From: Candidatus Nomurabacteria bacterium RIFCSPHIGHO2_01_FULL_41_71 | GTDB lineage: Bacteria > Patescibacteriota > Minisyncoccia > Phycocordibacterales > UBA9973 | Direction of reading: 5' to 3' | Length of the DNA stretch: 64,000 bases | Assembly: GCA_001785355.1 (NCBI GenBank) | Contig: MFTQ01000021.1 | Span: 4,033-68,032 of the forward strand | In this document: positions 1 to 64,000 of the stretch, one piece after another | Layout: each line of letters starts with the position of its first letter | Numbering within the stretch: the first letter of the stretch is position 1 | Program-made: the position numbers and the translations under genes | Notes under the pieces: generated by a model | Told to the model about the DNA's origin: nothing | Database searches by the model: none | The model's input: the letters and a program-made list of their open reading frames with translations, nothing else

Positions 1-1898
1 AAGTCCGAGAAGGTGAACCGTTTAGGAACAGAGAAGCGGTAATGTGTATTGTAAAACATTGGGGAAAAGATGAATATTTATGCCAAGAGTGGAAAGATTT
101 TTCAGGTGTTCGAACTCTTATATCTGGTGGTATAGAACCAGATGAAGATGTTGTTACCGCTGGCAAGCGTGAAATTTTAGAAGAGTCAGGTTTTTTGAAT
201 GCAAAGTTTATCAGGCAATTAGGTGGTTTTTCCTATGTAGAATTTTATCACCAAAGGAAGCAGACAAATATGCGAGCACGCTTCCGCTATCTTTATTTTG
301 AATTAGAAAATGGACAACGGGAAAAAATATCTGATAAAGAAAATAATCAACATCAATTTATCTGGAAAAAACAAAACGAAGTTGTGGATTTTTTAAACAT
401 TTCGGAAAAGGAAAGGATTTGGGAACTTTTTATTAATGGAAAAAAAGAAATTTTTACAGATGTTGGATATTTAGTAAATTCGGATAAGTTTGACGGTCTG
501 GATTCTAAAAAAGCAAAAAAAGAAATTGTAAAATTTATCGGTGCAAAGGAAAAAACAACCTTCAAACTTCGCGACTGGGTTTTTTCTAGGCAAAGGTACT
601 GGGGCGAGCCGATACCGCTCGTATTCTGTGAAAATTGTAGACGTCGGACGTCTCTGGAGACGTCCGACGTCTACAATGCGGGCTGGGTGCCAGTGCCGGA
701 TAAGGACTTGCCGGTTTTACTTCCCAAAGTAAAAACTTACAAGCCACGAGATGATGGCGAATCACCGCTCGCGGGGATGAAATCTTGGGTCAATGTGAAA
801 TGTCCGAAGTGTAAAGGTCCGGCCAGGAGGGAAACAGACACGATGCCGAATTGGGCAGGAAGCTCTTGGTATTTTTTGCGCTATACAGACCCAAAAAATA
901 AAAAAGAATTTGCATCACGGAAAAATCTGGAATATTGGACACCTGTGGATTGGTACAACGGGGGAATGGAGCACACTACTTTACACCTTTTATATTCTCG
1001 TTTTTGGCATAAATTTTTATATGATTTGAAGCTAGTGCCGACTATTGAGCCGTACGCGAAACGTACTTCGCATGGGATGATTTTGGCCGATGATGGGACA
1101 AAATTTTCAAAATCGAAAGGCAACGGAGTAGATCCGGATGATTTGGTAAAAACATACGGCGCAGACACTGTTCGTCTGTATGAAATGTTCATGGGGCCGT
1201 TTGATCAGGCGGTATCTTGGAGCACGGACAGCATGGTAGGACCGCGCAGATTTTTAGAGCGGGTGTGGCATATGTCAAGGACCGTCCTTGACAAACCTCA
1301 TCTCAGTCTTCTCCTGAAAGGAGAGGAGAAAGGGAACCCCTTCCCCTTTCAGGGGAAGGCGGGGGATGAGGTTGAACGCCTGTTGCATAAAACAATTAAG
1401 AAAGTATCGGAAGACATTGAAGCTATGCGTTTCAACACAGCAATTTCTACGCTCATGATTTTTGTGAATGAAATTGCTAAATTTGATTCTATCTCGCGGG
1501 ATGTTTACGAAAGATTTCTAAGGCTTCTGGCTCCGTTTGCTCCGCACATCACAGAAGAACTATGGAAAAATATTCACCTACCTCAAACCCCTTCCGAAGG
1601 AAGGGGCAGAACCGGGGCCAAATCTCTCTCCTTTGGGGAGGGCTCGGTAGAGGTGAAGTCAATTCATTTGAGTGAGTGGCCGAAATGGGACCCGAATTTG
1701 ATCAAAGACGAAGAGGCAAAGATTGTAATACAGGTAAACGGAAAAGTGAGAGCTGAAATTATGGTTAAGACAGACGAGGACGAAGAAACTATTAAACATC
1801 AAGTGTTGAATAGCGGGATTGTTTCTAAATACACCGTTGGCAAAGACCTCAAAAAAATGATTTATGTCAAGCACAGACTTATCAACATCGTGATTTAG
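1..1898 (+). CDS. leuS: Leucyl-tRNA synthetase, 5'-truncated by the window edge (frame open from nt 3). Unexpected Nudix-hydrolase box near the visible N-terminus
   Basis: LeuRS motifs: FKLRDWVFSRQRYWGEPIP, CENC...CPKC zinc knuckle, KFSKSK (KMSKS), GADTVRLY, anticodon-binding C-terminus. Nudix box GGIEPDEDVVTAGKREILEESGF at aa 29-51 of the visible frame. Several in-frame GC-rich palindromes. Confidence 0.85.
   Translation, partial: VREGEPFRNREAVMCIVKHWGKDEYLCQEWKDFSGVRTLISGGIEPDEDVVTAGKREILEESGFLNAKFIRQLGGFSYVEFYHQRKQTNMRARFRYLYFELENGQREKISDKENNQHQFIWKKQNEVVDFLNISEKERIWELFINGKKEIFTDVGYLVNSDKFDGLDSKKAKKEIVKFIGAKEKTTFKLRDWVFSRQRYWGEPIPLVFCENCRRRTSLETSDVYNAGWVPVPDKDLPVLLPKVKTYKPRDDGESPLAGMKSWVNVKCPKCKGPARRETDTMPNWAGSSWYFLRYTDPKNKKEFASRKNLEYWTPVDWYNGGMEHTTLHLLYSRFWHKFLYDLKLVPTIEPYAKRTSHGMILADDGTKFSKSKGNGVDPDDLVKTYGADTVRLYEMFMGPFDQAVSWSTDSMVGPRRFLERVWHMSRTVLDKPHLSLLLKGEEKGNPFPFQGKAGDEVERLLHKTIKKVSEDIEAMRFNTAISTLMIFVNEIAKFDSISRDVYERFLRLLAPFAPHITEELWKNIHLPQTPSEGRGRTGAKSLSFGEGSVEVKSIHLSEWPKWDPNLIKDEEAKIVIQVNGKVRAEIMVKTDEDEETIKHQVLNSGIVSKYTVGKDLKKMIYVKHRLINIVI
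637..674. repeat. 38-bp palindrome (18-bp arms, 2-nt centre) inside leuS, in-frame. Core GACGTCGGACGTC
   Basis: gtagacgtcggacgtctc-tg-gagacgtccgacgtctac read directly. Encodes extra RRRTSLETSDVY inside the LeuRS Zn knuckle. Confidence 0.9.
1274..1292. repeat. REP-like palindrome gtcaaggaccgtccttgac inside leuS. Same core as the REPs flanking the RAYT at 5764-6438
   Basis: Core aaggaccgtcctt shared with 5709-5737 and 6444-6472. Confidence 0.7.
1339..1359. repeat. GC-rich hairpin ccttcccct-ttc-aggggaagg inside leuS (in-frame)
   Basis: 9-bp perfect stem. One of a cluster of GC hairpins at 1296-1362 and 1588-1650 encoding low-complexity inserts. Confidence 0.7.
1588..1606. repeat. GC-rich hairpin ccccttcc-gaa-ggaagggg inside leuS (in-frame)
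   Basis: 8-bp perfect stem read directly. Confidence 0.7.
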
Positions 1899-1933
1899 TT
1901 TTTACTTGTATATTTGCAACGATATATAGTATA

Positions 1934-3976
1934 ATGAAAACCATGTGGTCAAATATTTTAGATCGAGTATCTTTTTTATCAATATTTTTAGCAATAATTT
2001 TATTACCGATTTTCTTTCTGCCTTTTACCGGGATACCGATTGAAATTTCAAAAGGATTGCTTTTGGTGGTTGGAATTTCTATTTCACTTATTTTCTGGAC
2101 GATATCCAGGTTTTCGGTGGGCAGGGTAAATTTACCCCGTTCCCCGCTTATCTTCTCCGGCGCGGGAATTGTTTTAGCAGTGTTTTTGTCGGCTTTTTTC
2201 TCGGATGCGCCGGAGATGTCTTTTTTTGGCGTTATCTTTGACTTGGGTACATTTTGGTTTATGTTTGCGGCTTTCATGTTGATGCTTATTTCTTCCATGA
2301 TGGTAAAAGATTCCCAAAATGCTCGAATGCTCTTGTTTGGAGTTATTCTTTCTTCTGTCGTGGTGTCGGTCTTTCAGATTTTTAGGTTCTTCATGCCGGA
2401 AATTTTTTCGTTATCGGTTTTTGAAGGAAAAGCTGGCAATCTCGTTGGATCCTTGAACACCTTGGGGCTTTTAGCCGGTTTTTCCGCCCTAGCCTCTTTG
2501 TTTATTATTGAATTTTTTCCTATTACTAAGCGGATAAAATTTATTCTAGGGGCTTTTATTTTGATTTTCTTGTTTTTGGTTGCTTCCGTAAATTATATTC
2601 TTATTTGGGAGCTTCTGGGAATTTTTTCTTTGCTTATTTTTGTCTATAAAATCTCATTTTTTTCCAGGACTGAAGAAGAAGAAAAAAAGTCTTATTTTCC
2701 AGCTTTTTCTTTTGGAGTATTCATAGTATCGCTTTTATTTTTTATTTCCGGGCAGTTTATAGGGAGTTTCTTGCCCCAAAAGCTTGCTCTTTCCAATACG
2801 GAAGTGAGTCCTTCCATAAGCGGGACTTTCGCGATTATGAAAGAATCTCTAAAAGAAAATCCCGTATTCGGCGTTGGACCCAATAAATTCGGAGAAGCTT
2901 GGGCCATACATAAATCTCTACCCATAAACTCTACCATTTTTTGGGATGTTTTTTTTACTTCCGGGTCCGGGATTTTGCCAACCTTCGCTTCTACTACCGG
3001 AGGGCTTGGCATTTTGTCTTGGCTTGTTTTTTTAGGATTTTTCTTTGTTGAAGGAGTGAAGTCACTTTTTGTAACTATAAAGCAAAACATGAATCGCGAA
3101 GCAGGCATTTTCTTTCTATTATCCTTGTATTTGTTTTCGGCTTGCTTCTTTTATTCCGCGGGCTTGGTGATATTCCTGCTAGCTTTTGCTTTTACCGGAG
3201 TATTTATCGGGCTTTTGTCCAATCGTGAAAAGGGAGAATATCAAATATCGTTTTTAGATGATCACAGAAAAAGCTTTTTTTCCATTCTTTCTTTGGTTGT
3301 GATAATGATAGCTTCCGCGACCGTTGCCTTTAAGTATATAGAGCGTTTCGCTTCCGTTCCGCATTTCCGTAAGTCGGTGCAGACTTCTTCCGTAACTGAA
3401 GCGGAAGCTTCCATAGTTAAAGCTTTGTCACTCTACAACAATGACCTATATTTGAGGACTTATGCTCAGATTTTTCTTGTAAAACTGAATTCTCTTTTGA
3501 GCGAGAATCCATCCGGACTTTCTGATGCGCAAAAGGCGGATTTACAGAAAATGTTCGATCAGGCCGTGCTTGGAGCTTCAGGGGCAATTGCATACAATCC
3601 TAAAAATTATCTGAATCATCAATCCTTGGGCAATGTATATAGTGTGGCGGGGACCCTAGGGGTGGCGAATGCTTATCCAAAAGCGATAGAATCTTTTATG
3701 GCCGCTTCTGACTTAAATCCGCTTAATCCGCGCCTCAAACTTGCCATAGCTCAAATAAATCTTTCCAATAAAAATCAAGAAGAAGCGAAAAAATTCGCGA
3801 ATGAAGCTTTATCTTTGAAGCCGGACTATATTGATGCCATATTGATGCTCTCTCAAGTGGCGAGGGCGGGGGGCGACAGCAAATCGGCTCTTTCTTATGC
3901 TGAACAGGCGCTGTCTCTTTCTCCATCAAACCAGGATCTTTTGAAATATGTGGATTCGCTTAAGGCTGGAAACTAA
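1934..3976 (+). CDS. Polytopic membrane protein with C-terminal TPR repeats (O-antigen ligase/Wzy-like family, tentative)
   Basis: About 10 predicted TM helices, then TPR-like repeats in the last ~200 aa. Confidence 0.45.
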   Translation: MKTMWSNILDRVSFLSIFLAIILLPIFFLPFTGIPIEISKGLLLVVGISISLIFWTISRFSVGRVNLPRSPLIFSGAGIVLAVFLSAFFSDAPEMSFFGVIFDLGTFWFMFAAFMLMLISSMMVKDSQNARMLLFGVILSSVVVSVFQIFRFFMPEIFSLSVFEGKAGNLVGSLNTLGLLAGFSALASLFIIEFFPITKRIKFILGAFILIFLFLVASVNYILIWELLGIFSLLIFVYKISFFSRTEEEEKKSYFPAFSFGVFIVSLLFFISGQFIGSFLPQKLALSNTEVSPSISGTFAIMKESLKENPVFGVGPNKFGEAWAIHKSLPINSTIFWDVFFTSGSGILPTFASTTGGLGILSWLVFLGFFFVEGVKSLFVTIKQNMNREAGIFFLLSLYLFSACFFYSAGLVIFLLAFAFTGVFIGLLSNREKGEYQISFLDDHRKSFFSILSLVVIMIASATVAFKYIERFASVPHFRKSVQTSSVTEAEASIVKALSLYNNDLYLRTYAQIFLVKLNSLLSENPSGLSDAQKADLQKMFDQAVLGASGAIAYNPKNYLNHQSLGNVYSVAGTLGVANAYPKAIESFMAASDLNPLNPRLKLAIAQINLSNKNQEEAKKFANEALSLKPDYIDAILMLSQVARAGGDSKSALSYAEQALSLSPSNQDLLKYVDSLKAGN

Positions 3977-3988
3977 AATGATGGTTGA

Positions 3989-5680
3989 ATGGAAAAGATT
4001 TTCAAGATTTTTGGCAAAGAGTACGAAAATATAAATCAAGCTGCTATTCTCCTGGGGGGTTTTGCTCTTCTCTCTCAGATATTGGGACTTCTTCGGGATC
4101 GTTTACTTGCGCATTTTGTCGGTCCTTCCGCTTCGCTTGATATTTATTATGCGGCTTTCAGGATTCCGGATCTTATCTTCATATCTATTGCATCTCTGGC
4201 CTCTATCACCGTCATTATACCGTTCTTGCAGGAAAAAATGTCTAGTCGTTCAGGCGATGCTTCGATGACGGAGGAGGCGCGAAAATTCCTGAATGATATT
4301 TTTTCGGTGTTTTTTTCGGTGATTATTCTGGTATCGATCTTTGTTTTTTTTCTTATGCCCTATCTTTCTTTTTTTATTGCGCCCGGTTTTACTCCGGAGA
4401 ATCAAGCGCGAGTGATAGAGCTTTCCCGCATTATGCTTCTTTCTCCCATTCTTTTGGGATTATCCAATCTTTTTGGCGCTATTACCCAGATGAATCGCAG
4501 ATTTTTTATTTATGCCCTAAGTCCCATTTTTTATAATCTGGGTATAATCGCCGGTATTTTGTTTTTATATTCTATTTTTGGTTTGCGGGGGCTTGCTTTT
4601 GGAGTGAGTTTGGGAGCTCTAATGCATTTTTTAATTCAAGCTTTTGCTTCTTTCAAATTTGGTTTTTTTCCAAAATTTTCAATTTCTATCAATTTTCAAG
4701 ATATCAGAAAGGCGGTTTTTATTTCCCTACCGAGAACATTGGGGCTATCTGCAAACAACATAGCGCTGATTTTCATTGTGGCTATGGCATCTTTTCTCAA
4801 AAGTGGCTCTATTTCGGTTTTTAATTTATCCTTTAATCTTCAGTCCGTTCCTCTCAATATTGTCGGTATATCCTACGCAGTAGCGGCTTTTCCCACCCTG
4901 GTTAAATCTTTTACTGGCGGGAAAAACAATGAATTTAAAGATCATTTAAAGAGGGCGGGCCGGGCTATTGTATTCTGGTCTATTCCTATCACTTTCATCT
5001 TTATCGTTGCGCGAGCGCAGATTGTGCGGGTGATTCTGGGCTCGCCTTCTTTTTCATGGGAGAATACCAGGCTGGTGGCCGCCTCTCTCGCTATTTTTTC
5101 CGTATCTATTCTGGCGCAGGGTATGGTCGCTCTTTTATCTCGGGCTCATTATGCCAAAGGCAATACCAGACGCCCGCTTGTGGTAAATCTGGTGTCGTCG
5201 ACGGTTATGATATTTTTATCTTATATTCTTTTAAGTTTATTCGAGTCTTGGCCGCTTTTCCGGCACTTTATAGAGTCTATTCTCAAGGTATCGGATATTC
5301 CAGGCACCGCAGTCTTAATGCTTCCGCTGGCTTATGCCCTGGGTACTATATTAAATTTCATCATTCATCTCTACTTTGCCAAGAAAGAGTTTATGGATGG
5401 AGAATCTTTCATATCGAAAACTTTCTTTCAGACACTGGGAGCTTCTTTTTTTATAGGAGTAATGGCGTATTTATCTCTGGGTGTTTTTTCCAATATTTTT
5501 GGCACTACCACCTTCTGGGGAATATTTCTTCAAGGGTTTTTCTCCGTTATATTGGGCATTCTTGCCGGAATAATGGTTTTGCGTTTGCTTGGGAATGAAG
5601 AACTGGAAGAGCTTTTCCGGACTTTCCGAACTAAATTCTGGCGCGCCCGTATTTTACCCCCTTCCCAAGAAGGGCTTTAA
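3989..5680 (+). CDS. murJ: Lipid II flippase MurJ/MviN
   Basis: N-terminal LLGGFALLSQILGLLRDRLLAHFVG...YYAAFRIPD signature; 14-TM architecture. Confidence 0.85.
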   Translation: MEKIFKIFGKEYENINQAAILLGGFALLSQILGLLRDRLLAHFVGPSASLDIYYAAFRIPDLIFISIASLASITVIIPFLQEKMSSRSGDASMTEEARKFLNDIFSVFFSVIILVSIFVFFLMPYLSFFIAPGFTPENQARVIELSRIMLLSPILLGLSNLFGAITQMNRRFFIYALSPIFYNLGIIAGILFLYSIFGLRGLAFGVSLGALMHFLIQAFASFKFGFFPKFSISINFQDIRKAVFISLPRTLGLSANNIALIFIVAMASFLKSGSISVFNLSFNLQSVPLNIVGISYAVAAFPTLVKSFTGGKNNEFKDHLKRAGRAIVFWSIPITFIFIVARAQIVRVILGSPSFSWENTRLVAASLAIFSVSILAQGMVALLSRAHYAKGNTRRPLVVNLVSSTVMIFLSYILLSLFESWPLFRHFIESILKVSDIPGTAVLMLPLAYALGTILNFIIHLYFAKKEFMDGESFISKTFFQTLGASFFIGVMAYLSLGVFSNIFGTTTFWGIFLQGFFSVILGILAGIMVLRLLGNEELEELFRTFRTKFWRARILPPSQEGL

Positions 5681-5708
5681 AATTAAGCAAGAATTAAGCA
5701 AGGACCGG

Positions 5709-5737
5709 AATTAAGCAAGGACCGTCCTTGCTTAATT
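5709..5737. repeat. REP palindrome aattaagcaagga-ccg-tccttgcttaatt upstream of RAYT-1, preceded by partial copies (5681-5708)
   Basis: 13-bp arms read directly; inverted copy at 6444-6472 downstream of the gene. Confidence 0.85.
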
Positions 5738-5763
5738 GAAATATACAATATATAATATCATGT

Positions 5764-6438
5764 ATGTTACGCAAGGATCCATTTATCACCGGCGAATATT
5801 ATCATCTTTATAATCGTGGTATAGATAAAAGAGTAATATTCAAATCAAAAAAAGACTACGAGCGATTTATCATGCTTTTATATATTGCGAATACACAAAC
5901 AGAATCTTTTCGTTTGGATAATTTAATAAATCAACAGCATAAAACATTTAACGAAATTCTGGTATTAGATAGGGGTGAATTAATCATTTCTATTGGTGCA
6001 TGGTCTCTCATGACAAATCATTTTCATTTAATAGTAAGACAAGAAATCGATGGAGGAATTACTAAATTTATGAGAAAATTGGGGACAGGATACTCTATGT
6101 TTTTTAATATTAAATACCAAAGAACAGGTGCCTTGTTTGGCGGATTATTCAAATCAAAATTAATTGGAGTTGATGATAATTATATGCGACAATTATTCGG
6201 ATATATTCATATTAATCCCTTGGAAATAAAATTTCCTGATTGGCAAAAGCAAATCAAAAAACCTTTTAGTGAGATGAAAAAATTTCTTAGATTATATAAG
6301 TATTCCAGTTATCCCGATTATATTGAAGAGGATAGAGTAGAAAAAAATATATTAAATGCCAAAAATTTTCCTAAGTATTTTAATAATGCAAAATCCTTTA
6401 AAGATTTTATGGATGAATATTTCATCGAAAATAATTAA
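5764..6438 (+). CDS. IS200-like/REP-associated tyrosine transposase (RAYT) paralog 1
   Basis: GEYYHLYNRG N-terminus, HxH motif NHFHLIV, Y1-transposase fold hallmarks; flanked by cognate REP hairpins. Confidence 0.75.
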   Translation: MLRKDPFITGEYYHLYNRGIDKRVIFKSKKDYERFIMLLYIANTQTESFRLDNLINQQHKTFNEILVLDRGELIISIGAWSLMTNHFHLIVRQEIDGGITKFMRKLGTGYSMFFNIKYQRTGALFGGLFKSKLIGVDDNYMRQLFGYIHINPLEIKFPDWQKQIKKPFSEMKKFLRLYKYSSYPDYIEEDRVEKNILNAKNFPKYFNNAKSFKDFMDEYFIENN

Positions 6439-6443
6439 GCAAA

Positions 6444-6472
6444 AATTAAGCAAGGACGGTCCTTGCTTAATT
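6444..6472. repeat. REP palindrome (same family as 5709-5737) downstream of RAYT-1
   Basis: aattaagcaaggacggtccttgcttaatt. Confidence 0.85.
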
Positions 6473-6540
6473 TAAAGAGGGGCTTTAAAATTGCGATTTT
6501 TATGGTATCATTTAGTTAAGTCCGCCATGCGGGCTGTTTT

Positions 6541-8301
6541 ATGTTTAATTTAAAGGATTCAATTTCATATATATGGCCAATAATCTCAAAATATAAAAGG
6601 TCTTTTTTCTTTATTTATATTTTGTTTATTTCTAGACCACTTTTATCTAATACTATTGTTCCAATTTTCTACAAAAAAATTATAGATTTAGTTGTTACTC
6701 CAGGTGTTGATAAGTCGTTATTAACAAATTCACTTTTTAAATATGTTGCCATGATTGCTGTATCTTTTGCTATGGCTAATATTTTTATGCGCTGGGGGCA
6801 ATTTCTCGTTACTAGATTTCAATCTAGTGTCATGAAAAATTTAATGGATTTAACTTTTTCTAAACTACAAAATCACTCGTACACATTTTTTGCCGACAGT
6901 TTTTCTGGATCATTGGTAAATAAATCAAAAAAGTTTGTTAAATCGTTTGAAACCGTACACGATATCATTCTTGATAATTTTTGGCAACCATTTATTGCCT
7001 TTTTGTCTATTTTTATAGTGTTTTTTATACAATCTTATCCTATTGCACTGGTCTTTTTTGTAGTTTATCTTTTGTATTTCTTAATTATAATTTCTATGTC
7101 TAAAAAAACAATACAAGCGTATATAGAAAAAGCACAGGCCGATTCAAAAGTTACAGGATACATAGCTGATGCCTTGGTAAATATCTTAGCCACTAAAGCA
7201 TCTTCTGCATCTGCAAGAGAAATTGAAAGTTTTAAGATTGTAACAGCCGAAGAAGATTTTTTACGTTTTAGGGCATGGAATATGGCCAATAAACAACAAA
7301 TTGTGCAATCAATTCTTATTGTTTTTGTTCAAGTTTTCTGTGTATTCTTGGCTGTAGAACTTTGGATTTCTGGTAAAATAACAGCCGGTATGTTTTTACT
7401 AATTCAAAGTTATTCTATAACTCTTGGTAATTATTTTTGGGATTTAGGTAGATCAATGATTAGATTTACTGAAGCAACATCAGATATGAAAGAAATGATT
7501 GATATATTTAAAAAAGTTCCAGATGTACTTGATCCAGAAAAACCAGAGATTTTAAAGATAAAAGATGGAAACTTAGAGTTAAAAGATGTTTCCTTTAATT
7601 ATCTTAATGGTACTGAGGTATTAAATAATTTTTCACTTAAAATTAATAAAGGAGAAAAAGTTGGATTGGTGGGTCATTCCGGTTCTGGAAAATCAACTAT
7701 TACTAAACTCTTAATGCGTTTTGTTGATATATCTGAAGGGGAAATTTTAATTGACGGACAAAACATCAAAAATATAACCCAAGATGATTTAAGAAAAAAT
7801 ATCTCATATATTTCCCAGGAACCTATTTTGTTTCATAGAAGTATAAGAGACAATATTGCTTATAGTAAACCAGAAGCAAATGAAGAACAAATTATAGAGT
7901 CCTCTAAGGCGGCTCACGCAGACGAGTTTATTTCAAGATTAATTATGGGGTACAATACTTTTGTTGGTGAAAGAGGAGTTAAACTCTCCGGCGGAGAGAG
8001 ACAGAGGGTGGCTATAGCGAGAGCAATGTTAAAAGATGCACCAATTCTTATTCTTGATGAAGCGACAAGTTCGTTAGATAGTATTAGCGAGTCTTATATT
8101 CAGGACGCCTTTAATGAGTTAATGAAAGGCAAGACAGCAATAGTGATAGCTCATAGATTGTCCACCGTGCAAAAAATGGACAGGATTATAGTGCTTGATA
8201 AGGGGAAGATAGTGGAAGAAGGAACCCATAAAGAGCTTTTGACCAGAAACGGCTTTTATGCGGATTTATGGAATCATCAAACGGGCGGATTTCTGGAATA
8301 A
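6541..8301 (+). CDS. ABC exporter, fused permease + ATP-binding domain (MsbA-like)
   Basis: 6-TM N-terminal half; Walker A GHSGSGKST, signature LSGGERQRVAIARA, Walker B ILILDEATS. Confidence 0.8.
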   Translation: MFNLKDSISYIWPIISKYKRSFFFIYILFISRPLLSNTIVPIFYKKIIDLVVTPGVDKSLLTNSLFKYVAMIAVSFAMANIFMRWGQFLVTRFQSSVMKNLMDLTFSKLQNHSYTFFADSFSGSLVNKSKKFVKSFETVHDIILDNFWQPFIAFLSIFIVFFIQSYPIALVFFVVYLLYFLIIISMSKKTIQAYIEKAQADSKVTGYIADALVNILATKASSASAREIESFKIVTAEEDFLRFRAWNMANKQQIVQSILIVFVQVFCVFLAVELWISGKITAGMFLLIQSYSITLGNYFWDLGRSMIRFTEATSDMKEMIDIFKKVPDVLDPEKPEILKIKDGNLELKDVSFNYLNGTEVLNNFSLKINKGEKVGLVGHSGSGKSTITKLLMRFVDISEGEILIDGQNIKNITQDDLRKNISYISQEPILFHRSIRDNIAYSKPEANEEQIIESSKAAHADEFISRLIMGYNTFVGERGVKLSGGERQRVAIARAMLKDAPILILDEATSSLDSISESYIQDAFNELMKGKTAIVIAHRLSTVQKMDRIIVLDKGKIVEEGTHKELLTRNGFYADLWNHQTGGFLE

Positions 8302-8305
8302 ATAT

Positions 8306-10165
8306 ATGACAGACTTAAAATACATTCGAAATTTTAGTATCATTGCGCATATAGACCACGGCAAGTCTACCTTAGCAGATCGGATGTTGGAAATCACCCA
8401 TACTATTGAAGCGCGAAAAATGCGCGATCAAATACTTGACTCTATGGAACTTGAGCGCGAGCGGGGAATCACCATCAAGATGCAACCTGTTCGCATGGAA
8501 TATACAAACTTAGTACTCGGAGTACTAAGACTTAGTACTCCGAGTACTAAGACTAAATATATCTTAAATCTGATAGATACCCCGGGGCATATTGATTTTT
8601 CTTACGAGGTTTCCAGAGCGCTCAAGGCCGTGGAAGGTTCTATTTTATTGGTGGATTGCACCCAAGGAGTGCAGGCTCAGACTCTTACTACCCTTACCAT
8701 GGCCAGGGAAGGCGGACTTCGTATTATTCCGGTACTTTCTAAGATTGATTCTCCGCTTGCTCGAATAGAGGAAGTGAAAGAAGAAGTTAAACAGCTTTTA
8801 GGTTGTGGTGATGAGGAAGTGCTTTTGGTTTCTGGTAAGACCGGAGAAGGAGTGGAAAATCTGCTTCGTGAAGTAATAAAGCGTGTGCCGACACCTCGAG
8901 AAGATTATTCAGGAGACAATGTTTTACGCGCTCTTGTTTTCGATTTTAAGTATTCTAATCACAAAGGGGTAATAGTATTTGTGCGTATTCTGGATGGGGA
9001 AGTGAAGAAAGGAGATAACCTTCTCTTTTTGGTATCGGGAGAAAAATTTTCTTCTCTTGAAGTCGGAGTATTTACTCCGGAAGAAGTTTCTGCTGAATCA
9101 CTTTCATCCGGAGAAGTGGGATATATAGTAACTGGTATCAAGAGGCCGGGTATTGCTTCTGTCGGAGATACGATTACCATGTCCAAGAATCCTCTGCCCA
9201 CTCTTCCGGGATACATGAAGGCTATGCCGGTAGTATGGGCTTCCGTTTTTCCTGAAGATGCGGATGATTTCATAGAGTTAAAATTATCCTTAGGTAAGCT
9301 GAAGCTGTCTGATTCCGCTTTTTCTTATGAAGAAGAATCAAGCGGTTCACTCGGCCGGGGTTTCCGATGTGGATTTCTCGGGATGCTTCATTTAGAGATA
9401 ATTACCGAGAGGCTAAAACGTGAATTTGGACTAGAGCTTGTTATTACTACCCCCTCCATCACTTATGAAGTGGTAAAAAAGTCCTTTATAGGACAAGCAG
9501 GCAAAAGGGAGAAAATTTATTCCCCATACTTTTTCCCGGATGATGGCAGTGTTGAATCCGTATATGAACCATGGGTAAAAGCGCAAATAATCAGCCCCGC
9601 CGGATATTTGGGCGGTATTATGCAGCTTTTGTTCGAGCATGAAGCGGAAGTGGGCGAGACGCATAATTTTGGAGATAACAGATCGTCTATCTTGGTGGAA
9701 ATGCCGCTTCGGGAATTAATGCGCAATTTTTTCGACGAATTAAAAAGTATTTCCTCCGGTTATGCATCTATTTCTTATAAGCTTGGAGAGATGCGGAAGG
9801 CGGATGTGACCAGACTGGATATTCTGGTGGCTGACGAAGTGGTACCGGCATTTTCCAGGGTTGTGTCGAAAAAAAGAGTGGAAGAGGAAGCGGAGAAGGC
9901 AGTGGAGAAATTATATGGCCTTCTTCCTCGACAGATGTTTACTCTGAAGATTCAGGGAAGGGCTCTGGGGCGAATTATTTCTTCCCGCACTATTTCCGGT
10001 ATGAAGAAGGATGTAACCGCGCACATGTATGGAGGCGATATCACTCGTAAGATGAAACTTAGAGAAAAGCAAAAAAAAGGCAAAAAGAAAATGAAAGAAC
10101 GTGGGCGAGTAAATATTCCCCAAGATGTGTTTCTTAAAATGATGCGGTCGGGCAGAATTAACTAA
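8306..10165 (+). CDS. lepA: Elongation factor 4 (LepA)
   Basis: NFSIIAHIDHGKSTLADR G1 motif, DTPGHIDF, LepA C-terminal domain. Start moved to MTDLKYIRNF. Confidence 0.9.
   Translation: MTDLKYIRNFSIIAHIDHGKSTLADRMLEITHTIEARKMRDQILDSMELERERGITIKMQPVRMEYTNLVLGVLRLSTPSTKTKYILNLIDTPGHIDFSYEVSRALKAVEGSILLVDCTQGVQAQTLTTLTMAREGGLRIIPVLSKIDSPLARIEEVKEEVKQLLGCGDEEVLLVSGKTGEGVENLLREVIKRVPTPREDYSGDNVLRALVFDFKYSNHKGVIVFVRILDGEVKKGDNLLFLVSGEKFSSLEVGVFTPEEVSAESLSSGEVGYIVTGIKRPGIASVGDTITMSKNPLPTLPGYMKAMPVVWASVFPEDADDFIELKLSLGKLKLSDSAFSYEEESSGSLGRGFRCGFLGMLHLEIITERLKREFGLELVITTPSITYEVVKKSFIGQAGKREKIYSPYFFPDDGSVESVYEPWVKAQIISPAGYLGGIMQLLFEHEAEVGETHNFGDNRSSILVEMPLRELMRNFFDELKSISSGYASISYKLGEMRKADVTRLDILVADEVVPAFSRVVSKKRVEEEAEKAVEKLYGLLPRQMFTLKIQGRALGRIISSRTISGMKKDVTAHMYGGDITRKMKLREKQKKGKKKMKERGRVNIPQDVFLKMMRSGRIN
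8509..8551. repeat. 43-bp palindrome (two 21-bp AGTACT-containing units that are reverse complements of each other) inserted in-frame in lepA
   Basis: cttagtactcggagtactaag-a-cttagtactccgagtactaag. Adds ~14 aa (VLGVLRLSTPSTKT) between G1 and DTPGH. Confidence 0.85.
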
Positions 10166-10313
10166 TCAAAGTATGGACGACTATTGTGGAGAGAAGATGG
10201 GGGAATATAAAAGTATCATGCTTATTATTACCAGAATGGATATGGTTGCGAAAATCCACTGAATTTTCTTTTGATGTTTTTTATTAAAAAGCATACAATG
10301 ATAATATCATATC

Positions 10314-10691
10314 ATGAGAAATTTTCAAGAGAAAAAAAAATTGAAGAAAATACTGGGATCTCCCGCTGTTCTTATTGTGTTTTTTGTCTTTCTTGTGTTT
10401 TTTGTCTGGGTGGTAATTCGCTTTTTGGGGAAACTTTTTGAAACTTCAAAAAATAGAGAAATTGCTGAAAGCCGGGTGGTTGAGTTGAGAGAAGCTAGGG
10501 AATATTTCTTCTCGCAAATTGAAAATCTAAAAACCGAAAAAGGCATTGAGGAGAATCTTCGAGAAAAATTTCCGGTGGTGAAAGACGGCGAGGGGTTGAT
10601 CGTGGTAGTGGATGAAAAAAATTCGGAAAAAACAAAAGATGAAAAAAGTCAAAACGGGTTTCTCTTTTTTATAAAAAATTGGTTCAAATAG
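10314..10691 (+). CDS. Small membrane-anchored coiled-coil protein (FtsB/DivIC-like septum formation initiator, tentative)
   Basis: Single N-terminal TM followed by coiled-coil region. Confidence 0.35.
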   Translation: MRNFQEKKKLKKILGSPAVLIVFFVFLVFFVWVVIRFLGKLFETSKNREIAESRVVELREAREYFFSQIENLKTEKGIEENLREKFPVVKDGEGLIVVVDEKNSEKTKDEKSQNGFLFFIKNWFK

Positions 10692-10701
10692 GATTTTTTT
10701 G

Positions 10702-12318
10702 TTACACTATGCAAAAGCGGGATTGGTTTAGTGGTAGAATGCGACCTTCCCAAGGTTGAGACAGGAGTTCGATTCTCCTATCCCGCACCATAAACGAACT
10801 AGACGGTTTTTTAGAAGCTGAAATGCGGGACGCGCGAAGCGCGTCCCAAGGATTCCCGCCGAATTTCCCAAACGAATTCAGAATTTTTGGCGCGCTGGCG
10901 CGCACTAATTTTTCGCCAAGAAGCAGGTTCGAGCCAAAGATTTCTTTGGCACAGACCTTTTTCGCAAAAAGGTCTGTATCCTGTGCGATTCCATTCAGGT
11001 TTTGTGCGACTTTTAGCCAATCGAGTAGCGGTTCGAGCCAATCATTGTGCTTGTGTGAAAGAGAGGTCATTTCTTCTTCGAGCGACTTCTTTTGCAAAAT
11101 CAATTTTGCTTTTTCTACACGATAGGTTTCCTTTTCAATATCTTGGTCAAGGTAAGTATTCAGAAGTCGCTCTAACTTTTGTGAAATGACAGATATTTTG
11201 GTTTCTTTCTCTTTCACACTAGCACCCACGGATTGGGCGGAGTTTTTGAAATCAGCTCGTGCCATTTTTTCCAGTTCCTCCGCCCAATCTCGTGGCAAAG
11301 AAACTTTTTGAATTAGGGATGATAACTGGCGATTAAGTTCTTCTTCCCGAATACAAGGTTGAGAACATTTTACATTTTTGTTTTTCTTTGTGCAGTGATA
11401 ATAAGTGTAATTATGCACATTTCCGTTCTTCTGCTTCTTAACCTTGTATTCGCCAGTTATCATCATTCCACATTCGGTGCAAGATAATAACCCGCAAAAT
11501 GGTTGAGGTTCATTTTTAGATTTTCGTTCGGGTTGTCCGCGGAGTTTCATCACTTTTTGCACCGAATCAAAAAGTTTCTTTGAAATGATTGGCTCGTGCT
11601 TGCCTTCGTGCAATTCTCCCGCATAGTTGAAAAGTCCAGTATAAAAAGGGTTTGAAAGAATAAAAGTCGCACGAGTTTTGTGGATTCTCTTTCCACCTCT
11701 CGAAACGATTCCGTTTTTCGCCAAAAAGTTTGAAATATCTTCCAGTCGTTGATTTCCTTTCGCGTATCTCTCAAAAGCCAAGCGGATAATTTTCGCTTTC
11801 TTCTTTTCCACTACAATCGTTTTTGTTCTACTGTCGTTGATATATCCCAAAGGAGCTTGGCTTGGAAATATTCCCATTCTCACTTTTTGGCGAAGACCTC
11901 GTTTCGTATTTTCTGAAAGAGAATCCACATAGTATTTGCTTTGGACAAATGCCATAGAGAGTGAAAATTTCCCTTGCGGAGTATTCTCAAACCAGTGCGA
12001 AGGGAATTTCATGCTCGCAAGTTTTCCGATGTCGAGTAAGTAGATAATTTGTCCGCCATCCACCGAATTACGGGCTAGACGATCGGGATGCCAACTGACG
12101 ATACCATTTGCCTCACCTCGTTCAATGCGCTTCAGCATTTGCCCGAAAATAGGTCTGCCGGGAATTTTCGCAGATTGTTTTTCGATAAATTCCTCAATGA
12201 CCTCTAAGTTTTGCTCTCGGGCAAATGCCCGCAATTCGGTGAGTTGAGCGTCAATACTCAAAACTTGTTTGTCTTCGACATCGGTGCTCTTGCGAGCATA
12301 CAAAAAGAATTTTTGCAT
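10702..12318 (-). CDS. Large serine recombinase (resolvase/invertase catalytic domain + recombinase domain + Zn-ribbon). 3' end reads antisense through IR-A and tRNA-Gly
   Basis: YARKSTDVEDKQVLSIDAQ catalytic-Ser motif at N-terminus, CTECG...CTKKNKNVKC zinc ribbon, coiled-coil. True stop uncertain because the ORF runs through a GC-rich repeat. Confidence 0.85.
   Translation of the reverse strand: MQKFFLYARKSTDVEDKQVLSIDAQLTELRAFAREQNLEVIEEFIEKQSAKIPGRPIFGQMLKRIERGEANGIVSWHPDRLARNSVDGGQIIYLLDIGKLASMKFPSHWFENTPQGKFSLSMAFVQSKYYVDSLSENTKRGLRQKVRMGIFPSQAPLGYINDSRTKTIVVEKKKAKIIRLAFERYAKGNQRLEDISNFLAKNGIVSRGGKRIHKTRATFILSNPFYTGLFNYAGELHEGKHEPIISKKLFDSVQKVMKLRGQPERKSKNEPQPFCGLLSCTECGMMITGEYKVKKQKNGNVHNYTYYHCTKKNKNVKCSQPCIREEELNRQLSSLIQKVSLPRDWAEELEKMARADFKNSAQSVGASVKEKETKISVISQKLERLLNTYLDQDIEKETYRVEKAKLILQKKSLEEEMTSLSHKHNDWLEPLLDWLKVAQNLNGIAQDTDLFAKKVCAKEIFGSNLLLGEKLVRASAPKILNSFGKFGGNPWDALRASRISASKKPSSSFMVRDRRIELLSQPWEGRILPLNQSRFCIV
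10717..10790 (+). tRNA. tRNA-Gly (anticodon CCC), CCA encoded
   Basis: Cloverleaf folded by hand: acceptor GCGGGAT/ATCCCGC, anticodon loop TTCCCAA, T-arm AGGAG-TTCGATT-CTCCT. Confidence 0.85.
10785..10878. repeat. IR-A: 94-bp perfect inverted repeat, begins in the tRNA-Gly 3' end. Partner at 12545-12638
   Basis: Reverse complement of 10785-10878 equals 12545-12638 base for base. Similarity continues imperfectly ~55 bp further (10879-10935 vs 12481-12544). Confidence 0.9.
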
Positions 12319-12336
12319 ATATTTTTCTTAAAGCGA

Positions 12337-12393
12337 AAATGGCTATTTTAGGTTGAAATCCTAACGTTAGTTAGAAAACTAAAATAGCCATTT
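12337..12393. promoter_or_regulatory. 57-bp perfectly symmetric site (15-bp arms + central 10-bp palindrome ctaacgttag with CG centre) 19 bp upstream of the recombinase start. Candidate recombination site or operator
   Basis: aaatggctattttag-gttgaaatc-ctaacgttag-ttagaaaa-ctaaaatagccattt read directly. Confidence 0.4.
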
Positions 12394-12544
12394 CCGCCAA
12401 CTAACTGATAATGGATTTCAACACAGTTAGTATAGCAAAAATTCTTTTTGTATCCAAAGCAAATACTTTGAATTTGTATCGCACGGGATTTCGAACCTGC
12501 TTCTTGGCGAAAAAACAGTGCGCATCGCCGAAGGCGGTGCTCCA

Positions 12545-12638
12545 AATTCGTTTGGGAAATTCGGCGGGAATCCTTGGGACGCGCTTCGCGCGTCCCGCAT
12601 TTCAGCTTCTAAAAAACCGTCTAGTTCGTTTATGGTGC
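12545..12638. repeat. IR-A': inverted partner of IR-A, contains inverted copy of tRNA-Gly 3' end (ggtgc)
   Basis: See IR-A. Confidence 0.9.
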
Positions 12639-12958
12639 GTTTATTCTACCAAATCAGAACCTATTTTCAAAATCTGTAATCAATGGAGTTCCCCGCGCGC
12701 TACGCGCCTCTGTGCAAAGCACAGAGCTTTCCAAAGTGGAAAGTGCGGGGAACGCAACATCTCCGAACGGCTCAAATGCCAGTAAGTGAGCCGTTCAGTA
12801 AAATGGACGAAGTTTTGCAAAAACTATTTTCTGGGGAAAGGATTTTGCAAAACTTCGGCTAGTGTTTTTGAAATTCGGCGGGCATGCAAATTCCCCGCGC
12901 GGAGGAGGGGTCTGGGGAGGAATCCGCGCGGGCTTTGGATTTTGTTGGGCGGATGGGC
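12635..12958. repeat. IR-B: 324-bp perfect inverted repeat, GC-rich. Partner at 14801-15124
   Basis: Reverse complement equals 14801-15124. Generates identical 57-aa phantom N-termini on ORFs 12786 (+) and 14973 (-). Confidence 0.9.
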
Positions 12959-13010
12959 CACCTTTACTTTTTTAATCAAAAAATCTAGTATATTTTATGG
13001 AGGTGTTGAA

Positions 13011-13397
13011 TTGAAGACTTTCCTGAAGAAAGTCCTGCGATTCAGCATCGCAGGAGGTACCGGAGTTCTCAGCGGCTACGTGGCCCTGTATTCCCTCACC
13101 GAGTTTGTTGGGTGGTGGTATATATGGTCAGCTTTTGTGGCCTTCGTTCTTAACACTGGAGTGACTTTTTACCTCCAGAGGTTCTGGACGTTCAAAAACG
13201 AGAGCCTCAAACCTTTCAGCCCGAAGCAGTTTATCATGTACTCGATGATGACAGCTAGCTTCGTTGGCTCGAATATCATACTGCTTTACCTCTTAGTGGA
13301 GTACGTACATCTCCACTACATGGTAGCGCAGGTGTGTCTGACGGCTCTTTTTTCGGTGTTTAGCTTCGTGCTGACACCTAAGATCTTCACTCGCTAG
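13011..13397 (+). CDS. GtrA-family small membrane protein (polyprenol-sugar flippase-like). TTG start after ggaggtg RBS
   Basis: ~128 aa, 4 TM, FSIAGGTGVLSGY...LNTGVTFYLQRFWTF typical of GtrA family. Upstream part of the 203-aa ORF lies in IR-B and is not credited. Confidence 0.6.
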   Translation: MKTFLKKVLRFSIAGGTGVLSGYVALYSLTEFVGWWYIWSAFVAFVLNTGVTFYLQRFWTFKNESLKPFSPKQFIMYSMMTASFVGSNIILLYLLVEYVHLHYMVAQVCLTALFSVFSFVLTPKIFTR

Positions 13398-13477
13398 AAT
13401 CGGCGTGCTCCGCAAGGACACGCCGATCGCTACTTCTAATAGAAAAAATACTCCAAAAATGATAAAATGAACTAGCT

Positions 13478-14131
13478 ATGGACTCAGAAACTCAAAGACA
13501 ACAAATTGGTAATTCCCTGAAAATAACCACAGAAATTTTTGGAAGTTGTAATGCGGATTACCGAATTCTTGGTTCTGTTTTGTTGGTTGCATATACCAAT
13601 AGAGTTTTTAGACGCATAAATGATGTTGATATTCTCCTAGATATAAAAACTAAAGATTGTGTATTCGAAAAACTAAAAAACAATGGTTTCCAATTTGAGC
13701 CAAAAAAAGTGGCTGGATTTTCTTGGATTGAAGCAAAAAAAGATCAACACTTAGGACTAACCTTTTTTCTTGTTGGTGAATTCAGAAAAGAGTATTTTAC
13801 TTGGCGTTTTATGAAATTTTTTGAACTAAGAATACGAGCTGAATATTTACATCCAACTGAATATAATTTTGAAAATGTAAAATTTATTGGCATTCCCATT
13901 TCGTCTGCTATTGCTGGGATTAGACAATCATTTCTTAATCCGAAAAGAAAAATGGATAAGCAAATTTTAGAAAATGAAGTCAATAAATCTAAAGTAAAAA
14001 TTTACAATAATATTTCTGTTTATATTTTTGGTGTAAAGCTTCCATATTTGTATGATTCATTTTCTTTTCTTTACAATATTTATGGCGGGATACGAGTTAT
14101 GTTTGGTAAAAAGTATGAGGCTTGGGATTAA
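13478..14131 (+). CDS. Pol-beta-superfamily nucleotidyltransferase-like protein
   Basis: ILGSVLLVAY...x10...DVDILLD matches the GS-x(9-13)-DxD NTase motif. No further family assignment possible by eye. Confidence 0.4.
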   Translation: MDSETQRQQIGNSLKITTEIFGSCNADYRILGSVLLVAYTNRVFRRINDVDILLDIKTKDCVFEKLKNNGFQFEPKKVAGFSWIEAKKDQHLGLTFFLVGEFRKEYFTWRFMKFFELRIRAEYLHPTEYNFENVKFIGIPISSAIAGIRQSFLNPKRKMDKQILENEVNKSKVKIYNNISVYIFGVKLPYLYDSFSFLYNIYGGIRVMFGKKYEAWD

Positions 14132-14138
14132 ATAATTT

Positions 14139-14747
14139 ATGATTACATGGATAATAATTTGGTTATTTTTTTGGACTAGCGCATTAGGTTTTACTAACTA
14201 TCTTTTTAAAAAACATGGGATTACTTATTACGAAAAATCTTGGCAACACACTATTTTTTTTATAATCCTCACACTAATCCTTTTTGTTGTTTATCAAAAT
14301 CAGTTTTTCGTATATTTTAATAATTTTTCCCTATATCATTTATTGATTATCCTGCTCTTATTTATACTGTGGCTTTCTGTCCCAACTCTTTATAAAAATG
14401 ATTATTATGCCAAAAAAGAAAGGTTTGGTTATCAGTTGCCAAAATTTTTTGAAATATTTTTCCAAGACATTTGCTTTTTAGGTGGCTTACTGACCTTTGG
14501 GATTTCTCCGACAATGTTTGGTTTGGTGTTTTTCGTCGTTCATATTCCAGCAGTATTTCTCCTTCCTAAAAAATTTGCCCTCCTGCCTATATTTGGTTCA
14601 CTTTTTGGAGGGCTAATTTTGGCCCATTTACAATCTCAAGGGATAATAGGATTTTTAGTCACATTATTTATACATTTATCATTTTGGGCTACTCTACACT
14701 ATGCTCTACAGAAAAATATTTTAGGCATTACTCCATTAAAAAGATAA
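14139..14747 (+). CDS. Polytopic membrane protein, unknown function (cargo of the IR-B cassette)
   Basis: 6-7 hydrophobic helices; very AT-rich relative to the flanking repeats. Confidence 0.4.
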   Translation: MITWIIIWLFFWTSALGFTNYLFKKHGITYYEKSWQHTIFFIILTLILFVVYQNQFFVYFNNFSLYHLLIILLLFILWLSVPTLYKNDYYAKKERFGYQLPKFFEIFFQDICFLGGLLTFGISPTMFGLVFFVVHIPAVFLLPKKFALLPIFGSLFGGLILAHLQSQGIIGFLVTLFIHLSFWATLHYALQKNILGITPLKR

Positions 14748-14800
14748 TATTTGTATCTCGGCTTTGCCGAGATTTCAATATTTGAATTTGATTTCTTAAT

Positions 14801-15124
14801 GCCCATCCGCCCAACAAAATCCAAAGCCCGCGCGGATTCCTCCCCAGACCCCTCCTCCGCGCGGGGAATTTGCATGCCCGCCGAATTTCAAAAACACTAG
14901 CCGAAGTTTTGCAAAATCCTTTCCCCAGAAAATAGTTTTTGCAAAACTTCGTCCATTTTACTGAACGGCTCACTTACTGGCATTTGAGCCGTTCGGAGAT
15001 GTTGCGTTCCCCGCACTTTCCACTTTGGAAAGCTCTGTGCTTTGCACAGAGGCGCGTAGCGCGCGGGGAACTCCATTGATTACAGATTTTGAAAATAGGT
15101 TCTGATTTGGTAGAATAAACGCAC
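14801..15124. repeat. IR-B': inverted partner of IR-B
   Basis: See IR-B. Confidence 0.9.
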
Positions 15125-15206
15125 TTTTTTTTGAATAAAGTGTGTCACACTTTCATGTTTATATTTAGTTTTGACTTTCAAAAAGCGTGGGAGTATAATA
15201 TGGAGT

Positions 15207-15440
15207 ATGCAACATGTAGAAATTTATTCGACCCCTTCTTGTCATTTTTGCCATATGGCCAAGGAATTTTTTAAAGAAAAAAACGTGCCATTTACGGATT
15301 ATGATGTGGCTTCCGATGTTTCAAAAAGGCAGGAAATGATGGAGAAGAGCGGACAGATGGGTGTTCCGGTTATCGTTATAGGAAATGAACTTGTGGTGGG
15401 CTTCAATAAGGCGCTTATCTCCAAACTGCTTGGGATTTAG
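15207..15440 (+). CDS. Glutaredoxin/NrdH-like small redox protein
   Basis: VEIYSTPSCHFCHMAKEFF...GVPVIVIG thioredoxin-fold CxxC protein. Start moved to MQHVEIY. TTGACT-17-TATAAT promoter-like hexamers at 15171-15199. Confidence 0.65.
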   Translation: MQHVEIYSTPSCHFCHMAKEFFKEKNVPFTDYDVASDVSKRQEMMEKSGQMGVPVIVIGNELVVGFNKALISKLLGI

Positions 15441-15445
15441 GCTAT

Positions 15446-15520
15446 GTCCTCGTAGTTAAACGGATATAACGACTCCGTCCTAAGGAGTAATTGTAGGTTC
15501 AATTCCTGCCGAGGACACCA
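15446..15520 (+). tRNA. tRNA-Arg (anticodon CCT), CCA encoded
   Basis: Acceptor GTCCTCG/CGAGGAC, anticodon loop GTCCTAA, T-arm GTAGG-TTCAATT-CCTGC. Confidence 0.8.
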
Positions 15521-15597
15521 CAACCAAACTTTTGCTTTTGTCAGAAGAATTTTCGCGCGCTTCACGAAGCGAAGCGTAAGGTGGGATAGAGTTAAAT

Positions 15598-15807
15598 TCA
15601 ATCCGGCGATTTTTCAAAAACAGGTTCGAGCCAAATAATATTGCCTTTTTCTAATTCGGTCATTTTCTCCTCCAACGACTTCTTGCGGGAGAGAAGCCCA
15701 GCCTTCTCTGCAAGGTACTCATCTTGCTCTATATCCTCGTCAATAGACCGGACTTGTTTGTCTTCAATATCGGTTGATTTGCGAGCGTATAAGAGGTATT
15801 TAAGCAT
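15598..15807 (-). pseudogene. Internally deleted remnant of a large serine recombinase (N-terminal 23 aa fused to ~45 aa of the C-terminal coiled-coil)
   Basis: MLKYLLYARKSTDIEDKQVRSID matches the rec-1 N-terminus. EKAGLLSRKKSLEEKMTELEKGNIIWLEP matches rec-1 EKAKLILQKKSLEEEMTSLSHKHNDWLEP. Upstream DNA (15580-15630) resembles the inner part of IR-A (caggttcgagccaaa). Confidence 0.75.
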
Positions 15808-15884
15808 CGGTGTATTATACCACCTTGCTTTAGATGTGTTAATCTAATATAATCTCATATATCTAATATAATAGATTATAAGAC

Positions 15885-16934
15885 ATGAATTACAATAAAC
15901 GAATTAAGAATATACCACAAAATCTATGGGTATTCATCAATCAAATTGATGAATTAAAAGGCCGATGGATTGGTGGAGCCGAAATAAATCCACAAGCACT
16001 TGGCCGATTAAAACGTTCCGTTTTGGTTACGTCGACTGGCGCCTCCACTCGTATTGAAGGAGCCAAACTTTCCGACGAAGATATTGAAAAAATGATGCGT
16101 GGACTTTCTATGCAAAAATTTGCCGACCGCGACAAGCAAGAAGTGCAAGGATATTATGAACTTCTTGAAAATGTATTTAACTCTTACAACAAGATACCAT
16201 TTTCAGAAAGTAGCATTCAACATCTTCATAAGGAAATTTTAAAATATGTTGAGAAAGATAAATTTCATCGCGGAGAATACAAAAAAACTGAAAACAGAGT
16301 TGAAATGGTAAATGAAGTGGGTCAATCTATAGGTATTTTATTTGATACCACACCTGCCTGGCTCACACCGAAAGAAATGCAAGAATTATTCGAATGGACT
16401 AAAAAATCTCTCTCTTTAAAAGAAATTCATCCATTAATAATTATTGGAAATTTTATTGTGGAATTTCTTAATATCCACCCATTTCAAGATGGCAATGGTA
16501 GACTTTCACGCGTTCTTACAAATTTATTAATGCTCCAAGCTGGTTACGCATACATGCCGTATGTCTCGCATGAGAAATTGATTGAAGATAATAAGGCGGA
16601 ATATTATGTAGCTCTTAGAAAAAGTCAGAAAACTTTAAAAACCGATAATCCGAATGTTGTGCCTTGGCTTGAATTCTTTTTCAATGTTCTGCTTACACAA
16701 GCAAAACAAGCAATTGAGTTGCTGTCAAAAGAAAATATTGATAAACTTCTTTCCCCCAAACAACTTTTAGTGTGGCTCCATCTTAGTAATGTTGGGGAAG
16801 CCACGCCTAGAGACATATCTTTAAAAACAAAAGTTGCTCGCCCAACCGTGTCTCAAGCACTCGATACTCTTTTGCGTCTCAAGAAAGTTGAACGTATTGG
16901 ACAAGGACGAACGACGAGGTATAGGAAAATATAA
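15885..16934 (+). CDS. Fic/DOC family protein (AMPylation-type) with C-terminal winged helix
   Basis: Canonical Fic motif HPFQDGNGRLSRVLTNLLMLQAGY. Confidence 0.85.
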   Translation: MNYNKRIKNIPQNLWVFINQIDELKGRWIGGAEINPQALGRLKRSVLVTSTGASTRIEGAKLSDEDIEKMMRGLSMQKFADRDKQEVQGYYELLENVFNSYNKIPFSESSIQHLHKEILKYVEKDKFHRGEYKKTENRVEMVNEVGQSIGILFDTTPAWLTPKEMQELFEWTKKSLSLKEIHPLIIIGNFIVEFLNIHPFQDGNGRLSRVLTNLLMLQAGYAYMPYVSHEKLIEDNKAEYYVALRKSQKTLKTDNPNVVPWLEFFFNVLLTQAKQAIELLSKENIDKLLSPKQLLVWLHLSNVGEATPRDISLKTKVARPTVSQALDTLLRLKKVERIGQGRTTRYRKI

Positions 16935-17007
16935 AATATGTATAACCACTCAGGAAAAACTGGCTCTAAGTGCTGGATTTGTATGAAATTTATGCTAATA
17001 TACCCAA

Positions 17008-17265
17008 ATGGATCCGGAATCCAAAAAGCTCTTGGAAGAGAATTTGAGGCTTTCGCAAGAGAATAATGTTATTTTGCTTAAGCTCAAGCGCTCGATGCAG
17101 GTAAGGCGTTTTGTGAGTATAATTTATTGGACACTCATTGTAGGCTCGGCAGTGGGGGCTTATTATTTCATCCAGCCCTACATAGATCAGATGGTAAACA
17201 TTTATGGCGGGGCCAAAGATGACCTCGAAAATTTCAACCAGCTTTTTCAGAATTTGAAAAATTAA
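17008..17265 (+). CDS. Small hypothetical protein with one TM segment
   Basis: ORF only. Confidence 0.3.
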   Translation: MDPESKKLLEENLRLSQENNVILLKLKRSMQVRRFVSIIYWTLIVGSAVGAYYFIQPYIDQMVNIYGGAKDDLENFNQLFQNLKN

Positions 17266-17279
17266 TAAGATAAAAGATT

Positions 17280-17355
17280 GCCTGGGTAGCTCAGTCAGTA
17301 GAGCATTCCCCTGAAGAGGGAAGGGTCGGCAGTGCGATCCTGCCCCCAGGCACCA
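17280..17355 (+). tRNA. tRNA-Phe (anticodon GAA), CCA encoded
   Basis: Acceptor GCCTGGG/CCCAGGC, anticodon stem TTCCC/GGGAA with loop CTGAAGA. Confidence 0.85.
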
Positions 17356-17364
17356 AATTTTAGT

Positions 17365-17865
17365 TTAAATAGACTTTACTCGGATGACATTTTTCTTGTC
17401 TTTGTCCACTTTCTGGAGCTTGATGGTAAGGAGTCCGTGTCTCTCCACCGCTTCTACTTCTTCAGGCTCTATTTCTTGAGGAAGAACGATGGTACGGGAA
17501 AATTTGCCCCAGTAAAGCTCTCTGACGAAATAATTATCTTCATCGACATTGCGATTTTCTCCACGCTTGCCCTGAATGGTAACCATGTCTCTCGCTATGG
17601 TAAGCTCTAGATCTTCCGGTTTTACTCCGGCCACCATGGCTTGGATTACGATATCGGATGCTGTCTGATATACATCTATAGTGAGTTCTGCTTCATCATT
17701 CTCTTCTTCAATCCAGTTGCCACCCCCTTGCCCGTTTTTCTTTTCCAGCTTGGTTACGTGCTTACTGGGAGAAACTTCTTCCGGCCCTTCTTCCAAGCGC
17801 ATTGTTCCGGTTAATTTTTCAAAAAAAGTTCTTTTTCTATTTTCTTTTTCCATAATTTTTTTCAA
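17365..17865 (-). CDS. Hsp20/alpha-crystallin small heat-shock protein
   Basis: ACD core ...GLLTIKLQK, AxxxNGVL-like region. Confidence 0.8.
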   Translation of the reverse strand: MKKIMEKENRKRTFFEKLTGTMRLEEGPEEVSPSKHVTKLEKKNGQGGGNWIEEENDEAELTIDVYQTASDIVIQAMVAGVKPEDLELTIARDMVTIQGKRGENRNVDEDNYFVRELYWGKFSRTIVLPQEIEPEEVEAVERHGLLTIKLQKVDKDKKNVIRVKSI

Positions 17866-18569
17866 TTATTATTAAGATCCATTCTTCTCAATTTCTCAAA
17901 AAGGAGGAATATAATTATAGCGCCTACCCACAAGAAGGAAAACACTTTCAAAAAATCCGCTCCTCCATTCTTCATTATAAAAAAATTAAAGGCGCTATGC
18001 AAGCCGATGGCAAGGATAATTCCAACTATAGTGTATAAAAATTTTCTGCGTCCGTCCATAAAGAAAGAAAGCCCCATACTCACGCCGATTACTCCGCTTG
18101 AGACGGTATGTAGCAAAGTAGATCCCAGGAAGCGCAAGTGCCCGGTAAGGAGCCCTACCGCTGTCTGACCCAGAGAGATTGGTTTTATCAGGAAAAGGGT
18201 GTTTTCCAGCGCGGCAAATCCTAAAGCCACGGTTATGAGATATATAGGCCAGTCTGTGGGTTCATCGGCCTGGCTGGTATTTGAAACGATGAAAAGAACC
18301 ATTAAGAATTTTATCAATTCCTCTACGCCGGCCCAGGCCACAAGTTCCCAACCATGAGGCAGGGAAAATCCTTGAACAACTTTCTGGACCGGCAGAACCA
18401 GCAAGACACTTGCCATACCCAGAAAGAAAACCATTGCGAGCAATCCTTTAGGCTCTGGATTTTTTCTGTCTTCCCGAAGCCAAAACCACAGCCACAGTAG
18501 GGAAGGGATAATACCAATCAAGAATGCGATTCCTATAATTTTTGGATTACCGATGTTTAGCATGGCCAT
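17862..18569 (-). CDS. PrsW-family intramembrane protease-like membrane protein
   Basis: GVEELIKF and FAALENTLF motifs typical of PrsW. Start moved to MAMLNIG (upstream ORF part overlaps valS). Confidence 0.5.
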   Translation of the reverse strand: MAMLNIGNPKIIGIAFLIGIIPSLLWLWFWLREDRKNPEPKGLLAMVFFLGMASVLLVLPVQKVVQGFSLPHGWELVAWAGVEELIKFLMVLFIVSNTSQADEPTDWPIYLITVALGFAALENTLFLIKPISLGQTAVGLLTGHLRFLGSTLLHTVSSGVIGVSMGLSFFMDGRRKFLYTIVGIILAIGLHSAFNFFIMKNGGADFLKVFSFLWVGAIIIFLLFEKLRRMDLNNN

Positions 18570-20707
18570 TTTTCCGCTATTAATAAATTTTTTTGGTCGG
18601 GCCTGTCTATCCCCGCCTGTCCGGCAGGCGGGGATGAGGCAGACATCATTGACCAAATTTCTTCGGTGACAAAAGGCGTAAAGGGATGGAGTATTTTCAG
18701 GCAATCTTGCCAGATGGGTAAAAGCGATTTTTTCATATCATCGTCTTTTTTGCTTTGCTCGATTATTTCATCCGCAAATTTGTGCCAGATGTAATGATAA
18801 ATTTTTTCGCTTGCCAGATAAAAACGATAATTTTCCATATCGGCGGTTATGTCTTTTTTGATATTTTCAAATTCTTCTATGACATTCTTTTTTGTTTCTG
18901 ATTCCCCACTTTTTTGATTCTCCAGCACGAACCGGGTAATGTTCCAGATTTTATTGGCGAAGTTTTTATATCCGCGGATTTTATCTTCCGATAGGGCGAG
19001 GGAAGTGCCCGGGGTATTGCCGACTATCATGGCTATGCGAAAAGCATCGGTTCCGTATTTTTCCGTGAGTGTCATCGGATCGATAACATTTCCTTTGCTT
19101 TTTGACATCTTTTGAGCTTTTGGGTCGAGTACCATTCCATGCAGATAAACTATATTGAAAGGAACTTTCCCAGTCATATAAAGCCCGAGCATTATCATTC
19201 TGGATACCCAGAAAAATATAATGTCCCCTCCGGTTTCCATTATACTGGTGGGATAAAATGCGGCGTAATCTTTTTGGTCCGGGTAGCCTAGCGATAAATA
19301 CGGCCACTGGCCGGAAGAAAACCAAGTATCGAAGGTATCCTTGTCTTTGAGAACTTTACCCCCGCATTTGTCGCAGGCGGATATTGTGTCTTCCAGGTCC
19401 GCCATTCCGTGCCCGCAGGCTTGACATATCTTGGCCGGTATCGGTATGCCCCAGACTATCTGTCTTGAAATATTCCAGTCAATAATTTTTTCGAGCCAGT
19501 GAATCGAGATTTTCTGATAATGATCCGGAATGTATTTTATTTTTCCGTCTTTTATATTTTCAAGCGCTTTTTTAGCCAGCGGCTTCATTTTTATAAACCA
19601 TTGACTTTTAATTTGCGGTTCGATAAGGGTTCCGCATTTATAGCAGGTTCGGACGATATGTTTGTAATTTTCGTCGATTTTTTCCACCAAACCTTTGCTT
19701 TTTAATTTTTCAATTATGAGAGGCCTGGCTTTATTTATATGTGTGCCGGCGAATTCTCCCGCGATTGGCAGTAATTTCCCGGTTTCATCAATGATCTGCT
19801 CCTTGTCCAGTCCGTGCCTGTCCGCAATCTCAAAATCAGCCGTATCGTGCCAAGGGGTGATAGTCATGACACCAGTGCCAAATTCCATATCGATCGCCTC
19901 GTCTTTTACTATAGTAGCGGTGATGGGGCCGTTAATCCACTCAAGTTTTATCTTTTGTCCGTTTTTATAATCAGCGTATCTTTTATCATCCGGATGCATA
20001 ACCACGTATTTGTCTCCGAATTTCGTCTCCGGTCTGGCTGTGCCGATGACGAATGGCCCGTATTTTAGATAGTAAAAGCTGTCCGTCCTTTCTTCGTCTT
20101 TTATTTCCAAATCAGAAAAGGATATCCGATGTTTCGGGCACCAGCTTACTATCTTCTCTCCGCGATAGGCCATTCCATCGTCGTATAGTTTTTTAAAACT
20201 TTGGCGAACTTTTTCCACTATATCTTTATCTAAAGTGAATTTTTCGCGAGACCAGTCGCAAGAAGCGCCCATTTTTTTGATTTGATTTTTTATGTTGGAT
20301 GAATTGTCGAGAGTAAAATCTAGGATTTCTTTATACAAATTATCTGGGTTCATGTCGAATCTGCTCCGGCCTTCTTTTTCCAATTTTTTTTCGTAAACAA
20401 CTTGTGTTTCAAAACCGGCATGGTCAAGTCCGGGTAGCCAAAGAGTCTTGAATCCTCTCATTCGCTTGTAGCGTATCATTACGTCTTCAATGGTCATTAC
20501 CAGGCCGTGGCCGGCATGCAGAGATCCGTTGGCGTTGACCGGAGGCATGATGATGGAAAATGATTTTCCAAAGTTTAGGTTCGTATCCGGCGAGTGTGTC
20601 CAAGGCGCGCCGGTTTCGGGCTGAAAAAATCCGCTTTCTTCCCAGAGTTTGTAGATGCGCCCTTCTGTTTTTTTAGGGTCGTAGGGCTTGAGTAGCTTTG
20701 GGTCCAT
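18557..20707 (-). CDS. valS: Valyl-tRNA synthetase (short form without C-terminal coiled-coil)
   Basis: HAGH-type HIGH region (SLHAGHGL), KMSKSKGN, ValRS editing/CP1 region. Confidence 0.9.
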   Translation of the reverse strand: MDPKLLKPYDPKKTEGRIYKLWEESGFFQPETGAPWTHSPDTNLNFGKSFSIIMPPVNANGSLHAGHGLVMTIEDVMIRYKRMRGFKTLWLPGLDHAGFETQVVYEKKLEKEGRSRFDMNPDNLYKEILDFTLDNSSNIKNQIKKMGASCDWSREKFTLDKDIVEKVRQSFKKLYDDGMAYRGEKIVSWCPKHRISFSDLEIKDEERTDSFYYLKYGPFVIGTARPETKFGDKYVVMHPDDKRYADYKNGQKIKLEWINGPITATIVKDEAIDMEFGTGVMTITPWHDTADFEIADRHGLDKEQIIDETGKLLPIAGEFAGTHINKARPLIIEKLKSKGLVEKIDENYKHIVRTCYKCGTLIEPQIKSQWFIKMKPLAKKALENIKDGKIKYIPDHYQKISIHWLEKIIDWNISRQIVWGIPIPAKICQACGHGMADLEDTISACDKCGGKVLKDKDTFDTWFSSGQWPYLSLGYPDQKDYAAFYPTSIMETGGDIIFFWVSRMIMLGLYMTGKVPFNIVYLHGMVLDPKAQKMSKSKGNVIDPMTLTEKYGTDAFRIAMIVGNTPGTSLALSEDKIRGYKNFANKIWNITRFVLENQKSGESETKKNVIEEFENIKKDITADMENYRFYLASEKIYHYIWHKFADEIIEQSKKDDDMKKSLLPIWQDCLKILHPFTPFVTEEIWSMMSASSPPAGQAGIDRPDQKNLLIAEKWPC
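18609..18635. repeat. GC-rich palindrome atccccgcctg-tccgg-caggcggggat inside the valS 3' end, overlapping the prsW-like start
   Basis: 11-bp perfect arms; encodes SSPPAGQAGIDRP tail of ValRS. Confidence 0.8.
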
Positions 20708-20724
20708 GTTCGAATAATATCATA

Positions 20725-21786
20725 TTAAAGCTTTAAATTGCCAGTTGCCTTGATACTGCTTAAGTTCGGCGTTTTCTTTTTATTTTTTATGTAATTTAAA
20801 TATCCCGCGATGCCGATCATGATGGAATTATCTCCCGATAGTCCCTTTGGTGGAAAAAATAATTTTACTTTGTTTTTTGTTATTTTTTTTATTTCCCTCT
20901 GCAGGTGCGCGTTCCCGGCCACTCCGCCGGCGACGATAAGAGTTTTAATTTTGTATTTTTCCATAGCCTTTCCGGTTTTATAAACCAGGCATTCTACAGC
21001 GGCGTTTTCGAATTCGAGCGCTATTTGCGCTTTTGTTTTTTCATCCAGTTTTCCTATTTTTTTTATTAAATAAAAAACAGCCGTTTTTAATCCTGCGAAA
21101 GAAAAATTAAAATTAGGAGATTTCAACATTGGTCTCGGCAGTTTAATTTTTAATTCGTAATTTTTAATTCGTAATTTTTCGGCTAAGGCCGAAATATGGG
21201 GTCCGCCGGGGTAGGGGAGTTCGAGCATCCGGGCGACTTTGTCAAAGGCTTCACCGACCGCGTCGTCCAAAGTTTCGCCGATGATTTTATAATTCATCCA
21301 CTTTTTTATCAAAACCAGTTGCGTGTGTCCGCCGGATACAAGCAGTGAAAGTATTGGGAATTTTATATCAGGAATTTTGAATTTTCCTTTGCTTTTCCCG
21401 AATATGGACAGCACATGTCCCTCCATATGATTCACGGGAATAACCGGCACACCCCATTTTTTGGCCAATTTTTTCGCGAACAAAATCCCCTCCCAAAGGC
21501 ACATCTCCAGACCTGGGCCATAAGTGACGGCGATGAGGTTCACAGGCTTATGTTTTTTGCTTAGCTTGGTCTCTTTTAAACTTTTTTCGAGTAGTATCGG
21601 CAGATTTTTTATGTGCTCCCGCTTGGCAAGCGCCGGATACACTCCGCCGTAGGGTATATGGGTTTTTATCTGTGAATTTGAACAGTTTGCCAGTATTTTG
21701 AACTCGGCATTTTTTATTCCTCCTGTCGCCTCTATTATACTAATACAAGTGTCGTCGCAAGAAGTTTCAATCGAAAGGATTTTCAT
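20725..21786 (-). CDS. tsaD: tRNA N6-adenosine threonylcarbamoyltransferase TsaD
   Basis: Kae1/TsaD family: SIETSCDDT, VNHMEGH metal motif. Confidence 0.9.
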   Translation of the reverse strand: MKILSIETSCDDTCISIIEATGGIKNAEFKILANCSNSQIKTHIPYGGVYPALAKREHIKNLPILLEKSLKETKLSKKHKPVNLIAVTYGPGLEMCLWEGILFAKKLAKKWGVPVIPVNHMEGHVLSIFGKSKGKFKIPDIKFPILSLLVSGGHTQLVLIKKWMNYKIIGETLDDAVGEAFDKVARMLELPYPGGPHISALAEKLRIKNYELKIKLPRPMLKSPNFNFSFAGLKTAVFYLIKKIGKLDEKTKAQIALEFENAAVECLVYKTGKAMEKYKIKTLIVAGGVAGNAHLQREIKKITKNKVKLFFPPKGLSGDNSIMIGIAGYLNYIKNKKKTPNLSSIKATGNLKL

Positions 21787-21788
21787 TG

Positions 21789-21860
21789 TGCGCGGTGAGG
21801 GGATTGAACCCCCGGCCTACCCCACGTCAAGGGGTCGCTCTACCGCTGAGCTAACCGCGC
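21789..21860 (-). tRNA. tRNA-Val (anticodon GAC), no CCA encoded
   Basis: Minus-strand fold: acceptor GCGCGGT/ACCGCGC, anticodon stem ACCCC/GGGGT with loop TTGACGT, T-arm GGGGG-TTCAATC-CCCTC. Confidence 0.8.
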
Positions 21861-21869
21861 TTAGATCCT

Positions 21870-23090
21870 TTATATCATTTTTTCCTCTATTCTTTCAAGC
21901 GCGACGATGAAAGTGCTCATGCGGAAAGTCGTTTTCAATTCTTTTGACTTTTTCAATATTTTCTCCGAATTTTCTTCGAGCATCTTTTTCAATTTATCGA
22001 AAACTTCCTTTTCGCTCCAGTGCTCTTTTTTCAGATTCTGCTCCCATTCGAAATACGACACTATCACCCCGCCGGAGTTTACCAAAATATCCGGTACTAT
22101 CGGCACATCCCTTTTAAATAGAATTTCATCTGCTTCCGGAGTAGTGGGGCCGTTGGCAAGTTCCAGCACCACTTTGGCTTTTATTTTCTCCGCATTTGTT
22201 TCATTTATTTGGTTTTCCAAAGCCGCCGGAATGAGGAGATCACATTCGATTTCAAGTAGTTCCATATTTGAAATATTTTTTGCGCCGGAAAATCCGGATA
22301 GGGTTCCGGTCGATTTTTTGTGTTCCAGGAGTTTATCCATATCTAAACCCAGAGGATTGTAGACTCCGCCTTTCGAATCCGAAATGGCTACCACTTTATG
22401 TCCGGCTCGGCTAAAGACAACTCCGGCGAAAGATCCGGCGTTCCCAAATCCTTGTATGGCTACCGCGCATTTCTCCGGCAACCCTAATTCTTTCTTGAAT
22501 TTTTCAAACACGTAAAAAGCTCCTTGCGCCGTGGAAGTATTTCTTCCCTCCGAGCCTCCTTTGTCTATAGGCTTGCCGGTTATTACTGCCTTGGTTTTGT
22601 CTCCGGTGATTTTCTCAAATTCATCCGCTATCCAAGCCATGATCTCCGGAGTGGTGTTGACATCCGGGGCCGGCACGTCTTTGCGCGGACCCAGTACATC
22701 CGCCAATCTTCTCACCCATCCGCGAGAAAGCCTCTCCAGTTCTCCTTTCGAAAGATTTTTCGGATCGACTGTTACGCCTCCCTTGCCTCCGCCCATGGGA
22801 ATACCGGCGGCCGCGCATTTGAGAGTCATCCAGAAAGCAAGGGCCTTGATTTCATTTATGTCGGTGTCCGGATGATAGCGGATGCCTCCTTTATACGGAC
22901 CAAGCGTGTTATTGTATTCCACTCTGTATCCTTCGAAGATTTTTATAGAGCCATCGTCCATTTCAACCGGTATGGATATTCTGATATCTCTGTCTGGCAC
23001 CTTCATTCTAGAAATAAAAGCATGACCAAAATTACCGGCCCTAGCGGCTTGGTCGAGCTGACTCATGGCGTTGTCGAACGGATTTTTCAT
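21870..23090 (-). CDS. gdh: Glutamate (Glu/Leu/Phe/Val) dehydrogenase
   Basis: GGGKGG catalytic lysine region, NAD(P)-binding GFGNAGS. Confidence 0.9.
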   Translation of the reverse strand: MKNPFDNAMSQLDQAARAGNFGHAFISRMKVPDRDIRISIPVEMDDGSIKIFEGYRVEYNNTLGPYKGGIRYHPDTDINEIKALAFWMTLKCAAAGIPMGGGKGGVTVDPKNLSKGELERLSRGWVRRLADVLGPRKDVPAPDVNTTPEIMAWIADEFEKITGDKTKAVITGKPIDKGGSEGRNTSTAQGAFYVFEKFKKELGLPEKCAVAIQGFGNAGSFAGVVFSRAGHKVVAISDSKGGVYNPLGLDMDKLLEHKKSTGTLSGFSGAKNISNMELLEIECDLLIPAALENQINETNAEKIKAKVVLELANGPTTPEADEILFKRDVPIVPDILVNSGGVIVSYFEWEQNLKKEHWSEKEVFDKLKKMLEENSEKILKKSKELKTTFRMSTFIVALERIEEKMI

Positions 23091-23101
23091 AATAGCCGCA
23101 A

Positions 23102-23860
23102 TTATACCTCAAATTTCTCCAGCGTCTCAAGCTCTTCTTTTGAATTTGCTCCCAATCCTTCGCGCGGGTCTATATCAAAAGATTCTATTTTTTCTCCCTC
23201 CAAAATGGCTACCCTTATGAGATCCGTGAGATAGTATTCTTTCTGGGCATTGTCGGTTTTTAAATCTTTGATTTTTTTCCACAGCCACTTTGCTTCGAAG
23301 CACAAATATATGGGATTTACTTCGGTTATATTTTTTTCTTCTTCTTTCAGATCCTTCACCTGCACATCGCGCAATATTTCTCCATTTTTATCTCTGACAA
23401 TTCTGGAGAAGTTGTTGTAAAAGAACACTCGCCAGTCTTTGAAATCAGAGAGATAAATAGTAGCCATGGTTATTTTTGTTTTCGATGCCAAGTGTCTCCG
23501 GGCAAGATCCTTGATAGTTTTTTCGTTCACATAAGGATGATCGCTTGGGAGAATCAAAACATGCTCCGCTTTGTCTTGCATGAATTTTTGCGCGCTCATG
23601 ACCGCATGTCCGGTGCCTTCCTGTTTTTCTTGCACGACATAATCATATTTCTCTCCGAGCCTTTCCATGATTTTTTTCTTTTTGTGTCCGACTACGATTA
23701 TCGGCCTGTCGTCAACGCCGGATTTATGAATCGCTTCCAAGACATATCCGATCATGGGCTTGCCGCGGACCTGCGCCAGAGCCTTGGGAAGATCGCTTCT
23801 CATTCTTTTACCCAAACCGGCAGCCAGAACCAGAATTCTGATTTTTTCCTTGTTTATCAT
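23102..23860 (-). CDS. Sugar-phosphate nucleotidyltransferase (NTP_transferase fold)
   Basis: ILAAGLGKRMRSDLPKAL N-terminal signature. Start moved to MINKEK. Confidence 0.6.
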   Translation of the reverse strand: MINKEKIRILVLAAGLGKRMRSDLPKALAQVRGKPMIGYVLEAIHKSGVDDRPIIVVGHKKKKIMERLGEKYDYVVQEKQEGTGHAVMSAQKFMQDKAEHVLILPSDHPYVNEKTIKDLARRHLASKTKITMATIYLSDFKDWRVFFYNNFSRIVRDKNGEILRDVQVKDLKEEEKNITEVNPIYLCFEAKWLWKKIKDLKTDNAQKEYYLTDLIRVAILEGEKIESFDIDPREGLGANSKEELETLEKFEV

Positions 23861-23879
23861 TTTGTTATATAATACACAT

Positions 23880-24347
23880 ATGTCGAGAAAAGGAAAGGCA
23901 AAGAAAACAAAAAAAGTGGTCATGGTCAGCGGAGGTTTTGACCCAGTTCATATTGGTCATGTGCGATTATTTAAAGAGGCTAAAAAGTTGGGCGACGAAC
24001 TCGTGGTGGTCGTCAATAACGACAATTGGCTTAAGTTTAAAAAAGGATATACTTTTATGTCTGACGCGGACCGCAAAGAAATTATAGAATCATTTAGACC
24101 GGTTGATAAAGTTGTTTTGACTGTTCATAAACCGGATACAAATGACATAACAGTTTGCCGTGAGCTTGAATTAATCCGACCACATATCTTTGCCAATGGG
24201 GGAGACCGCAAAGAAAATGTCCCAGTTCCGGAATATGAAGTTTGCAAAAGGCTCGGCATACAAATGGTTTTTAATGTTGGTCACGGTGGCAAGGTGCGGT
24301 CTTCGTCTGAATTGGTGAAACAAGCTAAGAAGAGAAAAGTTAAGTGA
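23880..24347 (+). CDS. Cytidylyl/adenylyltransferase-like small nucleotidyltransferase (HIGH family)
   Basis: VMVSGGFDPVHIGHVRLF signature. Start moved to MSRKG; divergent from the previous gene with a 19-bp gap. Confidence 0.6.
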   Translation: MSRKGKAKKTKKVVMVSGGFDPVHIGHVRLFKEAKKLGDELVVVVNNDNWLKFKKGYTFMSDADRKEIIESFRPVDKVVLTVHKPDTNDITVCRELELIRPHIFANGGDRKENVPVPEYEVCKRLGIQMVFNVGHGGKVRSSSELVKQAKKRKVK

Positions 24348-24359
24348 TATAATAGAAAT

Positions 24360-25127
24360 ATGAAATCATTAAATCAGATGACTAAAGAAGATTTGAAAGA
24401 AATTAAAATGATTGTTTTTGATGTTGATGGTGTAATCGTTCCCAGAGGAACAAAAATAAAACAGGTAGGCAATACTACAACCCTACAAACAAAAATAATC
24501 GCACCGAAACAAATAGAACAAATAAAAGAATTATACAGAAAAGGATTTTTGATAAATATTAGTTCCGGTAGAGGACTTTATATGTTGCAAGAAATGTTTA
24601 GAGAAATTTTACCTTTTGTTAGTTTAACTTATGAATGTGGTAGTGCGACATGGTATAAAGGAAAAATCCACCAGCACATTAATAGTTTTGAACGTTTACA
24701 AGATGTATTTTTTAAATTGAAACGAATAGCTTTTAAGAATAAGAATGTTAGAGGCTTTGAACCGAAAGAGTTTATTATCACTGTTCATTGCAAAAAGAAA
24801 GATCAAAAGATTGAAGAAACAGTACAGAAAGAGCGTGGTCTTTGTACTCATTGGAATGGTGAAGCCTATGATGTTTTGATTAAAAAAGATCAGACTAAAG
24901 CACTTGGTTTACAAAAAGTAATGAAGATTTTCAAATTAAAGAAGCAAAATGTTATGGCGATAGGGGATAATTATAACGACCATGAATTATTGCAAGCCAG
25001 TGGAACACCTATTTCAGCTGATAAAACTAAGATTCAAGGTAAATTTTATGTGTCACTTCAGGGTGAATTTCTTCCGGCTGATATGCTAATGCAGAAAATA
25101 TTATTATTAAAAGGAAATAAGGTATAA
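24360..25127 (+). CDS. HAD-superfamily hydrolase (sugar-phosphatase-like)
   Basis: IVFDVDGVI motif I and GDNYNDHELL motif IV. Confidence 0.5.
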   Translation: MKSLNQMTKEDLKEIKMIVFDVDGVIVPRGTKIKQVGNTTTLQTKIIAPKQIEQIKELYRKGFLINISSGRGLYMLQEMFREILPFVSLTYECGSATWYKGKIHQHINSFERLQDVFFKLKRIAFKNKNVRGFEPKEFIITVHCKKKDQKIEETVQKERGLCTHWNGEAYDVLIKKDQTKALGLQKVMKIFKLKKQNVMAIGDNYNDHELLQASGTPISADKTKIQGKFYVSLQGEFLPADMLMQKILLLKGNKV

Positions 25128-25136
25128 TTAAATCGT

Positions 25137-25487
25137 ATGAAAGAATTCAAGCCTTTTACAATTGAACGTCCGTGGGGCACTTTCAGACAGCTGACCCACA
25201 ATAGTCTTTCGACTGTAAAACTTCACAGAATTAAACCGGGAGAAAAAACCAGCTGGCAGAGCCACACTAGGCGCTCGGAATTTTGGCATATTGTGGAAGG
25301 TAGCGGTATAATACGCGTAGAAGACAAGGAATACAATGTTGTTTCCGGTGACGAATATGATGCTCCGGTTGGCGCCAAGCATCGTTGGATTGCCGGAGAG
25401 TCTGGTTTGGTATTGATTGAAATAGCTATCGGAGACTTTGACGAAGAAGATATAACTCGTTATGAAGATAAATATGGCCGCGCTTAA
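25137..25487 (+). CDS. Cupin-domain protein (mannose-6-phosphate isomerase type II C-terminal-like)
   Basis: Cupin motifs G(X)5HxH-like: SWQSHTRRSEFWHIVEG...GAKHRW. Confidence 0.5.
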   Translation: MKEFKPFTIERPWGTFRQLTHNSLSTVKLHRIKPGEKTSWQSHTRRSEFWHIVEGSGIIRVEDKEYNVVSGDEYDAPVGAKHRWIAGESGLVLIEIAIGDFDEEDITRYEDKYGRA

Positions 25488-26610
25488 AAAAATAAAAGAA
25501 AAAATTAAAAAGAAGACAAAAAGCGCCTCTCTAAAAAAGAAGCCTGTCAAAAAGCAGGTACGCAGGAAAAGCGCAGACAGAAAAAGCAAATTAAAACTTA
25601 GCAGATCTCCGGGTAATCCCATTATTGAACCGGGAGCAAATTCTTGGGAATCCAAAGCCGCTTTCAATCCTACCGCTCTCTATCACGATGGCAAAGTGCA
25701 TGTCATTTACCGAGCCATCGGGGAGGGTGATGTCTCCGTACTTGGCTATGCTTCAAGCGAAGACGGAATAAATTTTACTTTGCGGTCGCCAGAGCCTGTT
25801 TTTACGCATGGCGGGCGCATTCCGACTTACGCGAATTTTAACAAGTTTTCCGTTCCGCGCATTGACTATATTTCCGGCGGGGGTTGGGGTGGCGGATGCG
25901 AAGATCCCAGGCTTACCAAGCTCGGAGATACCGCTTATATGATTTATACCGCTTTCGACGGCTGGGGATCCGTCAGACTTACCCTGACTTCCGTATCTCT
26001 GGATGACTTTGTTTCCGGGCGCTGGAATTGGCGGAGGCCAGTATTTATTTCTCCGCCCGGCGAAATTCATAAAAATTGGGTTATTTTCCCCGAAAAGATA
26101 AATGATAAATATGCCATTCTCCACAGCATTTCTCCAAAAATCATGGTGGATTATTTCAGATCTCTGGATGAGCTCGATGGCAAAAATTTTATTTACAGCG
26201 TTCATCAGGGCAGTCTCCTGTGGCAGGCGAGAGACAGGCTTGTGCGAGGCGTAGGACCCGCTCCGATAAAGACCAAGTTTGGCTGGCTAATTTTATATCA
26301 TAAAATGGAAAAGCACGATTCTCACAGATACAAGCTTTGGGCGATGATCTTGGACGCAAAAAATCCGGAGAAAATCTTGCATGTTTCCAAACACCCCATT
26401 CTTGAGCCGGATCTGTGGTATGAGAATGAGGGATATAAGGGTGGGGTGGTGTATTCTTGCGGAGCGGTGGTGAAAGATGGAAACTTGTTCGTGTATTATG
26501 GCGGAGCGGACAAAGTCTCTTGCGTGGCGCAGACCCGCTTGGATGAATTTTTAAAAGAACTTGTAAGTTCCGGGGTGCCGGCATTAAAAAATAAAAAAGT
26601 AAAAGTCTGA
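25462..26610 (+). CDS. GH130-family glycoside phosphorylase/hydrolase with lysine-rich N-terminal tail
   Basis: GCEDPRLT and YMIYTAFDG motifs typical of GH130 (beta-mannoside phosphorylases). Confidence 0.7.
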   Translation: MKINMAALKKIKEKIKKKTKSASLKKKPVKKQVRRKSADRKSKLKLSRSPGNPIIEPGANSWESKAAFNPTALYHDGKVHVIYRAIGEGDVSVLGYASSEDGINFTLRSPEPVFTHGGRIPTYANFNKFSVPRIDYISGGGWGGGCEDPRLTKLGDTAYMIYTAFDGWGSVRLTLTSVSLDDFVSGRWNWRRPVFISPPGEIHKNWVIFPEKINDKYAILHSISPKIMVDYFRSLDELDGKNFIYSVHQGSLLWQARDRLVRGVGPAPIKTKFGWLILYHKMEKHDSHRYKLWAMILDAKNPEKILHVSKHPILEPDLWYENEGYKGGVVYSCGAVVKDGNLFVYYGGADKVSCVAQTRLDEFLKELVSSGVPALKNKKVKV

Positions 26611-26611
26611 T

Positions 26612-28567
26612 ATGTTCGTCGTAAACAGATCTCACCACAATCCCATTCTTGTGCCTGATCGAGACCATTACTGGGAAGCGTATGCGACTTTCAATATGAG
26701 CGTGATTAAAAAAGGCGCGATATTTTTCGGCATCTACCGGGCTGTGTCCGCGCCGGATCATCTTCGCACTCCGGAACAAATCTCTATTATTGGCATAGGC
26801 AAGAGCAAGGACGGAGCGCACTTTGAAGATCGAGCACCCTTTATCGTTCCCACGGAAGAATGGGAAAAGTATGGCTGTGAAGATCCGCGCATAACTTACT
26901 TTGAAGGACAATACTATATTTTCTATACCGCTCTTTCGAAGTATCCCTTCGAGTCGGACGGTATTAAAGTCGCTGTCGCCGTGTCTTCGGATTTAAAGAA
27001 AATTCAAGAAAGGCATCCGGTAACGCCTTTCAATGCCAAAGCGATGTCACTTTTTTCGGAGCGTATCAATGGCAAGATTACCGCGATTCTTACAACCAAC
27101 ACTGACACTCCCCCCGCGAGGATTGCTTTGGCACAGGTTGATAGAATGGAAGAATTTTGGGATCCTGCTTTCTGGGAAAAGTGGTATGCCAATATAGACA
27201 AATATACCATTGACTTGAGAAGGGACCCTTTGGATCATGTCGAAGCGGGCGCTCCTCCCGTTAAAACTCCGCATGGGTGGCTCATCCTCTACTCTCATAT
27301 TCAAAATTATTTCTCCGGCGGAAACCCGGATCGCGTGTTCGGGATTGAGGCGGTGATTTTGGATTTGAATGATCCGTTCAAGGTTGTAGGGAGCACCCGC
27401 GGTCCGGTGCTGGTGCCGAGAGAGCCCTATGAACTTCTGGGACATGTGTCGAATGTGGTTTTCCCATCCGGATCAATTTTAAAAAAGTCTTCTCGGTCGG
27501 CCACCGGTGATACCCTTCTTATATATTACGGCGCTACCGACATGACTGTGTGCGTAGCTTCCGTAAACCTGGATGATCTTCTGGAAACCATCCGTCCGGA
27601 GACTAACTCGCGTCTGTGTTTCAAACGTTTTGCCAAAAACCCCGTTATTATACCGAACTCGAAGCATGCCTGGGAAGCGAAAGCGACTTTTAATCCCGCG
27701 GCTCTGCGTCTTGGACGGACTACTCACATATTATATCGAGCTCTTTCGGACGACAATGTCTCCAGTATCGGGTACGCATCTAGTAAAGATGGATTTAATG
27801 TGGGCAAGCGGGAGATAAATCCGATATATATCCCGAAAGAAAATTTTGAGATAAAAAAAGTAGCTGAAGGAAATTCCGGTTGTGAAGACCCGCGTATAAC
27901 CAAGATCGGCAAAACCATTTACATGTGCTACACGGCTTTCGATGGCATCGGTCCGCCTCGAGTCGCCATTACTTCCATTAAAGAGCGCGATTTTCTAGTG
28001 AAAAATTGGAAATGGGAGAAGCCGGTCCTTATAACTCCGGAGGGTTTCGATGACAAGGATACCTGTATTTTTCCTCAGAAAATAAACGGAGAATATTTTA
28101 TTTTACATCGGGTAGAGAATGAAATGTGCGGAGATTATTTCAAGACGCTTGATTTCAGAAAAGAGACGGTCAAGAAATGCATTCGGATTATCGGCCCGAG
28201 GATCAACACCTGGGACAGCGCCAAGGTGGGCATCTGCGCTCCTCCGATAAAGACCAAGTATGGCTGGCTACTCCTGTATCACGGAGTTTCCAAGAGTCAT
28301 AATACATATCGGATAGGAGCTGTTCTGCTTGATCTGAAAGATCCGGCTATCGTGCTCTCGCGCACCGCCGACCCGATATTCGAGCCGATGGAGATATATG
28401 AGAGGGAGGGGATCGTAAACAACGTCATCTTCCCGTGCGGAATGGTTGAAAAGGACGGCCTGCTTTTTATATATTACGGAGGCGCGGACAAAGTGGTCGG
28501 AGTGGCGACCATGGAGCTCAATCTTCTTATGCGGACTTTGACCAGAAATCTCCGCCCAAAGAAATAG
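26612..28567 (+). CDS. Tandem double GH130-domain protein
   Basis: Two repeats each carrying GCEDPRIT...Y(I/M)(F/C)YTA(L/F)...GYASS and C-terminal YYGGADK motifs. Confidence 0.7.
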   Translation: MFVVNRSHHNPILVPDRDHYWEAYATFNMSVIKKGAIFFGIYRAVSAPDHLRTPEQISIIGIGKSKDGAHFEDRAPFIVPTEEWEKYGCEDPRITYFEGQYYIFYTALSKYPFESDGIKVAVAVSSDLKKIQERHPVTPFNAKAMSLFSERINGKITAILTTNTDTPPARIALAQVDRMEEFWDPAFWEKWYANIDKYTIDLRRDPLDHVEAGAPPVKTPHGWLILYSHIQNYFSGGNPDRVFGIEAVILDLNDPFKVVGSTRGPVLVPREPYELLGHVSNVVFPSGSILKKSSRSATGDTLLIYYGATDMTVCVASVNLDDLLETIRPETNSRLCFKRFAKNPVIIPNSKHAWEAKATFNPAALRLGRTTHILYRALSDDNVSSIGYASSKDGFNVGKREINPIYIPKENFEIKKVAEGNSGCEDPRITKIGKTIYMCYTAFDGIGPPRVAITSIKERDFLVKNWKWEKPVLITPEGFDDKDTCIFPQKINGEYFILHRVENEMCGDYFKTLDFRKETVKKCIRIIGPRINTWDSAKVGICAPPIKTKYGWLLLYHGVSKSHNTYRIGAVLLDLKDPAIVLSRTADPIFEPMEIYEREGIVNNVIFPCGMVEKDGLLFIYYGGADKVVGVATMELNLLMRTLTRNLRPKK

Positions 28568-28674
28568 GATTTGTGTTTTTAAAACAGATTTCTTTAGGTG
28601 AACCCAAGAGTTGGCTTTCCGAACTCATAAAAGAATCTCAAGGGATAAAATTAAGTATATCAGAATTACAAAGT

Positions 28675-29214
28675 TTAGCTTTCCTTGCCGTCTAGCCCTT
28701 CTCCTAGAGTGATTTTCCCCAAAGCTGGATTAAAACTAACAGTTCCTAAATCGGTCTCTACTTTTGTTTTATCTTTTATCTCCATTTCCTTATCAACATT
28801 TAATTTCAAACCTGTGATACTGCCTCCGGAGCGGGAATCTTTTATGGCTATATCTACCGGTTTTTCAAAAATCTTCTGCACAGAATCATCGGAGGTTCGG
28901 CCATCCAATCCAGTAATGTCTCCTTCTGCCACAACATTAGAAATTAAAATTTTCAGGCCCGGTTCTACATTACTGATGTCTTCTCCATTCAGTTTATTAT
29001 CAATGGCAATGACCAACTCCAAAACTTTCTCCAAAGAGAGTTTCTGGCGCTCTATTTCAATAGCTTCTTTTGAGCCGACTAATACTCCATATAGAGCATC
29101 AAGGCCCGGCGCAAGGCCCAGTAATTTCTCAATAGCATTTTTATTGCGAATAGATTTTTCTCGCTTTTTTAGCTCAATTTCAATTTGTTTTTCTATATCT
29201 TCTTTTGTCTTCAT
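28675..29214 (-). CDS. Hypothetical coiled-coil protein (island cargo)
   Basis: ORF only. Confidence 0.3.
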   Translation of the reverse strand: MKTKEDIEKQIEIELKKREKSIRNKNAIEKLLGLAPGLDALYGVLVGSKEAIEIERQKLSLEKVLELVIAIDNKLNGEDISNVEPGLKILISNVVAEGDITGLDGRTSDDSVQKIFEKPVDIAIKDSRSGGSITGLKLNVDKEMEIKDKTKVETDLGTVSFNPALGKITLGEGLDGKES

Positions 29215-29254
29215 TTTTCTAGTTTAGCATTAACAGAAATAAAGTCATTCTTGG

Positions 29255-29878
29255 CTAAAATTTTTCAATAAATAATTCACCTACTATCTTTGTGGTGTTT
29301 TTTTCTCCACCTAATTCAAAACACCAATGAGGGCGGTCATTGATCCCAATTATGGATAGATTTTTTATCCAAAAATCAGCTGGTTTTTCAAGGGTCATTA
29401 TTGCTTTTATAGAGGTCTTAAACTTGCCCTTATTTTCAAGAGGAAAAACTAATGGCTTATTTTGTAAAAAGTAAGTCAAAGCACCGGCAATGGTTTTCCA
29501 ATTTTCATGATTGCTAAAAAGTTCCATGTTAAGGTCGTTTTCTTGAAAAAGAGAAGCTAGTTCTTTTCTTAAAGAATTTAAGCCAATTATTTTTGATATT
29601 TCACCATGCAGAGCTCTTGCATCAGATTTCCAGTATTTGGATAAAGCATTAGTTATATCGCGAAAAATCGCCAATCGCATGTCTGAAGGCCGGTCTAATT
29701 TTGTATGCACTATCCAGTCGCTATAGAATTCTATGGTTTTATATTTTGAAATGTCTGGGTGATTTTCAATTAAGTGTCGCGCTTGAACCATAAGGAAAAT
29801 GATGTCTTGTTTTTCTATATAACCGCCTCGTTCTGAAACCCTACTAAACCATTCCTTTATGTGATCTTTTGTAGTCAT
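29255..29878 (-). CDS. Hypothetical protein (island cargo)
   Basis: ORF only. Confidence 0.3.
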   Translation of the reverse strand: MTTKDHIKEWFSRVSERGGYIEKQDIIFLMVQARHLIENHPDISKYKTIEFYSDWIVHTKLDRPSDMRLAIFRDITNALSKYWKSDARALHGEISKIIGLNSLRKELASLFQENDLNMELFSNHENWKTIAGALTYFLQNKPLVFPLENKGKFKTSIKAIMTLEKPADFWIKNLSIIGINDRPHWCFELGGEKNTTKIVGELFIEKF

Positions 29879-29894
29879 AATAAAAATCTTTGAA

Positions 29895-30353
29895 TTACCC
29901 TATAATTTTATATTTTGCTTTTGCTTTTACTCCAAGTCGCCTATTTTGTATGTAATAGAAATCTATTATTCTGTCATTGTATGCTTCTTTGAGGATTGTT
30001 TTTACCTGTTCAGGTTCTTTGAGTATTTGTTGGTTAGTAAAACGAACAAACAAAACGCCTTTCCTTTTTCTTCCTATTTCCTGTTCTCGTTCAAAATCTT
30101 TTATTTGTTGATTTGTGTTATTGTGATATTCCCCGTCTATTTCAAAAATCATTTTTATTCTTGGGATGTAAAAGTCCATAATACGCACACTGCCTTTTTT
30201 CCTGCTAGTTATCATGCCTTTTTGGAAACGAAATGGTATATTCAGTTCTTCTAAAAATCCCTTAAATATAAGTTCTGCAGTGGTTGGATTATTTTTCAAT
30301 CTATACTGTGCCCAGAGTAATTTTGAAACAGGGCTTCTTGTTTTATTGTTCAT
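29895..30353 (-). CDS. DUF559/Vsr-like endonuclease-fold protein
   Basis: DFYIP...IFEIDGEYH...RKRKGVLFVRF pattern typical of DUF559 (restriction-endonuclease-like fold). Confidence 0.6.
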   Translation of the reverse strand: MNNKTRSPVSKLLWAQYRLKNNPTTAELIFKGFLEELNIPFRFQKGMITSRKKGSVRIMDFYIPRIKMIFEIDGEYHNNTNQQIKDFEREQEIGRKRKGVLFVRFTNQQILKEPEQVKTILKEAYNDRIIDFYYIQNRRLGVKAKAKYKIIG

Positions 30354-30361
30354 TTGTTTAA

Positions 30362-31720
30362 TTAAAAAGGTATTTCAAAGTCGTCATCATCTTCATTTTC
30401 TGCTTCTGCCCATATCTTAATTAGATTATTTTTAATATCTTCCTTTTTAGAAGGTTCAATAGAGTTAATTTCTTCCCTAGCTTCTTTTGAAAGTGATTTT
30501 AGTCCCTCATCTTGTTCCTTAATTTCACTGCTTATCTTTAGAGACATTTCATTCAAACCCATTAACTTGATCCCAGAAAGTGAACGCACGCGAGATAAAG
30601 CAACATAACCCATTCCCTCCGCAAATGCTTTGCTCAAGTCAATTTCAGCATAATCAAGCGTCATTCCTTGACTCTTGTGGACCGTAATAGCCCAAGCAAG
30701 ACGAAGCGGAATCTGACTGATTCCGGCTAGAACAATATCATCTTCTTCAAATTCCCAACTGGTTGGACTTGCAATGATGTTGCCATTGCGGGTTTTAACA
30801 ATGGGATAATTGCTATCCTTATCAAAATCAATGACCATACCTAAAGTTCCATTTACATACCCACGATCAAAATTGTTTTTTACAAACATTACCAAAGCCC
30901 CCTTTTTTACTTCTAAAGTTTCAGGGGCCAAGCAATCATCCTTTAGAATTTTTACTAAATCAGATTCTCCCCAAGATGTCATTTTGTAGAAGTTGGGAGG
31001 TTCGTCTATTTGCGCAAGTTCAAAAGCATTGATGGCATCAACATCTGCATTGTGGGTATAGAGTTTTGTCGGTTTCAGTATTCCCTCAATGTTTTTTTGA
31101 TACCTTTCCATCAGGTGGCTAAATGTTTCTTTATTAACAGCATCTTCTCGTATGGAATTTAGAATTGCTAAAAAGCGCAAATCTTCTTGACGATACTGTT
31201 TTTCTAAATAACAGACAGTAAATCTTGCTCTATGCCAAGCATTTGAAGCAAAAATAAATTCTGGTTTAGGTTCTCCTTTTTTGTAAACCGGAGGAAGCTG
31301 AAAAAGGTCTCCACTCAATACAACTTGAAGCCCTCCAAATGCAGATTCATTTTTTCTAATAGAGCGACAAACTTTTTCCACAAGGTCAATTACTCTTGCT
31401 TCCAACATTGAAACTTCATCAATTATGAGAACTTTGGCTTTCAATACTCGCGCTTGTATATTTTGACTATTAATAATTTTATAGAAATCTTTATTTTCAA
31501 GAGTTTTCTTCTTTCCAACACCAGACCACGAATGAATTGTTCGTCCGTTCATGTGAGTCGCGGCAATACCCGTGCTAGCAGTCACCGCAACGGGAATTCT
31601 GTTCTTTTTTAGATAAGCAATGTAGGAATTTAGAACATATGTTTTTCCACTCCCGGCTGGTCCAGTAAGAAAAACATTATGCCCCATCTTCAATACATCA
31701 AGGGTTTCTTCTTGGGTCAT
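30362..31720 (-). CDS. PIF1-like/RecD-like SF1 DNA helicase
   Basis: Walker A LTGPAGSGKTY, ASTGIAA, VLSGDLFQLPPV, C-terminal AITVHKSQGMT. Confidence 0.75.
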   Translation of the reverse strand: MTQEETLDVLKMGHNVFLTGPAGSGKTYVLNSYIAYLKKNRIPVAVTASTGIAATHMNGRTIHSWSGVGKKKTLENKDFYKIINSQNIQARVLKAKVLIIDEVSMLEARVIDLVEKVCRSIRKNESAFGGLQVVLSGDLFQLPPVYKKGEPKPEFIFASNAWHRARFTVCYLEKQYRQEDLRFLAILNSIREDAVNKETFSHLMERYQKNIEGILKPTKLYTHNADVDAINAFELAQIDEPPNFYKMTSWGESDLVKILKDDCLAPETLEVKKGALVMFVKNNFDRGYVNGTLGMVIDFDKDSNYPIVKTRNGNIIASPTSWEFEEDDIVLAGISQIPLRLAWAITVHKSQGMTLDYAEIDLSKAFAEGMGYVALSRVRSLSGIKLMGLNEMSLKISSEIKEQDEGLKSLSKEAREEINSIEPSKKEDIKNNLIKIWAEAENEDDDDFEIPF

Positions 31721-31724
31721 ATAA

Positions 31725-33998
31725 TCATTTACTTTTAGCTGGAATGATATTTTCTTGATCGTTCAACTTTATTATTACTGGTTGTCTCAACATAAGACCC
31801 TTACCAATTCCAATAGCGTGTCTTTCCTCAAGAGTAGAGAGTGTATCTGCGTAGTCACGGCCGATATAATTTTCTAAGAAAGTTTTACCAGTATCATCAA
31901 ATACACGAAGAGCAAAAATTGTATTACATTGGTTTAATATACTCTTACTAACATTTGCTGTTCTTTGGGTAATAATCAAACTTCCCAAACCGAATTTTCT
32001 TCCTTGCAAAATAACCTTAGCGATTCCATTTGTTGCACCTTCGTCTCCTTTATTTGCAACGGAATTCCATTCTGGAACAAGTGAGTGAGCTTCTTCAAAT
32101 ACTAGCAGGTATTTAGCATCTTTTGACTGACCTTTTGCTTTTGCGTTTTCAAGGATAATCTCTGATATTATTCTTGTTTTTTCCACCAGAGAAAGGTCGG
32201 CCATTGGTGCTTGATCTTGCCAATCATTTTGGCCCGCTCCCACTTTCTTCGGTTTTACATCGTTAGTTTGTTTGCTTACATCATAATCTTCTGGATTTAT
32301 TATTAAGAGCCGGTCACCATTGTCAAAAAAAGCATTGAGTAATTCAGTTATTTTTTGCCTAAAATTCCCATGATTTCCGCCACGATGCACATCTTTATTT
32401 ATTGTCGTATAGTTGGTTGATAACTCGGATATTAAATCTTTATCGGAAAGCACTACAGGAGAACAACCATAACCTGTCAGCGCATCAAAGTATTCTCCTG
32501 TAATATCAAAACAAACAACTTTTGCTTCAGTGCCACTTAAAACTTTTTGTATGAGTTCAAAAGTCAGACATGATTTTCCTATGCCTAAAATTCCAAGAAC
32601 AGCTGTATTGTGAGTCACAACAGAGTTGATGTCTTTCAATGGTATTTCATAATCAGTATTTGGAAGATGTCCAATTGATTCCTTTGCGCACTTTCTTTTT
32701 TGTTCATCGGTCATTTTTGGATTATTTATAAAGAATAGTGGAGAATAAACGGAGGGAACCCATCTACTAACATCAAGAATTTTTGTTGCTTTGTCATAGT
32801 TTCCCAATTTCCGAGCCACGCCAACAACGAATCCATGAGAGTCAAAATTCTCAAGATGTTCTTCTTTTGTATTCCCGTTTATAACTTGATATAAAGTTTC
32901 TTTTCCATAAATTTCTGTTTTCAAAACAAAACCCTCTGATATTTGTTTTTCCTTTTCATCAACATTGCCGATAATAGAAAAATTTATAGTGCTGATATTG
33001 GAACCCGTTGTGACATATCCAATAAATGTATTCCTTTCTTTATATAAAGTGTTGTCGTTTATTTTCTTCCTTTCTTCTTCCGGCAAGGATGTCAATTCAA
33101 TTGAATATGCGCAGTTCTTTTGAGAAAAGATTGATTTGGGGTCGGAAATAATCTTCTTGGAACGAAGGTCAATTTTCACAGGCACACCTGTCTCGTCTCT
33201 TAACAAATAAATACTTAGCCATCTCTTACTAAGAAGATGTTTTTTATCAACAACCATACCAATTGAACCCACATTTTGACTTGTCTCAATTGCCACCAAG
33301 TCACCGTATTTTACATTGGGTGCTTGAGTATTTTTTTGTAAATCTATTTCAACTCTATAAAAAAATGGGTTTTCGCAACCGATTGCTGTTCCCAATTCTT
33401 CTGTTCCCTTTGGATTAAACAAATTAAATAATCCTATAGCTTTTTTGACAATCAATCCGCCTAAGTCAAAAAATACTAGGACTACCCAGAAAGCAATCGC
33501 GATTATGAAATTTAGGTAGTTATTGGGGATGGCAAAATAAGAATAACTAGCGGAAAGATAAACTATAGAAAATAAAACTTCTGCCTTACCTAATATTCCT
33601 ACGAGTTTATATGCCAATTGACTGGCCTTTTTTAATTTTTCCCTGTGAGTATCTTTCGTGGCAATACAAAAAATACTTCCTAAAAAAACTAACAGTGTAT
33701 AGCAAAGTATCGGTGTATATGCCCATAGAGCTGATTTATTTGATAAGCTAATCATTCCAGCAAGAACAGCGATTGAATTGGCTAGTGCGTCAGATGGTTT
33801 TGTAAAATATGTTTCTATCACATATTTACCTAAAACAATCATCAGTGCGCCGGAGAAAAACCATATAGTATTGTCGTTAGATGCTTTACCCAACAAAGAA
33901 TCAAAATCTCCACCTATTATTTTGTAAATAACAACAAGAGCTATAAAATATAGAGTAGCGACCAGCAATCTTTCTCGTTGTTTTAGGTCAAATTTCAT
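31725..33998 (-). CDS. Membrane-anchored FtsK/HerA-superfamily ATPase (DUF87-like). N-terminal ~6 TM helices
   Basis: Walker A GILGIGKS and LLVFEEAHSLVP (EEAH Walker-B variant of HerA/VirB4/T4CP-type ATPases). Hydrophobic N-terminal 200 aa. Confidence 0.6.
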   Translation of the reverse strand: MKFDLKQRERLLVATLYFIALVVIYKIIGGDFDSLLGKASNDNTIWFFSGALMIVLGKYVIETYFTKPSDALANSIAVLAGMISLSNKSALWAYTPILCYTLLVFLGSIFCIATKDTHREKLKKASQLAYKLVGILGKAEVLFSIVYLSASYSYFAIPNNYLNFIIAIAFWVVLVFFDLGGLIVKKAIGLFNLFNPKGTEELGTAIGCENPFFYRVEIDLQKNTQAPNVKYGDLVAIETSQNVGSIGMVVDKKHLLSKRWLSIYLLRDETGVPVKIDLRSKKIISDPKSIFSQKNCAYSIELTSLPEEERKKINDNTLYKERNTFIGYVTTGSNISTINFSIIGNVDEKEKQISEGFVLKTEIYGKETLYQVINGNTKEEHLENFDSHGFVVGVARKLGNYDKATKILDVSRWVPSVYSPLFFINNPKMTDEQKRKCAKESIGHLPNTDYEIPLKDINSVVTHNTAVLGILGIGKSCLTFELIQKVLSGTEAKVVCFDITGEYFDALTGYGCSPVVLSDKDLISELSTNYTTINKDVHRGGNHGNFRQKITELLNAFFDNGDRLLIINPEDYDVSKQTNDVKPKKVGAGQNDWQDQAPMADLSLVEKTRIISEIILENAKAKGQSKDAKYLLVFEEAHSLVPEWNSVANKGDEGATNGIAKVILQGRKFGLGSLIITQRTANVSKSILNQCNTIFALRVFDDTGKTFLENYIGRDYADTLSTLEERHAIGIGKGLMLRQPVIIKLNDQENIIPAKSK

Positions 33999-34070
33999 AA
34001 ATTATTTTTCTGCTATTATCAACTCAAAATACCATAAAAAAGATAAATAATCTATAGAAAATATAGCTAT

Positions 34071-34499
34071 CTATTTTAGAAAGAAGCTAGAGATAAACCA
34101 TATGGAATACAAGAAAAAAACACTATTCAAGACAGCGAGAGAAAGTATTGAGTAATTGAGAAATGATTTTCTGCTCGCTGTTTCTTTTCTAACTTTAAGA
34201 CAGAACCATAAGGCCAAAGTCCACAGCAAAGGAGGTAAGAAGTATGGCAAATCTAGAAGAAAGGTGGGCGAAAATCCAAAGTAGTGATCTTGACCCGTAT
34301 AGATTAACTGGCCGGAAAAGATGTGGAAGTATTTATCCGCAAGACCGGGAGTAATGATGAATATAAATACAGGTAAAACAGTAAGCAAAATACTAACGAG
34401 TAGATTCTTAAATTGTTTTTTATTTTCCATGTGATTGTCGTGTTCTTCTTGCAACACCTTTATAGTTAATTTTTTTAATTTTTCTATGTCTTCACTCAT
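34071..34499 (-). CDS. Membrane protein, unknown
   Basis: ORF with 3-4 TM. Confidence 0.35.
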   Translation of the reverse strand: MSEDIEKLKKLTIKVLQEEHDNHMENKKQFKNLLVSILLTVLPVFIFIITPGLADKYFHIFSGQLIYTGQDHYFGFSPTFLLDLPYFLPPLLWTLALWFCLKVRKETASRKSFLNYSILSLAVLNSVFFLYSIWFISSFFLK

Positions 34500-34607
34500 T
34501 TGGATAATTAGAATTATGGGGTAGCCATGTATCTAGCGCAAAGGGAAAAATTATTGCACTGATTAAGAGTAGAAGCACGATAATTTCCCACAGGTTCTGC
34601 GGAGGCC

Positions 34608-34811
34608 TCATGGCTTCTTTGTTATAGTTCGGTAAAGCCACACAAGACCACATATAAGCCCTAAAAGGGCCACTATGCTACCTATAACCTCAAAAAGCGG
34701 ATAACCTGCAATGCTTAAAACATACCCTCCTAAAAGCCCAGTGATGGCATTTCGGCCATAATCCTTGCGTGTCATTTGCTTGAATGACAAAAAGCGTTTT
34801 TTGTTTTCCAT
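34608..34811 (-). CDS. Small membrane protein, unknown
   Basis: ORF with 2 TM. Confidence 0.3.
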   Translation of the reverse strand: MENKKRFLSFKQMTRKDYGRNAITGLLGGYVLSIAGYPLFEVIGSIVALLGLICGLVWLYRTITKKP

Positions 34812-34858
34812 TTCGCGTGGTTTTTAATGCTAGTAATAGCGGAGTTGATAGCAAAAAT

Positions 34859-34960
34859 GGCTACACAAGACCGCGACAATTCCTTTCGGAACTGCCCTGC
34901 ACCCTTTCGGGCACAGACCACGCGAGTAGGCGGCTTGTGTAGCCGTTTTTACCCGCGTGG
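34859..34960 (+). ncRNA. Candidate structured RNA / cis-regulatory leader: GC-rich nested and alternative hairpins in an AT-rich intergenic region (strand not established)
   Basis: 11-bp stem ggctacacaag...cttgtgtagcc enclosing two UUCG-type hairpins. Competing ccacgcg...cgcgtgg stem followed by T-rich run; a second cgcgtggttttt copy at 34814. Confidence 0.25.
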
Positions 34961-35158
34961 ATTTATTTTCACCATGCCATTTTACCGGTTTAGGTGTTGT
35001 AATTTCATAGTAGCTCTTTTTTGACCTAAAAACAACACAACTTGCATACTAAATTTGGTATGCTACAATTAAAGTAATTGAATATGGAATGATAGATCGG
35101 CCACATGGTTTAATTGCAAGTTTTGCAGTTAAGTCGGCCGTTTTTTTATTTAATATAC

Positions 35159-35608
35159 ATGAAAATAAGGGTAATAAAAAAAGGAAATAGAGAAAAGCCA
35201 AAGGTGAAAATCATCAAGCGTTCTCCTACTTTCAAGCAATCCCGTGTTATTGCAATTGTGCGGGAAAATGCGGGAAAGGTGGGGAGTAAGGCAGAGGTCT
35301 TGAGGCAAGCAGGATATGGCCCGGACGCAGTGAATAATCCGGAAAGAGTTTTTAACTCTCCGGCTGTCAAAGAAGCGCTTGATCCGATTGTGAGAAAAAT
35401 GAGAGAAATTCGCACAAAAGTTTTAGATGCACTTGATGAGAAAGATTTCAGTAAAGAAAGTGCCTTCAACCTCACTATGATTTCCGGGATGCTGACGAAA
35501 GATTCCGAGCTGTTAGATGGGAGACCAACCTCAAGGGACGGCTACCAGATAACGGAATCGGAAAAAGAACACATAAGACGATTATTGGAAAAGAACAGAA
35601 AAAAATAG
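35159..35608 (+). CDS. Terminase small-subunit-like / HTH DNA-binding protein (tentative)
   Basis: PTFKQSRVIAIVRENAGKVGSKAEVLRQAGYGPDAV resembles the Terminase_2/P27 small-subunit HTH. Start moved to MKIRVIKK. Confidence 0.35.
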   Translation: MKIRVIKKGNREKPKVKIIKRSPTFKQSRVIAIVRENAGKVGSKAEVLRQAGYGPDAVNNPERVFNSPAVKEALDPIVRKMREIRTKVLDALDEKDFSKESAFNLTMISGMLTKDSELLDGRPTSRDGYQITESEKEHIRRLLEKNRKK

Positions 35609-35680
35609 CTAGAACAATATGAAAAAGATTTTTACAAAAGAATTAGTTCGGCCACAAGGACCATGACCCTCCGAAGCCCG

Positions 35681-35705
35681 CAAGACGGGCTTCGGGAATC
35701 TAATA
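35681..35705. repeat. REP-like hairpin ccgaagcccg-CAAGA-cgggcttcgg upstream of recombinase 2
   Basis: 10-bp perfect stem, CAAGA loop identical to the loop of the REP family around RAYT-2. Confidence 0.7.
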
Positions 35706-35822
35706 ATGGATTAAGTGGCAATAAAAAGTCATTTTATTCCTCGCAAGAAATACAAAACATCTCGGGTTTAGGAGATGTATTGCGCAGTATACGCGCTCGG
35801 CTTATAAGAGACGGGGTATCCC

Positions 35823-37583
35823 TTGATAAAGAGCGCAGGAAGATTTTGCTTAAAAGAAAAAAGTTGGCTATTATATAAGTATAATCACATGCGTAAGAAT
35901 AAAGATGAAAAACCTTATAAGAATGAGTATCTGATATACAATCGGAAAAGCACGGACGATCAAGATAACCAAAAAAACTCTATCTCATACCAAACGATTG
36001 AAGCAATTAAGTTTGCAAAAAGAGAAAAATTATCAATTGCAAAAGTTGATATTCAAGGATTTTGTAAGGGAGGAATAATAAGCGAAAAACATACTGGCTT
36101 CAAAGAAGACAATAAACTCACAATCGGCGCTGATGGCCGAAGCATACAATATCAAATTAACAGACCGAAATTTGAGCAGTTAGTCCATGCACTAATAAAT
36201 GGCGAATATAGAGGTGTCATATTTCTTTGTTGGGATAGAGCTAGCCGTAATAAAAATGACGACAACATTATACGCAAATTGATGAAATTTAATGATTTAG
36301 ATATTCGGTTCGTTCAAGCAAACTATGATCATACGAGTGCCGGAGAGCTACACATGGATGTTGATGGAATGTTTGCACAACACCACTCAAGGAATACTAG
36401 CGAGAAAGTAACAAATACAAACAGGAAGCTTCGTGCAGAAGGCGTATGCACCTATAAGGCCCCAATAGGATACTTAAACACTGGAGACCCTCGTAATAAA
36501 CCTTTTGATCCAGAGCGTGCTTCGTTGGTCAAACAACTATTTGAAAAATATGCAGAAGACACATGGAGTTTAGCTGACCTTGCCCGTTGGGCAAACGATA
36601 ATGGTTTGACCATGCGACCTGTTCGCCGAAAAAGAACTACCGAAGAAATGCTTCGTGATGAGGAAGTAAAAATTGAGCCGGTTGCCCGTCCTATTACTTT
36701 CAATCATATCCACAAGATACTTACTAACTTATTCTATATTGGAAAGGTGTTGGGGAATAATGGAGTGTATGTGAAAAGTATTAGTCATGAGGCGCTTGTT
36801 GAAGAAGATTTATTTTATAGGGTGCAGGGTCTTTTGAATAAGAAAAGAGTCAGCGTTCATTACAAAAATAAACTTTATTTCGCTTACAGAGGACTTATAC
36901 GCTGTGGTCATTGTGAGCGTGTGTATACTCCTTACAAAAATAAAATCAAACAAAAAGAGTATTACGGAGCGCGTTGTATGAAAAATTGCATTAACACAAA
37001 AAGAAACATTGATGTTGATTTTATTGAGCAAAAAGTCGGTGCAATCATGTTTAATCTTTCTTTTACCAAAGAAGAAAAAGCTGACATTGACAGCCAAGTG
37101 CGAGATGAAGTTTCTACACTTGAAGACAAGCGCGTAGCTCAAATTAAGGCCATTGATCAAGAGAAGAAAAAACTCAACGAGGATTTATCATACTTGCGTA
37201 AGAATAAACTTACCTTGCTCAAAAATGGCGTTTACACTGGACAGGATTATCTCAATGAAGAATCCGATATAGCAAAAAAACTTGAAAACCTCCGAGAGCA
37301 AGAGAAGTCAAATAATGTTTCAATGCAGGAAGTGGTCAAAGATGTGGTATTTCTTTCCGAACTTCTAGAAGACGCGTATCTGTATTACACTTTGGCAAAT
37401 CCCACAGAAAAACAACAAATTATTACAAAAGTATTTTCCGAACTTTTACTATCCGGAGAAACCTTGAATTATAAGTGTAGAAATGGATTTAAGGTGTTTG
37501 AAAACAAAAAATCTCTCTTATGTGACCCTGCGGGGAGTCGAACCCCGGTTAACGGATTGAAAACCCGTTGTCCTAACCATTAG
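35823..37583 (+). CDS. Large serine recombinase (integrase) 2. 3' end reads antisense through tRNA-Glu
   Basis: YLIYNRKSTDDQDNQKNSISYQ catalytic-Ser motif, recombinase domain, CGHCERVY...CMKNC zinc ribbon, long coiled-coil. Confidence 0.85.
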   Translation: MIKSAGRFCLKEKSWLLYKYNHMRKNKDEKPYKNEYLIYNRKSTDDQDNQKNSISYQTIEAIKFAKREKLSIAKVDIQGFCKGGIISEKHTGFKEDNKLTIGADGRSIQYQINRPKFEQLVHALINGEYRGVIFLCWDRASRNKNDDNIIRKLMKFNDLDIRFVQANYDHTSAGELHMDVDGMFAQHHSRNTSEKVTNTNRKLRAEGVCTYKAPIGYLNTGDPRNKPFDPERASLVKQLFEKYAEDTWSLADLARWANDNGLTMRPVRRKRTTEEMLRDEEVKIEPVARPITFNHIHKILTNLFYIGKVLGNNGVYVKSISHEALVEEDLFYRVQGLLNKKRVSVHYKNKLYFAYRGLIRCGHCERVYTPYKNKIKQKEYYGARCMKNCINTKRNIDVDFIEQKVGAIMFNLSFTKEEKADIDSQVRDEVSTLEDKRVAQIKAIDQEKKKLNEDLSYLRKNKLTLLKNGVYTGQDYLNEESDIAKKLENLREQEKSNNVSMQEVVKDVVFLSELLEDAYLYYTLANPTEKQQIITKVFSELLLSGETLNYKCRNGFKVFENKKSLLCDPAGSRTPVNGLKTRCPNH

Positions 37584-37593
37584 ACGACAGGGC
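37522..37593 (-). tRNA. tRNA-Glu (anticodon TTC), no CCA
   Basis: Minus-strand fold: acceptor GGCCCTG/CAGGGTC (one GT pair), anticodon stem ACGGG/TCCGT with loop TTTTCAA, T-arm CGGGG-TTCGACT-CCCCG. Confidence 0.75.
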
Positions 37594-37654
37594 CATGGCG
37601 GTATAGTAGCTCATTTTTGAAAAATTCGCAAAAAATGCTATAATCCGTCCGCGT

Positions 37655-37873
37655 ATGTTAAGAAATAAAGTAACAATGTTATACCTTGCCAAGAATATTT
37701 CCGTCGTCATCGGTCTGGTTTTGATCTGGCGAGGGATATGGTATGTTTTGGACGGATTGGATAAATTAATTTTTGACGGTAGTCATATCTGGAGCGCTTT
37801 TGGCGGGATCATTCTCGGGTTGATTATCTTATATCTGCCGGATAAGGATTTGAAGGAAATTGAAAAATTATAA
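37655..37873 (+). CDS. Small membrane protein, unknown
   Basis: ORF with 2 TM. Confidence 0.3.
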   Translation: MLRNKVTMLYLAKNISVVIGLVLIWRGIWYVLDGLDKLIFDGSHIWSAFGGIILGLIILYLPDKDLKEIEKL

Positions 37874-37895
37874 TAAACTTGTCCGGTGCAAAGGC

Positions 37896-37977
37896 GGAGG
37901 GTTCGCCTAATGGTATGGCACTGGTTTCGAAAACCAGCGGGAGAAATCCCTTACAGGTTCAAGTCCTGTACCCTCCG
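37896..37977 (+). tRNA. tRNA-Ser (anticodon CGA), long variable arm, no CCA
   Basis: Acceptor GGAGGGT/ACCCTCC, anticodon stem CTGGT/ACCAG with loop TTCGAAA, T-arm ACAGG-TTCAAGT-CCTGT. Confidence 0.8.
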
Positions 37978-38000
37978 CTTTCGTACGGGATTGAGAAAAT

Positions 38001-38447
38001 ATGACAACAAAAAATATTTCAAAAAAGAAAATCAGAGAAACCGCACTTAAATATCTTGCAGGCAATAGGTTGATGATTTTGGCAACTGCCAATAAGGGCA
38101 AACCTTGGGCGGCCACGGTTTTCTTCGCTTATGATAAAGAATTTAATTTATATTTTTTCTCGAGGCCGGAGACAAAGCATTGTAAGCATATAGAGAAAAA
38201 TTCCAATGTGGCAGTGGCGATAAGCCATGACTGGGGCGAGCCCGGTTTTATCAAAGGTTTTCAGATGGTTGGTCAGGCGAGGCGGGTTTCTAAAACAGAT
38301 TACAAGCGTCTTTACGCGTTTTTTCGCAAGCGTTTTTCATGGGCGGACGAATCCCTTAACCATGTTTTGTATCAAATTAAACCTGCGGAAGTTTACCATA
38401 TCAACCAGAAAGTTTTTGGTCATTTTTATCGGGTGCGGGTTTTATAA
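38001..38447 (+). CDS. Pyridoxamine 5'-phosphate oxidase-like FMN-binding split-barrel protein
   Basis: LMILATANKGKPWAATVFFAY...NSNVAVAIS pattern of the PNPOx-like family. Confidence 0.55.
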   Translation: MTTKNISKKKIRETALKYLAGNRLMILATANKGKPWAATVFFAYDKEFNLYFFSRPETKHCKHIEKNSNVAVAISHDWGEPGFIKGFQMVGQARRVSKTDYKRLYAFFRKRFSWADESLNHVLYQIKPAEVYHINQKVFGHFYRVRVL

Positions 38448-38530
38448 AATTTTGACGATACCACAATAGCAACGACCGTAGCCATTATGGTATTAAAGAA
38501 ATAAATTTCGAATAAAAGATTTAAACTTCA

Positions 38531-39514
38531 TTACCTCGCGTGCAAGTAAAGATAAATATCTTCAAGCGCACGGACGGCATCGCCAGCCGCTATATTATTC
38601 TGGTGATAGAGCACGTTCGTGCAGTCTCCGGCGGCCCAGATACCCGGCACGTCAGTCTTGCCGGTGGATGGTTCAATTTTTATCCTGCCGATCTCGTCTA
38701 GGGAGAGTATATCTTTTACAAAATTGGTATTCGGAATCTGTCCGATCTCCACGAAAATTCCAGAAACTTTAAGTTCTTTTTCTTCGTCAGTTTTTTTATT
38801 TTTATATATTAATCCCTCTACGAATTTTTCACCTCTTACCTCCAGAATATCGGCATTTTTTATTACACTCATTTTCGGATTTTTTAAAACTTTTTCCACT
38901 GTAATTTCATCCGCTCGAAAAGTGTCGCTTCTGTTTATAAGCGTCACCGACTTGCAATACGCGAGTAGTTGGGCGGCTGTTTCAAAGCCCGCATTTCCGC
39001 CTCCTATGACCGCCACATCCATATCCGCAAAGAGTGGTCCATCGCAGGAAGCGCAGTAGGTAAGGCCCTTGTGTTCTAGTCGATCCGCGTTCTTGGCTTC
39101 GAGTTTTCTTCTGGCCGACCCGGTTGCCACCAGCACGGTCTTGGTTTCGAATTCTTCTCCTGTTTCTGTTTTTATCAGGAAGATTCTTTTGGACATTTCA
39201 GACGTTGGACGTCCGGTATTCGGATGTCCAACGTCTGAAACATCAGTCACTTTGGTTTCTTTCACTTCAAGTGTTTGCCCGCTTCCCGTATTAGCCATCA
39301 CGTGTTTCCTTAAATTTTCCGCCAGTTCAGCTCCGGAGAGGGAGGTGGTGCCGATCCAATTGTATACCTGTTCGGATACCACTGACTGCCCGCCCCATTC
39401 GGAGACGATAAGGAGGGTACGTAATTTTTTGCGCGCGGCATAAACCGCGGCGGCGGCTCCGGCGGGACCGCCGCCGATAATTATTAAATCGCATATCATA
39501 TTCACATTATACAC
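38531..39514 (-). CDS. trxB: Thioredoxin-disulfide reductase
   Basis: IIIGGGPAGAAAA FAD motif, redox-active CASCDG, NADPH GGGNAG motif. Confidence 0.85.
   Translation of the reverse strand: MYNVNMICDLIIIGGGPAGAAAAVYAARKKLRTLLIVSEWGGQSVVSEQVYNWIGTTSLSGAELAENLRKHVMANTGSGQTLEVKETKVTDVSDVGHPNTGRPTSEMSKRIFLIKTETGEEFETKTVLVATGSARRKLEAKNADRLEHKGLTYCASCDGPLFADMDVAVIGGGNAGFETAAQLLAYCKSVTLINRSDTFRADEITVEKVLKNPKMSVIKNADILEVRGEKFVEGLIYKNKKTDEEKELKVSGIFVEIGQIPNTNFVKDILSLDEIGRIKIEPSTGKTDVPGIWAAGDCTNVLYHQNNIAAGDAVRALEDIYLYLHAR
39196..39240. repeat. Imperfect 45-bp palindrome with GACGTTGGACGTCC core inserted in-frame in trxB
   Basis: tttcagacgttggacgtccgg-tat-tcggatgtccaacgtctgaaa. Encodes SDVGHPNTGRPTSEMS. 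Core nearly identical to the leuS palindrome at 637-674. Confidence 0.8.
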
Positions 39515-39525
39515 TATTTCGTAAA

Positions 39526-40713
39526 TTAGTTCTTCTTTCTCCTCAAAAATGCGGGCACTGCGCTCCAGTCGTCTCCGTCGTCTTCGATTATAATTTCTTC
39601 CTCTTTTTTCTTGTCTTCTTTTTTCATAAAATCGTTTCCACTTCCGATGTTGCTCTGAATCGTGTTATGTATTTCTTTTTTTGCTTGCCCCGCGTTGTCT
39701 TCTTTTAAAGTCGGTCCGCTCGAAACTGCGGAGAATAAACTCTTTCTGGATGTTTCACCCACGCCGAAACTGGTGGCAATGACAGTGACTTTGAGTTCTC
39801 CCTTTTTGAGTTTGTCGTCTCTGATGGTGCCGAAAATGACCTTCGCGTCCTTGTCTATGGATTCTGTTATTATTTTAGCGGCGTCTTGGATCTCGTGAAT
39901 GGTAATGTCGTCTCCGCCGGAGATAGCAAAAAGCACTCCTTTGGCTCCATTGATGGAGACCTCAAGAAGAGGAGAATTAATAGCCTGAAGCGCCGCCTTT
40001 TCGGCGCGCTTGTCTCCGGAAGAAAGGCCGATACCCATCAGGGCGGAGCCGGCGTCTTGCATGATGGCTCGGATATCCGCGAAGTCCACATTGATGATAC
40101 CCGGAGTGGTGATGAGGTCGGAGATGCCTTCTACCGCCTGGCGGAGTACATCGTCGCACTGGGCGAAAGCATCCTTGAAATTAGTATTTTTGTCCGCCAG
40201 CTGGAGAAGCTTGTCATTGGGGATGATAATAATGGCGTCCACTTCTTTGGCCAATTCCTCAATACCCTTTTCCGCTATCTTCATGCGATGAGCTCCTTCG
40301 AAGAAAAATGGCTTGGTGGTAACCGCGATGGTAAGAATGCCTTGCTCTCTAGCCGCTCGCGCCACTATCGGCGCCGCTCCCGTGCCGGTACCTCCGCCCA
40401 TTCCGCAGGCGATAAACACCATATCCGCCCCTTTCATTACATCCTGAATTTCTGATTTGGTTTCCTCGGCCGCCTTGCGTCCCACTTCCGGATTCATGCC
40501 GGCGCCGAGACCCTTGGTAAGATTTTTCCCTATGTGAATTTTCTTGTCGGCCAGAGAATGATGCAGATCTTGAGTATCGGTATTCATGCAGATAAACGAC
40601 ACCCCCTTGACTTTAGAGTTGATCATGTGGTTTACCGCATTCTTGCCTGATCCGCCTATTCCGAGCACTATTATTCTGGCAAAACTCTCTATCGCTTGGT
40701 TTACTTTTGGCAT
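39526..40713 (-). CDS. ftsZ: Cell division GTPase FtsZ
   Basis: GGGTGTG tubulin signature, T7 loop. Confidence 0.9.
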
Positions 40714-40797
40714 ATTTTCTTGATAAAATTAATCCGATTGGTATGTCGGGCTTGTATATGGGCATACTACCACTAGTCCGAAAAAAAGCAAACCCCA

Positions 40798-40818
40798 CTT
40801 GGAGGCAAGACCTCCAAG
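40798..40818. repeat. REP hairpin cttggagg-CAAGA-cctccaag (family cognate to RAYT-2), plus adjacent half-copy
   Basis: Copies also at 41272-41293 (inside RAYT-2 ORF) and 41496-41516. Confidence 0.85.
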
Positions 40819-40835
40819 TTCCCTCCAAGTTCGAA

Positions 40836-41480
40836 TTAATCAAATTCAAAGTTTTTGACCTCTTCCTTTCTATTACATGTAGTTTTCCAAGTTTCTAGTG
40901 CAAATTTCTCGTATTCTTTTTTGGATTTGAATTGGCCAAGAATCATAGATTTTTCACAAAAATTGATATTACTAGATTGGGTATATTCTATCCAACTTGA
41001 CATGTTTAACGATTTTTTAATTACCCCATTTTTGTCATAGTTGTTTAAATTTATATAAGCGCCAACTTGAAGTAAATACTCATTTGAATTTATGTGTTTA
41101 CTTTTAAATTTTCCCTGAAAGAGTGAACCCGATCTCTTATTTCTTTCGTTAAAATACATAGTGTAACCAGTTCCAAGTCGTTGCATAAATTTTTCCACTC
41201 CTTTTTCCACAAGGGGAGTGAGAAGAAAGTGATAATGATTAGGATTCAAACAGTAAGTTACAAATCTTACCAACTTGGAGGTCTTGCCTCCAAGTTGCTT
41301 TTCTTTTACAAAACTATTCTCATACAAACTACCAATGGGATTTTTAGTATTAAATTCTTTCATACTTTGAAAAAATCTTCCCAAATCTTTTTTATCGGAA
41401 AATATATTTCTTTTATCTACGCCCCTATTATAAATATGATAATACTCTCCTGGCAGGAAGGCCATTTTTCTCATAGACAT
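40836..41480 (-). CDS. IS200-like/RAYT-type tyrosine transposase paralog 2, inserted between ftsA and ftsZ
   Basis: GEYYHIYNRG, HYHFLLTP HxH motif. One REP copy inside the ORF encodes KQLGGKTSKLV in-frame. Confidence 0.7.
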   Translation of the reverse strand: MSMRKMAFLPGEYYHIYNRGVDKRNIFSDKKDLGRFFQSMKEFNTKNPIGSLYENSFVKEKQLGGKTSKLVRFVTYCLNPNHYHFLLTPLVEKGVEKFMQRLGTGYTMYFNERNKRSGSLFQGKFKSKHINSNEYLLQVGAYINLNNYDKNGVIKKSLNMSSWIEYTQSSNINFCEKSMILGQFKSKKEYEKFALETWKTTCNRKEEVKNFEFD

Positions 41481-41495
41481 ACCTAAATTATAGCA

Positions 41496-41516
41496 CTTGG
41501 AGGCAAGACCTCCAAG
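41496..41516. repeat. REP hairpin (RAYT-2 family) upstream of RAYT-2
   Basis: cttggaggcaagacctccaag. Confidence 0.85.
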
Positions 41517-41520
41517 TGGA

Positions 41521-42684
41521 TTAAGGCATCAGCTGTTTTAGTCCCGACTTCAGAGTTTTTTTTGTTTCTTTCCAGAATTGATGGAAAGAATTTCCGGAAT
41601 ATTCTTCTTTGCCTCGTACGGCTATTATAGTGCCTAGAGCGATGAACCAAGCCGGATCTCGAAGCTTGGTTTTAGCGTTGCCGAAAATTTCTGTTTCTCC
41701 TATTTTAGAAGGGAGCTTCAGCGCATCTTCGGCAAGTTCCACCAAGCGGGGGGTATTGGCGCCTCCGCCGATGAATACGATTCCGGCCGGCAAAAGCTCG
41801 GAACGTTTTATTTTTTTTAAATGATTTTCTAAAAGTTCAAAGATATCAGACAGACGAGCTTCTATTATTTCTTCCAGTTTTTTCTTTGAATATTCCTCGA
41901 TTAAGTTTCCAAGCTTCAAACTCTCCGCTGTTTCGAGGGGAATTTTCATACCGAGGGCTATATCGTTGGTAATGTCTTCTCCGCCTATCGAAAAAGTATG
42001 AATAGAGGAGAGCAATCCGTTTTCAAAAATAGAAATAGAGACTTTTTCCGCTCCGATATCCACCACCGCCGAACCCACCACTTTCTGTCTTTGCGAGAGG
42101 GCGATCATGCTTCCGGCTACTCCTCCCGGGACCACATCCACTGCTTCTATCCCGGCCTCCGCTACTGCGGCTAGCAGATCTTCCAGATGCACGGAAGAAT
42201 AAGTGACGAAAAGAGCCTTTGCTTCCAGCTTGTTTCCGCGCAAGCCCTCGAGTCTGCCGAGCACTTCTTTTCCGTCTAATCGGAAGGAAAGTGGCACCAC
42301 TTGAATTATTTTTTTGTTATTTAAATTAAGATTATCTTCACATTCATCCAACGCCTTGTTTACATCAAGGCTTGTGACTTCTCCATCGGATTTGGTGATA
42401 ATGGAGACTCCGGTCGAAACCACGCTTCGAAGAGTGGCGCCGGAGAGCGACACCAGAGCCCGCCTTATCTTAATGCCGCTTGATCTCTCCGCTATTTCTG
42501 CCGCCTTCTTTACCGAGGAGGCTATCTCTTCTATATTGATCACGTAGCCGTGCCTCATGCCAAAAGTGGGGCTTTCGCCCGCGCCGATTATTTTAGGATT
42601 TTGTTCTCCTTTGAGAAATTCCCCCACTACTATCCGGGTCATGGAGGAACCTACGTCTATTCCGATAGAAATATTTCTGGTCAT
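41521..42684 (-). CDS. ftsA: Cell division protein FtsA
   Basis: Actin-fold motifs IGIDVGSSMTRIVVGE, DIGAEKVSISI, FIGGGANTP. Confidence 0.9.
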   Translation of the reverse strand: MTRNISIGIDVGSSMTRIVVGEFLKGEQNPKIIGAGESPTFGMRHGYVINIEEIASSVKKAAEIAERSSGIKIRRALVSLSGATLRSVVSTGVSIITKSDGEVTSLDVNKALDECEDNLNLNNKKIIQVVPLSFRLDGKEVLGRLEGLRGNKLEAKALFVTYSSVHLEDLLAAVAEAGIEAVDVVPGGVAGSMIALSQRQKVVGSAVVDIGAEKVSISIFENGLLSSIHTFSIGGEDITNDIALGMKIPLETAESLKLGNLIEEYSKKKLEEIIEARLSDIFELLENHLKKIKRSELLPAGIVFIGGGANTPRLVELAEDALKLPSKIGETEIFGNAKTKLRDPAWFIALGTIIAVRGKEEYSGNSFHQFWKETKKTLKSGLKQLMP

Positions 42685-43072
42685 ATTTTTTTTCCGCTTT
42701 GTCCATTATACTGCCATGACGCATTCCTTTCAAATGAAGCATGCCGTGGATAACCAGAATGCCCAAGTGGAGGCCGAAAGTTTTTCCAAAACTTTCGGCC
42801 TCTTTCTTGATCACTGTTCCGCACAATATTATTTCACCTTCTTTTTTTTTAAGAGAAAAAGACAGCACGTTGGCGACTTTATCTTTTTTCCTGTATTTTT
42901 TGTTCAACTCCCGGGATTTTTTCTCATCCACGAAAGCTATCGATAAGGAGTAGTTTTCGCCCAAGATGTCGTTCTTTATAGCTGAAAATTGCAACCGAGG
43001 GATCCGGAGACGGGTCGTGTTTGTAGTGAAGAAACCGCCTTGCATTTTATCTGCGAGTCTGATGTCCGCCAC
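42593..43072 (-). CDS. ybeY: Endoribonuclease YbeY (with ~40-aa C-terminal extension overlapping ftsA start)
   Basis: HGMLHLKGMRHG metal-binding H-x3-H-x5-H motif. Confidence 0.7.
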   Translation of the reverse strand: MADIRLADKMQGGFFTTNTTRLRIPRLQFSAIKNDILGENYSLSIAFVDEKKSRELNKKYRKKDKVANVLSFSLKKKEGEIILCGTVIKKEAESFGKTFGLHLGILVIHGMLHLKGMRHGSIMDKAEKKYDQKYFYRNRRRFLHDPDSSGGISQRRTKS

Positions 43073-43295
43073 CGATCTTGCCGAGCTTCCTTAGGATTTC
43101 AATTTCTTTTCTTTTTTTGATTCTTTTCAGAGCACTTTTCTTAACTTTTAGCCTGGATTCTTTTCTTTCATTGTAGCGTGAACCCTTAATCTTGTGGATG
43201 ATGCCAGACTCTTGCACCCTGCGCGAAAAACGACGCAAGACGCTTGCGTTGTTTTCATTCGGATTTTTTTTGACTTCAATCACTGCTTTGGCCAT
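43047..43295 (-). CDS. rpsU: Ribosomal protein bS21
   Basis: Lys/Arg-rich 82-aa protein; VLRRFSRRVQESGII...KKSALKR pattern. Confidence 0.65.
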   Translation of the reverse strand: MAKAVIEVKKNPNENNASVLRRFSRRVQESGIIHKIKGSRYNERKESRLKVKKSALKRIKKRKEIEILRKLGKIGGGHQTRR

Positions 43296-43418
43296 ATTTT
43301 GTCCGCCGAAGCCTTGGCGAAGGCGGATGACTAGAGAATATCACAAAAATTATTTTTAGCAACCAGTTGGATTTGGATTTATTGACTTTCCGCTAAAAAA
43401 ATATAATAATTATTAATT

Positions 43419-43886
43419 ATGCAGCAAGTGGCGGACTATATAACCGAAGAGAAAAAACAGGAATTAGAAACGGAGCTTGCGGATTTGCGCGGTCCGAGAA
43501 GAAAAGAGATTTTAGAAGCTTTGCAGTATGCCAAATCTCTGGGTGACTTATCGGAGAACGCGGAATATCACCAAGCGAGGGAGGATCAGGGGAAACTCGA
43601 AGTCAGGATCCAAAAGATCGAACAAATTCTTCAGTCTGCCCAGGTAATTCAAAGTAAGGGCGGAAATATTATTCAAGTGGGATCGAAAGTAGTGGTGCAG
43701 AAAGCGGGAATGACCGAAGAGAAGATTTATGTGATAGTGGGTTCGGAGGAAGCCTCCATGGCTGAAGGAAAAATTTCCAATCGTTCTCCGTTCGGCGCGG
43801 CTATGTTCGGAAAAAAAAAGGGAGATAGGATATCCTTCGAGACTCCACGGGGAACGGTAAATTATAAAATAATAAAAGTGTCTTAA
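43419..43886 (+). CDS. greA: Transcription elongation factor GreA
   Basis: N-terminal coiled-coil with GDLSENAEY acidic tip, C-terminal FKBP-like domain. Confidence 0.85.
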   Translation: MQQVADYITEEKKQELETELADLRGPRRKEILEALQYAKSLGDLSENAEYHQAREDQGKLEVRIQKIEQILQSAQVIQSKGGNIIQVGSKVVVQKAGMTEEKIYVIVGSEEASMAEGKISNRSPFGAAMFGKKKGDRISFETPRGTVNYKIIKVS

Positions 43887-43908
43887 TCGCCCCTGGGGCG
43901 GAATAAAA

Positions 43909-45369
43909 ATGTCTTCACTCGACGAGATCAGGGACATCCGGATAAAAAAAATAAATCTGCTTCGAAAGGCGGGGATGGATCCGTATCCGGCGGATTCAAA
44001 AAGAGAAATTTCTTTAAAAGACGCGGTTGATAGTTTTGACAATTTAGAAAAAAATAGGAAAGAAAAATGGATTGCCGGACGCATCATGTCTATCCGTGGA
44101 CAGGGAGCAATAATTTTTTTCACTTTATACGACGGCACCGGCAGTTTCCAGGGAGTGCTCAAAAAGGACGTCTTGGGAGCCGAAAAACTCGATTTTTGGA
44201 ACGAAGTAGTCGACATTGGGGATTTCGTAGAAGTACGGGGAATTTTTTTTAAGACAAACAGGGGAGAAAAAACAATAGAAGCAAAAGACTGGCGCATGCT
44301 CTCAAAAAGTCTGCGGCCGCTTCCAGAGAAATGGCATGGACTCACAGACTCCGAAGAGAGATACAGAAAACGATATTTGGATATCTTGATGAATCCGGAG
44401 CTTAAGGAACTTTTCGAAAAGAAGGCAAAATTTTGGGATGTCACTCGGGAATTTATGAAGCAAAAAGGATTTCTGGAAGTAGAAACTCCGACACTTGAGA
44501 CGACTACCGGTGGCGCCGAAGCCACTCCTTTTAAGACTCACCATAATGATTATGATATGGATGTGTATTTAAGAATTTCTGTCGGCGAGCTTTGGCAGAA
44601 AAGGCTGATGGCTGGAGGATTTCCAAAAACCTTTGAAATCGGGAGAATATACAGGAACGAGGGTACTAGTCCGGAGCATGCGCAGGAATTTACAAATATG
44701 GAATTTTACTGGGGCTTTGCCAATTACAACGACGGTATGGCTCTAGTACGAGAGATGTATATTGAAATAGCCAAGAAAGTTTTTTGCACGACCAAATTCT
44801 CGAGTCACGGACACACTTTTGATCTGATGGATGAGTGGAAAGAAATAGATTATGTTTCAGAAATAAAAAATCGGACCGGGGTGGATGTTCTTTCCGCAGG
44901 CGAAAAAGATATGATGAAAAAATTAGACGAGCTTGGAGTGAAATATGAGGGTATGGGCAAAGAACGCTTGACGGATTCGCTCTGGAAGTATTGCCGAAAG
45001 CAAATATCCGGTCCGGCAATGCTTATTCATCATCCGACTCTAGTAGCCCCACTGTCAAAAATTAATCCCGCGAATCCGTTGACCACAGAAAGATTTCAGC
45101 CACTCATTGCAGGTAGCGAAGTAGGGAATGGATATTCGGAATTAAATGACCCCATAGATCAGCATGAACGTTTTGAAGTTCAGAGAAAGCTAATAGAAGC
45201 GGGGGATGAAGAGGCCATGATGCCGGATGACGAATTTGTGGAAATGCTCGAGTATGGTATGCCGCCTACTTGCGGATTCGGGTTTGGCGAGAGACTTTTT
45301 TCAATATTGTCAGATAAACCCCTTCGCGAAACTCAAATATTCCCGTTAATGAAGCCCAAGGAGAATTAA
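43909..45369 (+). CDS. lysS: Lysyl-tRNA synthetase, class II
   Basis: OB-fold N-domain, motif 2 FLEVETPTL...GGA.A.PF, motif 3 GFGFGERL. Confidence 0.9.
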   Translation: MSSLDEIRDIRIKKINLLRKAGMDPYPADSKREISLKDAVDSFDNLEKNRKEKWIAGRIMSIRGQGAIIFFTLYDGTGSFQGVLKKDVLGAEKLDFWNEVVDIGDFVEVRGIFFKTNRGEKTIEAKDWRMLSKSLRPLPEKWHGLTDSEERYRKRYLDILMNPELKELFEKKAKFWDVTREFMKQKGFLEVETPTLETTTGGAEATPFKTHHNDYDMDVYLRISVGELWQKRLMAGGFPKTFEIGRIYRNEGTSPEHAQEFTNMEFYWGFANYNDGMALVREMYIEIAKKVFCTTKFSSHGHTFDLMDEWKEIDYVSEIKNRTGVDVLSAGEKDMMKKLDELGVKYEGMGKERLTDSLWKYCRKQISGPAMLIHHPTLVAPLSKINPANPLTTERFQPLIAGSEVGNGYSELNDPIDQHERFEVQRKLIEAGDEEAMMPDDEFVEMLEYGMPPTCGFGFGERLFSILSDKPLRETQIFPLMKPKEN

Positions 45370-45389
45370 AAATAATTTAAATAATATTT

Positions 45390-45602
45390 ATGGAACAATC
45401 ATTTGGTAACAATGAATTAGAAAATAAAAAACCAACTCGAACAGTTGAGGAGCTGGAATCAATGATAGCAGTTATTGATGCAGAGATTGTTCGTGATGGT
45501 GAAAAAATTGATCCACATAAACTTGATAATCTGACTCGCGCCAAAGGTGTTTACTTGCGAGAATTAGCCAGATTAAAAGGCGAGATCATAAACAATGAAT
45601 GA
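45390..45602 (+). CDS. Small hypothetical protein
   Basis: ORF only. Confidence 0.3.
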   Translation: MEQSFGNNELENKKPTRTVEELESMIAVIDAEIVRDGEKIDPHKLDNLTRAKGVYLRELARLKGEIINNE

Positions 45603-45689
45603 AGGTATTACCAATTTTTCTTAATAAAAAATCTTCTCTAAATTTAAGACTCGCCTTGTCTCGGACAAGGTAAAATACAGGGCAAGCTA

Positions 45690-46082
45690 CTACTTGCGCC
45701 TAATAGCGAACACTTGAGGATTTGTTCTTCTTATTTCTTTTGTTTGATGGATTTGCCCCGGAAACATAGTATCAGATGTTTTCTCTTGTACGGCTTTGGG
45801 TTTTCTTTCAGTTCTGAGCACTTCTTTAGCTTTTTTTGAAATTTCATATTTTTCCTTGAGCTTATCTAAATCTATGCCGTAGACTTCGGCAATTTTCAGC
45901 AATTTTTCTTCGTCAGGGAGGTTTACACTACTTTCCCATCTTTCTAATGCAACTTGTGACACACTAAGTTGGGCCGCCAGGTTTTTTCTGCTTTTACCAG
46001 TTACGTTACGCTGTCTAGACAGCAAAACACCGAACTCGGAAATAAGCTCCTCATTTTGTGTTAAATCTATACCTTCTTTCAT
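45690..46082 (-). CDS. XRE-family helix-turn-helix transcriptional regulator
   Basis: LSRQRNVTGKSRKNLAAQLSVSQVALERWE HTH. Start moved to MKEGIDL. Confidence 0.5.
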   Translation of the reverse strand: MKEGIDLTQNEELISEFGVLLSRQRNVTGKSRKNLAAQLSVSQVALERWESSVNLPDEEKLLKIAEVYGIDLDKLKEKYEISKKAKEVLRTERKPKAVQEKTSDTMFPGQIHQTKEIRRTNPQVFAIRRK

Positions 46083-46141
46083 AATGTGTATTATAACAAA
46101 CTGTGCCTTTTGAGTTATCCACAGGCAAGACTTGCCAGAGC

Positions 46142-46163
46142 TTGCCAAAGCAAGGCTTTGGCA
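46142..46163. repeat. REP hairpin ttgccaaag-CAAGG-ctttggcaa (family cognate to RAYT-3)
   Basis: Copies at 46453-46478 (inside the RAYT-3 ORF) and 46881-46913 (14-bp arms). Confidence 0.85.
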
Positions 46164-46177
46164 GTAAACATGAGTGT

Positions 46178-46873
46178 ATGTCTATTCGAAAAATTCCATT
46201 TGTCCAGAGGGAGTTTTACCATATTTTTAGCAGGGGTAATAGTAAACAAGATATATTTTTAGATGATAAAGACAGGGAGCGTTTTACTCAGTTGCTGTAT
46301 CTTTGTAACTCTACAAAGAATGTGAATTACAGGGAAAATATTGTTAGGACTAATATAATCGCATGGGAGTTTGATAGGGGAGAAACAATTATTGCAATAG
46401 GCGCATGGGTTTTGATGTCTAATCATTTTCATCTCTATGTAACCCCAAAAAAGTTGCCAAAGCAAGGCTTTGGCAACTTTGAGAATAGCCTTACGGCATT
46501 CATGCATAAACTTCTTACTTCATATTCAAAATATTTTAATAAAAAATACAATAGAACAGGTAGTTTGTTTGAAAGTAAATTCAAATCTGTTCACATCAAG
46601 AGTGATCCTCAGGCGAAATATAATTTTTCATATATTCATTTGAATCCGATAAAATTAATTGACCGTAAATGGCGTGAGAATGGAATTAAGGATTTTAAAA
46701 AAGCTAAAAAGTTTTTGAAAGACTATAAATGGTCAAGTTATTTGGATTATAAAGGTGTCATTCGTCCGGAAAATAAGATTTTAGACAGAAAAAATTTTCT
46801 GGATTATTTTCAAAATATAAAGGATTTTGATTCTGAAATTCTTGAATGGCTTAAATTTGGGGAAGAAGAATAA
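46178..46873 (+). CDS. IS200-like/RAYT-type tyrosine transposase paralog 3
   Basis: REFYHIFSRG, SNHFHLYVTP. Internal REP encodes KKLPKQGFGNFE in-frame directly after the HxH motif. Start moved to MSIRK. Confidence 0.7.
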   Translation: MSIRKIPFVQREFYHIFSRGNSKQDIFLDDKDRERFTQLLYLCNSTKNVNYRENIVRTNIIAWEFDRGETIIAIGAWVLMSNHFHLYVTPKKLPKQGFGNFENSLTAFMHKLLTSYSKYFNKKYNRTGSLFESKFKSVHIKSDPQAKYNFSYIHLNPIKLIDRKWRENGIKDFKKAKKFLKDYKWSSYLDYKGVIRPENKILDRKNFLDYFQNIKDFDSEILEWLKFGEEE

Positions 46874-46880
46874 GGAATTA

Positions 46881-46913
46881 CCAAATTGCCAAAGCAAGGC
46901 TTTGGCAATTTGG
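46881..46913. repeat. REP hairpin (RAYT-3 family), extended 14-bp arms
   Basis: ccaaattgccaaag-caagg-ctttggcaatttgg. Confidence 0.85.
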
Positions 46914-46914
46914 T

Positions 46915-47225
46915 AAAAAAGACAAATAAATATGCCTCGAAAGTCGAAGACTTCGAGGCGCTTTTGGGCGATTGGAATCAATCGCCCGATTTGTACCGTG
47001 GGCCGGAAACTCTTTGCCTCGCCCGCGTCAAGAACGGGGCAAAAAGACCTTTCGCCGGACCTTGCACTCCGGCTCCCCCGGCTCCACGGTATTTTCGATA
47101 TTAACACAGATTTTTTCTTGATTAAAAAGTTATCCACACCCTTCGTTTGCAAGGGTTTCACGCCGTGGTTTATAATGCGTATCAAGTGGGAAAAAGTGGG
47201 AAAAATGGGGATAAGTAATTTTTAG
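46915..47225. other. GC-rich hairpin-dense non-coding region upstream of mraZ (candidate structured RNA or leader)
   Basis: Perfect 8-bp hairpins gcctcgaa...ttcgaggc and ggcgattg-gaat-caatcgcc; GC content far above the local average; gtgggaaaaa direct repeat. Confidence 0.2.
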
Positions 47226-47232
47226 AAAATTT

Positions 47233-47670
47233 ATGCTGATCGGAGAGTACATTCACACAATAGACGAGAAGAATCGGGTATCCTTGCCTTTTAAGTTTCG
47301 CAAAGAGATGGGCAGAAAAATTATTATCACCCCGGGGCTCGGTCGATGCTTGTTTGTTTTCACAAGCAAAGAATGGGAAAAAGTTGCTAAAAAACTTTCC
47401 GATTCGGATTCCGATTTATCTTTTTTAAAAGCAGACCAGCGAAGTTTTAACAGATATATGTTTGGTCGAGCGGCGGAAGTGGAAGTGGATTCGATCGGGC
47501 GGATACTGATACCGGAATTTTTGCAGGAAGGGATACGGCTTCGGGACAAGGCGGCGATCATCGGGGTATCCGACAGGGTAGAGGTTTGGAACGAAAAAGC
47601 ATGGTCGGAGCAGAAGCAAAAAGTTGCCAAAGAAGCGGAGCGGTTAGCGGAGAAGCTTGGAAATGCATAA
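47233..47670 (+). CDS. mraZ: Transcriptional regulator MraZ
   Basis: Duplicated DxxxR SpoVT/AbrB-like halves; position at head of dcw cluster. Confidence 0.85.
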   Translation: MLIGEYIHTIDEKNRVSLPFKFRKEMGRKIIITPGLGRCLFVFTSKEWEKVAKKLSDSDSDLSFLKADQRSFNRYMFGRAAEVEVDSIGRILIPEFLQEGIRLRDKAAIIGVSDRVEVWNEKAWSEQKQKVAKEAERLAEKLGNA

Positions 47671-48526
47671 GACAGTTCTTTTAAATGAAACAATAGATGG
47701 CCTTGATCTGAAAGAAGATTCAGTGGTGCTTGATGCCACATTCGGCGGTGGAGGACACTCGGCAGAAATTTTGAAAAGATTTCCCGAGGTAAAAATCATA
47801 GCTTTAGATCAAGATGCAAGTGTATGGAAGTCTCAGCCGGGAATTTCTTTTCATAACAAGAACTTCAGAAATTTAGATGAAGTATTGAAAAAGGAAGGAA
47901 AAGAAAAAGTTGACGGAATTATTTTTGATTTAGGCTTGAGCTCCGATCAGCTGGAAAATTCCGGACGGGGATTTTCTTTCATGAAGGACGAGCCGCTCTT
48001 CATGACCATGAAAGAAAATCCCCGTCCGGAAGATCTCACCGCCCGGGAGATTGTAAACGATTGGGACGAACAAAATCTCGCGGATATCATCTATGGTTTT
48101 GGCGAAGAAAGATATGGCAGAAGGATCGCCGGAGCGATCGCGCAAGCGAGAAAACAGAAACCGATTGAAACCACTTTTGATTTGGTGGGGATTATCAAAA
48201 GAGCGGTGCCGGCGCGATACAGAGAAGGGAGACTGCACTTTGCCACCAAGACCTTCCAGGCAATCCGCATAGCGGTAAACGACGAGCTCGAGGCGCTTCG
48301 AGAGGGGCTCAAAGTAGGTTTTGAATCTCTTCGATCGGGGGGCAGGATGGCGGTCATAAGCTTTCACAGTCTGGAAGACAGGATTACAAAGAGATTTTTT
48401 AAAGATAAACAGAAAGCAGGAGAGGCGATTTTAATAAACAAAAAGCCCATTGTGGCCAAAAGAGAAGAAATAAAAAATAATCCAAGATCAAGAAGCGCGA
48501 AATTGAGAATAATTCAAAAACAATGA
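47657..48526 (+). CDS. rsmH: 16S rRNA (cytosine1402-N4)-methyltransferase RsmH
   Basis: SAM motif DATFGGGGHS, FHSLEDR. Confidence 0.9.
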   Translation: MEMHKTVLLNETIDGLDLKEDSVVLDATFGGGGHSAEILKRFPEVKIIALDQDASVWKSQPGISFHNKNFRNLDEVLKKEGKEKVDGIIFDLGLSSDQLENSGRGFSFMKDEPLFMTMKENPRPEDLTAREIVNDWDEQNLADIIYGFGEERYGRRIAGAIAQARKQKPIETTFDLVGIIKRAVPARYREGRLHFATKTFQAIRIAVNDELEALREGLKVGFESLRSGGRMAVISFHSLEDRITKRFFKDKQKAGEAILINKKPIVAKREEIKNNPRSRSAKLRIIQKQ

Positions 48527-48891
48527 AACAAGCAGGTTTAAAACTAAAAATGTATGTGGAGAAAACCGATGTAATTAGAGACAGCGTTTTTTTCGGATAC
48601 ATTTTGCATGTTATGTTCGGAGCTTTTGGGGTCCTGGCTATCGCTTATGTGGTGATACTGGGAAATATGATATTCAATATTAACGAAAGGAAATCGCTCG
48701 AGAAGGAAGTGTCCACGCTTTCAAGCGAGGTGGGCGAACTGGAACTCGAATATCTCGCTCTTTCGAAGAAAGTGGATCTGGGGCTTTCCCGCACTCTCGG
48801 CTTTAAGGAAGCCAAGCCGGCTTTCGCCGCTCGCAAATCTCTCGGATTCGACACTTCTAATCTAACTACGGAGCCGGACAATGAGATCTAG
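48523..48891 (+). CDS. ftsL: FtsL-like cell-division protein (TM + coiled coil)
   Basis: Position between rsmH and ftsI; single TM + leucine-zipper-like segment. Confidence 0.5.
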   Translation: MKQAGLKLKMYVEKTDVIRDSVFFGYILHVMFGAFGVLAIAYVVILGNMIFNINERKSLEKEVSTLSSEVGELELEYLALSKKVDLGLSRTLGFKEAKPAFAARKSLGFDTSNLTTEPDNEI

Positions 48892-50590
48892 TTTGTTTTG
48901 GAGAACAAGAATTTTGCTTTTTTTTATAATGTTGTTTTCTTTTATTCTTCTGTTTAAGCTTTTTCTGGTGCAAGTGGTTCATAATAGCTCATATTCCGAG
49001 AGGGCGGACAGGCAGTATGCCACTCCAGCTGAAAATATTTTTGAAAGAGGTACGATTTTTTTTACTAGCAAAGCGGACCAGCTTGTTTCCGCGGCTATGC
49101 AGATATCCGGATATAAATTGGCCGTCGATCCATCCAAGCTCTCCGATTGGGAAGACGCACATCAGAAGCTTTCCGTAATCAGAGAGATAAACAAAGATGA
49201 TTTCGCTTCCAAGGCGGCCAAGAAAAACGACCCTTATGAAGAAATAGCCAATCATCTCTCCAAAGAGGAAGCGGATGCGGTATCCGCTCTTAAAATCCCT
49301 GGCGTAAATATTTTTAAAGAGAAATGGAGATTTTATCCCGGAGACAATCTTGCTTCTCACGCACTCGGGTTCGTGGGATATAAGGGAGACGAGCTTTCCG
49401 GCCGATATGGGCTGGAGAGGCAATATAATACGACGCTCTCCAGAAATAAAAATAATCCTTATGTGAATTTTTTTGCGGAAGTTTTTTCCAATATAAACGA
49501 AGTTTTATTCGAAGAAGAGAGTAGGGAAGGAAATGTAATAACGACTATTGAACCGTCGGTGCAGAGTTTATTAGAAGAAAAGCTAAAAGAAACAGGAGAG
49601 AAATACCAGACGGATTCGATAGGCGGAATCATCATGAATCCGAAAAACGGCTCGATCTACGCGCTCGGAGTGAAGCCTGATTTTAATCTCAATACTTTTT
49701 CCAAAGTAGAAAAAATTTCCATCTTTTCGAATCCTTTGGTGGAGAATGTGCTTGAATTCGGATCAGTGGTGAAGCCTTTGGTAATGGCGGCCGCTCTAAA
49801 CGAAGGAGTGATTGCTCCGGAAACCAAATATGAAGACAGGGGATCTGTCTGGGTGGAAAAAAAAGAAATTTTCAACTTCGACAAGAAAGCCCGCGGGGTG
49901 GTCAATATGCAGGAAGTGCTAAATCAGTCTCTCAATACCGGCATGGTTTTCGTTTATCAAAAACTTGGCAAAAAAAATCTCAAGGATTATCTCCTTTCTT
50001 ATGGCATCAAAGATAAGACCGGCATCGATCTTCCCAATGAAACCTCCGGATTGGTTTCCAATCTGGAAAGCCCAAGAGACATAGAATTCGCGAACGCTTC
50101 TTTCGGACAGGGGATCGCTCTTACTCCGATTGGCATGCTACGAGCCCTTGCTTCTCTTTCAAATGGAGGAAAGCTGGTGGTTCCGCATCTGGTGCGGGAG
50201 ATCAGATATGCGGATGGCACCTCTAAAAAAATGGAATATGAGACTCTGCCTACGAAAATTTCCACGGAAACTTCCGCTAAAATTACCGAAATGTTGGTCG
50301 GAGTGATGGATAAGGCGATCAAAGGAGGAACTGAAAGATTTGAACGCTTTAGCGTGGCGGTGAAAACCGGCACAGCTCAAGTTGCCAATGCGGAAGCCGG
50401 AGGATACTATAAGGACAGGCATACCCATTCATTTTTCGGATATTTTCCGGCGTATGATCCGGAATTCATAGTGTTTTTGTATGCGGTCAATCCAAAGGGA
50501 GTGGAATACGCGGCCACCACTTGGGCAGATCCATTTCTGGATATCACCAAGTTTCTGCTGAATTATTATGAAGTGCCTCCGGATCGGTAA
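48881..50590 (+). CDS. ftsI: Peptidoglycan D,D-transpeptidase FtsI / class B PBP
   Basis: SVVKP (SxxK), SLNT (SxN), KTGTA (KTG) motifs. Confidence 0.85.
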   Translation: MRSSLFWRTRILLFFIMLFSFILLFKLFLVQVVHNSSYSERADRQYATPAENIFERGTIFFTSKADQLVSAAMQISGYKLAVDPSKLSDWEDAHQKLSVIREINKDDFASKAAKKNDPYEEIANHLSKEEADAVSALKIPGVNIFKEKWRFYPGDNLASHALGFVGYKGDELSGRYGLERQYNTTLSRNKNNPYVNFFAEVFSNINEVLFEEESREGNVITTIEPSVQSLLEEKLKETGEKYQTDSIGGIIMNPKNGSIYALGVKPDFNLNTFSKVEKISIFSNPLVENVLEFGSVVKPLVMAAALNEGVIAPETKYEDRGSVWVEKKEIFNFDKKARGVVNMQEVLNQSLNTGMVFVYQKLGKKNLKDYLLSYGIKDKTGIDLPNETSGLVSNLESPRDIEFANASFGQGIALTPIGMLRALASLSNGGKLVVPHLVREIRYADGTSKKMEYETLPTKISTETSAKITEMLVGVMDKAIKGGTERFERFSVAVKTGTAQVANAEAGGYYKDRHTHSFFGYFPAYDPEFIVFLYAVNPKGVEYAATTWADPFLDITKFLLNYYEVPPDR

Positions 50591-50604
50591 AATAAATAAA
50601 CGAA

Positions 50605-51924
50605 GTGAAAACATTTTTCAAAAAAATAATAATTTATATTCTGCAAGTGGAATCCAGGCTTGTGATTGCCAAGTATAAGCCGAAAATCATTGCCATCACC
50701 GGCTCGGTAGGCAAGACTTCCACCAAGGATGCGATTTATGCGGTGATTTCCAAGGTTTCGCATGTTCGTAAAAGCGAGAAAAGTTATAACAGTGAAGTGG
50801 GTCTTCCGCTTACTATTCTCGGAGTGTCGAACGGATGGAACAATCCGGTGCTCTGGATTCGGAATGTCTTGCGGGGGATGTGGTTGTATTTGTCTCCGCA
50901 TAAGTATCCAAAATGGCTGGTACTGGAGGTCGGAGTGGGGAAAACCGGAGACATGAAACGCACGGCGTCCTGGCTCAAGACGGATGCAGTGGTCATCACC
51001 ACTATAGGAGATACCCCGGCTCATATAGAATTTTTCAATTCCCGCAGGCATTTGATAGAGGAAAAAAGCGGGCTTATAAAAACTTTAAAAAAAGACGGCG
51101 TCTTGGCGCTGAATGCGGATGATGAATCGGTGCTCGCGCTTGGAGAAAAGACTAAAAATAGGGTTATGACTTTCGGCTTTGGAGAGAAGGCGGAGGTGCG
51201 GGGAAGTCAGCTTAGTATTTCTTACAATGAAAAGAATATTCCGGACGGAATAATTTTTCGAGTGGATGAAGGGGGAGCGAGCCTGCCGGTTTCCGTGGAA
51301 GGAGTTTTCGGCAAAAATCACGTATACGCCGCGCTTGCCGCTCTCACTTTGGCTTCGGAGTTGAAACTCAATATGCTTTCCGCTATCTCCGCGCTTAAAA
51401 ATTACGATGTTCCCCCGGGCCGAATGCGCCTGCTTGCGGGCATCAACAATGCTCTCATAATAGATGATACTTACAATTCTTCTCCTTTCGCTTGCGAGTC
51501 CGCTCTTAAAACTCTGGGGGAAATAAGATATGACGACCCCTCGGCTTCATTCGGGATCAAAAGAAAGATTGCCGTCCTGGGCGACATGCTTGAGCTTGGC
51601 AAGCATACTAGTGATGCGCACAAAAATATCGGTAGAATAGCCAGAGAAAACGCAGACGCGCTTGTAGTAGTCGGCCAGAGAGCGCAGGCTATAAAAGAAG
51701 GCGCGATGGAAGCAGGAATGGATAAAGAAAAAGTTTTTGAGTTCGTGAATTCGCAAAAAGCCGGAAATTTCTTAAAGACTTTTATTCGCTCTGGCGATTT
51801 GGTGCTCGTCAAAGGTTCTCAAACCATGCGTATGGAGCGCGCCGTGGAAGCGATACTCGCGGATCGTGGGAACAAAGAAAAACTCCTCGTTCGTCAAGAC
51901 AGCGAATGGTTGGCAAAGGAGTAG
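50605..51924 (+). CDS. murF: UDP-MurNAc-tripeptide--D-alanyl-D-alanine ligase MurF
   Basis: Mur ligase P-loop IAITGSVGKTSTKD; dcw position after ftsI. Confidence 0.8.
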   Translation: MKTFFKKIIIYILQVESRLVIAKYKPKIIAITGSVGKTSTKDAIYAVISKVSHVRKSEKSYNSEVGLPLTILGVSNGWNNPVLWIRNVLRGMWLYLSPHKYPKWLVLEVGVGKTGDMKRTASWLKTDAVVITTIGDTPAHIEFFNSRRHLIEEKSGLIKTLKKDGVLALNADDESVLALGEKTKNRVMTFGFGEKAEVRGSQLSISYNEKNIPDGIIFRVDEGGASLPVSVEGVFGKNHVYAALAALTLASELKLNMLSAISALKNYDVPPGRMRLLAGINNALIIDDTYNSSPFACESALKTLGEIRYDDPSASFGIKRKIAVLGDMLELGKHTSDAHKNIGRIARENADALVVVGQRAQAIKEGAMEAGMDKEKVFEFVNSQKAGNFLKTFIRSGDLVLVKGSQTMRMERAVEAILADRGNKEKLLVRQDSEWLAKE

Positions 51925-51993
51925 AAGCAAAGCATCCCTTAGAGCGAAAAGCAAAATTGTTGGCTTATGCGCCATGGCTCCGATTTATCGCGG

Positions 51994-52065
51994 TGACCCT
52001 ACTGGGGATCGCACCCAGATTTAAAGCTTGAGAAGCTTTTGTCCTAACTATTAGACGATAGGGCC
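51994..52065 (-). tRNA. tRNA-Glu (anticodon CTC), no CCA
   Basis: Minus-strand fold: acceptor GGCCCTA/TAGGGTC, anticodon stem AAAGC/GCTTT with loop TTCTCAA. D-arm nearly identical to the tRNA-Glu at 37522-37593. Confidence 0.75.
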
Positions 52066-52066
52066 A

Positions 52067-53650
52067 ATGAGAAAAATATATCACACAAATATGATATACT
52101 CAAAGCGCGAAAGCATGCCGGATTTTATAAATTATAAAATTCAAAAAATAATTTCCAAGAACAGCTTTGTGTTTCTAGTTTTTGTTTGCGCGGTTTTATT
52201 CGCCTACGGAAATATCTTATTCGGAGATTTTGTTTTCGATGACAATATTTTTATCGAAAACAACGCTCAAATTCGTTCGCCTTCAAATGTGGAAGAGATA
52301 TATTCTTCCAGCACCACGGCTGGTTCGGGGCTTTTGAACGACAATTTTTATCGTCCCAACCAACAACTTATTTATACTCTGCTTTACACCTTCTTCGGCT
52401 TTTCGCCTTCTTTCTTTCATCTGGCGCCATTGTTGTTTCATATTTTTAACGGTTTTCTGATTTTCTTATTATTCTCCCGACTTGGAATTTCTCGGCGCGC
52501 TTCGTTTTTAGGATCTTTACTGTTTCTTCTTCATCCCATTCTCACCCAGGCGGTAAGCTACATATCCGGACTTTCGGAGCCCCTGGTCGTCTCCACCATT
52601 CTCGGCGCGCTTCTTATTTTTCTCAAAACTTTCGAATCGGACGAGAAATTTTACAAATGGCTTCTGTTGGGCGCACTGGTTTTTTTTATCGGCCTTTTTT
52701 CCAAAGAAAGCCAAGTTGTTTCCCTGGGCCTGATGGGACTTGTTTTGATTTTTAAATGGTCTCGGCAAGAAGTGGAAGATTTTTTCAAGCCGATTTTATT
52801 TATTTTGTTCTTGTCCGCCATTTTTTCCTTCTTTCTTTATATTCGCATAAATTTTCTCAATTTTACCGGTGTCATGGGTCTTACCGGAGACATCAATCCA
52901 TATACGGAGAATATCTGGCTTCGTATTTCCACCTTTGTTCACATTTTGCCGGAATATTTTAAAATGATTCTTTTTCCTTTGCATTTGCATTACGAGAGAC
53001 CCTATATTTTTTATGATTCATACACCGAGACGCAGTCCATTTTCAGTTTAATTTTTCTGATTTTCGGCTTTTTGGCGTCAATTTTTTTAGTTTTTAAGAA
53101 AAGGCCGGAGTTATTTTTTGGTTTCTTTTGGTTTCTCGGCGCGCTTCTCCCTGTCTCCGGCGTCATTCCGGTTAATTCCATATATCTCGAACACTGGCTG
53201 TATATGCCCATTATTGGAATGATATTTTTTCTTTGTTATATATTTGACAATCTTGGTGAAAAATCAAAAAATATTATTATCATTTTTCTTTTCTTTATAT
53301 TTCTCTTGTTTTCTTTCCGCATTATGGCGCGGAATGCCGAATGGGGAGACCCGGTCAGATTTTATAAAAATGAAATACGATATACGAAAAATTCCGCCCG
53401 TATTTACAACAATCTGGCTATGGAGCTTGCCGATAGGAACGATTGCGTATCGGCTATTCCGAATTATGAGATGGCCATAGCCGTAAATGACGCATATCCT
53501 CAGACTCATCACAATCTGGCCCGATGCCTGCAAGTTATGGGTATGCAGAAAGAAGCAGAAAGAGAATACATGGAGGCTCTTAGGATCGAGCCGAATTTTC
53601 GTTACAGCCTGGAAGCCCTTAAGAATCTGCGTTCTATTCTAGAGCCTTAG
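52067..53650 (+). CDS. Polytopic membrane protein with C-terminal TPR repeats (TMTC/DUF1736-like putative glycosyltransferase, tentative)
   Basis: 10+ TM helices, FVFDDNIFIENN acidic loop motif, TPR-like C-terminal 120 aa. Confidence 0.4.
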   Translation: MRKIYHTNMIYSKRESMPDFINYKIQKIISKNSFVFLVFVCAVLFAYGNILFGDFVFDDNIFIENNAQIRSPSNVEEIYSSSTTAGSGLLNDNFYRPNQQLIYTLLYTFFGFSPSFFHLAPLLFHIFNGFLIFLLFSRLGISRRASFLGSLLFLLHPILTQAVSYISGLSEPLVVSTILGALLIFLKTFESDEKFYKWLLLGALVFFIGLFSKESQVVSLGLMGLVLIFKWSRQEVEDFFKPILFILFLSAIFSFFLYIRINFLNFTGVMGLTGDINPYTENIWLRISTFVHILPEYFKMILFPLHLHYERPYIFYDSYTETQSIFSLIFLIFGFLASIFLVFKKRPELFFGFFWFLGALLPVSGVIPVNSIYLEHWLYMPIIGMIFFLCYIFDNLGEKSKNIIIIFLFFIFLLFSFRIMARNAEWGDPVRFYKNEIRYTKNSARIYNNLAMELADRNDCVSAIPNYEMAIAVNDAYPQTHHNLARCLQVMGMQKEAEREYMEALRIEPNFRYSLEALKNLRSILEP

Positions 53651-54692
53651 GTTTATCAATTTCCAAAAGAGAAATATCCGGAGAAGAACCCGCAATTCTT
53701 AGCACGTCTTTGTCAATTTTTTTCAATTCTTTATTTGAAGCGTTGTAATGATTCACAGCTGTGCCGAGAGCGTTGCCCAGTTTGCCGTGATACTCGTCAT
53801 AGCTTTTCAAATGCCTGCCCAGATCTTCCACTTTTTTAATAATTTCTTTGGCGGACTCTTCTATCTGAAGCGCCTTGAGTCCTTGGAGGACTGTTTGCAA
53901 GTATGCCAGAAAAGAAGTCGGGGAGGTGATAATCACTTTATATTTGCCGGCCGCGCGCTGGATCAGATTTTCATTCTGATTGTCTTTATTGTCCGACGTT
54001 AATGCGCCTACTTTATTGGTTAGTAAGTCATAGTAAATAGCTTCATGGGGGATAAACATAAAAGCAAAATCAGTTGTGTTTTGTGCGGGTTGGATATATT
54101 TTGCCGTTTCAGTAATTCTATTTTTTAAGTCATTTACAAAAACTGTTTCTAATTTTTTCTTTTCCGCCAGGTCTCTTTCTTCCGCCATTTTATTGTAATT
54201 CTCCAGCGAGAATTTAGAATCAATCGGGATGATTTTATCTTTCACGAATACCACCGCGTCCACAATCGTGCCATCCGGGAAAGGGTATTGCATCTGGTAG
54301 CTCCCGGGCGGAAGCACGTTTTTCAATACTGTCTCAAGGTAATATTCTCCGAGGATTCCGCGTTGTTTCGGATTTTTCAAAATATTCTCCAAGCTTTGGA
54401 GTTGGTCGGCGAAGGAGATAACTTGCTTGTTGGTTTCGTCGAGGCGGGTGAGGCGCTCCGTCACATCGCGAATTATTTTATTTGATTCACTGGAATGAAA
54501 CTGCAAACTGTCCCGCACCTGTTTATGCGACTCGCCGATTTTGTTATCTATTGTGCGGGCAAGCTCGTTTAGCTGTTGCAGTATCAACTGTAGCCCGAGA
54601 TCGTCTTTCTTTTCTTCTTTCTTGCTCTTCAAGAAAAAATACACAACCAAGCCTCCGCCAATCACCGCTAAAATTATCCAAATGATTTGCAT
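53634..54692 (-). CDS. rmuC: DNA recombination protein RmuC
   Basis: N-terminal TM, long coiled-coil, C-terminal RmuC nuclease-like domain. Confidence 0.75.
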   Translation of the reverse strand: MQIIWIILAVIGGGLVVYFFLKSKKEEKKDDLGLQLILQQLNELARTIDNKIGESHKQVRDSLQFHSSESNKIIRDVTERLTRLDETNKQVISFADQLQSLENILKNPKQRGILGEYYLETVLKNVLPPGSYQMQYPFPDGTIVDAVVFVKDKIIPIDSKFSLENYNKMAEERDLAEKKKLETVFVNDLKNRITETAKYIQPAQNTTDFAFMFIPHEAIYYDLLTNKVGALTSDNKDNQNENLIQRAAGKYKVIITSPTSFLAYLQTVLQGLKALQIEESAKEIIKKVEDLGRHLKSYDEYHGKLGNALGTAVNHYNASNKELKKIDKDVLRIAGSSPDISLLEIDKPKALE

Positions 54693-54991
54693 GAGTCAAT
54701 TCTACCATCTAAAACCAAATTATCCGAGCCCTTGACAAAGCGATATATATATATATTAGTTTTTTTTATTGAAAGGAGGGAGCATGAAACTCCCATTGGT
54801 AGTGGCCTTGGCGATAAAAAAGGGGGGTTGGACGGAGAAAGCAATAGAAGCCCGTCCAACCCAAAGCGCAAAGTCGTTAAGACTTCTTTGAAGACCCTGG
54901 CGGCTTTTTTAATTTCACCAAAATATAAAATACAAAATTACCGAACTCTACCGATCGAAAAAGTTAGGTAATTTATTTTTTCGGAAAAAAT

Positions 54992-55717
54992 TTATTTATT
55001 TAGATAATGCTTCAGGGTATAAATCCAGTCTTCGTCTATGCCGTCGCCGTTTAGTTTTTGTTCCAGGAGCCACTCCAGGTAGCCGCGGTCTATCTTCATC
55101 ACTTCTTCGATCCTTTTGCCGTTGTGCTTTCCGAATTTGAAAGTGTGGAGAAGGGAAGGATGCGAGGAGATTTCCATCATTTTTTCTATAATCTCTTCCT
55201 CGTCGGCATTCTCGCCCAATTCTTTTTGCATTTTATTTTTGAGCCTTTCAAAAAGTTTTTCTAAAACCAACACGTCGCCGAGGGCATCGTGAGCGGTGGC
55301 TTCTATTTCTATTTCAAGCAAGTATCGCAAGTATTGCAAATTATATTTTTCTATTTTTTCTTCTTTATCCAAATATCTCGCAAGGCGTAGAGTGCAGATG
55401 AATTTTTTTGGCTCTATATTTTCTTTCTTGATCATCAAGAGGTCAAAAGGCGCATTATGAGCCACAACAACAGCTTTTTCATCCTCAAAAAGTTTCTTGA
55501 TTTTTTTCAAGTCGCCGCTTTGGGCAAAAGACGGTTTATCAGTCACTATTTTGTTGGTGATGTGATGCACGGCCGAAGCTTCGGGCGGAATTTTAATAGG
55601 GGGTTTGTAAAGTCCAATAAAATTCTCACTGTTTGTTTTATAGGCGATCTGGCAAAAGAAATCTTTGTCCGTATTGCCGGTGGTTTCGGTGTCGAAAAAT
55701 ATTAATTTATACGGCAT
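54992..55717 (-). CDS. DnaQ-like 3'-5' exonuclease (DEDDh)
   Basis: Exo I FFDTETTG, Exo II HNAPFDLLM, Exo III HDALGDV. Confidence 0.75.
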   Translation of the reverse strand: MPYKLIFFDTETTGNTDKDFFCQIAYKTNSENFIGLYKPPIKIPPEASAVHHITNKIVTDKPSFAQSGDLKKIKKLFEDEKAVVVAHNAPFDLLMIKKENIEPKKFICTLRLARYLDKEEKIEKYNLQYLRYLLEIEIEATAHDALGDVLVLEKLFERLKNKMQKELGENADEEEIIEKMMEISSHPSLLHTFKFGKHNGKRIEEVMKIDRGYLEWLLEQKLNGDGIDEDWIYTLKHYLNK

Positions 55718-55777
55718 AGTGCTATTTTAGCACATTTCTGTTATAATTCATCCAGAAATGATAATATTTCTTCTTAA

Positions 55778-56227
55778 ATGCTTCACGAACAAATAAAAAA
55801 TGGAATAAAAGAAGCGATGCTGGCTAAGGACGCGTTACGGCTCAAGGTTTATCGGGCTATGTCTGCGGCGTTTACCAATGAATTGGTAGCTAAAGGAAAA
55901 AAGCCACAGGATGTACTCACGGACGAAGAGGCGTTAGCGGTAGTGGGAAAGCTGGCAAAACAGAGAAAGGATTCGATCGGAGAATTCCGAAAGGGAGGCA
56001 GAGAGGATTTGGTGGTCGAAGAAGAAGCAGAGCTTGAAATACTTGAGACATATTTGCCCAAAATGATGGAGAGAAGTGAGGTGGAGAGTCTGGCTAGAAA
56101 GAAGAAAGAAGAACTTGACATTACGGATTCTTCAAAAAAGGGCATACTCATGTTCGCTCTTATGAAGGATTTGAAAGGCAGGGCGGACGGCGCTATGGTA
56201 AAGGAAGCGGTGGATTCACTTTTTTAA
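55778..56227 (+). CDS. GatB/YqeY-domain protein
   Basis: Family pattern ...LRLKVYRAMSAAF...ETYLP. Confidence 0.75.
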   Translation: MLHEQIKNGIKEAMLAKDALRLKVYRAMSAAFTNELVAKGKKPQDVLTDEEALAVVGKLAKQRKDSIGEFRKGGREDLVVEEEAELEILETYLPKMMERSEVESLARKKKEELDITDSSKKGILMFALMKDLKGRADGAMVKEAVDSLF

Positions 56228-56237
56228 AATATTTAAA

Positions 56238-57125
56238 ATGCAAAAAAAGAAATTAATCACGCACAATGGCTCTTTTCACACTGATGATGTTTTTGCCTGT
56301 GCGGCGTTTATGCTTCTTCTTGATCGCAAGGGAGATCAGTATGAAGTAGTGCGTACTCGAGAGGAGAAACTGATCGAAGAAGGGGATTATGTTTTTGATG
56401 TTGGAGGAATCTACGATGAAGCTAAAAACAGATTTGACCATCATCAGCGGGGCGGCGCTGGTAAAAGGGCAAATGGTATCGAATATGCTTCTTTTGGTTT
56501 GGTTTGGAAAAAATTCGGAAAGGAATTGTGTGAATCAAACAAAGCGGCGGATATTGTGGAGAAAAAGCTGGTATCTCCGGTGGATGCGCACGATAACGGG
56601 TTAGACCTTGTGGAAAACAAGCATGAAGTGTCTCCGTATCTTATCCAACATGCGTTCCTCGCCACGGAAGCTACCTGGAGAGAGGGCTTAATTAATGATG
56701 AAATGTTTCAAAAAAGCGTTTCCATCGCCAAGGAAATCCTCTCCAGGGAAATTATTCAGGCGAAAGACTTGCTTCTTGCCGAAGAAGCAGTCGTCGAAAA
56801 TTACAAAAGCAGTCCGGACAAAAGAGTGATTGTTTTGGATCGGAATTATCCCTATGATATTCTCGGCACTTTTCCGGAGCCGCTTTTCGTAATTTATTTC
56901 AAAGAAAGCAGTAACAATTGGCACATCAAAGCCGTAAGAGAGAATCCGAAAATATTCAAGAACAGAAAGAATTTTCCCTCGGCTTGGGCTGGACTTCGGG
57001 ATGAAGAATTGCAAGAAACTACAAAAGTAGCGGATGCGGTGTTTTGCCATCGGGGATTATTTTTGGCGGTAGCTAAGTCCAAGGAAGGGGCTGTAAAATT
57101 GGCGCAGATTACGGTAGAATTCTAA
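56238..57125 (+). CDS. MYG1/UPF0160-family metal-dependent hydrolase
   Basis: THNGSFHTDDVFACA N-terminal signature. Confidence 0.7.
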   Translation: MQKKKLITHNGSFHTDDVFACAAFMLLLDRKGDQYEVVRTREEKLIEEGDYVFDVGGIYDEAKNRFDHHQRGGAGKRANGIEYASFGLVWKKFGKELCESNKAADIVEKKLVSPVDAHDNGLDLVENKHEVSPYLIQHAFLATEATWREGLINDEMFQKSVSIAKEILSREIIQAKDLLLAEEAVVENYKSSPDKRVIVLDRNYPYDILGTFPEPLFVIYFKESSNNWHIKAVRENPKIFKNRKNFPSAWAGLRDEELQETTKVADAVFCHRGLFLAVAKSKEGAVKLAQITVEF

Positions 57126-57127
57126 AA

Positions 57128-58123
57128 ATGTCTTTTATTGATGAAATAACTTTTGAAGCTTCTGCCGGGCGAGGAGGTGACGGAGTGGTGCGTTGGCGTC
57201 AGGAGAAATTTATACCCAAGGGCGGACCTGCCGGAGGCGATGGTGGCCGGGGAGGAGATTTTTATGTGCAGGCGGTACGGGATGCGCATATTTTATCAAA
57301 ATATAAAGCTCAGAAAAATTTCTCTGCCGGACGGGGAGAAGATGGAGGTAGCGCAAGTCTTCATGGCAGGAAGGGGGAAGATTTTATACTTGATTTGCCG
57401 GTGGGATCTGTTGTCACCAATCTGGAGACGGATGAGATATGGCGATTCAAAAAAGAAGACGAGCGAATATTGCTCCTTCGCGGTGGTCACGGCGGATGGG
57501 GCAATGAGCATTTTAAGCGTTCCGACAATACCACGCCAAAAGAATGGCGTCCGGGAGGCGAGGGTGAGAAGGCGAATTTTCGAATCGAACTTGAGCTTTT
57601 TGCCGATGTCGGGTTGATTGGACTTCCCAATGCCGGCAAGTCGTCGCTTCTTAATGTCCTTACCAACGCGCGTTCCAAAGTGGGGGATTATCCTTTTACT
57701 ACCCTGGATCCTAATTTGGGAAATTTCTATGGATACATTATTGCCGATATTCCGGGACTGATCGAAGGCGCGTCTGAAGGCAAGGGTCTCGGTATTAAAT
57801 TTCTGCGTCACATCAAACGCACAAAGATACTCGCGCATTTAGTTTCTTTCGAGAATGCGAATATGCTAAAAACTTACAAAGAAATTCGAAGAGAATTGAA
57901 AAAATACGATAAAAAATTTAATTTGAACGAAGATGAATTGTCTTTTAAAAAAGAAATCGTTATCCTGACTAAAAGTGATGTGGCAGAAAATCCAAAAATT
58001 ATCGCCAAAAAGACGAAAGAATTTCAAAAAATAACAAAAAATGTTTTTGCAATTTCTCTTTTTGACGATAAAGCAATAAAGAAATTTAGAGATGAATTAA
58101 TAAAGATTTTAAAGAAAAGCTAA
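57128..58123 (+). CDS. obg: GTPase Obg
   Basis: Gly-rich Obg fold GGDGGRGGD, G1 GLPNAGKSS, G3 DIPG. Confidence 0.9.
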   Translation: MSFIDEITFEASAGRGGDGVVRWRQEKFIPKGGPAGGDGGRGGDFYVQAVRDAHILSKYKAQKNFSAGRGEDGGSASLHGRKGEDFILDLPVGSVVTNLETDEIWRFKKEDERILLLRGGHGGWGNEHFKRSDNTTPKEWRPGGEGEKANFRIELELFADVGLIGLPNAGKSSLLNVLTNARSKVGDYPFTTLDPNLGNFYGYIIADIPGLIEGASEGKGLGIKFLRHIKRTKILAHLVSFENANMLKTYKEIRRELKKYDKKFNLNEDELSFKKEIVILTKSDVAENPKIIAKKTKEFQKITKNVFAISLFDDKAIKKFRDELIKILKKS

Positions 58124-58179
58124 TCCCCTTGTTTACTATAATTACCATATGATAAAATCAGTAAACATTTAATAAAAAA

Positions 58180-58746
58180 ATGAAAGGCAAAATCTTATAT
58201 CAAATTTTGGATTTTATTGAAGATACCAGTCTAAGTATGATTGATATCAATATGGCGATTTTAAGCGCAGGATACGGCGCAAGTATGGGGGAAATAGACC
58301 GAAAATATGAATACTTGGCTCAAAGGAGAGATGCCTATAAAATGAATCGCGACAAAAAAAGACATTTGCAAATTTATCTTTCAAAATTAAAGAGCGAAGG
58401 ATTAATAACGGAAAATTCTTTAAACAAAATCACGCTTTCTTTAGAAGGAAAGAAAAAGCTGAATTTATTAAAAAAGAGAAAAATTTTGAATAAAAATTCT
58501 TACAAAAAGGAAAAAGGAGACCGGATGATTATAGTGAGTTATGATATTCCCGTGTTTTTTAATAAAGAAAGAGCGATTTTGAGAGATATATTACGACGTT
58601 TGGGTTTTAATATAGTCCACAAAAGTGTTTGGATAGGAAAGGTAAAATTGCCAAAAGAATTTATTTTAGCTGTAGGAGAGTTGGGTATTCATGAGTTTAT
58701 AGAAATATTGGAAGTGACAAAGAATGGCAGTTTGAAATCAATTTGA
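58180..58746 (+). CDS. PaaX-like regulator: N-terminal wHTH + C-terminal Cas2/VapD-like domain (tentative)
   Basis: C-terminal MIIVSYDIP...ERAILRDILRRLGFNIVHKSVW resembles the Cas2/PaaX_C pattern. No cas genes nearby. Confidence 0.35.
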   Translation: MKGKILYQILDFIEDTSLSMIDINMAILSAGYGASMGEIDRKYEYLAQRRDAYKMNRDKKRHLQIYLSKLKSEGLITENSLNKITLSLEGKKKLNLLKKRKILNKNSYKKEKGDRMIIVSYDIPVFFNKERAILRDILRRLGFNIVHKSVWIGKVKLPKEFILAVGELGIHEFIEILEVTKNGSLKSI

Positions 58747-58857
58747 ATTGTTTACCATAATTATCATATGGTAAAGATGGTAAACAATAGACAAATTGAA
58801 TATTTTTTTGTTAGAATATACTCGAAAACATTTATATCAGATTTTGAAAAGCAATAT

Positions 58858-60282
58858 ATGAATAAATATTTTTATACCATAGGACTTGAAATACATGCAC
58901 AGCTTTCGACGAATACGAAGATGTTTTGTTCGTGCAAGAATGACCCTAACGCAGAGAAACCAAATGTCAATATTTGTCCGATATGCATGGCTCATCCGGG
59001 GGCCCTGCCGGTACTTAACAAAAAAGCTATTGAAAATGTGATCAAAGTAGGTCTTGCCGTAGGCGGCAATATTGCGGATTTTACTGAATTTGACCGCAAG
59101 AATTACTTTTATCCGGATGTTCCTAAAGGCTATCAGATTTCTCAGTACAAGTATCCAATAGTGGCAGGCGGATATCTATCTGGTTTTGATATTACCAGAG
59201 TGCATCTCGAGGAAGATACCGCCAACAATAAGCATTTCGTCGATTATTCTTTGGTTGATTTTAATCGTTCGGGAGTTCCGCTTATGGAGCTTGTCACCGA
59301 GCCGTGCACTTTTCAAAGCGCCGAGAAAACTGCTGAGGGCGCTGTGCGCTTTGCCAAGGAGCTTCAGCTTATTCTCTGGTATCTTGGCGTATCGGAAGCG
59401 AATATGGAAAAAGGAGAGATGCGAGTGGAAGCGAATGTTTCAATTTCAAACGATTCCAAGAAATTTGGCACTAAAGTAGAAATAAAAAATTTAAATTCTT
59501 TTCGGAGCGCGGAACGGGCTATTTTTTACGAACTTATTCGTATGGAAGAACTCTTGGATGACGAAAAGGAGAGTAAAATAATTCAAGAAACTCGTGGCTG
59601 GGATGAAGCCAAACAGAAAACTTTTTCCCAAAGAAAAAAAGAGTCAAGTCAAGATTATAGATATTTTCCGGATCCGGATTTGCCGAAATTAAAATTACAT
59701 GAAGCGTTTGATTTAGAACAAATGAAAAAAGATTTGCCGGAACTGCCGAAGGTAAAGCGCGCGCGGTATGAAAAAGATTTTGGAATCAAAGATGAGGATA
59801 TCGAGATTTATATCAATGATCCTTTGCTTGGTGATTGGTTTGAAGGTATGGCAAAAATTTTAGGAAATAAAGAAAAAATTAAAATTGCTTCAAACTACAT
59901 TACCTCTGACTATATAGGTCTCAAGAAAGCCAACTTGAAAGTTAAGCTCCCAAGTGCTAAAAATTTTGCGGAATTGGTAAATCTAGTGGCAGAAAATAAA
60001 ATTTCTTCCCGCGCAACCAAAGATATTTTGGCGATGATTGTGGTGAATGACGAATCGCCACTTAAAATCGCCACAACGAAAGGATTGCTTCAAGAAAGCG
60101 ACACCGGAATTCTCAAGGTTGTCGCAGAGAGAATTATTAATGCCAATCCGAAAGCGGTAGCGGATTATAAAAGCGGCAAAGAAACCGCTCTTATGTCGCT
60201 TATCGGAGCTGTTATGAAAGAAACCAAGGGTAGCGCAAACCCTGCTGTCGCCAGGCAGATATTACTAGATTTATTAGGGTAA
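58858..60282 (+). CDS. gatB: Asp/Glu-tRNA(Asn/Gln) amidotransferase subunit B
   Basis: YFYTIGLEIHAQL N-terminus, C-terminal GatB/YqeY domain. Start moved to MNKYFY. Confidence 0.9.
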   Translation: MNKYFYTIGLEIHAQLSTNTKMFCSCKNDPNAEKPNVNICPICMAHPGALPVLNKKAIENVIKVGLAVGGNIADFTEFDRKNYFYPDVPKGYQISQYKYPIVAGGYLSGFDITRVHLEEDTANNKHFVDYSLVDFNRSGVPLMELVTEPCTFQSAEKTAEGAVRFAKELQLILWYLGVSEANMEKGEMRVEANVSISNDSKKFGTKVEIKNLNSFRSAERAIFYELIRMEELLDDEKESKIIQETRGWDEAKQKTFSQRKKESSQDYRYFPDPDLPKLKLHEAFDLEQMKKDLPELPKVKRARYEKDFGIKDEDIEIYINDPLLGDWFEGMAKILGNKEKIKIASNYITSDYIGLKKANLKVKLPSAKNFAELVNLVAENKISSRATKDILAMIVVNDESPLKIATTKGLLQESDTGILKVVAERIINANPKAVADYKSGKETALMSLIGAVMKETKGSANPAVARQILLDLLG

Positions 60283-60289
60283 AAAAATT

Positions 60290-61285
60290 ATGAATCAAGA
60301 AATTTTGATTAATACAGTTAAAAAATTAATAACGTCTCCGAAAGGAATTTTGGCAATAGATGAGAGTTTGGGTACATGCCGGGGTCGCTTTGAGAAGCTC
60401 AGCGTGCCATTTACGGAAGAAAAGCGTCGTGAATACCGAGAACTCCTTATCACAGCTCCAGGTATTGAACAATACATCAGTGGCTATATTCTTGTTGATG
60501 AAACCGCTTTTCAAAAAACCAAAGCAGTCGTGCCTTTTACCGATGTTTTAATAAAAAAAGGAATATGTGTCGGCATTACGGCATATACTGGATATGCGCC
60601 TTTTAATGGGACAGAAGAAAAAGTAACCGAAGGTCTAAATAATTTTTCGGATCGCATCAAAGAATACAAAAAACTTGGAGCAAGCTTTTCCAAATGGCGA
60701 GAGATGATAAGAATCGGGCAAAATATTCCGACTGAAAATTTTTTGAACGAGAACGCCAAGCGCATGGCCGAATATGCCCTAATCTGCCAGAGAGAAGAAA
60801 TTGTGCCATTTGTAGAACCGGAAATAATGATCGACGGCGATCATTCCATAGAAAAATGCTATGAAATAACCGCGCGTAACCTAGATGTTGTATTTTCTGA
60901 ATTAAAATCAGCCGGTGTGTATATACCGGGAATAATTTTGAAAACCAGCATGGTGCTTTCAGGTAAAAACGCGCAAAATCGGGCAGATTCAGGGAAAGTG
61001 GCGGAAATGACAATAAGGATTTTAAAGAAACATGTGCCAAAGGATATAGGCGGAATTGTGTTTTTATCCGGCGGGCAAACTGATGAAGAAGCGGTAAATA
61101 ATTTAAATGCCATGAATAAAATTCCTAACTTACCTTGGCGTTTAACTTTCTCTTATGGTCGCGCAATTCAAAATCCCGCGCTTCAAAGTTGGGCGAAAAA
61201 TCCAGAAGATGTCTCAGGCGCGCAAAAACTTCTTCTTGAGGCTGCACGAAATAACAGTCTTGCTTCCATAGGAGAATACAAATAA
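60290..61285 (+). CDS. Fructose-bisphosphate aldolase, class I
   Basis: GILAIDESLGT Schiff-base family N-terminus, LSGG. Confidence 0.75.
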   Translation: MNQEILINTVKKLITSPKGILAIDESLGTCRGRFEKLSVPFTEEKRREYRELLITAPGIEQYISGYILVDETAFQKTKAVVPFTDVLIKKGICVGITAYTGYAPFNGTEEKVTEGLNNFSDRIKEYKKLGASFSKWREMIRIGQNIPTENFLNENAKRMAEYALICQREEIVPFVEPEIMIDGDHSIEKCYEITARNLDVVFSELKSAGVYIPGIILKTSMVLSGKNAQNRADSGKVAEMTIRILKKHVPKDIGGIVFLSGGQTDEEAVNNLNAMNKIPNLPWRLTFSYGRAIQNPALQSWAKNPEDVSGAQKLLLEAARNNSLASIGEYK

Positions 61286-61332
61286 AACAGTGTTCCAATA
61301 TTCTATAGAATTATAGAATAGATAAAATTTTT

Positions 61333-63078
61333 ATGAAAGAAGAAATCAAAAAATTTTTTAAGGGAGATTTGGAAAGTGAGCGGGAGATACTTGAAAAGTA
61401 TTCACATGACGCGAGTCTTTTAATGGTACGGCCTAAATTGGTTTTATTTCCAAAAGATTCCGAAGATGTGAAAAACTTAGTTAAGTGGGTGGGAGACAAT
61501 TGTGTTAGGCAAGACCTAGCACAAAAGTATGGGAAACTTTCCATTACGCCGCGTTGTGCGGGTACGGACATGTCCGGCGGGGCTATCGGGGAATCTATAA
61601 TTTTAGATTTCACCAGATATATGAATCATCTGGTGAAGTTTATGGATGATATTCCACAGGCGTCCAGAAAGCAAAAGACGTCTCCCCAAAATTCTTCCGC
61701 TTTTGGAGAGAAGTCTTTTACGATTACTGTCCAGCCGGGAATGTTTTATCGGGATTTTGAGAAAATTACGTTAGAAAAAGGATTAATTTTGCCCTGTTAT
61801 ACGGCTTCCAAGAGTCTAAACGCCATGGGCGGGATGTATGGCAATAATTCTGCCGGCGAACGTACCCTTAAATATGGCAAAACGGAAGATTATATTTTAT
61901 CAGCCAAGATAGTTTTCGCGGACGGGATTGAGAGGGTTGTAAAGTCTTTTGCCCTAAATGAGATTTCAAAACAAGAAGAAATTTATAAAAAAACTTATGA
62001 ACTAATCAGACAGAATGAAGAAGAGATAAAAAGGGCAAGGCCGAACGTGCACAAAAATTCGGCCGGTTATAGCGTATGGAATGTCATCCGCCTAAAAAAT
62101 TCTTCTCTTGTTTTTGACTTAAATAAACTTTTAGTCGGCTCGCAGGGGACATTGGGGATTGTGACGGAGATCACCTTCAAATTAGTTTCCCAGACGAAGC
62201 ACTCCAAGCTGGTAGTTATATTTATGAATGATCTTGCTCCGCTTGGCGGTTTGGTGGATGAAATTTTAGCTCTTTCTCCGGAGACGCTGGAGGCCTATGA
62301 CGACAAGACTATGCGCCTGGCCGTGAAATTTTTCCCTGATTTTTTAAAAAATAAAGGATTTATCGGGATGCTTGAATTAATGCGGTCATTTCTTCCGGAA
62401 TTTGGAATGATGCTTGTTTCCGGATTTCCAAAATTAATATTACTTGCCGAATTTGCCGGTCAAAGTGAAAATGATGTGCAAAAAAAATGTCTAGAATTAA
62501 AAAATAAAATCAAGGGTTTCAAACTCAAAATTCATATCACCAAAGACGAAAACGAAGCGAATAAATATTGGAATATTCGGCGGGAGAGCTTTGCTCTTTT
62601 GCGCAAGCATGTGCGTGGCATGCGCACAGCTCCTTTTATAGACGATATAATCGTACGACCGGAATTCTTGCCGAAGTTTTTGCCGGAGCTAAATTCTATT
62701 TTAAAAAAGTATGATCTGATCTACACCTTGGCGGGACACGCCGGAGACGGAAATTTCCATATTATTCCCCTGATGGATTTCTCTCGACCGGATACGAGCA
62801 GGATAATTTTAGAACTTTCCGACAAGGTATATGATCTAGTGCTTCGCTATCACGGCTCGATTACCGCCGAACACAACGATGGCCTGATTCGCACTCCGTA
62901 TTTGAATAAAATGTATTCTCCCGCCATGCTTCAAATTTTCAAAAAAATAAAAGAAATCTTTGATCCGAAAAATATTTTTAACCCCGGCAAGAAAATTCCA
63001 ACTCAAAATCAAGGTGGTACTAAAGAATACATAACAAAGCATATTGCGGCAGAACACAAAATTACACACAGAGTTTAG
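61333..63078 (+). CDS. FAD-binding oxidoreductase (FAD_binding_4 / GlcD-D-lactate dehydrogenase-like)
   Basis: PCMH-type FAD-binding domain, C-terminal FAD-oxidase_C. Confidence 0.65.
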   Translation: MKEEIKKFFKGDLESEREILEKYSHDASLLMVRPKLVLFPKDSEDVKNLVKWVGDNCVRQDLAQKYGKLSITPRCAGTDMSGGAIGESIILDFTRYMNHLVKFMDDIPQASRKQKTSPQNSSAFGEKSFTITVQPGMFYRDFEKITLEKGLILPCYTASKSLNAMGGMYGNNSAGERTLKYGKTEDYILSAKIVFADGIERVVKSFALNEISKQEEIYKKTYELIRQNEEEIKRARPNVHKNSAGYSVWNVIRLKNSSLVFDLNKLLVGSQGTLGIVTEITFKLVSQTKHSKLVVIFMNDLAPLGGLVDEILALSPETLEAYDDKTMRLAVKFFPDFLKNKGFIGMLELMRSFLPEFGMMLVSGFPKLILLAEFAGQSENDVQKKCLELKNKIKGFKLKIHITKDENEANKYWNIRRESFALLRKHVRGMRTAPFIDDIIVRPEFLPKFLPELNSILKKYDLIYTLAGHAGDGNFHIIPLMDFSRPDTSRIILELSDKVYDLVLRYHGSITAEHNDGLIRTPYLNKMYSPAMLQIFKKIKEIFDPKNIFNPGKKIPTQNQGGTKEYITKHIAAEHKITHRV

Positions 63079-63090
63079 CGTAAAACAACA

Positions 63091-63119
63091 GACTGGCTCG
63101 GCAACTCGCCGGGCCAGTC
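63091..63119 (+). terminator. Possible stem-loop terminator after the oxidoreductase gene (weak T-tract)
   Basis: gactggctcgg-caactcg-ccgggccagtc; a second hairpin atgtctac...gtagacat + TTTTTT at 63151-63195. Confidence 0.3.
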
Positions 63120-63233
63120 CGTCTATATTTAACTTTACTATGTCTACCGAATTAAACATATGTCTTTTTCAGTAGACATACTTTTTTGCTCCTCTCAATT
63201 TGCTTTTTGAGTGTTTTTGTATATAATGTTTCT

Positions 63234-63911
63234 ATGTTTTCAATCAAGGCTAAAAAGCGGGATTTGAATATAAAACCAAATATTTTGAGAAAATCCGGCG
63301 AGATCCCCGGAGTCTTTTATGGAGCCGGTAAAGCAAATACCGCGATTTCCATCGGTAATGTTGAATTCAAGAAAATCTGGAAGGAGGCCGGAGAATCTTC
63401 CGCAGTGAAAATTTCTTCCGGTAAAGACGAGATAGACGCGTTGATTCACGAAGTGCAGGTGGATCCCGTTTCCGGCGAGCCGATGCATGTAGATTTTCTA
63501 GCTATAGATATGACCAAGAAGATTAAAGTGAAAGTGGGACTTGTCTTCGAAGGAATATCGGAAGCGGTGAAGAGTGGGATGGGGAATCTGGTAAAAGTGC
63601 TTCACGAAATAGAAATTGAAGCTTTACCAAAAGATCTTCCGCACAATTTATTCGTAAATATTTCAAAGCTTGCCACCTTGGCGGACAATATTGTCGTATC
63701 CGATATAAAATTACCCTTCGGAGTGGGGGCGGTGACTAATGGCGGGGATATAGTGGCTTCCATCGTAGAACAAAAAGAAGAAAAAGAAGAAGAACCGGTT
63801 CCTGTTGATTTGTCTGCTATTGAAGTAGAAAAGAAAGGCAAGAAAGAAGAAGACGAAACTGATGCAAAAGAGACTACTTCGGAGAAAGAAGAAAAAGCTG
63901 AAAATAAATAA
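63234..63911 (+). CDS. rplY: Ribosomal protein bL25 (Ctc form, acidic C-terminal tail)
   Basis: MFSIKAKKR...GEIPGVFYG L25 N-domain. Start moved to MFSIKAK. Confidence 0.8.
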   Translation: MFSIKAKKRDLNIKPNILRKSGEIPGVFYGAGKANTAISIGNVEFKKIWKEAGESSAVKISSGKDEIDALIHEVQVDPVSGEPMHVDFLAIDMTKKIKVKVGLVFEGISEAVKSGMGNLVKVLHEIEIEALPKDLPHNLFVNISKLATLADNIVVSDIKLPFGVGAVTNGGDIVASIVEQKEEKEEEPVPVDLSAIEVEKKGKKEEDETDAKETTSEKEEKAENK

Positions 63912-64000
63912 ATTGTGATACAATTACGGTGATGGTACAGAAAACCATACTTTTTGTTGTATCGTTTGGGGTGTTTTTATTTGCCATTGTTGCTTGGGCA

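Follow-up and report, generated by a model that had tools for sequence, protein, structure and literature searches.

Most of what is understood about REPs and REPINs comes from Gammaproteobacteria, in which the elements are extragenic, and it is for Gammaproteobacteria that the transposition of REPINs by RAYTs has been demonstrated experimentally, and then only in part. Palindromic elements are also found inside genes. Those of Rickettsia (RPEs), reportedly described by Ogata and colleagues in 2000, are said to be selfish palindromic repeats lying in frame within essential Rickettsia genes; RPE-1 measures about 100-150 bp, and we know of no dedicated transposase for RPEs. In fungal mitochondria, double-hairpin elements and the GC-cluster or 'byp' elements are very short nested-hairpin mobile elements that likewise occur in coding regions, and byps are bypassed by the ribosome, an in-frame position not being needed. 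Associations of REPs or REPINs with RAYT genes have been called REPtrons (Nunvar 2010; Bertels and Rainey 2011, PMC3116915, PMC3337134; Messing 2012, PMC3479197), and RAYT genes were reported at 1.3-1.8 per replicon (PMC5581495). Intragenic GTAG- and CGTC-tagged REPs have been described as well (Di Nocera, De Gregorio and Rocco 2013, PMC3733652), including, in other phyla, intragenic REP dimers that encode 20-30 aa; the phyla listed in that study exclude Patescibacteria, and RPE-4 and RPE-6 are there equated with CGTC REPs. We found no description of elements such as those reported below for Patescibacteria/CPR in the literature available as open-access text, and the RAYT surveys consulted do not mention Patescibacteria/CPR.

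The DNA analysed here, called the window throughout, is the whole stretch of 64 kb (64,000 nt). It has a G+C content of about 40%, and its proteins are nearest to those of Nomurabacteria/Paceibacteria-type Patescibacteria. Two of its genes each carry an in-frame palindrome, and these palindromes are probably, by analogy with the systems above, two copies of a dispersed REP/REPIN-type family that is tied to RayT-like genes and moved by their products. The family is referred to as class A. The two host genes and their elements are as follows.

38531-39514, minus strand: open reading frame of a trxB-like gene, encoding a flavoprotein of the thioredoxin-reductase/AhpF family, start probably the ATG at 39499
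39196-39240: class-A hairpin doublet (REPIN-like) in the trxB-like gene, TTTCAGACGTTGGACGTCCG gtatt CGGATGTCCAACGTCTGAAA on the plus strand
1-1898, plus strand: 3' part of leuS, truncated by the start of the window; the full protein (P0121) has 1028 aa
634-677: class-A hairpin doublet in leuS, ATTGTAGACGTCGGACGTCTC tg GAGACGTCCGACGTCTACAAT

In trxB, the two arms (39196-39215 and 39221-39240) are 20 nt long, differ from perfect complementarity by one mismatch and enclose a loop of 5 nt, and each is itself built as a 7-bp stem, a 3-nt centre and a 7-bp stem (for example, CGGACGT-TGG-ACGTCCG). The 45 nt make up 15 codons, read without a stop as ...SDVGHPNTGRPTSE..., and folding as single-stranded DNA gives -21.7 kcal/mol with a z-score of -7.1. 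The insert is placed at the turn ...KV..I.K-NG-..F.VKT..., which is free of any insert in about 70 of 82 loci, mostly species representatives, and in 29 of the 121 closest proteins (120 relatives plus the query). Where the initial annotation spoke of a 15-aa insert, the protein proved to be only about 10-13 residues longer than its insert-free orthologues.

The leuS palindrome is perfect, with arms of 21 nt (634-654 and 657-677) around a 2-nt loop, and folds more stably as single-stranded DNA (-24.4 kcal/mol, z-score -9.3). It too is in frame, being translated as C-RRRTSLETSDVYNA-GW, and directly follows the CxxC of the zinc knuckle. In most LeuS orthologues this region runs uninterrupted as C-x-x-C-G-(V/W)VPVP, the ancestral sequence; compared with such insert-free orthologues, the LeuS of the window is 14 residues longer, the addition standing behind the second Cys. 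In a few relatives the insert is shorter, with the same RRRTS beginning, and LeuS has at least three insertion hot spots comparable to the trxB turn.

Both palindromes contain the core GACGTYGGACGTC. Searched on both strands with at most one mismatch, this core has six matches in the window, all within the four arms, against 0.05 expected, and none of 100 shuffles reached six. The common core claimed by the initial annotation is thereby upheld, and its description of both palindromes as in-frame and stop-free agrees with their arms and translations. The reading frame of the core differs between the two genes: GAC GTT GGA yields DVG (DVGR) in trxB, and AGA CGT CGG yields RRR (RRRT) in leuS. The likeness is thus at the level of DNA, and no common peptide has been selected. 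Because insert-free orthologues exist, both palindromes are derived insertions.

A search of JGI and ENA metagenome contigs with the exact two-arm pattern (GACGTYGGACRTC, 0-16 nt, GAYGTCCRACGTC) retrieved at least 118 stretches, nearly all with 33-48% G+C, and two doublets of the family lie in the window. Among the matches listed, 76 of 122 copies fall inside ORFs of at least 200 aa, which form 42 protein clusters; ten hosts were confirmed by Pfam, namely topA, purH, smc, purL, rnj (RNase J), gatB, uvrC, ligA, dnaG and PBP2. A family of palindromes that enters coding regions, as had been suggested from the two genes alone, is thus well borne out by the insert-free orthologues and by the frequency of the pattern in these stretches, most copies lying within long ORFs. 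The family is nonetheless not specific to coding sequence, since about a third of the copies are intergenic among the matches listed, mostly in short spacers between co-directional ORFs, where classical REPs are also found. Among the genic copies listed, the core is used in all three frames and every copy preserves the frame; the core itself is free of stop codons in all six frames. The use of all three frames speaks against a selected peptide motif, and the in-frame position of all genic copies against an intron or bypass element. In gatB, uvrC, dnaG, purH, rnj and topA, one host site is filled in several related contigs, so copies are also inherited vertically.

Units of 15-17 nt have a 7-bp stem around a centre of 1-3 nt (for example, AGACGTC-G-GACGTCT); each arm being a small palindrome, the element as a whole is an inverted doublet of this unit, with arms of 17-21 bp and, among the matches listed, an overall length of 31-63 nt. 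Conservation extends about 5 nt past the core on both sides as TTNCR, giving the unit consensus TTNCR-GACGTYGGACGTC-YG, followed by a short spacer and the reverse complement. The spacing of the units within a doublet varies from 1 to 16 nt, by which restriction-site clusters and paired operators are ruled out. As DNA, these hairpins have folding energies of -21 to -24 kcal/mol and z-scores between -7 and -11, and at the two variable positions the arms of a copy are nearly always concordant. A search of viral contigs with the same hairpin pattern found none, which gives no sign of phage carriage. Filled and empty trxB alleles (L001 versus L201, and L202 versus L203) share only 80-83% DNA identity, and no closer filled/empty pair was found; at this distance, the insertion junctions, the target sequence and the recency of movement are not readable.

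A candidate for the agent of movement came from the Pfam scan of the genes in the window, which detected a RayT-like gene that then served as the seed for a homologue search. Two paralogues are also present in the window, and each of the three genes has its own type of hairpin (REP1 to REP3).

40836-41480, minus strand: RayT-like gene 1, an HUH tyrosine transposase of 214 aa, between ftsA and ftsZ
40797-40819: REP1 hairpin ACTTGGAGG tcttg CCTCCAAGT, immediately downstream of gene 1; half of a further copy adjoins it
41273-41295: REP1 copy, in frame inside gene 1, encoding KQLGGKTSKL
41495-41517: REP1 copy just upstream of gene 1
5764-6438, plus strand: RayT-like paralogue 2, 33% identical to gene 1
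5709-5737: REP2 hairpin AATTAAGCAAGGAC c GTCCTTGCTTAATT, upstream of paralogue 2
6443-6473: REP2 hairpin in inverted orientation, centre g, downstream of paralogue 2
46103-46873, plus strand: RayT-like paralogue 3, true start probably near 46178 (MSIRKI)
46142-46164: REP3 copy, one mismatch, located at the 5' end of paralogue 3 or ahead of it
46450-46480: REP3 copy AAAGTTGCCAAAGC aag GCTTTGGCAACTTT, in frame inside paralogue 3
46878-46916: REP3 copy TTACCAAATTGCCAAAGC aag GCTTTGGCAATTTGGTAA, just downstream of paralogue 3

The product of gene 1 has the HUH motif NHYHFLL and the tyrosine motif AYINLNN, and matches PF01797 (Y1_Tnp, IS200-like) with 31.2 bits, the gathering score being 23. With the NCBIfam RAYT equivalog model NF047646 it scores 29 bits at a cut-off of 80, which marks it as a distant relative rather than an equivalog. 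The KQLGGKTSKL segment contributed by the internal REP1 copy coincides with a low-pLDDT stretch of the predicted structure. Genes ftsA and ftsZ are neighbours in L001, L201 and L202; in the window, gene 1 stands between them. Three RayT-like genes thus occur within 64 kb, each with its own flanking palindrome, and the hairpins around paralogues 2 and 3 are the strongest 'terminator-like' hairpins in a scan of the window. Within the 64 kb, REP1 to REP3 are confined to their own genes, and no RayT-like gene has flanking hairpins of the GACGT type.

Such genes were found elsewhere. Among the class-A matches listed, RayT-like genes are present in 11 of 118 loci (728 kb), compared with three matches in the loci selected by trxB, about 1.29 Mb in all with the window included. 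GACGT-type cognate units flank the RayT-like gene in six loci (L104, L128, L129, L140, L152 and L192). A full class-A doublet does so in L128, L129 and L192, and inverted single units do so in two further loci: in L104 they read GAGACGTC c/g GACGTCTC, the unit of leuS, whose GAGACGTC(C/G)GACGTCT is identical to this hairpin, and in L140 they read AGACGT tgg/cca ACGTCT, the unit of trxB. In L089 and L148, a class-A doublet lies in frame inside the RayT-like gene. Flanking by cognate hairpins, the pair mostly in inverted orientation, was seen in more than ten independent contigs.

The encoded proteins share an invariant HUH motif (N-H-x-H) and a Y-x-x-x-N motif, and 14 of 15 match PF01797. Their best PDB profile match is 4er8, the TnpA-REP of E. 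coli, and an AlphaFold (AF2) model with a pLDDT of 84.9 also returned 4er8_A as the top Foldseek hit (E 1.3e-5), followed by the TnpA proteins of IS608 and ISDra2. A phmmer search of 2 Mb of loci with an approximate IS608 TnpA sequence retrieved nothing. There are more than 5000 RayT-like homologues, for some of which the JGI name is 'REP element-mobilizing transposase RayT'; their named sources are Nomurabacteria, Zambryskibacteria and Paceibacterota. RayT-like genes are common in the Paceibacteria/Nomurabacteria lineage, each with its own cognate hairpin. Because many of the contigs that carry such a gene are shorter than 2 kb, class-A and RayT-associated hairpins probably break assemblies.

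The turn of the trxB product that received the class-A element is also a site of rapid change. Across 121 sequences, the GACGT family occupies it in 23, an EALLP..GSKAS palindrome in 18, a PKAL..SALG palindrome in another 18, an RTVL..RTVLE palindrome in 7 and a DDPEK type in 5, with other inserts in 21 and none in the remaining 29 already mentioned. At least five unrelated palindrome families meet at one turn, and the DNA of six loci shows that the inserts are hairpins of differing sequence. The class of insert is not matched by similarity in the remaining protein, identity being 0.80-0.83 within classes and 0.82 between them; the nearest neighbour belongs to the same class in 34 of 121 cases, and nearest neighbours at 90-94% identity often have another class or no insert. 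That close relatives carry other palindrome families or none indicates that turnover is fast. The RTVL type was also seen, as peptide, at a leuS site in two orthologues. A regular-expression search for the EALLP, PKAL and RTVL palindromes in all fetched loci returned only the known copies.

A third in-frame palindrome of this build, overlooked by the initial annotation, also lies in the window.

8506-8554: in-frame palindrome in lepA, AGTACTC G GAGTACT, spacer, AGTACTC C GAGTACT; unit AGTACTCSGAGTACT

It is built like those of trxB and leuS from a different sequence, at this point LepA exceeds Thermus EF4 in length by about 11 aa, and we treat the palindrome as a sister REP family. Its unit, sought by regular expression over all fetched loci, gave only already known copies. 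The same nested plan recurs in unrelated palindromes at the trxB site of L006, L019 and L202. The pattern at trxB and leuS would be explained if a small number of permissive loops were hit repeatedly and selection were strong. A more far-reaching reading, which we regard as doubtful, is that permissive loops of essential proteins act as exchange sites, at which one palindrome family repeatedly gives way to another or disappears while the proteins diverge by less than 10%. If so, integration would be targeted to hairpins, those already resident serving as entry points for new elements, and the RayT/REPIN system would continually supply housekeeping proteins with variation in their surface loops.

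For the trxB and leuS palindromes, movement by RayT-like proteins is what we infer by analogy with REPINs. The doublet would fold into a hairpin of 17-21 bp on single-stranded DNA, and the RayT-like HUH/Y1 transposase would recognise, cut and join it in this form, with copies spreading in trans. Insertions would land anywhere, and selection would keep the intergenic copies and those coding copies that are stop-free, preserve the frame and lie in surface loops that tolerate them; translation presumably turns each retained coding copy into 10-15 additional residues. The palindromes could instead be mobile, or be copied, without RayT-like proteins, whether in MITE-like fashion with another transposase or through recombination, or through template switching from one hairpin to another at replication forks, and the association would then arise since RayT-like genes are favoured targets. 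The hairpins inside RayT-like ORFs fit this, in that adjacency could partly reflect targeting, as does the lack of a GACGT-flanked RayT-like gene in the window, and CGTC-type REPs of other phyla are without a dedicated transposase (PMC3733652). We nonetheless consider such an origin unlikely, given that the REPtron pattern, with cognate hairpins on both sides, mostly inverted and specific to each paralogue, recurs in more than ten independent contigs. Moreover, no other transposase was seen near class-A copies, neither of the two serine recombinases of the window adjoins any palindrome copy, and direct target-site duplication, expected of a MITE-like element, is not evident in the flanks of the copies, which are palindromic.

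Birth in place is harder still to reconcile with the data. Template-switch errors (quasi-palindrome correction) would in that case have created each palindrome where it stands, and the core would reflect mutational or sequence bias. Palindromes are indeed perfected in situ in this lineage, as in rsmH, where a 25-nt inverted repeat is perfect, the protein is unchanged in length and three orthologues have 13, 14 and 22 of the 25 positions complementary; the near-constant concordance of class-A arms could likewise be maintained by arm-to-arm correction, and template-switch correction may therefore keep the arms perfect. Such errors cannot account for the recurrence of one 13-20 nt sequence at over 100 sites that are unrelated to one another, spread over 42 protein clusters, intergenic DNA and the surroundings of transposase genes, and the inserts add sequence that is missing from orthologues instead of converting what was there. 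As the origin of the family, birth in place is strongly disfavoured, and we regard it as very improbable. Hardly more plausible is a selected signal, either an RNA or DNA hairpin that regulates the host through pausing, RNase sites or attenuation, or the peptide DVGRP..GRPTSE. The hairpins are indeed very stable, and copies are kept across several lineages in gatB, uvrC, dnaG and purH; against this, three frames are used and some copies are intergenic, hence there is no common peptide, close relatives have no insert or an unrelated palindrome at the same site, and an Rfam search at the hairpins matched no family. On the sense strand, the arms show five mismatches in total, all of them A.C and none G.U, a small number that points away from selection on RNA. 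Finally, the elements are almost certainly not artefacts of assembly or sequencing. Metagenome assemblies can produce fold-back chimeras, and L002, an independent assembly that is 99.93% identical to the window over 1522 nt, diverges from it at a short quasi-palindrome; yet L002 carries the trxB palindrome of the window, mismatch included, the elements turn up across many samples in assemblies of JGI, ENA, Logan and NCBI, the reading frame is kept and the same sites are inherited in related genomes.

With movement by RayT-like proteins as the favoured reading, these elements are a known kind of selfish DNA, found here in a new host phylum. Its carriers, an uncultured lineage of ultra-small groundwater bacteria with reduced, densely coding genomes, harbour several hairpin families and matching RayT-like genes, and most of the retained copies are in essential genes. 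The many orthologous sites that are filled, empty or replaced offer natural material for studying how targets are chosen, how arms are maintained and how copies turn over. Inserts of 10-15 residues in metagenome proteins of Patescibacteria can be read as repeat DNA rather than as lineage-specific functional loops.

What emerges is a REP/REPIN-RAYT type system in Patescibacteria that is mostly intragenic and comparable both to intragenic REPs and to the Rickettsia palindromic elements. It differs from the other mobile hairpins considered: the organellar byps are bypassed, whereas every genic class-A copy is in frame, and a MITE has terminal inverted repeats and a direct target-site duplication, whereas the whole class-A element is a single hairpin without duplication. 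With RPEs it shares in-frame insertion in essential protein-coding genes, a host with a small genome and apparent tolerance in surface regions; unlike RPEs, the class-A elements are only 31-63 bp long, reside in Patescibacteria and have units flanked by RayT-like genes, and the two are likened by description, not by sequence.

The intragenic REPs (PMC3733652) are closer, being in-frame singles or head-to-head dimers that add tens of residues to known proteins, many of them encoded by replication, repair and tRNA-synthetase genes, as here. Different REPs at approximately one recB site in two Xanthomonas species recall the trxB turn. In those species a minority of copies is genic, unlike class A, and the architecture of CGTC-REPs (an unpaired terminal CGTC, an 8-9 bp stem starting with A/T pairs, a loop of 4-5 nt and a CCA tail) is not matched, class A having the CGTC inside the stem, as GACGTC, with a 7-bp stem and a centre of 1-3 nt.

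Compared with REP/REPIN-RAYT systems proper, several features set the present one apart. Most class-A copies are genic and in frame (76 of 122 among the matches listed), unlike the extragenic REPs and REPINs; the elements measure about 35-50 bp, unlike the roughly 100 bp of Pseudomonas REPINs; and the GTAG tag of classical RAYT-associated REPs is not conserved, with GTAG limited to the leuS copy and a small number of further ones. Three RayT-like genes in 64 kb also contrast with the 1.3-1.8 RAYTs per replicon reported earlier (PMC5581495), and hairpin copies inside transposase ORFs, hosts in Patescibacteria and scores below the NCBIfam RAYT cut-off are further differences. Dispersal, over at least 118 metagenome stretches and with two doublets in the window, may be one point of resemblance. 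Others lie in the plan as a whole: short palindromic units that pair up in inverted orientation and so build one long hairpin, an IS200-like HUH/Y1 gene between inverted cognate units with one type of unit per paralogue, and a RayT-like protein whose fold is nearest to E. coli TnpA-REP (4er8).

A third in-frame palindrome lies in lepA, and its nested construction, an inverted doublet of a short unit that is itself palindromic, is that of the trxB and leuS elements, with a different unit sequence.

8506-8554: palindrome of nested build, unit AGTACTC-G-GAGTACT, in lepA (8303-10165, + strand)

No further copies of the lepA unit were found within the window or among the fetched loci. Another candidate host is a gene for a FAD-linked oxidase.

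61673-61719: imperfect in-frame palindrome, AAAAGACGTCTCCCCAAAA..TTTTGGAGAGAAGTCTTTT, in the FAD-linked oxidase gene (61333-63078, + strand)

This palindrome, possibly a decayed element, encodes KQKTSPQNSSAFGEKS within the FAD_binding_4 domain, which at this point exceeds the Pfam profile by about 30 residues. It is common for a host protein to contain more than one element, as exemplified by PurH of locus L197 and DnaG of locus L175. The former holds one intact copy of the GACGT-core hairpin doublet (class A) and one shortened copy (LSDVPRPTSD), with the shortened one at a position where locus L088 also has an element, and the L175 DnaG contains an additional PLPTSPEGGGGKPSPLGRVGRG segment of a different repeat type.

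Within leuS itself, two further in-frame segments are hypervariable.

1290-1370: hypervariable segment of leuS, PHLSLLLKGEEKGNPFPFQGKAGDEV, containing an inverted repeat (1308-1358)
about 1570-1660: hypervariable segment of leuS, PQTPSEGRGRTGAKSLSFGEGSVEV

At these two sites, LeuS orthologues carry many differing recurrent peptides, including the RTVLKEVSPRTVL palindrome, or none at all. The synthetase of this clade also incorporates a Nudix hydrolase domain (PF00293; window 42-600), which almost every one of the 120 closest homologues shares.

In the orthologue alignment of the trxB-like protein, length also varies at a second spot, which precedes the hairpin site by about 12 residues (around 39270-39300 of the window). 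Its variants include G-SGQ, KSTENPNA, and TGKMTSS, the longest being a 30-residue Gly/Ser/Thr-rich insert in the orthologue P0082, and no obvious palindrome was seen at this spot. Roughly 3 kb away on the upstream side of trxB, close to where ybeY begins, a hairpin (AACAAAAGGCAAGC-loop-GCTTGCCTTTTGTT) is conserved at one position in many Paceibacteria genomes.

L003 7077-7110; L053 7020-7055; L066 6938-6971; plus some 20 further trxB loci: ybeY-side hairpin

An independent contig, L002, matches the window with 99.93% identity up to 39448 and is unrelated beyond it.

L002 1-989: region of this contig concerned by the break
39448-39476: quasi-palindrome with 14-nt arms, at which the break falls, coding for the FAD-binding motif GGGPAGAAAA

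The break probably reflects either chimeric assembly or rearrangement at this conserved motif.

A perfect inverted repeat also lies in rsmH.

47959-48031: perfect inverted repeat of 25 nt with a 23-nt spacer, inside rsmH/mraW (47657-48526, + strand)

Protein length is unchanged despite the repeat, of which one arm encodes the conserved segment NSGRGFSFM and the other MKENPRPE, and the corresponding segments of three orthologues are complementary at just 13, 14, and 22 of the 25 positions. The repeat looks like a quasi-palindrome perfected in situ, or else a conserved structure.

Two large serine recombinase genes are also present.

10702-12318, - strand: large serine recombinase gene, abutting or overlapping tRNA-Gly (10717-10790)
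35823-37583, + strand: large serine recombinase gene, abutting or overlapping tRNA-Glu (37522-37594)
12333-12397: inverted repeat adjoining the first of these genes

Because both genes abut or overlap a tRNA gene, their positions suggest integrated elements. Among known RNA families, LOOT (Rfam RF03000) has a match at 34875-34996 (- strand), which at 66.4 bits exceeds the gathering score.
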